This document shows, piece after piece, positions 1-10,359 of a stretch of 10,359 nt of DNA. Below the pieces are notes generated by a model. That model ran no database searches. It had not been told where the DNA came from and worked only from the letters and a program-made list of their open reading frames with translations. Made by a program: the position numbers and the translations under genes. Each line of letters opens with the position of its first letter. Positions within the stretch are counted from its first letter, which is position 1. Source of the DNA: an uncultured Thermoanaerobaculia bacterium. Its GTDB lineage: Bacteria > Acidobacteriota > Thermoanaerobaculia > Multivoradales > JBCCEF01. The stretch lies in the NCBI GenBank assembly GCA_964573125.1, contig CAZNIX010000144.1:1-10359 (forward strand), given 5' to 3'.

Positions 1-1
1 T

Positions 2-1312
2 CCCGGCGCCGGCGCGGCGGCGTTGCTGCTCGCCGCCCTCGCGCTGCCCGCCGCGGCCGCGGGCGAGGAGGCGTCGCCGTTCGGCGTCAACGCCCACGCG
101 CCCGAGGGCAAGCGCCTGCACCGACTGCTCGACGAGGCGGTGGCCGGCGGCGCCGGCTGGGTGCGAGTCGACTTCGCCTGGAGCGACATCCAGCCCGCCC
201 CCGGCCGCTTCGTCTGGCGGCGCTACGACGCGGTGGTCGCCGCCGCGCACGCGCGGGGCCTCTCCGTGCTCGGCCTGCTCCAGAGCACGCCGGGGTGGGC
301 GACCGACGGCCGGCCCGGCGTCGGCGTGCCGCGCCGGGTCGACGAGTGGCAGCTCTTCTGCTTCGCCGCCGCGCTCCGCTACCGCGGCGCGGTCGACCAC
401 TGGGAGGTATGGAACGAGCCCAACCTGCCGCGCTTCTTCGCCGGCGACCGCGACGACTACATCGACCGCGTGCTGATTCCGGCCGCCGAGGCGATCCGCG
501 CGGCGTCGCCCGAGGCGCGGGTCGGCGGCCCGGCGTTGAGCCAGTGGACCGCCGGCGGCAGCGACTGGCACCGCTGGCTCCACGAGGTCCTGCTGCGCGC
601 CGGCGACCGGCTCGATTTCGCCACCCACCACCTCTACGACCTCGACGGCCACCGCGACGTCACCCGCCGGCTCGAGCGCTCGACCACCGCCGGCGGCGAC
701 CCGCGCGCCTGGGACCTGTGGCCGCCGTCGGTGCGCGAGGTGCTGGTCGCGGCGGGCTGGTTCGGCCGCCCGTTCTGGCTCACCGAGGTCGGCTGGCCGA
801 CCGTGCCGGCGGGCATCCTGCGGGTGCCGAGCGAGGTCTGGCAGGCGCGCGAGCTGCGCGGCTTGCTCGCCGGCTGGACCGCCGGCCGCCCCGGCCGCGG
901 CTGGCTGCACAGGATCTTCGTCTACGAGCTGGTCGACGACCCGCGGGGCGGGATCGCCCGCCTCGGCCTGCTCCGCCCCGACCTCTCGCGCAAGCCGGCG
1001 TGGACGGCGCTGCGCGACGCCGCCGCGGCGTGGCGCGCCGCGAGGCCGCCGCCGGAAACCTCGCCGTCGGAGCCGCCGTCGCCGTCAGGACCGGCGCCGG
1101 AGTCTCGCCTGGGCCGAACCCTCCCGGGCCGGAGCGCGTCCGGTCGCCGCGCGGGAAGAACGGCACCAGCGGCCGGCACGGGGGCCGGGGAAGAGCTTGC
1201 GGTCGGTGCGCATTTCGGCAGCTCGGCGCATGGTCGCCTCGCGATGCGATGCGCAACAGCGATCGCGCCGGCCGCCATTCCGAAGAGCAGCGGTCCGGCA
1301 GGGTCGTGGTAG
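2..1312 (+). CDS. Secreted clan GH-A (GH5/GH39-like) glycoside hydrolase. It is 5'-partial: the signal-peptide h-region runs off the window start. The ~90-aa C-terminal tail is Pro/Ser/Gly/Arg-rich low complexity.
   Basis: The frame stays open from nt 2, reading ...PGAGAAALLLAALALPAAAA/GEE. That is a signal-peptide hydrophobic core with no upstream Met or basic n-region inside the window, so I call it 5'-truncated. The TTG at 23 is an unlikely start. Motifs are FGVNAH, WVRVDFAWSDIQP, EVWNEPN (clan GH-A acid/base Glu in NEP) and WLTEVGW (nucleophile Glu in TEVG). GC3 bias is strong. The stop is TAG at 1310-1312. The tail after about aa 340 (PPPETSPSEPPSPSGPAPE...) is low complexity and may be an over-extension. 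Confidence 0.7.
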   Translation, partial: PGAGAAALLLAALALPAAAAGEEASPFGVNAHAPEGKRLHRLLDEAVAGGAGWVRVDFAWSDIQPAPGRFVWRRYDAVVAAAHARGLSVLGLLQSTPGWATDGRPGVGVPRRVDEWQLFCFAAALRYRGAVDHWEVWNEPNLPRFFAGDRDDYIDRVLIPAAEAIRAASPEARVGGPALSQWTAGGSDWHRWLHEVLLRAGDRLDFATHHLYDLDGHRDVTRRLERSTTAGGDPRAWDLWPPSVREVLVAAGWFGRPFWLTEVGWPTVPAGILRVPSEVWQARELRGLLAGWTAGRPGRGWLHRIFVYELVDDPRGGIARLGLLRPDLSRKPAWTALRDAAAAWRAARPPPETSPSEPPSPSGPAPESRLGRTLPGRSASGRRAGRTAPAAGTGAGEELAVGAHFGSSAHGRLAMRCATAIAPAAIPKSSGPAGSW

Positions 1313-1355
1313 CTTGCCGCCGTCGCGTTGCGAACGCGTGACCGCGCTCCGAACG

Positions 1356-1589
1356 ATGAGCACGCCCGTCGATCGCCAGCCCTCGGAGGCCGAGCTCGAG
1401 GAGTGGCGGCGCGAATTCGAAGCCGCCGCCCGCCGCCCCCTCGAGACCCGCCTCCGCTACGCTTTCATCAAGACCTACAAGCCCGTCCTCGACGACGCCC
1501 GCTACCGGTCCTTCGACAGCACGGCCGAGTACCGCGCCTGGTGCGAGGAAAACCTGCCGAGCTGGCTGGGCTATGGCCGCTCCATTTGA
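1356..1589 (+). CDS. Small 77-aa hypothetical protein, the upstream partner of the nucleotidyltransferase gene. An alternative in-frame GTG start lies at 1338.
   Basis: ATG at 1356 and TGA at 1587-1589. GC3 bias is very strong, typical of genuine coding sequence in this genome. The product is MSTPVDRQPSEAELEEWRREFEAAARRPLETRLRYAFIKTYKPVLDDARYRSFDSTAEYRAWCEENLPSWLGYGRSI. The 3' end overlaps the next gene's ATG (1573) by 17 nt, which suggests translational coupling. I recognise no family. Confidence 0.5.
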   Translation: MSTPVDRQPSEAELEEWRREFEAAARRPLETRLRYAFIKTYKPVLDDARYRSFDSTAEYRAWCEENLPSWLGYGRSI

Positions 1590-2043
1590 ATACCGGCAGG
1601 CCGAGGAGATCCGGGACGCCCTGGCGCGCCACGGCGTCCGCTACCTGTTCATCGGCAAGTCGGCCGCGATCCTGCTCGGGTTCCCAGACACCACGCAGGA
1701 CGTCGACCTCTTCGTCGAGAAAGACGGGGACAACCATGCGGTCCTGGTGCGGGCGCTGGTCGACCTTGGCTTCGACCTCACCGATCGTGAGCGCCAGGAG
1801 GTCCTGCGCGGCAAGGACCTCGTGCAGCTCAAGAACGGGCCGTTCGACGTCGATCTCGTGTTCGCGCCCGACGGGATCGAGAGCTTCGAAGCGGCGTGGC
1901 GGCACCGGGTCGAGATCGAGGGCTTCCCGGTCTGCCACCTCGACGACGTCATCGCCAGCAAGGTCGCGAGCAACCGCGTCAAGGACCGTGAGTCGCTGCC
2001 GCGGTTACGCGCGTTCCGCGATTACCTGCGGCGCAGCGGGTAG
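1573..2043 (+). CDS. Minimal nucleotidyltransferase (Pol-beta superfamily) fold protein, 156 aa.
   Basis: The N-terminal region is LFIGKSAAILLGFPDTTQDVDLFV, which fits the hG[GS]x9-13 DhD nucleotidyltransferase signature (GKS ... DVD). A later acidic strand, FDVDLVF, could supply the third carboxylate. The C-terminal segment HLDDVIASKVASNRVKDRESL resembles helper helices in minimal-nucleotidyltransferase families. The ATG overlaps the stop of the preceding small gene. GC3 bias is strong. Confidence 0.65.
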   Translation: MAAPFEYRQAEEIRDALARHGVRYLFIGKSAAILLGFPDTTQDVDLFVEKDGDNHAVLVRALVDLGFDLTDRERQEVLRGKDLVQLKNGPFDVDLVFAPDGIESFEAAWRHRVEIEGFPVCHLDDVIASKVASNRVKDRESLPRLRAFRDYLRRSG

Positions 2044-2706
2044 CGCGGCGAGCCGCCGCGGCGCCGCGCGGATCTCGGGCACCTCGACGATGCGCACCCC
2101 CGCGGGCGGATGCTCGACCGCCTCGACCAGCGCAGCGACCATCGCGGCGAGCCGGACCAGGCCAAGCCGGCGGGCGCCGGCGCGGGTCGGGGGCAGCAGC
2201 TCGAGCAAGCCGTAGGCGGGGAGCAGGGCGTAGGCCCAGCGATGGCCGGGGCCGAGCACGTACCACGGCCGGAGGAAGGTGGTGGCGAGGCCGGTGGCGC
2301 GGATCGCCGCCTCGCCCTCCGCGCGCGCCGTGAGGTAGGCGCGCATCACCGGCGCCGGCTGCGCGACGCTGACGTAGACCACGTGGCGCACCCCGGCCGC
2401 GGCCGCCACGGCGGCCGACTCCCGCGCCGAGACCAGGTCGACCTCCCGGAACTGCCGCGCCTTCGAGGGGTTCGGCTTGGGCGTGCCGACGAGCTGGACG
2501 AGGGTGTCGGCCGGCGGTATGGCGGCCTCGAAGGTGCGGCGGTCGAGGGCGTCGCCGGGGACGACCTCGCAGCCGGGCGGGAGCTTCGCCTCCGCGCCCG
2601 GCCGGACCAGCGCGCGGACGGCGTGCCCCCGCGCGAGCAGCTCCGGGATCAGCCGCCGGCCGAGGTAGCCGGTGCCGCCGGTGACGAAGACGTGGCGGGG
2701 CGGCAC
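2005..2706 (-). CDS. NAD(P)H-binding atypical SDR / NmrA-like epimerase-dehydratase family protein, 233 aa.
   Basis: The N-terminus is MPPRHVFVTGGTGYLGRRLIPELLARGHAV, a Rossmann TGGTGxxG motif. Codon bias is good. Its start lies 6 nt downstream of the truncated-haemoglobin stop, consistent with an operon. Its 3' end overlaps the convergent plus-strand nucleotidyltransferase gene by 39 nt. Confidence 0.8.
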   Translation of the reverse strand: MPPRHVFVTGGTGYLGRRLIPELLARGHAVRALVRPGAEAKLPPGCEVVPGDALDRRTFEAAIPPADTLVQLVGTPKPNPSKARQFREVDLVSARESAAVAAAAGVRHVVYVSVAQPAPVMRAYLTARAEGEAAIRATGLATTFLRPWYVLGPGHRWAYALLPAYGLLELLPPTRAGARRLGLVRLAAMVAALVEAVEHPPAGVRIVEVPEIRAAPRRLAALPAAPQVIAERA

Positions 2707-2712
2707 GTCGGT

Positions 2713-3183
2713 TTACGGCGCCTCGACGATGTCCGCCTTGAGCGTCGACACCACCGCCAGCAGCTCGTCCTTCTCGGCTTGCGGCACCTTGAACTTGTCG
2801 AGCGTCGCCACCAGGTGGGCGACCGCGGCGTTCCACTGCGCCTCGGTGATGCCGAGCCCGGTGTGGGAGGTCTTCATGTCGCGGCCGGTGTAGACGCAGG
2901 GGCCGCCGGCGGCGGCGCAGAGCTGCTCGACGACGAGCTGGCGGATGTGTCCCTTCGAGTCGTTGGAGTGGCCGGCGAAGAAGCGCGCCAGCGACGGGTC
3001 GGCGAGCAGCCGGCCGATGAAGTCGTCGGTCACCGCGGCGATCGCGTCGTAGCCGCCGAGGCGCTGGTAGAGCGAGGGCTTCTCATGGTGGTCGGCACGG
3101 ACCGCCGCCGGCGCGGCGGCGAGGGCGAAGGCGACGACGGCGAGGGTCGCGAGAGCGAATCGGGACGTGCGGGCGCTGAGCAT
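2713..3183 (-). CDS. glbN: Group I truncated haemoglobin (2/2 Hb, trHbN-like) with an N-terminal signal peptide, so probably periplasmic or secreted.
   Basis: SLYQRLGGYDAIAAVTDDFIGRLLADPSLARFF ... GGPCVYTGRDMKTSHTGLGIT matches the trHbN pattern (LYERLGG...AI..VVDDFY.R...D..L..FF ... GGP..YTG..M...H.G.GIT), with the proximal His in KTSHTG. The N-terminus MLSARTSRFALATLAVVAFALAAAPAAVRA looks like a signal peptide. A strong SD (GGGGAGGAGG) sits 5-6 nt upstream of the ATG at 3183. Confidence 0.85.
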   Translation of the reverse strand: MLSARTSRFALATLAVVAFALAAAPAAVRADHHEKPSLYQRLGGYDAIAAVTDDFIGRLLADPSLARFFAGHSNDSKGHIRQLVVEQLCAAAGGPCVYTGRDMKTSHTGLGITEAQWNAAVAHLVATLDKFKVPQAEKDELLAVVSTLKADIVEAP

Positions 3184-3348
3184 GTGTCCTCCTCCCCGAA
3201 GGGGGTCGTTCCAACGCCAGTACGGCGCCGGCCCACCGGCGGATGAGTGTCAGTCCCACCGCGCTCCCCGGCCACGCCCCGTCGCCGCCCGACCGGTAGC
3301 CGAGACCTGCGCCGGATGGCGCGGGTCGAACGCACTTGGGCGGGGGCG

Positions 3349-6330
3349 CTACGGCGTGGTCGACGACCACGACGAAACGTCGCCGCTCTCGAAGCCGTCG
3401 GCGAAGATGAGCGCCTCGACGGTCGAGAACCGCCGCGCGACCCGGGTGACGTTGCCCTGGTGGTCGGCGACCTCGGCGGAGAGCGTGGCGGCGGTCAGCT
3501 CGGGGAGCGGCTGGGACAGCAGGATCGCGTAGACCCCGGGCGCCTGCTCGACCGCGAGGTCGGCCAGCTCGGCGCCGGGCGGGCGGCCCTCGACCGGCAA
3601 GTCGGCGGTCAGAGACAGCGTCGCGAGATCGACCCCCGAGTTGGCGTCGGCGACGCCGACCCGCAAGAGAAACACCGGATCGGGGTTGAAGCCCAGGCGC
3701 GGGACGCTCACGTGGAGCGTTGGCTTGAGGTCGTCGAGGAACCAGCCGAAGCCCGGGCTGCCGTCGGTCACGGCGGTGTCGATCGGGCAGCCGAGGTCGA
3801 TCCAGCGCGCGAACGTCATCTTCTCGTCGATCGAGAGCGGCGGCACGCCGCTCCCCGGCGGCGGCATGATCGTGCCGGTGTAGTCGAGGTCGGCCTCGTT
3901 GGGGTCGGCGCCGGGCGGCAGGGTGTTCGGGTCGCCGGGCACCGACTCGGTCGGGTGGTCGGCGTTGGTCCAGCCGTCGAAGCGCTGGCCGAAGACCTTC
4001 CAGGCGAGGAGGCTCCGCCGGCTCTGGAACCGCCGCACGTAGCGGCTGGCGTTGGTCTGCCGCCAGGTGCCGTTCCCGATCACCGGCGGGTGGCCCCACT
4101 GCGCCGGGTCGTCGTCGCAGAGGCGCTTGTAGTCGCCGGGGAGGCCGCCGTAGAGCGCGAGGTCGTCGAGCACGAGGTTGCCGCTCGGCGCCGCCGCGGC
4201 GTGGCACGCGCCGGTGCACGAGCGCTGGAGGAGCGGGCGGACGTCCTGGTAGAACTCGACGTCGACGACCGGCGCCGGCACCACCTCGAGATCGGGCTGG
4301 CCGCCGGCGTCGTAGGAGACGAGCGGCGTCACCGTCGAGAGGTCCCAGACCGGAAAGCCCGGCTGGCCGGCGGCGGTGTCCTCGAACGCGAGCGGCTGCT
4401 GGCTGTGGGCGTGGCAGCCGCCGCAGTTCGCGCGCACCTCGCCCGGCCGCACCTGGTGCCAGGTCTGCGCCATGTTGAGCACCATGCCGTTGCGGTCGAG
4501 GGTCTGGAACGTGAACGGGGTGTCGGCCGGCACCTTGACCAGGAAGCTGGTGTCGGGGTTGCCCTCGGGGTCGAGGACCGGCTGGCCCTGGCCGTCGAAC
4601 TTGCGCACCGGGATCTCGCCGAGGATGCGGTGGCGCTCGTTGGCGTGGTTTGAGAAGTGCTGCCCCTCGTTGGGGCCGTAGCTCCGGTGGGTGTTGGGCT
4701 CGAGCGCGACCAGGCGGATCGCCCAGATCGCGGAGTTCGCGTACTTCCCTGCGTCCGCGCCCTGGTAGTCCCAGTTGCTCGACTGGCCGTTCTCCGAGGT
4801 GTTGAAGGCGTCGAGGCCGTCGAAGGTGTCGGCCCACGGCGTCACCCAGCCGGGGAAGCTCTCGCGCTTGTAGAGGCTCGAGGTGCCGACCAGGCCGAAC
4901 GGCGTCCCCGCCGGCAGCTCGGGGTGGAGCGTGCCGTCCTCGGGGAGCCAGGGGATCGCCGCCGGCTCGGCGACGCCGTGCACGGCCGCGTAGGGCACGA
5001 CCGCCCGCGGCCACGCCTCGTTGTAGGCCGGGTCGTTCTTGAGCAGGACCAGATCGGTGGGCGACCAGACCGGATCGCCGCCCGGGACCAGGTAGAGGCC
5101 GCTGTCGTAGTAGGGGAGCGGCGTCGGCCGGTCGAGGTCGTTCGCGGGCCCCGGCGTCCACGCCGCGAGGAGGTCGCCGCCCGGCGCCGCCGACGGGTGG
5201 GTGAACTTGCCCACCCTCACGCCGCCGGCGCCGGCCGGCGCCGCCTCGTCGTCGCCGTGGGTCAGCGGCGAGATCGAGATCATCCCGCGCGGCGTGAACC
5301 CCATCTGGAACGGGTAGAAGAGGCCGTTGCCGATCGTGCGGTCGATCGCCGGGTTCTCGCTCGGGAACGCCGAGTGGAACGGCGGCTCGCCCGGCGGCGG
5401 CGCGGCCGGGAAGCGGTAGAGCGCGCCGAATCCGTTGTTGTTGAGGTTGTAGTAGTCCTCGACCACGAGGTCGCCGTCGCCCATCTGGGTCATGAAGTGG
5501 AACGCCGACGGCTGCTTGAACGCGCTGACGAGCGGCCCCCAGCTCCGGCCGTCCGGGTAGATCGTCCAGATCCCCCACAGGCGCCGGTCGCGCAGCCCCT
5601 GGCTCTCGTAGGAGGAGAACGCGATCCGCCCGTCCTGGAGGATCGTCGGGTGGAGCGCGCTCCCGATCGTCATCGGCGCGATCGGCGTGACGTTGGCGCC
5701 GTCCTCGTCCATCACGTAGAGCTGGAGCGTCGGCGCGGTGAAGCTCCGCGGCGGCGTGAAGCCGTTGCGGTTCGAGCTGAACGCGACCTTGCCGCCGGGG
5801 AGCGGGCAGGGGCCGAGGTTGAGGATGCCGTAGCCGAGGCGGTTGAAACCGGCCGGCGGATCGAGCGGGTTGGTCTCGTCCCAGATGCCGGCGCCGGTGT
5901 TGGGGGTGAACTCGCCGTGGGTGAGCTGCTCGACCTGGCGGCTCGCGAGGTGGATGCGGAAGACGTCGGCGCCCAAGAGCGGCAGCTCGTCGCGCTGCGG
6001 GTTGGTCTGGGTCAGGTCGTGGAAGAGCGCGTAGTAGACCCACTGGGCGTCGAACGACACGAACGGGTCGGTCACCGAGCAGACCGTGCAGTCGACGAGC
6101 AGCTCCTCGCTCCCGTCCGGGTGGAGCAGCACGAGATCCGCCCCCGGCTCGGCGCGCGCCGGGTGAAAGACCTCGGGCCAGGTCGTGTTGTCGAGGTCGC
6201 CGTAGCGCGGCTGGCGGACGTAGACGACGTCGTAGGGAACGGGCGGCTGGGCGGCGGCCGGGACGGCGAGAGCGAGGGCGGGGCCGGACGCGAGGGCGAG
6301 GCGCAGGACGCGCGAGAAAAACAGCTTCAT
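3349..6330 (-). CDS. Large secreted multidomain protein, 993 aa: an N-terminal PD40/TolB-like beta-propeller, a central CXXCH site, a Planctomycete-cytochrome-C (PSCyt1)-like segment carrying CX3CH, and a C-terminal ADGFESGD tail.
   Basis: The signal peptide is MKLFFSRVLRLALASGPALALAVPAAAQ. The SD GGAGGT lies 6 nt upstream of the ATG at 6330. PD40-like blades include GGKVAFSSNRNGF, DGRIAFSSYESQG and YPDGRSWGP. NCGGCHAHS (CGGCH at nt 4411-4425) is a canonical c-type haem-binding CXXCH. VEFYQDVRPLLQRSCTGACHAAAAPSGNLVLDDLALYGG ... MPPPGSGVPPLSIDEKMTFARWIDLGCPI (nt ~3781-4260) follows the PSCyt1 pattern (F..DV.PIL...C..CHG...L.LD ... MPP...L...E...L..WI..GA), but with CTGACH (CX3CH, nt 4201-4218) in place of CXXCH. 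The C-terminus ends ...ALIFADGFESGDVSSWSSTTP. Coding bias is strong throughout. Confidence 0.85.
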   Translation of the reverse strand: MKLFFSRVLRLALASGPALALAVPAAAQPPVPYDVVYVRQPRYGDLDNTTWPEVFHPARAEPGADLVLLHPDGSEELLVDCTVCSVTDPFVSFDAQWVYYALFHDLTQTNPQRDELPLLGADVFRIHLASRQVEQLTHGEFTPNTGAGIWDETNPLDPPAGFNRLGYGILNLGPCPLPGGKVAFSSNRNGFTPPRSFTAPTLQLYVMDEDGANVTPIAPMTIGSALHPTILQDGRIAFSSYESQGLRDRRLWGIWTIYPDGRSWGPLVSAFKQPSAFHFMTQMGDGDLVVEDYYNLNNNGFGALYRFPAAPPPGEPPFHSAFPSENPAIDRTIGNGLFYPFQMGFTPRGMISISPLTHGDDEAAPAGAGGVRVGKFTHPSAAPGGDLLAAWTPGPANDLDRPTPLPYYDSGLYLVPGGDPVWSPTDLVLLKNDPAYNEAWPRAVVPYAAVHGVAEPAAIPWLPEDGTLHPELPAGTPFGLVGTSSLYKRESFPGWVTPWADTFDGLDAFNTSENGQSSNWDYQGADAGKYANSAIWAIRLVALEPNTHRSYGPNEGQHFSNHANERHRILGEIPVRKFDGQGQPVLDPEGNPDTSFLVKVPADTPFTFQTLDRNGMVLNMAQTWHQVRPGEVRANCGGCHAHSQQPLAFEDTAAGQPGFPVWDLSTVTPLVSYDAGGQPDLEVVPAPVVDVEFYQDVRPLLQRSCTGACHAAAAPSGNLVLDDLALYGGLPGDYKRLCDDDPAQWGHPPVIGNGTWRQTNASRYVRRFQSRRSLLAWKVFGQRFDGWTNADHPTESVPGDPNTLPPGADPNEADLDYTGTIMPPPGSGVPPLSIDEKMTFARWIDLGCPIDTAVTDGSPGFGWFLDDLKPTLHVSVPRLGFNPDPVFLLRVGVADANSGVDLATLSLTADLPVEGRPPGAELADLAVEQAPGVYAILLSQPLPELTAATLSAEVADHQGNVTRVARRFSTVEALIFADGFESGDVSSWSSTTP

Positions 6331-6572
6331 GGCGGCACCTCCGTGCCAGCCCGGGACCCCGCCGGCGCGCGACCGGCCGCCCGGGCCACGAATCGAGTGT
6401 CCTCAGCCCGCCGAGGGTAGCACAGGGGCCCTGGGGCGTCCGCCTCGCCGAGCCGAGGTCGATCCCTCGAACGGCCGGAGCGGACCCCAGCCGAGGCACC
6501 GGCGGCGGTGTAACCATCGGCGTACATGCTACGCTGCGCCGTCGGTTCCACCCTGGCAAAGGAGGCTCAACG

Positions 6573-7910
6573 ATGCGAACCTTCGCCCTCGTCTCGTGCA
6601 CCCTGGTCACGCTGCTCGCCGCCGCGGCGCCGGTCTCGGCTGCCGGCACCCTCTACGGCGTGTTCTTCGACACTGCGGTCTCGGAAGAGACGCTCTTCGC
6701 GGTCGATCCCGCGACCGGCGCCCTGACCCCGCCCGGCGCGGGCATCGCCGACTGCTGCTTCATCGCCAGCGGGGTCTCCAGCCTCGATCCCGACGCCGGG
6801 GTCTTCTTCTTCATGGGCCGCCGGATGTCGGACGGTGCGGACGACTTCCGGATCTGGAGCCTCGACCTGGCGAGCGGAGCGGTGCTGGCCAACCCGCTGC
6901 TCCCGGCGGGCAACAACTACAACTTCCTGGAGTTCGATCCGTCGTCGGGGACGCTCTACGCGGTGGTGTTCGACACCGGGGCCGCCGAGGAGCGGCTGGT
7001 CGAGGTCGACCCCGCGACCGGCGCGCTGACCCCGATCGGCGCCGGCGTCGCCGACTGCTGCCTCATCCCGAGCGGCGTCTCCGCCCTCGACTCCGCGGGC
7101 GGCGTGTTCCACTTCGTCGGCCGCCGGATGTCGGACGGCGCGGACGACTTCCGGATCTGGAGCCTGGACCTGGCGACCGCGGCGGTGGGGGCCAACCCGC
7201 TGCTGCCGGCGGGCAACAACTGGAACTTCCTGGAGTTCGATCCGTCGTCGGGGACGCTCTACGCCGTGGTATTCGACACCGTGGCCGCCGAGGAGCGCCT
7301 GGTCGAGGTCGACCCCGCGACCGGGGCGCTGGGGACCGTCGGCGCCGGGATCGCCGACTGCTGCTTCATCTCGAGCGGCGTGTCGGCGCTCGACCCGGGC
7401 GACGCCGAGTTCCACTTCGTCGGCCGCCGGATGTCGGAGCCGGACGACTTCCGGATCTGGAGCCTCGGCCTCGCGACCGGCGCGGTGGCCGCCAACCCGC
7501 TGCTGCCGCCGGGCAACAACCACAACTTCCTCGAGTTCGACCCCGACGCCGGGCCGCCGGGGCCGATCGAGGTCGCGATCGACGTCAAGCCCGGGAGCTT
7601 CCCCAACAGCGTCAACCCGCGGAGCAACGGCGTGATCCCGGTCGCGATCCTGACCACCGAGAGCTTCGACGCGCTGACCGTCGATGCCGCGACCCTGCGC
7701 TTCTCGGGTCCGGCCGGCGCCCCGATCGCCCACGCGGCACCGCACCCGGAGGACGCCGACGGCGACGGCGACACGGACCTCGTCGTCCACTTCCGCACCC
7801 GCCAGACCGGGATCGCCTGCGGCGACACCGAAGCGACGCTGGTCGGCGCCACCCTCGGCGGCGACCCGATCGCGGGGAGCGACAGCATCCGGACCGTCGG
7901 CTGCTCGTAG
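6573..7910 (+). CDS. Secreted tandem-repeat protein, 445 aa: a signal peptide, three 101-aa repeats each with a vicinal Cys-Cys, and a C-terminal ~115-aa domain carrying an Asp-rich Ca-binding-like loop.
   Basis: The SD GGAGG lies 7 nt upstream of the ATG at 6573. The signal peptide is MRTFALVSCTLVTLLAAAAPVSAAG. The repeats are GTLY(G/A)VVFDT...VDPATGAL...GAG(I/V)ADCC(F/L)I.SGVS.LD....F.F.GRRMS...DDFRIWSL.LA.GAV.ANPLLP.GNN.NFLEFDP. The C-terminal domain is IDVKPGSFPNSVNPRSNGVIPVAILTTESFDALTVDAATLRF...PEDADGDGDTDLVVHF. I do not recognise the repeat family. Confidence 0.8.
   Translation: MRTFALVSCTLVTLLAAAAPVSAAGTLYGVFFDTAVSEETLFAVDPATGALTPPGAGIADCCFIASGVSSLDPDAGVFFFMGRRMSDGADDFRIWSLDLASGAVLANPLLPAGNNYNFLEFDPSSGTLYAVVFDTGAAEERLVEVDPATGALTPIGAGVADCCLIPSGVSALDSAGGVFHFVGRRMSDGADDFRIWSLDLATAAVGANPLLPAGNNWNFLEFDPSSGTLYAVVFDTVAAEERLVEVDPATGALGTVGAGIADCCFISSGVSALDPGDAEFHFVGRRMSEPDDFRIWSLGLATGAVAANPLLPPGNNHNFLEFDPDAGPPGPIEVAIDVKPGSFPNSVNPRSNGVIPVAILTTESFDALTVDAATLRFSGPAGAPIAHAAPHPEDADGDGDTDLVVHFRTRQTGIACGDTEATLVGATLGGDPIAGSDSIRTVGCS
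6645..7553 (+). repeat. Three in-frame tandem coding repeats of 303 nt (101 aa) at 6645, 6948 and 7251. Repeats 2 and 3 are about 85-90% identical at the nucleotide level, and repeat 3 carries a 3-nt deletion.
   Basis: Direct comparison finds GGGACGCTCTACGC(G/C)GTGGT(G/A)TTCGACACC recurring at 6948 and 7251. GCCGACTGCTGC recurs at ~6748, ~7051 and ~7354. GGCCGCCGGATGTCGGA...GACGACTTCCGGATCTGGAGCCT recurs in all three units. Confidence 0.85.
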
Positions 7911-8071
7911 ACAGGGAGCGCTCGCGGCGGCGCGCGGCAGCGACGGCACCGGGGACCTCCCGCCGCAGCTCGGCGATCACCACCATCCGCTGCTCGCGCT
8001 TCGCCGCGACCGCGGTCAACCCCGAGCGCCCGCTCTGCGGTAAGCTCTCGCCGCCCGAGCTTCGATCCGCC

Positions 8072-8791
8072 ATGACCCCACGCGCCGCCCGCATCCTTCG
8101 CCGGCTCGCCCTCGCGGTCGTGCTCCTCCTGGTCGCGGCCCTCGCGGCGTTCACCTACATGGTCGGCGGCCCGCGCAACCTGATCGGCATGCTGCGCTAC
8201 GACCAGCGGGAGGAAGGCAAGCTCCAGGTCGGCGATCCGGCGCCCGACGTCCTGCTCACCGCGCTCGACGGAGCGCCCGATGCTCCGCTGCTCGCCGACC
8301 GCGACGGCAAGGCGCTGGTGATCGTCTTCGGCAGCTTCACGTGACCGCCGTTCCGGCGCTCGGTCGAGCGCCTCGGAGAGATGGCCGAGCGCTACGCCGA
8401 CCGGGCCGTCTTCCGCACCGTCTACATCAAGGAGGCGCACCCGGAGGACGAGTGGCAGATGGACAGCAACGAGGAGGAGGACGTCTGCTACCGCCAGCCG
8501 CGGTCGCTCGCCGACCGGCTGGCGATCGCGCGCGACTTCACCGCCCGCTTCGACTACCCGATCCCGCTGCTCGTCGACGGCCTGGACAACGCGGCGATGC
8601 ACCTCTACTCGGGCTGGCCCGAGCGCTTCTACATCGTCGGCGCCGACGGCCTGATCGCCTACAAGGGTGAGCCGGGGCCGTTCGGGTTCGAGCCCGAGGA
8701 GGTCGAGGAGTGGCTCGAGGCGCATCCACACGCGGCGGCACACCCACCCGCGGCGGCCGGCGCCGCCTCGGGCGAGGAGCCCGCCTCGTAG
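8072..8791 (+). CDS. Iodothyronine-deiodinase-like thioredoxin-fold selenoprotein, 239 aa, with Sec at residue 91 encoded by an in-frame UGA at 8342-8344 and an N-terminal membrane anchor.
   Basis: The ORFs ending at 8344 and starting at 8381 share one reading frame. Reading through the TGA gives ...KALVIVFGSFT-U-PPFRRSVERLGEMAERYADRAVFRTVYIKEAHPEDEWQ ... YPIPLLVDGLDNAAMHLYSGWPERFYIVGADGLIAYKGEPGPFGF. The deiodinase family active site is FGS(A/C)TUP(P/S)F, followed by VYIEEAHPSDGW and then PERLYII..GKIVY.GG.GP. The N-terminus MTPRAARILRRLALAVVLLLVAALAAFTYMV is a transmembrane anchor or signal. A SECIS-like hairpin begins 6 nt after the UGA. The gene stops at TAG 8789-8791. Confidence 0.75.
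8351..8378 (+). promoter_or_regulatory. Putative bacterial SECIS element (an mRNA hairpin directing Sec insertion at the UGA at 8342).
   Basis: GGCGCUC (8355-8361) pairs perfectly with GAGCGCC (8366-8372), giving a 7-bp stem around the apical loop GGUC (8362-8365). The stem extends by UUCC (8351-8354) pairing with GGAG (8375-8378) across a 2-nt bulge (UC, 8373-8374). The apical loop contains G and U and starts 18 nt after the UGA. That falls inside the 16-37 nt window used by bacterial SECIS models. Confidence 0.6.
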
Positions 8792-8832
8792 CGGACCGGC
8801 CGCCGCGCGGGGCGACGCGGGGCAAGAAAAAG

Positions 8833-8862
8833 GCCGCCGCCCCCCGGTGGGGACGGCGGCCG
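8833..8862. terminator. GC-rich hairpin between the convergent selenoprotein and SPFH genes. It is probably an intrinsic terminator, best oriented for the minus-strand gene.
   Basis: GGCCGCCG-C-CCCC / GGU / GGGG-A-CGGCGGCC forms an inverted repeat at 8833-8862. It is flanked on the plus strand by AAGAAAAA (8824-8831), which becomes UUUUUCUU immediately after the hairpin on the minus-strand transcript, 16 nt downstream of the SPFH stop. No U-tract follows on the plus strand. Confidence 0.5.
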
Positions 8863-8876
8863 AAATCACCTCCGAT

Positions 8877-9986
8877 CTACAGCAGCTTGACCACCCGCTC
8901 GGCGAGGCCGCCCTCGCCGAGGACCACGGTCAGGTTCGCCTTGCCGGCGACCTGCTCGAGGACCTCCAGCTCGCGCAGGCGCATCAGAGTCGGGTTCGAC
9001 TCGAAGATGCGGGCGGTGTTCGCCTGCGAGCGGATGGCGGCGGTCTCCTCGCGGCGGGTGACCAGCGTGGCCTCCGCGGCCTTCTTCGCCTCGGTCACCC
9101 GGTTGAGGATCTCCTTCATCTCGCCCGGCAGGATGACGTCGCGGATGCCGAGCGCGCGCACCTCGACGCCGAACGCCTCGGTACGCGCGCGCAGCTTCGC
9201 GGTCAGCTCGCCGGCGACCGCGTCCTTGCCCGCGAGCAGGCCGTCCAGCTCGCGGCCGCCGACCACCTCGCGCAGCGCGAGCTGCGCCTGGCGGTAGAGC
9301 GCCTGGGTGGCGTCCTCGACCTCGGTCGCGGCGCGCACCGGGTCGGCGACGCGGTACGCGACCAGCGCGTTGAGCCGCAGGGTGACGCGGTCGGCGGTCA
9401 TGATCTCCTGCCCGGAGACGTCGAGCGCCTGCTCGCGCAGGTCGAACGCGACCACCTTGACGTCGCCCTCGCCGCGCCAGAACGCGTGCTGGCCGGGCGG
9501 CAGCGTCGCGACGTGGCGGCCGTCCTGGAACAGTAGGCCGACCGCGCCCGGCGCGACCGCCGCGGTCTGGAGGTGCACCGCGGCGCCCGGGGCGCGCAGG
9601 ACGACCTGCAGCTCCGGGTGCTCGAAGCGCACGCCGCGGGTGTCGATCACCTCGGCGCGCACCTCGTGGAACACCGTCCACACCGCGTGCAGGCCGGGGC
9701 CGAGGACCGCGCGCAGGCGGCCGTCGATCCAGACCAGCGCCCGCTCGTGGTCGCCGAGGTCGAGCACCCGGGCGCGCTCGCCGAGCGCCCCCGAACGCAC
9801 GATCACCTCGAGGTCGCGGTGCTCGAGCCAGGGCTCGCGCACCGGGACCTTCTCGACCCGGGTCTCGAGCAGCGGGTCGAGCACGGGGTGCCGGCCGGGG
9901 TCGAGCAGGCGCCGGAAGACGCCGGCCTCGAAGACCAGGCCCACCTCGTGCTCGCGCACGCGGGTCCAGCCGATCGGAAAACGCAT
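8877..9986 (-). CDS. SPFH/Band-7 (stomatin/slipin-like) domain protein, 369 aa, with three ~55-aa N-terminal internal repeats.
   Basis: The SD GGAAGGAGGTG lies upstream of the ATG at 9986. The ORF-track start at 10328 is an Arg-rich over-extension. The SPFH core is DVSGQEIMTADRVTLRLNALVAYRVADPVRAATEVEDATQALYRQAQLALREVVGGRELDGLL ... GVEVRALGIRDVILPGEMKEILNRVTEAKKAAEA. The N-terminal repeats are LVFEAGVFRRLLDPGRHPV, LVWIDGRLRAVLGPGLHAV and LLFQDGRHVATLPPGQHAF. The stop is TAA at 8877-8879. Confidence 0.8.
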   Translation of the reverse strand: MRFPIGWTRVREHEVGLVFEAGVFRRLLDPGRHPVLDPLLETRVEKVPVREPWLEHRDLEVIVRSGALGERARVLDLGDHERALVWIDGRLRAVLGPGLHAVWTVFHEVRAEVIDTRGVRFEHPELQVVLRAPGAAVHLQTAAVAPGAVGLLFQDGRHVATLPPGQHAFWRGEGDVKVVAFDLREQALDVSGQEIMTADRVTLRLNALVAYRVADPVRAATEVEDATQALYRQAQLALREVVGGRELDGLLAGKDAVAGELTAKLRARTEAFGVEVRALGIRDVILPGEMKEILNRVTEAKKAAEATLVTRREETAAIRSQANTARIFESNPTLMRLRELEVLEQVAGKANLTVVLGEGGLAERVVKLL

Positions 9987-10027
9987 CACACACCTCCTTC
10001 CCGCGCCGGCGAACCAGGCGGCCGGCG

Positions 10028-10195
10028 CGAAACCTGAAACCGAGACCGCCGGTCCCGTCCACGTTTCGAAACCCGCTCGCGCCGGACGGAGCCGGCGAGT
10101 GCAGGCGTGAAACCGAGCCGTCGATCTTGATCGCGGATCGGAACCCCGCTCGCGGCGAACGAGCCGTCGCGCGCAAGCCGGAAACCGAAACACGG
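10028..10195. promoter_or_regulatory. Upstream region of the SPFH gene carrying clustered GAAAC(C) motifs and a perfect 10-bp palindrome, GTTTCGAAAC. It is a candidate transcription-factor binding array.
   Basis: GAAACC-T-GAAACC occurs at 10028-10040, GTTTCGAAAC at 10063-10072, GTGAAACCGAG at 10107-10117, and GGAAACCGAAAC at 10180-10191. These are A/T-rich islands in DNA that is otherwise ~75% GC. The motifs AACCCGCTCGCG (10071) and AACCCCGCTCGCG (10143) also recur. Confidence 0.3.
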
Positions 10196-10359
10196 CACTC
10201 CGGCGCCGCGACCGAGCCGCGCACGCCGGTTGGGGGTGCGGACCGCGGGACCACCAGCGCCTCCGGCGCGGCCAGCCTCGCAGGCTGGATGGGCCCGCCG
10301 GGGGGCGGCGCACGGCCGCGCGCCGCACGCTCGGCGCGGGGTCCGCCTCCCGCGGCCGG

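Follow-up and report, generated by a model that had tools for sequence, protein, structure and literature searches.

A free-standing homologue of the hydrazine synthase alpha subunit with two c-type haem motifs and a recurrent C-terminal tail in an uncultured Thermoanaerobaculia bacterium

As far as we are aware, hydrazine synthase (HZS) was long thought to be without relatives, and the haem alpha-I site of its alpha subunit (HZS-alpha) is among the most unusual haem sites in biology. It is at this haem that hydroxylamine and ammonia are proposed to be condensed; the second haem, alpha-II, is housed in a typical class I fold and is reported to be too far from the other haems for efficient electron transfer; no function has been assigned to it (PMC12607021). 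Other members of the large HZS-alpha superfamily have been described before (PMC12758564, PMC10732223). Among them are uncharacterised non-anammox HZS-alpha homologues, assigned to clades I to IV, for which a canonical haem c pocket was predicted (Haegglund et al. 2025; PMC12758564). The clades were delimited by the presence, at the same locus, of a fused beta-gamma homologue, in many cases together with an FG-GAP/CRTAC1 gene. For the related "hzs-like" enzymes, the use of alternative substrates has been speculated upon (PMC10732223).

Here, we describe a member of this superfamily encoded on a whole contig of about 10 kb (10,359 nucleotides; referred to below as the window) from an uncultured Thermoanaerobaculia bacterium. 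The first-pass annotation had correctly delimited the corresponding open reading frame, positions 3349 to 6330, and located a CGGCH motif at residues 636 to 640 and a CTGACH (CX3CH) motif at residues 705 to 710; an identical protein was also called on an independent Logan assembly. The features of the locus are as follows.

2713..3183, minus strand: group I truncated haemoglobin gene with a signal-like N-terminus, downstream of the dihaem gene
3349..6330, minus strand: coding sequence of the stand-alone HZS-alpha-like dihaem cytochrome c, complete, 993 amino acids plus TAG stop (from the open reading frame list)
6338..6342, minus strand: Shine-Dalgarno sequence GGAGG, 7 nt 5' of the ATG (direct reading of the sequence)
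6250..6330, minus strand: predicted Sec-type signal peptide, residues 1-27, with a K/R n-region, a hydrophobic core and PAAA followed by Q (sequence reading)
4876..6243, minus strand: TolB-like beta-propeller of six blades into which long loops are inserted, residues ~30-485
4267..4743, minus strand: HZS_alpha middle domain, residues ~530-688 (PF18582, E=2.6e-14; aligns to 5c2v_A 513-575)
4411-4659, minus strand: Pfam HZS_alpha match within the middle domain, residues 558-640
4405..4425, minus strand: first c-type haem attachment site, CGGCHAH, residues 636-642, equivalent of HZS haem alpha-I
3763..4266, minus strand: class-I-type cytochrome c domain, residues 689-856 (aligns to 5c2v_A 641-693 and 748-768)
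4201..4218, minus strand: second haem site, CTGACH (CX3CH), residues 705-710, a variant of the family's CXXCH
3856..3867, minus strand: MPPP, loop predicted to supply the distal Met ligand to the second haem, residues 822-825 (M822, P823 and P824 invariant)
3421..3738, minus strand: seven-stranded beta-sandwich, residues 865-970 (model strands at 871-969, pLDDT about 90)
3352..3411, minus strand: autonomous C-terminal tail motif LIFADGFESGDVSSWSSTTP, residues 974-993, common to many unrelated secreted proteins

The putative Sec signal, read by eye from the sequence, is MKLFFSRVLRLALASGPALALAVPAAA, followed by Q; residues 2 to 20 are helical in the AF2 model (pTM 0.79), and the signal stretch is variable across the family alignment. 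A scan of positions 2600 to 6700 revealed neither promoter nor terminator, and an Rfam scan of the window returned zero matches. With a signal peptide and two CXXCH-type motifs, as for an exported c-type cytochrome, the 993-aa product is in all likelihood a secreted protein with two c-type haems and a TolB-like propeller.

A single known protein, HZS-alpha, can be aligned with the chain along its entire length and without any rearrangement. Residues 558 to 640 match the Pfam model HZS_alpha (PF18582) with 54 bits (gathering threshold 26.6), and this domain is present in all 120 relatives listed. Chain A of the HZS structure (5c2v_A) was the sole PDB match, both by phmmer and by a profile of the family; the latter (E=2.7e-12) matched in four collinear segments, corresponding to the propeller, the middle domain, the second haem site and the WIDLG helix. 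A Foldseek search with the AF2 model likewise placed 5c2v_A on top (E=3e-22 over 968 columns at 14% identity, with a TM score of 0.59 normalised to the target), followed by bare propellers with E-values of about 5e-8, and the model has the full-length fold of 5C2V chain A, with propeller, middle and cytochrome c domains. The protein belongs to the HZS-alpha superfamily as a free-standing member, collinear with HZS-alpha end to end, and because this collinearity extends over the entire chain, its domain architecture is inherited from the HZS-alpha family and does not represent a new fusion. Since the homologous subunit is a crystallographically proven dihaem protein, the haem assignment also receives independent support.

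At the first haem site, where the family signature is C-x-G-C-H-x-H, the string CGGCHAHS is invariant in 45 of 45 aligned sequences and was found in 118 of 120 close relatives. More distantly, 90 of 94 representatives have a His two positions after the motif histidine (H+2) and none of the 94 has a Tyr at H+4; HZS Tyr591, the proximal ligand of haem alpha-I at CXXCH + 4, aligns with Gln644, a position that varies within the family. Model confidence is low around this motif (pLDDT <50 at residues 637 to 641), which is surrounded by strongly conserved loop clusters, such as residues 505 to 528 and 623 to 643. The second haem site lies in a domain (residues 689 to 856; model helices at 693-704, 732-738, 769-780 and 834-845) that is the counterpart of the HZS haem alpha-II domain plus two family-specific insertions. 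Its non-canonical spacing, to which the first-pass annotation had drawn attention, is genuine: C705, C709 and H710 are invariant in the 45-sequence alignment, and among 112 relatives 104 have CXXCH and 8 share CX3CH, a spacing with at least two independent origins. CTGACH is a tolerated minority variant of a normally CXXCH site. The MPP loop is located a few residues ahead of the position aligned to HZS His772; in the aligned loop MPP is invariant and no His occupies the aligned position, an invariant H792 being found 30 residues upstream, and Met822 is probably the sixth ligand of the second haem. The alignment contains 288 invariant columns, and because CGGCHAHS, C705, C709, H710 and M822-P823-P824 are all among them, the haem motifs cannot be attributed to chance.

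The family to which the protein belongs comprises more than 2,800 "hypothetical" proteins with 65 to 75% identity across several phyla, its hosts including Thermoanaerobaculia, Binatia, Verrucomicrobiota, Planctomycetota and Lysobacterales, the last with cultured aerobes; Dokdonella immobilis, Marinicella and Pseudomarimonas are among the cultured aerobic hosts of the family. A combination of propeller and haem c had been thought rare when the sequence was first read, an impression that did not survive an exhaustive search, which yielded 2,472 clusters at 50% identity. Elsewhere in the superfamily, fusions to fn3 domains and surface Ig arrays occur, consistent with an extracytoplasmic location.

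The dihaem gene precedes the globin gene by 165 bp. The globin matches group I truncated haemoglobins (Bac_globin PF01152, 56.5 bits; Mycobacterium tuberculosis HbN [trHbN], E about 4e-20), and it lacks TyrB10 and GlnE11; group I truncated haemoglobins include NO dioxygenases. The proposed haem-protein neighbourhood is not conserved: in 80 related loci, no globin was encountered at a distance of 10 kb or less from the homologue, nor did any other gene from the window recur within that distance. Likewise, genes for the beta, gamma or fused beta-gamma subunits of HZS were absent from the window and from the 10-kb flanks of the 80 loci, nearby paralogues or tandem copies were not seen at any of these loci, and no nitrogen-cycle gene recurred near the homologues. 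All-against-all clustering of the flanking open reading frames of the 80 loci returned only generic families (histidine kinases, GGDEF proteins, AcrB, Ser/Thr kinases, ABC transporters and T2SS-E), and in one genome the dihaem gene is surrounded by housekeeping genes. Over these 10-kb flanks, the dihaem gene stands alone, without a conserved partner gene.

Beyond the cytochrome c domain, the chain continues into a beta-sandwich (residues 865 to 970) that has no counterpart in HZS-alpha, has zero Pfam matches and is not common to other carriers of the tail, and it terminates in LIFADGFESGDVSSWSSTTP, which is modelled with low confidence (pLDDT <56). The suspicion that this tail recurs on other secreted proteins was well founded. 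Its pattern, hF-x-DGFE-S-G-D-x-S-x-W-S-x-x-x-P-stop, with the chain ending 5 residues past the motif Trp, is found in full form in 67 of 120 relatives and in short form in another 15 of 120, as well as on six unrelated open reading frames in genome flanks. In a degenerate DNA scan of metagenomes, DGFESGD...W stood at the extreme C-terminus, on diverse secreted proteins, in 85 of 129 occurrences. The unrelated carriers, several of which may be found on one contig, bear signal peptides, and carriers share only the last 20 to 30 residues. The tail is probably a separate module involved in the localisation of secreted proteins. No transmembrane segment or basic cluster follows the motif, as a sortase- or exosortase-type signal would have; curated models, including the NCBIfam CTERM models, gave no match, and a literature search on the motif returned nothing relevant. 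Tentatively, and with considerable doubt, we suggest that these 20 residues represent an undescribed C-terminal localisation signal without a transmembrane segment, used by many secreted proteins of several phyla, with the HZS-alpha-like cytochrome as one cargo. Since internal copies of the motif form the first beta-strand of ConA-like jelly-roll domains, the tail could serve as a donor strand that docks to a receptor at the surface or in the outer membrane; alternatively, it could be the recognition site of a dedicated processing enzyme.

As a whole, these observations are probably best explained by a Sec-exported, free-standing dihaem protein of the HZS-alpha superfamily that, as we infer from its sequence, functions as an extracytoplasmic haem redox enzyme. 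The middle domain would carry one covalent haem c at C636/C639/H640, and a second haem c would be attached at C705/C709/H710 in the class-I cytochrome c domain. The middle-domain haem, held against the propeller, might then form the catalytic or substrate-binding site, with ordinary His ligation replacing the Tyr/Zn arrangement of HZS, and a soluble respiratory carrier might be the electron-exchange partner of the His/Met cytochrome domain. That electrons pass between sites of the same molecule is an assumption, since HZS haem alpha-II is reported to lie outside efficient transfer distance (PMC12607021). As a sub-case of this explanation, aerobic or facultative heterotrophs might use a free-standing alpha-I-type site to transform small nitrogen compounds (hydroxylamine, NO or hydrazine), in a detoxifying or heterotrophic-nitrification-type role. 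The only characterised homologue is proposed to condense hydroxylamine and ammonia at the equivalent haem (PMC12607021), other substrates have been envisaged for hzs-like enzymes (PMC10732223) and, in this one organism, a secreted group I truncated haemoglobin is encoded 165 bp downstream. However, the chemistry of haem alpha-I is defined by a Tyr591 and His587-Zn arrangement that is missing here, there is no beta-gamma subunit to provide hydroxylamine, no nitrogen-cycle gene recurs nearby, and the globin, itself devoid of TyrB10 and GlnE11, accompanies the homologue in 0 of 80 loci, all of which makes us consider this specific chemistry improbable. Not much more likely is a non-catalytic role as a surface or periplasmic electron shuttle, binding or scaffold protein, in which the propeller would bind a protein or ligand and the haems would be electron-transferring or structural: TolB as the nearest propeller structure, the fn3 and surface Ig array fusions, the localisation-type tail and the absence of a known catalytic role for HZS haem alpha-II (PMC12607021) are in line with it, but 288 invariant positions at 65 to 75% cross-phylum identity, and conserved loop clusters (505-528 and 623-643) around the first haem motif, fit an elaborate active site better than a scaffold.

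Two further readings of the architecture are already contradicted. The first-pass annotation had read the protein as an unusual secreted fusion in which a PD40/TolB propeller is joined to a CXXCH motif and a Planctomycete PSCyt1 module. The propeller is indeed of the six-bladed TolB type, with TolB as its nearest structure, but Pfam PD40 (PF07676) gave no match, at E<=1 with the full protein or at E<=10 with the propeller alone. Similarly, the hallmarks of PSCyt1 (F..VRP.L...C..CH, SLL, MPP and WIDLG) can be recognised by eye in residues 689 to 856, but PSCyt1 (PF07635) failed to match the native sequence or isolated domains even at E<=10, and the native C-terminal haem domain gave no match to any Pfam cytochrome c model. 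Only when the two insertions were taken out and a family-consensus CXXCH was introduced did full-length, sub-threshold matches to PSCyt1 (14.5 bits against a cut-off of 22, E=0.054) and Cytochrome_CBB3 (E=0.03) appear. Given that the chain is collinear with HZS-alpha and its architecture common, an independent fusion is highly improbable. Absence of PD40 and PSCyt1 matches had also been put forward as grounds for rejecting the haem assignment; the matches are absent, yet this yardstick was too narrow in view of the homology to HZS-alpha. That the protein is a genuine hydrazine synthase alpha subunit of an unrecognised anammox-type organism has next to no likelihood: both Pfam HZS_alpha and NCBIfam hydrazine_alpha (NF052339) match, but the latter does so with 34.6 bits, below its equivalog cut-off of 800. 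Moreover, Foldseek identity is 14%, neither the window nor the 80 loci hold a beta or gamma gene, and the family has cultured aerobic hosts; because the HZS-specific Tyr ligand (Tyr591) is missing, the protein is not a hydrazine synthase.

Within the HZS-alpha superfamily, the protein represents a branch that is both very large and remarkably well conserved. The bacteria that harbour it are ordinary inhabitants of soil and water, aerobic and facultative; the branch apparently works without beta or gamma subunits, and its haem pocket looks conventional. A single characterised member would reveal the role of the ancestral alpha scaffold, which bears on the evolution of anammox chemistry, and thousands of "hypothetical" proteins would thereby acquire a function. 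The tail, in turn, may be a new type of C-terminal tag carried by secreted proteins.

Several known systems share parts of this design. In contrast to TolB and PD40 propellers, the propeller described here has long insertions, is fused to two haem domains and is found outside a Tol-Pal context. With PSCyt1 and other class I cytochromes c, the protein shares the succession of N-terminal helix, CXXCH, MPP and C-terminal amphipathic helix, but it has two insertions and CX3CH and lacks the PSD1 and PSCyt2 domains with which PSCyt1 is typically combined. The tail resembles PEP-CTERM, GlyGly-CTERM, MYXO-CTERM, LPXTG and the T9SS C-terminal domain in being a C-terminal motif on many unrelated exported proteins; it is far shorter than the T9SS domain, and no transmembrane helix or basic cluster follows it.

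The closest resemblance is to HZS-alpha of Kuenenia stuttgartiensis (kuste2861, 5C2V chain A), in which propeller, middle domain with CXXCH (alpha-I) and class-I cytochrome c follow each other in the same order and the second haem (alpha-II) domain closes, as here, with a WIDLG helix. Identity is only about 14%, however, and in place of the iron ligand Tyr591 the family has a non-conserved Gln, together with a conserved His at H+2 (CGGCHAH); where HZS has His772 as the distal ligand of haem alpha-II, this family probably has Met, from the invariant MPP. The stretch that separates the second haem motif from the distal loop is also ~30 residues longer in our protein, which has an added C-terminal beta-sandwich and tail, lacks beta and gamma partner genes in its family and occurs in hosts that are not anammox bacteria. 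Clades I to IV (PMC12758564), which are also without Tyr591, Cys303 and His772, and the hzs-like genes (PMC10732223) belong to the same PF18582 superfamily. Members of the family described here (Dokdonella_A, Pseudomarimonas and Binatia) figure in a supplementary table only as weak matches of 81 to 87 bits (PMC12758564). Unlike clades I to IV, this family has no beta-gamma or FG-GAP/CRTAC1 neighbour in the 80 loci, and whereas clades II and III are devoid of the second haem domain, it keeps that domain invariant.

The window has a GC content of ~73%, and the following features were mapped in it:

3349..6330, minus strand: open reading frame (ORF) of 993 codons, identified by ORF finding and encoding a protein that resembles the alpha subunit of anammox hydrazine synthase (HZS-alpha)
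GGAGG motif, 7 nt 5' of the ATG of this gene, read from the sequence
6573-7910, plus strand: gene, in divergent orientation, for a secreted protein containing three ~100-aa tandem repeats, with a weak DUF6923 match (34.5 bits)
8072-8791, plus strand: deiodinase-like gene (thioredoxin fold) with an in-frame TGA at 8342-8344

Four of the nine cysteines of the HZS-alpha-like protein lie within the haem motifs CGGCH (residues 636 to 640; site 1) and CTGACH (residues 705 to 710; site 2), while residues 1 to 27 resemble a Sec signal peptide and the C-terminal end reads LIFADGFESGDVSSWSSTTP. The first-pass annotation, reading the sequence directly, had the ORF, both haem motifs and the C-terminal end correct. 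Several further ORFs of great length, the longest of 1,188 aa, overlap 3349-6330 in other frames and on the opposite strand (e.g., 3083-6649, minus strand); these are high-GC shadow ORFs, not genes.

The sole Pfam match of the protein was the HZS_alpha middle domain (PF18582; residues 558 to 640, 54 bits versus a cutoff of 26.6), and no match to PD40, PSCyt1 or the cytochrome c Pfam families was obtained, even with isolated domains at E ≤ 10. Among all PDB sequences, the only real match was Kuenenia HZS-alpha (5c2v_A), which aligned in four collinear segments, corresponding to the propeller, the CXXCH-containing middle domain, the second CXXCH and the terminal WIDLG helix; a profile built from 45 family members matched the same chain with an E value of 2.7e-12. 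The AlphaFold2 model (pTM, 0.79; mean pLDDT, 74) likewise returned 5c2v_A as its top Foldseek match (E = 3e-22, 968 alignment columns), followed by bare propellers at E values of ~5e-8. Unlike HZS-alpha, the protein has a confidently modelled seven-stranded beta-sandwich (residues 865 to 970) and a 20-residue C-terminal tail. Since it scored 34.6 bits against the NCBIfam hydrazine_alpha equivalog (cutoff, 800), it is homologous to HZS-alpha but does not have the same function. In summary, it belongs to a known kind of protein that lacks a characterized member, the stand-alone HZS-alpha-like dihaem cytochromes.

This family is large. Over 2,800 relatives came up in a word-indexed search; the top 120 were 66 to 75% identical to the query, ~990 aa long, matched by PF18582 only and all named hypothetical. 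When 50%-identity representatives were searched exhaustively with HMMER, 2,472 clusters matched at E ≤ 1e-3, of which 530 reached E ≤ 1e-30, numbers that, together with the match to HZS-alpha in both sequence and fold, refute the earlier view of a rare new fusion of a PD40/TolB propeller with PSCyt1. In reference genomes, the closest relatives were found in Thermoanaerobaculia, the group from which the window probably derives, and the family also occurs in Binatia, Multivoradales, Verrucomicrobiota, Planctomycetota and Myxococcota; hosts among the Lysobacterales include the cultured Dokdonella immobilis, Marinicella sediminis, Marinicella gelatinilytica and Pseudomarimonas salicorniae. With 288 invariant columns in the 45-sequence alignment, among them CGGCHAHS (636 to 643), C705, C709, H710 and M822-P823-P824, the family is under very strong purifying selection across phyla. 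As a large branch conserved among cultivable aerobes, it is of moderate interest. One superfamily member, annotated as a single protein of 1,567 aa (P0132), carries N-terminal ECF sigma-70 regions 2 and 4 ahead of the HZS-alpha-like module, which could be a gene-call fusion or could hint at ECF sigma/anti-sigma control of some superfamily members.

Site 1 is the counterpart of HZS haem alpha-I, whose CXXCH histidine is a zinc ligand, the iron being ligated by Tyr591 four residues on (PMC12607021, PMC12758564). Here, the Tyr591 position is occupied by Gln644 and is not conserved in the family; a tyrosine at this H+4 position was found in none of the 94 more distant representatives, 90 of which carry a histidine at H+2, giving the signature C-x-G-C-H-x-H. 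Because of these residues, site 1 looks, at the level of sequence, like an ordinary His-ligated haem c site that has one further conserved histidine.

Site 2, in turn, is the counterpart of HZS haem alpha-II, which is housed in a class I cytochrome c fold (PMC12607021). Among 112 scorable relatives, its spacing was CXXCH in 104 and CX3CH in 8 (6 of these in one clade), and since all five sequences nearest to the query carry CXXCH, its CTGACH is of independent origin. Haem attachment is known for both CX3CH and CX4CH sites, and the insertion is real and tolerated rather than a defining oddity. On the basis of the invariant MPP (MPPP in the query) in the loop that aligns with distal His772 in HZS, we infer His/Met ligation at this site. 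The PSCyt1 pattern that had been noted in this region was upheld as a resemblance to class I cytochromes, not as membership: even with the two family-specific insertions removed and a consensus CXXCH restored, the domain remained below threshold for both Cytochrome_CBB3 (E = 0.03) and PSCyt1 (E = 0.054, 14.5 bits versus a cutoff of 22).

The most novel element found is the widespread C-terminal tail. The full motif (DGFESGD...W) ended 67 of the 120 closest relatives and a short ...F.DGFE form another 15, mostly from Gammaproteobacteria; the remaining 38 had other C termini, mostly in longer proteins with extra domains. Six unrelated ORFs ending in the motif, including an M28/LapA-like peptidase, an FG-GAP protein and a CarboxypepD_reg repeat protein, were present in 1.38 Mb of DNA flanking the gene in 81 genomes. 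A metagenome scan with a degenerate DNA pattern for DGFE[ST]G[DN]xxxW gave at least 129 in-frame occurrences; 85 of the 129 listed lay no more than 12 residues from a stop codon, most commonly with the stop exactly five residues past the tryptophan (consensus, hF.DGFESGDTSAWSxxVP-stop). The proposed recurrence of the tail was thus supported. None of the metagenome matches listed was an HZS-alpha-like ORF, and 33 of the 43 complete carriers among them had signal-peptide-like N termini. Carriers included BNR propeller, glucose/sorbosone dehydrogenase, FG-GAP, beta-helix and LRR-fn3 proteins, as well as MAM-domain peptidases of the trypsin-like and M14 types, and had only the last 20 to 30 residues in common with the HZS-alpha-like protein. 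Two or three carriers were found on each of six short contigs (L097, L131, L140, L145, L175 and L177, the last with three), which suggests that some genomes encode many tail proteins.

The tail has no matching model in Pfam or NCBIfam, and no mention of the motif was found in the searchable literature. Internal copies marked the exact start of ConA-like jelly-roll domains, and the tail is therefore an orphan copy of the first strand of such a domain. Examples are metagenome loci L105 (residues ~644 to 797, with 3keto-disac_hyd [DUF1080] from residue 646) and L152 (residues ~906 to 1054, at Polysacc_lyase and 3keto-disac_hyd); in L091, RYGD[LVI]IFEDGFESGDLTRWSSASTGGGDVSVTG occurs three times, in neighbouring ORFs. 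Lacking a transmembrane segment, the tail is unlike sortase- or exosortase-type signals; it is disordered in the AlphaFold2 model, and a putative sorting or docking role is plausible.

In its genomic context, the gene is solitary, without a beta-gamma partner nearby. The other window genes (glycoside hydrolase, nucleotidyltransferase-like, SDR, globin, DUF6923, deiodinase-like and Band 7) were sought in 80 related loci, and none lay within 10 kb of a homologue, with the exception of one deiodinase-like gene in a Thermoanaerobaculia metagenome-assembled genome (L006, 2041-2382; 66% identical to that of the window), best read as residual synteny that indicates a Thermoanaerobaculia origin of the window. 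Clustering of flanking ORFs revealed no partner common to more than 11 loci; the recurrent families were generic (hybrid histidine kinases, GGDEF, AcrB, Ser/Thr kinases, ABC transporters and T2SS ATPases) and varied in position and orientation. No tandem paralogues occurred among related loci, and in one 3.2-Mb contig from Multivoradales it is flanked by thrS-pheST and rny.

The adjoining gene (2713-3183, minus strand) encodes a secreted group I truncated haemoglobin, whose signal-peptide-like N terminus is unusual for globins. Its best match was to Y33F/Q58V-type mutants of Mycobacterium tuberculosis HbN, and with TyrB10 replaced by Ile and GlnE11 by Val, it lacks the polar distal pair that HbN uses for O2/NO chemistry. 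The "haem neighbourhood" suggested earlier is not conserved (a globin near the homologue in 0 of 80 loci) and is peculiar to the source organism, where cotranscription is possible across the 165-bp, same-strand gap, which is without a terminator-like site.

In the deiodinase-like gene, the TGA context (VIVFGSFT-TGA-PPFRR) agrees with the selenocysteine active site (SxT-U-PPF) of iodothyronine deiodinases. ORF finding cuts this gene into two same-frame pieces, 6329..8344 and 8381..8791, and NCBIfam deiodinase_rel matches its C-terminal part only. A perfect hairpin within it (GGCGCTC-ggtc-GAGCGCC, 8355-8372) folds no better than shuffled sequence (z = -0.86) and is thus only a candidate SECIS element. 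The repeat of the 6573-7910 protein (...GTLYAVVFDT..EERLVEVDPATGALT..ADCC..SGVSALD..FHFVGRRMS..DDFRIWSLDLA..NPLLPAGNN.NFLEFDP...) also gives rise to repeated shadow ORFs on the opposite strand.

Haegglund et al. (2025; PMC12758564), in a search for HZS homologues, distinguished four alpha clades whose genes adjoin fused beta-gamma homologues; the alpha proteins lack Tyr591, Cys303 and His772 and were judged not to be hydrazine synthases. The present family appears there in the supplementary hit table only (81 to 87 bits, ~24% identity, ~970 to 1,200 aa), with entries from Dokdonella_A, Pseudomarimonas and Binatia. A true hydrazine synthase is excluded here too, given the NCBIfam score, the absence of Tyr591 and the lack of a nearby beta-gamma partner. 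For hzs-like genes, Dalcin Martins et al. (2023; PMC10732223) proposed a wider family of enzymes acting on other substrates. The present protein could act on nitrogen compounds, hydroxylamine or NO for example, the one point in favour of this being the homology to HZS. A noncatalytic shuttle or scaffold role would suit the TolB-like propeller and the surface-domain fusions in the superfamily, but it is less suited to the extreme conservation.

The gene encodes an exported protein with an HZS-alpha fold and two invariant haem c motifs, and it has no partner genes nearby. The protein probably acts as an extracytoplasmic redox enzyme, with a catalytic haem in the middle domain set against the propeller and a His/Met cytochrome domain that would connect it to a soluble respiratory carrier. 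The same general design is found in cd1 nitrite reductase and in quinohaemoprotein dehydrogenases. As a caveat to this linkage, the alpha-II haem of HZS is reportedly too distant from the other haems for efficient transfer (PMC12607021). His/Met ligation at site 2, if present, would suit a higher potential than that of the bis-His alpha-II haem of HZS.

What the first reader, a model, noticed from the sequence alone, without database searches (positions are those of the whole stretch)
6573..7910. Secreted protein of three near-identical 101-aa tandem repeats, each with a vicinal Cys-Cys, immediately upstream and co-oriented with the selenoprotein
The repeat unit is GTLYxVVFDT..VDPATGAL..GAGxADCCxI.SGVS.LD...F.F.GRRMS..DDFRIWSL.LA.GAV.ANPLLP.GNN.NFLEFDP. 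It recurs three times with a 303-nt period and about 85-90% nucleotide identity. I cannot assign it to any known repeat family; it may correspond to two beta-propeller-like blades per unit. Each unit has an invariant DCC. Vicinal cysteines can form strained vicinal disulfides or bind metal. The gene lies 161 bp upstream of a thioredoxin-fold Sec oxidoreductase with no obvious terminator between them, which raises the possibility of a redox substrate/partner pair. The C-terminal domain has a DADGDGDTD calcium-binding-like loop. Such high nucleotide identity between repeats suggests recent duplication or concerted evolution.
Basis: partly seen in the sequence, partly recalled or inferred. Interest (0 to 1): 0.65.

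Follow-up and report, generated by a model that had tools for sequence, protein, structure and literature searches.

The report
Secreted six-bladed propeller, three Cys-Cys repeats
The gene encodes a secreted six-bladed beta-propeller of the uncharacterised DUF6923 family, built from three similar two-blade units that each carry a Cys-Cys pair, and its position next to the selenoprotein gene looks like a local accident, not a conserved partnership.

Summary
ORF 6573-7910 (+) encodes a 445-aa protein with a signal peptide and three tandem units of 101, 101 and 100 aa, each containing D-C-C, followed by a 119-aa C-terminal domain. "Near-identical" overstates the similarity: the units are 72-79% identical in protein and 77-85% in DNA.

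The repeat is not unassignable. It scores above threshold for Pfam DUF6923. The AlphaFold2 model (pLDDT 88) is a six-bladed beta-propeller with two blades per unit, closest to the YWTD, Kelch, NHL and TolB propellers.

All full-length homologues have three units, so the triplication is old. The unusually high similarity between units in this lineage points to intragenic homogenisation. Three Cys-Cys pairs per propeller are conserved across the many homologues inspected. One sister clade has PP(L/N) in all three units instead.

The redox-partner idea is not supported. No deiodinase or thioredoxin-fold gene lies near seven homologue loci. No DUF6923 gene lies near five deiodinase loci. The closest relative keeps the same flanking genes but lacks the 1.7-kb segment that carries this gene.

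Most likely this is an extracellular ligand-binding scaffold with structural Cys-Cys disulfides, though that function is inferred. The C-terminal beta-sandwich is a very widespread module with no Pfam or NCBIfam model.

The parts
6558..6565 (+). Shine-Dalgarno-like AAAGGAGG, 7 nt upstream of the ATG
   Evidence: Read directly from the sequence
6573..7910 (+). DUF6923-family gene, 445 aa plus TAG stop
   Evidence: ORF list. Pfam PF21959 scores 34.5 bits against a cutoff of 27. GC3 is 0.97. 190 homologues found.
6573..6641 (+). Predicted Sec signal peptide (aa 1-23, MRTFALVSCTLVTLLAAAAPVSA, V-S-A cleavage motif)
   Evidence: Sequence features. Homologues have equivalent hydrophobic N-termini. 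AF2 pLDDT is below 50 for residues 1-21. No dedicated signal-peptide predictor was run.
6645..6947 (+). Repeat unit 1 (aa 25-125). It supplies strands B-D of blade 1, all of blade 2, and strand A of blade 3.
6948..7250 (+). Repeat unit 2 (aa 126-226)
7251..7550 (+). Repeat unit 3 (aa 227-326, one codon shorter). Its last strand (aa 315-323) completes blade 1, a Velcro-type closure.
6750..6758 (+). D60-C61-C62 (GAC TGC TGC)
   Evidence: Conserved in homologues.
7053..7061 (+). D161-C162-C163
7356..7364 (+). D262-C263-C264
7551..7907 (+). Pro-rich linker plus C-terminal seven-strand beta-sandwich module (aa 327-445)
   Evidence: AF2 model of the domain alone has pLDDT 91. The module sits at the extreme C-terminus of more than 80 other proteins. 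Its profile finds 26,444 cluster representatives. No Pfam or NCBIfam model matches it.
7752..7778 (+). Acidic loop DADGDGDTD (aa 394-402), a putative Ca2+-binding site
   Evidence: D68, D72, G73 and D76 are invariant in the 34-sequence domain alignment. Only sub-threshold FG-GAP matches were found.
7818..7820 (+). Cys416, inferred disulfide partner of Cys444
   Evidence: Both are invariant in A1 and at least 90% conserved in A3. Both are absent together in P0118.
7902..7904 (+). Cys444, the penultimate residue
6344..8066 (.). Segment present here but absent from the syntenic locus of the closest relative (L036/L037), where 119 unrelated nt take its place
   Evidence: blastn of the window against L036 and L037. 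Junction alignment.
7911..8071 (+). 161-nt spacer to the deiodinase-like gene. No terminator-like site, and its fold is no more stable than shuffled sequence.

Best explanation
**What it is.** The gene encodes a Sec-exported protein with two modules.

- Module 1 (aa 25-326) is a six-bladed beta-propeller of the DUF6923 family. It is made of three two-blade units with pseudo-threefold symmetry. The last strand of unit 3 closes blade 1.
- Module 2 (aa ~332-445) is a disulfide-stapled beta-sandwich with a conserved acidic DxDGDGxxD loop. Thousands of other secreted proteins carry the same module at their extreme C-terminus.

**The Cys-Cys pairs.** Each unit places one Cys-Cys pair in the long loop that runs from the outer strand of one blade to the inner strand of the next. 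By standard propeller topology these loops lie on the top face.

**Most likely mechanism (inferred).** In the oxidising periplasm or exterior, each Cys-Cys pair closes into a vicinal disulfide. This stiffens three equivalent top-face loops. The propeller then works as an extracellular ligand-binding, lectin- or adhesin-like scaffold, and the C-terminal module provides Ca2+-dependent attachment or handling.

**Evolution of the repeat.** The three-unit layout is ancestral. The high similarity between units in this lineage comes from intragenic homogenisation (gene conversion), followed by purifying selection.

**Link to the selenoprotein gene.** The adjacency results from a lineage-specific 1.7-kb insertion or deletion, not from a functional pairing.

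For: **Export.** The N-terminus is hydrophobic with a VSA cleavage motif, and homologues have the same feature.

**Cys-Cys pairs.** Almost every complete Cys-Cys-bearing propeller homologue has exactly three pairs at a 101-104 aa spacing, including classes with other C-terminal domains such as DUF11, HYR and NHL. The exceptions are two with an extra pair in the N-terminal leader; three shorter sequences show only two pairs. In the roughly 40%-identical sister clade, DCC is replaced by PP(L/N) in all three units. This fits a loop-stiffening role.

**Homogenisation.** Units are 72-79% identical within this protein and 80-85% in P0002. In all other homologues they are 47-72% identical. The units of this protein are only 46-65% identical to any unit of P0003, P0004, P0008 or P0013. 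Between units, dN/dS is 0.31-0.43 and dS is 0.32-0.60.

**C-terminal module.** pLDDT is 91. It is C-terminal in more than 80 proteins with Kelch, FG-GAP, LamG, NHL, PKD or S8 peptidase N-terminal domains. It occurs in many phyla.

**No functional link to the deiodinase gene.**
Against: - No ligand, binding residue or biochemical result exists. The literature search found nothing on DUF6923 or DUF4394.
- I could not obtain model coordinates. The position of the Cys-Cys pairs on the top face, and the choice between vicinal and inter-unit disulfide pairing, rest on topology only.
- The invariant N-x-N-F motifs at the start of the inner strands, and the Asp before each Cys-Cys, could equally form a metal or catalytic site. 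Six-bladed lactonases and phytases use such sites.
- Weak sub-threshold matches to the lactonase family (Pfam E 0.008) and to the gluconolactonase PpgL (E 0.045) point that way.
- Cys-Cys presence is all-or-none across the clades, but this rests on a single evolutionary transition.
Confidence: 0.5

Rival explanations
1. Enzyme, or metal- or cofactor-binding propeller. The three D-C-C loops and the N-x-N-F motifs around the central channel would form an active or metal site. The Cys-Cys pairs would be redox-active, as the vicinal disulfide next to PQQ is in methanol dehydrogenase, or would bind a thiophilic metal, as the C-terminal Cys-Cys of mercuric reductase does.
For: - G-I-x-x-C-C and N-x-N-F are among the invariant columns of the propeller alignment.
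- Asp precedes Cys-Cys in all three units here and in most of the 515-aa class.
- There are sub-threshold lactonase and gluconolactonase matches.
- The vicinal disulfide in PQQ and XoxF dehydrogenases is documented in PMC13573614 and PMC13384848.
Against: - No enzyme family passes its threshold.
- The best structural neighbours are binding scaffolds.
- A sister clade with the same architecture replaces DCC with PP(L/N). Losing catalytic residues that way would be odd unless the function changed.
- The residue before Cys-Cys varies (G, A, S, N or D) among close homologues.
- Genomic contexts give no pathway hint.
Confidence: 0.2
2. One reading: the repeat protein is the substrate or redox partner of the downstream Sec-containing deiodinase-like oxidoreductase, and the two genes are co-transcribed as a functional pair.
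For: - The genes are co-oriented, 161 nt apart, with no terminator-like site between them.
- The region upstream of the deiodinase gene is not homologous to that of the closest relative. In this genome the deiodinase gene may therefore depend on read-through or on a new promoter.
- The deiodinase-like protein has an N-terminal hydrophobic segment. If that segment is a membrane anchor, its catalytic domain could face the same compartment; topology was not predicted.
Against: - None of 7 distinct DUF6923 homologue loci has a deiodinase or thioredoxin-fold gene within about 8 kb.
- None of 5 distinct deiodinase loci has a DUF6923 gene.
- L036/L037 keep the NAD-binding, globin, HZS-like, deiodinase and SPFH genes in the same order at 84-90% nt identity, but without this gene.
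- The DUF6923 gene has its own strong ribosome-binding site.
- Cys-Cys propellers occur with many other domain partners, none of them redox domains.
Confidence: 0.04
3. The three-repeat structure is an assembly artefact: a collapse or expansion of a repeat array in a metagenome-assembled contig.
For: - The window is a whole 10,359-nt metagenomic contig.
- A related contig, L035, carries a scrambled and deleted version of this gene. Assemblies of this region can therefore go wrong.
Against: - The units differ at 15-23% of nucleotides, and the longest shared exact run is 30 nt. Assemblers should resolve them.
- All 24 full-length homologues from independent assemblies have three units.
- Six blades form a closed propeller with high model confidence.
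- The reading frame is intact and GC3 is 0.97.
Confidence: 0.02

Closest known systems
Pfam PF21959 (DUF6923) family proteins, with the related DUF4394 (PF14339)
   Same: The protein scores above the DUF6923 gathering threshold. Homologues are annotated "DUF6923 family protein" in Thermoanaerobaculia genomes assembled from metagenomes. They share the three-unit, two-blades-per-unit propeller.
   Different: Nothing is known about the family's function, and no paper mentions it. The Cys-Cys triad and the particular C-terminal module are features of subclades, not of the Pfam definition. DUF4394 itself is below threshold, 20.5 bits against 29.6.
Six-bladed YWTD (LDL-receptor class B) propellers such as nidogen and LRP4/6, and the Kelch, NHL and TolB propellers
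   Different: Sequence identity is only 9-15%, and no Pfam match to any of these families was found. None has a two-blade super-repeat with Cys-Cys pairs.
Six-bladed fucose lectins built from two-blade units (RSL and BambL trimers; AAL as a single chain)
   Different: There is no sequence similarity. The lectins' sugar-binding residues and inter-blade sites were not identified here. RSL assembles from three chains, whereas this protein is one chain.
Vicinal disulfide of PQQ- or lanthanide-dependent methanol dehydrogenases
   Same: It is a beta-propeller with an adjacent Cys-Cys at the functional face (PMC13573614 and PMC13384848).
   Different: Those enzymes have eight blades, a single Cys-Cys, and a PQQ and metal site. 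No PQQ-family Pfam match was found here.
Folded C-terminal sorting or anchoring domains, such as the type IX secretion C-terminal domain and Ca2+-binding Ig-like adhesin modules
   Same: The module here is about 115 aa, a beta-sandwich, and sits at the extreme C-terminus of many otherwise unrelated secreted proteins.
   Different: It matches no sorting-domain model. It also occurs in Chloroflexota, Bacillota and a methanogen, and sometimes in tandem internal copies. It is therefore not tied to one secretion system.

Membership tests
Pfam DUF6923 (PF21959) | Whole-protein HMM score at or above the gathering threshold of 27 bits | tested here: met
   34.5 bits, E 2.5e-08. Homologues carry the same precomputed Pfam hit.
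Pfam DUF4394 (PF14339) | HMM score at or above 29.6 bits | tested here: not met
   20.5 bits
Six-bladed beta-propeller fold | Six four-stranded antiparallel blades around a central axis, closed by strand exchange between the termini | tested here: met
YWTD, Kelch, NHL or TolB sequence families | A match to the family HMM | tested here: not met
   None appears in the Pfam scan at E up to 0.01.
Lactonase / SGL / gluconolactonase propeller enzymes | HMM score above threshold, plus central metal-binding residues | tested here: not met
   Lactonase PF10282 scores 15.8 bits against 21.7. PpgL scores E 0.045. Metal ligands could not be assessed without coordinates.
PQQ-dependent dehydrogenase (propeller with a vicinal disulfide) | Eight blades, PQQ-repeat HMM match, single active-site Cys-Cys | tested here: not met
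   Six blades, no PQQ Pfam hit, and three Cys-Cys pairs.
Vicinal disulfide | Adjacent cysteines in an exported protein | tested here: met
   Cys-Cys occurs three times, and a signal peptide is present.
Vicinal disulfide | An S-S bond actually formed between residues i and i+1 | not testable with these tools
Functional gene pair or operon with the deiodinase-like selenoprotein | Adjacency conserved across related genomes | tested here: not met
   0 of 7 DUF6923 loci and 0 of 5 deiodinase loci show the pairing. The syntenic relative lacks the gene.
Functional gene pair or operon with the deiodinase-like selenoprotein | Co-transcription across 7911-8071 | not testable with these tools
   No terminator-like site was found, but no expression data are available.
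DxDxDG-type Ca2+-binding loop (EF-hand or FG-GAP-like) | A conserved acidic D-x-D-G-D-G-x-x-D loop | tested here: met
   DADGDGDTD at aa 394-402. D, D, G and D are invariant in 34 of 34 domains.
DxDxDG-type Ca2+-binding loop (EF-hand or FG-GAP-like) | Membership of the FG-GAP Pfam family, or demonstrated Ca2+ binding | tested here: not met
   FG-GAP_3 scores 14.9 bits against 26.9, and FG-GAP 12.2 against 22.1. Ca2+ binding itself cannot be tested here.

The most novel reading that the evidence does not exclude
The three conserved (D)CC loops may not be simple staples. Together they could form a threefold redox-active or thiophilic-metal-binding site on the top face of a six-bladed propeller. 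Alternatively they could form a ring of inter-unit disulfides that clasps the propeller. Either would define a new functional class of secreted Cys-Cys propellers. The C-terminal beta-sandwich would then be an undescribed, very widespread C-terminal anchoring or sorting domain.
Probability: 0.15. Interest if true: 0.55.

Novelty: new member of a known kind. Interest (0 to 1): 0.3.

Why it matters
As it stands this is an ordinary member of a catalogued but uncharacterised family, and the suggested link to selenium redox chemistry does not hold. Three points may still be useful.

1. A conserved triad of Cys-Cys pairs, placed symmetrically on a propeller, is a simple testable handle on the function of DUF6923 proteins. 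The sister clade with Pro-Pro in the same place is a natural control.
2. The gene is a clean example of intragenic homogenisation inside a closed-fold repeat protein.
3. The C-terminal module is found in about 26,000 protein clusters and has no Pfam or NCBIfam model. It deserves a family definition and a test of whether it anchors or sorts secreted proteins.

Tried and rejected
- **Genome-collection scan with the full-length alignment.** The patterns were drawn only from the C-terminal module. The 18 loci returned share that module but not the propeller, so they were useless for propeller synteny. They did show that the module occurs in many phyla.
- **Metagenome scan with the propeller-only alignment.** It returned only 8 loci, mostly short. 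None had a deiodinase gene.
- **First deiodinase tblastn.** It used a wrong frame, because the ATG is at 8072, not 8071. It was repeated correctly.
- **Sequence search of solved structures.** Nothing significant; the best hit was a gluconolactonase at E 0.045.
- **Literature search for DUF6923 and DUF4394.** No papers.
- **Rfam and tRNA scans of the window.** Nothing above threshold.
- **Fold of the 161-nt spacer.** No more stable than shuffled sequence (z = 0.53).
- **Promoter scan.** Uninformative in DNA of about 73% GC; 0 sites were found and 0 expected.
- **Pfam on genes upstream of homologues.** No informative domains, so there is no conserved operon partner.
- **Lipoprotein reading of L-V-S-C at aa 6-9.** Rejected. 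The preceding hydrophobic stretch is too short and the Cys is not conserved in homologues.
- **SoxY-like sulfur-carrier reading of the C-terminal ...VGC-x.** Rejected. The Foldseek matches are only generic Ig-like hits (E at least 0.013, TM 0.4). Cys416 and Cys444 are conserved and lost together, as expected of a disulfide.
- **Mobile-element reading of the 1.7-kb indel.** No flanking direct or inverted repeats of note, and the composition is native.
- **Contig look-up for the window's own protein.** No record; cluster look-up gave no names. Taxonomy is therefore inferred only from homologues labelled Thermoanaerobaculia.
Full report

Yes. ORF 6573-7910 on the + strand encodes 445 aa. An AAAGGAGG ribosome-binding site ends 7 nt before the ATG (sequence). 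Third-position GC is 0.97, the same as the neighbouring genes. The + frame is therefore the real one, and the long antisense ORF at 6567-7949 is not.

Tandem Repeats Finder reports a 303-nt period over 6697-7540, with 2.8 copies, 86% matches and a score of 1221. In protein terms the units are aa 25-125, 126-226 and 227-326. Pairwise protein identity is 78%, 72% and 79%. Nucleotide identity is 83.5%, 77.0% and 84.7%.

The repeat is real and far beyond chance. "Near-identical" and "85-90%" overstate it. Each unit contains D-C-C, at aa 60-62, 161-163 and 262-264. The DADGDGDTD loop at aa 394-402, the 161-nt spacer at 7911-8071, and the absence of a terminator-like site in that spacer are all confirmed.

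**2. What the repeat is**

It scores above the gathering threshold of Pfam PF21959 (DUF6923, "repeat of unknown function"), with 34.5 bits against a cutoff of 27. It also gives sub-threshold matches to DUF4394 and to the 7-bladed lactonase family.

A database search found 190 relatives. The full-length ones are 54-89% identical, about 445 aa long, and come from metagenomes and from genomes assembled from metagenomes. Those that carry a name are labelled Thermoanaerobaculia, and one is named "DUF6923 family protein".

The strand pattern shows that the final strand of unit 3 (aa 315-323) supplies the inner strand of blade 1. This is a standard Velcro-type closure (topology inferred).

Sequence search of solved structures found nothing significant. 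No paper in the library mentions DUF6923 or DUF4394.

**3. Secretion**

The N-terminus, MRTFALVSCTLVTLLAAAAPVSA|AG, has the charge, hydrophobic core and small-x-small cleavage motif of a Sec signal peptide. Homologues have equivalent N-termini, and the model is disordered over residues 1-21. No dedicated predictor was available, so this is inference from sequence. The L-V-S-C at aa 6-9 is not a credible lipobox. The preceding hydrophobic stretch is too short, and the Cys is not conserved.

**4. The Cys-Cys pairs**

All 24 full-length close homologues have a Cys-Cys pair in all three units. The preceding residue varies among D, G, A, S and N.

Among the complete Cys-Cys-bearing propellers listed, almost all have exactly three pairs, 101-104 aa apart. 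Two have an extra pair in the N-terminal leader, and three shorter sequences show only two. This holds in classes that carry different C-terminal extensions: the 515-aa Cys-rich class, and proteins with DUF11, HYR or NHL domains. G-I-x-x-C-C is among the invariant columns of the propeller alignment, along with N-x-N-F.

A sister clade at about 40% identity has the same C-terminal module and three units, but no propeller cysteines at all. In that clade D-C-C is replaced by P-P-(L/N) in every unit. A swap between Cys-Cys and Pro-Pro, two ways of stiffening a turn, argues for a conformational role of the pair.

By sequence position, each Cys-Cys lies in the 15-residue connection between the outer strand of blades 1, 3 and 5 and the inner strand of blades 2, 4 and 6. 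By standard propeller topology these connections cross the top face, which is the usual ligand face.

I could not access coordinates. Three things therefore remain untested: whether each pair forms a vicinal disulfide, whether pairs bond between units, and how exposed they are. The mature protein has eight cysteines. Cys416 and Cys444 are invariant in the family and at least 90% conserved in the module alignment. Both are missing together in the archaeal member P0118. They most likely form one disulfide, which leaves the six Cys-Cys cysteines to pair among themselves.

**5. Recent duplication or concerted evolution?**

Every homologue has three units, so the triplication is old. Within-protein identity between units is 47-72% in 31 homologues. 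It is 72-79% in this protein and 80-85% in its 89%-identical relative P0002.

The units of this protein resemble each other more than they resemble any unit of P0003, P0004, P0008 or P0013 (46-65%). Against P0002, positional correspondence is kept: 85-92% on the diagonal against 74-84% off it. Between the Cys-Cys clade and the Pro-Pro clade there is no positional signal at all (32-39%), although units within each protein are 48-66% alike.

This is the signature of intragenic homogenisation (gene conversion). In this lineage it happened before the split from P0002. It also offers a way for DCC or PP(L/N) to have spread to all three units.

Between units, dS is 0.32-0.60 and dN/dS is 0.31-0.43. 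The last homogenisation is therefore not very recent, and the units have since been under purifying selection. The longest exact run shared by two units is 30 nt. Together with the constant three-unit count in independent assemblies, this makes an assembly artefact unlikely.

**6. The partner hypothesis**

The downstream gene runs from 8072 to 8791; the ATG is at 8072. It is a deiodinase-family thioredoxin-fold protein (Pfam T4_deiodinase, E 2e-32). It has an in-frame TGA at 8342-8344, exactly where full-length homologues have Cys: FGSFT-U-PPF here against FTCPPF in the homologues. A conserved hairpin lies 11 nt downstream of the TGA and shows one compensatory pair change. The selenoprotein call is sound.

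Three lines of evidence show that the pairing with the propeller gene is not conserved.

- Seven distinct loci encode full-length homologues, on contigs of up to 741 kb. None has a deiodinase or other thioredoxin-fold gene within about 8 kb, by annotation or by tblastn. Eight further metagenome loci are also negative.
- Five distinct loci encode close deiodinase homologues (79-90% identity over the matched part). None contains a DUF6923 gene.
- The closest relative is decisive. L036 and L037 align to the window at 84-90% nucleotide identity over 2059-6343 (NAD-binding, globin and HZS-alpha-like genes) and at 86% over 8067-9624 (deiodinase and SPFH genes). Window 6344-8066, which holds the propeller gene and both its flanks, is replaced there by 119 unrelated nucleotides.

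The propeller gene is therefore a lineage-specific insertion, or a deletion in the sister lineage, in a divergent intergenic region. No repeats typical of a mobile element flank it, and its composition is native.

The homologues' own neighbourhoods differ from one another. Amidase and PNPOx genes recur in one subclade. Others have a toxin-antitoxin pair and tyrosinase, a peptidase M16, or a FAD-binding dehydrogenase. The recurrent small upstream ORFs have no recognisable domains.

Read-through transcription into the deiodinase gene in this particular genome cannot be excluded, since no terminator-like site is present. If it happens, it is an accident of the indel.

**7. The C-terminal domain**

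Residues 327-445 were modelled alone, with pLDDT 91. They form a seven-strand beta-sandwich. Foldseek finds only generic Ig-like matches (best E 0.013, TM 0.35-0.49). No Pfam or NCBIfam model matches the domain. There are only sub-threshold FG-GAP hits on the acidic loop.

The D-x-D-G-D-G-x-x-D loop is invariant at four positions across 34 diverse copies. A Ca2+ site is plausible but untested.

The module sits within a few residues of the C-terminus in more than 80 of the proteins retrieved. Their N-terminal parts include Kelch, FG-GAP, LamG, NHL, PKD and subtilase domains. It occurs in Gemmatimonadota, Chloroflexota, Planctomycetota, Verrucomicrobiota, Omnitrophota, Bacillota and a methanogen.

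A profile search of 1.84 billion cluster representatives finds 26,444 proteins at E up to 1e-3 and 16,481 at E up to 1e-10. Most hits are C-terminal, and a few proteins have up to 11 tandem copies. It behaves like a shared attachment or handling module of secreted proteins. Its spread across very different cell envelopes argues against a link to one secretion system.

**8. Most likely function**

- Shown: membership of the DUF6923 family, the three-unit organisation, conservation of the Cys-Cys triad, homogenisation of the units, the modular C-terminus, and the absence of conserved linkage to the selenoprotein.
- Predicted from the model, not measured: the six-bladed fold.
- Inferred: the protein is exported, and each Cys-Cys pair forms a vicinal disulfide that stiffens three equivalent top-face loops. 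The propeller then acts as an extracellular binding scaffold, lectin- or adhesin-like, and the C-terminal module mediates Ca2+-dependent attachment.

The points in favour of a binding role are these:

- The nearest structural neighbours are binding scaffolds.
- Related propellers are combined with adhesin-type domains.
- The threefold equivalence of the units is maintained.
- No enzyme family matches.

I put this reading at about 0.5. An enzymatic or metal-site reading, which draws on the invariant N-x-N-F and D-C-C motifs, gets about 0.2. The selenoprotein-partner reading gets about 0.04.

**9. Novelty and score**

This is a new member of a catalogued but unstudied family. The exciting part of the interpretation, a redox pair with a selenoprotein, is not supported. 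The residual interest lies in two places. One is the conserved threefold Cys-Cys motif, which comes with a natural Pro-Pro control clade. The other is the very widespread C-terminal module that has no family model. Interest: 0.3.

Noticed in passing
window 7551-7907 (aa 327-445): The C-terminal beta-sandwich module has an invariant DxDGDGxxD loop and a conserved Cys pair. It has no Pfam or NCBIfam model. Its profile matches 26,444 cluster representatives (16,481 at E up to 1e-10). The match is almost always at the extreme C-terminus of secreted proteins with unrelated N-terminal domains, across many bacterial phyla and a methanogen. It is a candidate for an undescribed anchoring or sorting domain.
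   Followed up: partly
window 8072-8791; TGA at 8342-8344; hairpin at 8355-8372: This is a deiodinase-family selenoprotein gene. The in-frame TGA aligns with the Cys of FTCPPF in full-length homologues. A conserved 7-bp hairpin with a GGUC loop lies 11 nt downstream and shows one compensatory U-A to C-G change among six related loci, as a SECIS element would. Gene callers split the gene into pieces of about 90 aa and about 136 aa in the five related loci inspected, and most database homologues are 131-150-aa fragments.
   Followed up: partly
window 2713-3183 (-) and 8072-8791 (+); L040 3089-4450; L041: In relatives L040 and L041 a bacterial-type globin gene sits directly and divergently next to the deiodinase-like selenoprotein gene. 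L038 keeps a globin fragment there. In the window and in L036, the HZS-alpha-like gene lies between the two, and in the window the DUF6923 gene does as well. Together with the SPFH/Band-7 gene downstream in the window, L036, L037 and L041, the globin looks like the conserved neighbourhood of the selenoprotein, and a more plausible functional association than the propeller.
   Followed up: partly
window 3349-6330 (-): A 993-aa secreted protein matches the middle domain of hydrazine synthase subunit alpha (Pfam HZS_alpha, E 2.6e-14). It is far below the NCBIfam hydrazine synthase threshold (34.6 bits against 800), so it is not hydrazine synthase. In L036 and L037 the orthologue is called as two ORFs of 346 and 644 aa.
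   Followed up: no
L035 6400-6963 (metagenome contig Ga0302046_10011806): A close relative's contig (92-96% nt identity) carries only fragments of the DUF6923 gene, corresponding to window 6715-6798, 7530-7766 and 7855-7910. These are joined directly to an internal SPFH fragment (window 9236-9443), and the deiodinase gene is missing. This is either a decayed, multiply deleted copy of a window-like arrangement or a chimeric short-read assembly.
   Followed up: partly
window 8832-8861 (- strand): This is the only strong intrinsic-terminator-like hairpin in the region: 13 pairs, 12 of them G-C, followed by a T-run. It serves the minus-strand SPFH gene and lies between the convergent deiodinase and SPFH genes. 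No comparable structure follows the DUF6923 gene.
   Followed up: no
P0079, P0104 and P0115 (homologues sharing the C-terminal module): Several other cysteine-free propellers fused to the same C-terminal module are also built from three repeats of about 100 aa. The three-unit, two-blades-per-unit layout therefore recurs among these secreted propellers, beyond the Cys-Cys clade.
   Followed up: no

Follow-up and report, generated by a model that had tools for sequence, protein, structure and literature searches.

Positions 8072-8791 of the window, by which we mean the whole 10,359-bp stretch of DNA analysed here, hold a single gene of the iodothyronine deiodinase family with a conserved in-frame UGA and, downstream of this, a hairpin whose stem covaries across homologues. 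It is very probable that the gene encodes a 239-residue, membrane-anchored selenoprotein in which UGA-91 is decoded as selenocysteine (Sec) by means of the downstream hairpin. The protein is a new member of a family known since 2005, when the family, its pairing of Sec and Cys forms and its SECIS element were already described. The features discussed below are collected in Table 1.

Table 1. Features of the selenoprotein gene and its surroundings (positions in the window)
Feature	Position	Strand	Details
Complete selenoprotein CDS	8072..8791	+	239 codons; Sec is codon 91; TAG stop at 8789-8791
N-terminal hydrophobic segment	8096..8164	+	Approximately residues 9-31, with four Arg before it; predicted single membrane anchor or signal-anchor
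In-frame UGA, Sec codon (residue 91) in FGSFT-U-PPF	8342..8344	+	TGA in 80/80 loci; aligns with Cys and with Dio3 Sec170
Window-specific hairpin extension	8353..8376	+	Seventh pair G8355-C8372; C8353/C8354 with G8376/G8375 across a UC bulge
Conserved SECIS core	8356..8371	+	6-bp stem 8356-8361/8366-8371 with GGUC loop 8362-8365; RNAalifold, covariation
Internal Met104 codon	8381..8383	+	Gene callers' start of the 136-aa 'gene'; ATG in only 49/79 homologues
Y118-I-K-E121-A-H123-P-E-D-E-W128 block	8423..8455	+	Corresponds to Dio3 Tyr197, Glu200, His202 and Trp207; alignment to 4tr3
Cys139 (TGC)	8486..8488	+	The protein's sole cysteine; may act as resolving thiol; V/I-C-Y motif
13-bp GC-rich terminator-like hairpin	8832..8861		Between the convergent selenoprotein and Band_7 genes; T-run on the minus strand; 1 versus 0.1 expected in shuffles

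From the ATG at 8072 to the TAG at 8789-8791 the sequence forms one frame, the sole internal stop of which is the TGA at 8342-8344. A table 11 ORF listing breaks this frame in two: a first piece that ends in VIVFGSFT at 8344, and a second of 136 aa beginning at the ATG at 8381. Both pieces lie in the same frame, and reading through the TGA gives FGSFT-U-PPFRRSVER, VYIKEAHPEDEWQ and PERFYIVGADGLIAYKG, reproducing the translation on which an earlier note on this DNA had based its proposal of a mis-split selenoprotein gene. The two halves bear the same coding signature, as the GC contents of the three codon positions are 0.78/0.46/0.91 upstream of the TGA and 0.74/0.47/0.96 downstream of it. The same note had predicted that standard gene callers would mishandle the gene, and independent calls do indeed split it: elsewhere, the exact protein is confined to a pair of shorter Logan contigs that match the window at 100% identity, where it has been called as 90 aa plus 136 aa, and the public database entry P0001 consists of the 136-aa C-terminal piece (100% identity). 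Around 80 of 106 database relatives are likewise C-terminal stubs of 131-167 aa, so the gene is mis-split everywhere.

Membership of the deiodinase family, as the earlier note had proposed, is clear from profile searches. The read-through protein scores 112.7 bits with Pfam T4_deiodinase (PF00837), for which the cut-off is 27 (E = 2.2e-32; residues 45-217, profile positions 67-235 of 237), and the sequences of mouse Dio3 (PDB 4tr3, E = 4.4e-21) and Dio2 (9h48, E = 2.3e-20) are matched over residues 53-219. The Redoxin (PF08534; 21.6 versus 26.6) and AhpC-TSA (PF00578; 20.1 versus 26) profiles remain below their gathering thresholds. The same is true of the 347-aa NCBIfam family NF038285 (deiodinase_rel), for which 176.6 bits were obtained against a cut-off of 250, only profile positions 177-338 being matched; the window protein has no counterpart of the first ~176 residues of that family. 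For structural comparison we used the AlphaFold model of a Cys orthologue (P0002; 58% identical, pLDDT 92.3), the best PDB neighbours of which are Dio3 (4tr3; E = 1.5e-14, TM 0.80, rmsd 1.8 Å) and Dio2 (9h48; TM 0.83). The next matches, to ResA- and peroxiredoxin-type folds at ~4e-9, are about five orders of magnitude worse. With Dio structures nearest to it, the model shows the deiodinase-type insertion in a thioredoxin/peroxiredoxin-like fold. U91 of the window protein is aligned with mouse Dio3 Sec170, a residue replaced by Cys in the mutant that was crystallised, and this puts Sec at its canonical position.

A genome search returned at least 578 loci among species-representative genomes, the best-matching 80 of which were retrieved and examined. 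These come mostly from metagenome-assembled genomes (MAGs) of Thermoanaerobaculia (Acidobacteriota) and are distinct sequences, with 55-67% identity. All of these best 80 species-level loci carry TGA at the Sec codon, keep the frame through it and encode the U-P-P-F motif, and the protein is conserved on both flanks of the TGA; the loci L086-L090 likewise have TGA at this position. Full-length Cys homologues read FGSFTCPPFR, with Cys exactly where the TGA stands, which bears out the earlier note, where an alignment of U with Cys was proposed as a check.

The gene neighbourhood is not conserved and therefore gives no functional clue: all-against-all clustering of the ORFs at 81 loci found no neighbour common to more than ten of them. 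Some large neighbour clusters were apparent, and these proved to be shadow ORFs overlapping the selenoprotein gene itself. No selA, selB, selC, selD or tRNA-Sec gene is present in the 10,359-bp window, which is the whole contig, or in 60 related loci. Sec decoding as a trait has been recorded for Acidobacteria (PMC1794560, Table 2).

Evidence that the UGA is recoded comes from the hairpin downstream. When the homologues are folded together, RNAalifold returns exactly the 6-bp hairpin of Table 1 and no other structure. Between the UGA and this core, which lies within codons R95-R100 (RRSVER), are 11 nt. Its covariation score of 0.153 compares with 0.046 in shuffled alignments, of which 0/500 reach 0.153, and with no more than 0.048 in controls slid along the sequence. 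Compensatory changes are found in three stem pairs, independent on the tree, with between 4 and 24 state changes each, the highest number being in pair 15/30. Both members of that pair are synonymous third positions of Arg codons, and a G on the 3' side is always accompanied by C or U on the 5' side (15/15; Fisher p = 9e-9). Pair 18/27 occurs as CG (68), GC (14), UA (2) or UG (1) and is never broken. In the loop, G21 G22 U23 C24, the first three nucleotides are invariant in 79/79 sequences.

In the window itself the full stem comprises 7 bp (8355-8361/8366-8372) with the GGUC loop, and has a folding energy, taken alone, of -14.3 kcal/mol. Support for the hairpin is nonetheless comparative rather than thermodynamic, because the folding energy of the region is not above chance in its GC-rich context: single-sequence folding of 8336-8400 gives z = -0.86, which is not beyond chance at 73.5% GC, and the minimum-energy fold is another structure. 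A scan of 8250-8500 against Rfam at E values up to 10 found no SECIS family, only chance-level miRNA and sRNA matches. The SECIS-like hairpin of the earlier note thus stands as regards its stem, GGUC loop and conserved, covarying core, and as a candidate bacterial SECIS is supported by covariation and RNAalifold despite the lack of an Rfam match; its distance from the UGA, however, is 11 nt and not the 6 nt given there. The bulged extension in the same proposal fares less well. Its pairs are present in the window, but the seventh pair is found in 25/79 homologues and the extension pairs in only ~32% of cells, so the extension is not conserved and, as such, is probably not functional.

Some of the conservation in this region could lie at the level of the protein, since the Cys homologue L083 retains both RRSVER and the hairpin. 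L083 would also fit a recent Sec-to-Cys conversion that left a remnant SECIS, a process that has been described (PMC1794560). All Sec forms keep RR[SAQ]V[EDAG]R; most Cys forms have a different sequence here (RRNT, RKEV, RDVY and others). DNA folding covered one of these divergent Cys loci (L084, RRNTTTV), in which the hairpin is absent.

A close point of comparison is the fdhF SECIS of E. coli, the minimal form of which is a 17-nt stem-loop 11 nt from the UGA with G23 and U24 in the loop (PMC8659212). Like it, the window stem lies 11 nt after the UGA and inside the reading frame, and the loop has G and U at positions 22 and 23, as against G23/U24 in fdhF. The window stem differs in being a perfect, GC-rich helix of 6-7 bp without a conserved lower helix. 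Its 5' arm (8355/8356-8361) is fully paired, whereas that of fdhF has a bulged U17, a nucleotide that E. coli SelB needs. A further point of agreement is with the bacterial deiodinase-like family, in which a bacterial SECIS-like stem-loop with a G in a small apical loop lies directly downstream of the UGA (PMC1088965).

Could the UGA be recoded to something other than Sec? Either SECIS- and SelB-dependent insertion of Cys by a selC* tRNA(Cys), or insertion of Trp or Gly under weakened UGA termination, might be envisaged, and we regard both as very unlikely. Opal-suppressing selC* tRNA(Cys) species and a second SelB do exist in some bacteria, but have been reported from Firmicutes, Thermodesulfobacteria, Nitrospirae and Proteobacteria and not from Acidobacteria (PMC5389517). 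TGA stops are rare in the window, ending at most one of nine genes compared with ~59% in relatives; in related genomes, however, TGA is the commonest stop, which excludes a clade-wide reassignment. The JGI translation of one homologue (P0012) does have W at the Sec codon, but the DNA reads TGA, and translating the gene does not give the stored protein; the W is thus a translation-table artefact and P0012 is not a Trp form. Against any of these schemes, moreover, the animal enzymes have Sec at the aligned position, where the bacterial Cys forms have Cys, and the hairpin conserved downstream is of the fdhF type.

Reading the TGA as a real stop would leave two genes, one for a 90-aa membrane peptide and one for a 136-aa deiodinase-like C-terminal protein initiated at the ATG at 8381. 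Gene-caller annotation agrees with this, and TGA is probably a working stop in the organism, given that the ORF at 1356-1589 ends in TGA. We nevertheless consider the two-gene arrangement exceedingly improbable: neither the active-site motif nor one half of the thioredoxin fold would be present in the 136-aa piece, the Cys homologues are continuous, and the frame is kept across the TGA at all 80 loci examined. Furthermore, the codon equivalent to the supposed start is CTC, CTG, ATC, GCG, CTT or TTG (non-start or rarely used start codons) in 30/79 homologues, and the covarying hairpin would be left without a role. That the halves are not independent genes, as the earlier note had held, is therefore well supported. 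A pseudogene with a nonsense mutation, which the presence of one stop within a frame that is otherwise intact might suggest, is scarcely credible when the same TGA recurs in 80/80 species-level genomes as well as in close relatives and both halves are strongly conserved in amino acids with GC3 above 0.9.

Stop-codon use in the remainder of the window deserves separate mention. Eight of eight well-supported genes end in TAG or TAA. Reassignment of TGA in the organism was considered and judged unlikely: the 77-aa ORF at 1356-1589, which has coding-type GC3, ends in TGA, and a syntenic relative with 86-90% nucleotide identity uses TGA stops normally. As a weaker possibility, the near-absence of TGA stops might reflect a lineage-specific weakening of UGA termination that would favour Sec decoding. 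One of the neighbouring genes encodes a 993-aa protein whose closest full-length match in our search is no nearer than 75% identity.

Returning to the selenoprotein, its N-terminus is predicted to form a membrane anchor, in keeping with the earlier note. Kyte-Doolittle hydropathy, averaged over 19 residues, peaks at 2.59 for residues 13-31; homologues with readable N-termini are also K/R-rich and hydrophobic here, and the P0002 model has a helix at residues 2-25. Within the catalytic domain, the family alignment shows little or no variation at Y118, E121, H123 and W128, and Ser88 and Thr90 align with Dio3 Ser167 and Thr169. In Dio3, Ser167, Thr169, Tyr197, Glu200, His202 and Trp207 are residues of the proton relay and the edge of loop D (PMC11592359). 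The likeness to the animal enzymes Dio1-3 thus takes in the FGS-x-T-U-PPF site with its catalytic Sec, the Ser/Thr/Tyr/Glu/His/Trp network, a single predicted N-terminal transmembrane segment and a fold that, for the P0002 model, scores TM 0.80-0.83 at sequence identities of 34% to Dio3 and 30% to Dio2.

The likeness does not extend to the residues that bind thyronine, and to this extent the description 'like the animal enzymes' has to be qualified. In the alignment the Dio3 relay residue His219 is replaced by the clade-invariant Pro143 and the proposed clamp residue Arg275 by Pro201, whilst Ile164 and Phe89 stand in place of Cys239 and Cys168, which leaves the window protein without the proposed clamp for thyronine, one residue of the relay and the cysteines of Dio3. 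Loop D has a conserved SN...VCY.QP signature of the clade's own. The SECIS of the window gene lies inside the coding region, as opposed to the 3' UTR in animals.

Bacterial deiodinase-like selenoproteins are an established and reviewed family (PMC1088965, PMC9312934, PMC13188914), first described by Zhang, Fomenko and Gladyshev in 2005 from four sequences in Sargasso Sea marine metagenomes (PMC1088965). In these three papers its members are without biochemical characterisation and a redox role is presumed, in agreement with the statement in the earlier note that they had been reported but not functionally characterised. The window protein shares with them PF00837, an active-site UGA aligned with Cys in homologues and a downstream SECIS with a loop G. 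The reviews list the family motif as UxxC (PMC9312934, PMC13188914), whereas the window clade has the U-P-P-F of animal Dio2/Dio3 with no Cys at +3. The clade is further set apart by its N-terminal membrane anchor, a conserved distal Cys139 and its occurrence mostly in Thermoanaerobaculia MAGs.

After Dio2 and Dio3, the next-best structural neighbours are ResA, TlpA, CcmG, Etrx and the 1-Cys peroxiredoxins. An N-terminal anchor joined to a thioredoxin fold also recalls the extracytoplasmic thiol-disulfide oxidoreductases, as do weak sequence matches to ResA, Redoxin and AhpC-TSA. The window protein differs from these in falling below all of their family cut-offs, in having no CxxC and in possessing the Dio-type insertion.

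These features suggest how the protein might be made and might act. The hairpin 11 nt downstream of the UGA would recruit SelB with its Sec-tRNA(Sec), in the manner of the E. coli fdhF SECIS, and UGA-91 would be read as Sec. The product would then be anchored in the membrane by its N-terminus and carry a catalytic domain with the shape of Dio2/Dio3, in which Sec91 would adjoin the conserved network of Ser88, Thr90, Tyr118, Glu121, His123 and Trp128. Its selenolate could attack an electrophile, which might be an aromatic halogen substituent or else the oxygen or sulphur of a peroxide or disulphide. The oxidised selenium would be resolved, probably by Cys139, and then re-reduced by a thiol system. 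All Sec-form loci that were read have the V/I-C-Y motif and the Cys forms P0013-P0015 have V or I at the Cys139 position, a distribution on which Cys139 may be proposed as the resolving thiol of a Sec91-Cys139 selenenylsulphide.

Judging from the sequence, the substrate is likely to be something other than thyroid hormone, because Dio3 Arg275 and His219 correspond to prolines. More specifically, the Thermoanaerobaculia clade might represent a Sec-dependent, membrane-bound reductive dehalogenase acting on natural halogenated phenolics and not a general peroxidase. We think this rather unlikely; if true, these proteins would be the closest equivalents in bacteria of the animal deiodinases, which might even have evolved from them.

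The annotation error described here recurs across public data. With most relatives annotated as C-terminal stubs, MAG annotations mostly fail to show the selenoprotein, and the use of selenium in these genomes may therefore be undercounted. The clade is a large one, with Sec in each of the best 80 examined from at least 578 genome loci. Its active-site motif and fold are exactly those of animal Dio2/Dio3, and it therefore offers a tractable bacterial system in which to ask what purpose deiodinase-type chemistry serves outside thyroid signalling.

The ATG at 8072 opens a single frame of 239 codons that ends with a TAG at 8789-8791 and has as its sole interruption the TGA at 8342-8344. A mechanical ORF list divides this frame in two: one piece runs to ...VIVFGSFT* at 8344, and a 136-amino acid ORF starts at ATG 8381. 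The earlier note had taken these as same-frame parts of one gene that standard callers would truncate, and both points are borne out: genes of 90 and 136 amino acids are called at the locus on two independently assembled Logan contigs, each 100% identical to the window, and ~80 of 106 relatives in protein databases are C-terminal stubs of 131-167 amino acids. Among database proteins, only the 136-amino acid stub (P0001) is identical to the product of the window. Codon-position GC is alike on either side of the TGA (0.78/0.46/0.91 at positions 1/2/3 before it, 0.74/0.47/0.96 after).

Full-length cysteine homologues read FGS[FY]TCPPFR, so that Cys aligns with the TGA, as had been anticipated. 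When a single genome was scanned for each species, at least 578 relatives emerged, and the top 80 were examined; most of these come from Thermoanaerobaculia or Acidobacteriota MAGs, and a few carry a Planctomycetota label. TGA lies in frame at exactly the same codon in all 80, with the protein conserved on both sides, and the same is true of the codon in five further metagenome loci. One homologue is stored with Trp at this position, and its DNA also reads TGA. The suggestion that the halves might be independent genes fares poorly, the ATG from which gene callers start the second piece being present in only 49 of 79 homologues. Given the Cys alignment, the retention of TGA in the 80 loci and five more, the variable second start, the stub pattern and the TGA behind the stored Trp, a genuine stop codon, a pair of separate genes and a pseudogene can for practical purposes be excluded. 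No tRNA-Sec turned up in 60 related loci or in the window, which makes up the complete contig.

Family searches were run with Cys substituted for the stop. The read-through product matches Pfam T4_deiodinase at 112.7 bits (E = 2.2e-32; cut-off 27), confirming the proposed membership, with Redoxin, AhpC-TSA and Thioredoxin_8 all under their Pfam cut-offs. The best matches among solved structures are mouse Dio3 (4tr3, E = 4.4e-21, residues 53-219) and Dio2 (9h48, E = 2.3e-20). A structure model of P0002, a full-length Cys orthologue 58% identical to the window protein (pLDDT 92.3, pTM 0.84), has as its nearest PDB folds Dio3 (TM 0.80, rmsd 1.8 A, 34% identity) and Dio2 (TM 0.83). The matches that come next, ResA/TlpA-type oxidoreductases and 1-Cys peroxiredoxins, have E-values worse by ~five orders of magnitude. 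NCBIfam deiodinase_rel (NF038285) reaches 176.6 bits against a cut-off of 250 and is matched over profile positions 177-338 of 347 only; the window protein therefore does not have that family's N-terminal half.

Residues 9-31 are hydrophobic (hydropathy peak 2.59) and preceded by four Arg, equivalent segments occur in homologues and the P0002 model begins with a helix (residues 2-25), in keeping with the membrane anchor that the earlier note had predicted. A conserved GPRN-IGMLRYDQR segment follows, and then the catalytic domain, whose correspondence with Dio3 (residue roles in PMC11592359) is set out in the table. Cys139, in a V-C-Y motif, is the sole cysteine. Since every Sec-form locus read has this motif and the position is V or I in three Cys forms (P0013-P0015), we infer that a Sec91-Cys139 selenenylsulfide would be the only possible internal redox pair. 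In a sub-group of Sec forms (L053 and L071, from Planctomycetota MAGs; P0066, P0070, P0078, P0090-P0093, P0102, P0103) the deiodinase-like domain is followed at the C-terminus by a further conserved domain of ~130 amino acids, for which no Pfam match was found.

Features of the window and of the selenoprotein, the latter as aligned with Dio3
Feature	Position	Strand	Dio3 equivalent	Remark
Hairpin (GGUC loop 8362-8365)	stem 8355-8361 / 8366-8372	+		-14.3 kcal/mol
Gene ends	1310-1312, 2041-2043, 2005-2007, 2713-2715, 3349-3351, 7908-7910, 8789-8791, 8877-8879
Residue	Ser88		Ser167	conserved
Residue	Thr90		Thr169	conserved
Residue	Sec91		Sec170	conserved
Residue	Tyr118		Tyr197	conserved
Residue	Glu121		Glu200	conserved
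Residue	His123		His202	conserved
Residue	Trp128		Trp207	conserved
Residue	Glu184		Glu259	conserved
Residue	Pro143		His219	not conserved
Residue	Pro201		Arg275 (proposed substrate clamp)	not conserved
Residue	Ile164		Cys239	not conserved
Residue	Phe89		Cys168	not conserved

The candidate SECIS hairpin is not the minimum-energy fold in its 65-nt context, its energy does not stand out at 73.5% GC (z = -0.86) and no Rfam family matches the region; the case for it is one of comparison across homologues. In 79 distinct homologous segments, aligning gap-free, RNAalifold finds exactly one structure, the inner 6 bp with a 4-nt loop. The covariation score of the full structure first proposed is 0.153, against 0.046 for shuffles (0/500 reach the observed value) and at most 0.048 for slid controls. 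Numbering from the U of UGA, pair 18/27 is never broken (CG 68, GC 14, UA 2, UG 1). Pair 15/30 joins synonymous third positions of two Arg codons, and a G on the 3' side is always faced by a 5' C or U (15/15, Fisher p = 9e-9). When the hairpin is left out of the data for a neighbour-joining tree, each of the two columns still shows over ten changes, so that a single inherited event does not account for the pattern. The loop G, G and U are invariant. The 7-bp stem and GGUC loop described in the earlier note exist, the 6-7 bp helix being paired in 85.7% of cells. The figure drops to 31.6% for the 2-bp "bulged extension", and the seventh pair forms in 25/79 homologues, so that neither is conserved, and the conserved stem begins 11 nt past the UGA rather than 6. 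The E. coli fdhF minimal SECIS, a 17-nt stem-loop, has the same 11-nt spacing, with loop G23/U24 (22/23 here) and a bulged U17 that the window hairpin lacks (PMC8659212).

Sec forms all encode RR[SAQ]V[EDAG]R over the hairpin and most Cys forms diverge there (RRNT, RKEV, RDVY...); the DNA of one divergent Cys locus, L084 (RRNTTTV), gave no hairpin. A further Cys form (TGC; L083 275-330, JGI 3300037479) has retained RRSVER as well as a SECIS-like hairpin that is perfect. This fits a switch from Sec to Cys in the recent past that left a SECIS remnant behind, a situation described previously (PMC1794560), but it also shows that some of the conservation could lie at the protein level.

The eight well-supported window genes end in TAG (6) or TAA (2), never TGA, at 73.5% GC, whereas TGA is the commonest stop in related loci (113/190, 59%); the syntenic L087, whose nucleotide identity is 86-90%, has TGA in its HZS-like and Band_7 orthologues exactly where the window has TAG. 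Only a 77-amino acid ORF (1356-1589) ends in TGA, giving at most 1/9 window genes (binomial p ~0.005). As this ORF has coding-type GC3 (0.90), TGA is probably still a stop in this organism, and the deficit may reflect chance or lineage-specific avoidance of UGA stops. The ORF overlaps the start of a 156-amino acid ORF by 17 nt (1356-2043, +), and neither has a Pfam or NCBIfam family above cut-off.

Elsewhere in the window, a 993-amino acid protein (3349-6330, -) shows CxxCH-like motifs (CGGCH, CTGACH) together with a middle domain of the hydrazine-synthase-alpha type (PF18582, E = 2.6e-14). Its relatives at E <= 1e-100 number 2,790; almost all of them lack a name or are called 'hypothetical', and many belong to Thermoanaerobaculia. 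In the closest relatives (L087 1824-4795, -; L088 295-3266, -; ~90% nucleotide identity) its orthologue is called as ORFs of 346 and 644 amino acids, in different frames with a 4-nt overlap, which suggests that, compared with the intact gene of the window, they carry a frameshift or an assembly error. Next to an NmrA/NAD(P)H-binding protein (2005-2706, -) lies a bacterial-like (truncated) globin (2713-3183, -) whose N-terminus has a signal-like segment; this pair is also found beside the HZS-like gene in L087. A secreted-looking 445-amino acid protein (6573-7910, +) has three internal repeats (DUF6923), ~87% identical in DNA (e.g. 6932-7252 and 7235-7553).

The selenoprotein is thus encoded by one gene, with a deiodinase-family fold and active site, a UGA kept at the catalytic position and a conserved, covarying fdhF-like hairpin, and the earlier reading was correct in substance. 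Sec would be inserted via SelB/tRNA-Sec to give a membrane-anchored enzyme whose selenolate may attack a halogen or a peroxide/disulfide and be recycled through Cys139 and a thiol reductant. Neighbouring genes are unconserved across loci, so context is silent on function. Thyroid hormones are unlikely substrates because the Arg275 and His219 equivalents are missing, a judgement also reached by the original authors of the bacterial family (PMC1088965).

That family, deiodinase-like selenoproteins with Cys homologues and a bacterial SECIS, was described from the Sargasso Sea in 2005 (PMC1088965), and current reviews include it (PMC9312934, PMC13188914). Sec decoding is known from Acidobacteria (PMC1794560). 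The window gene is a member or sub-clade of it, and its novelty is modest. Its clade is large (at least 578 relatives), mostly Thermoanaerobaculia, and uses Sec in all 80 loci examined. Whereas the reviews list UxxC for the bacterial proteins, this clade has U-P-P-F, as do animal Dio2/3, and the N-terminal anchor and conserved Cys139 are particular to it.
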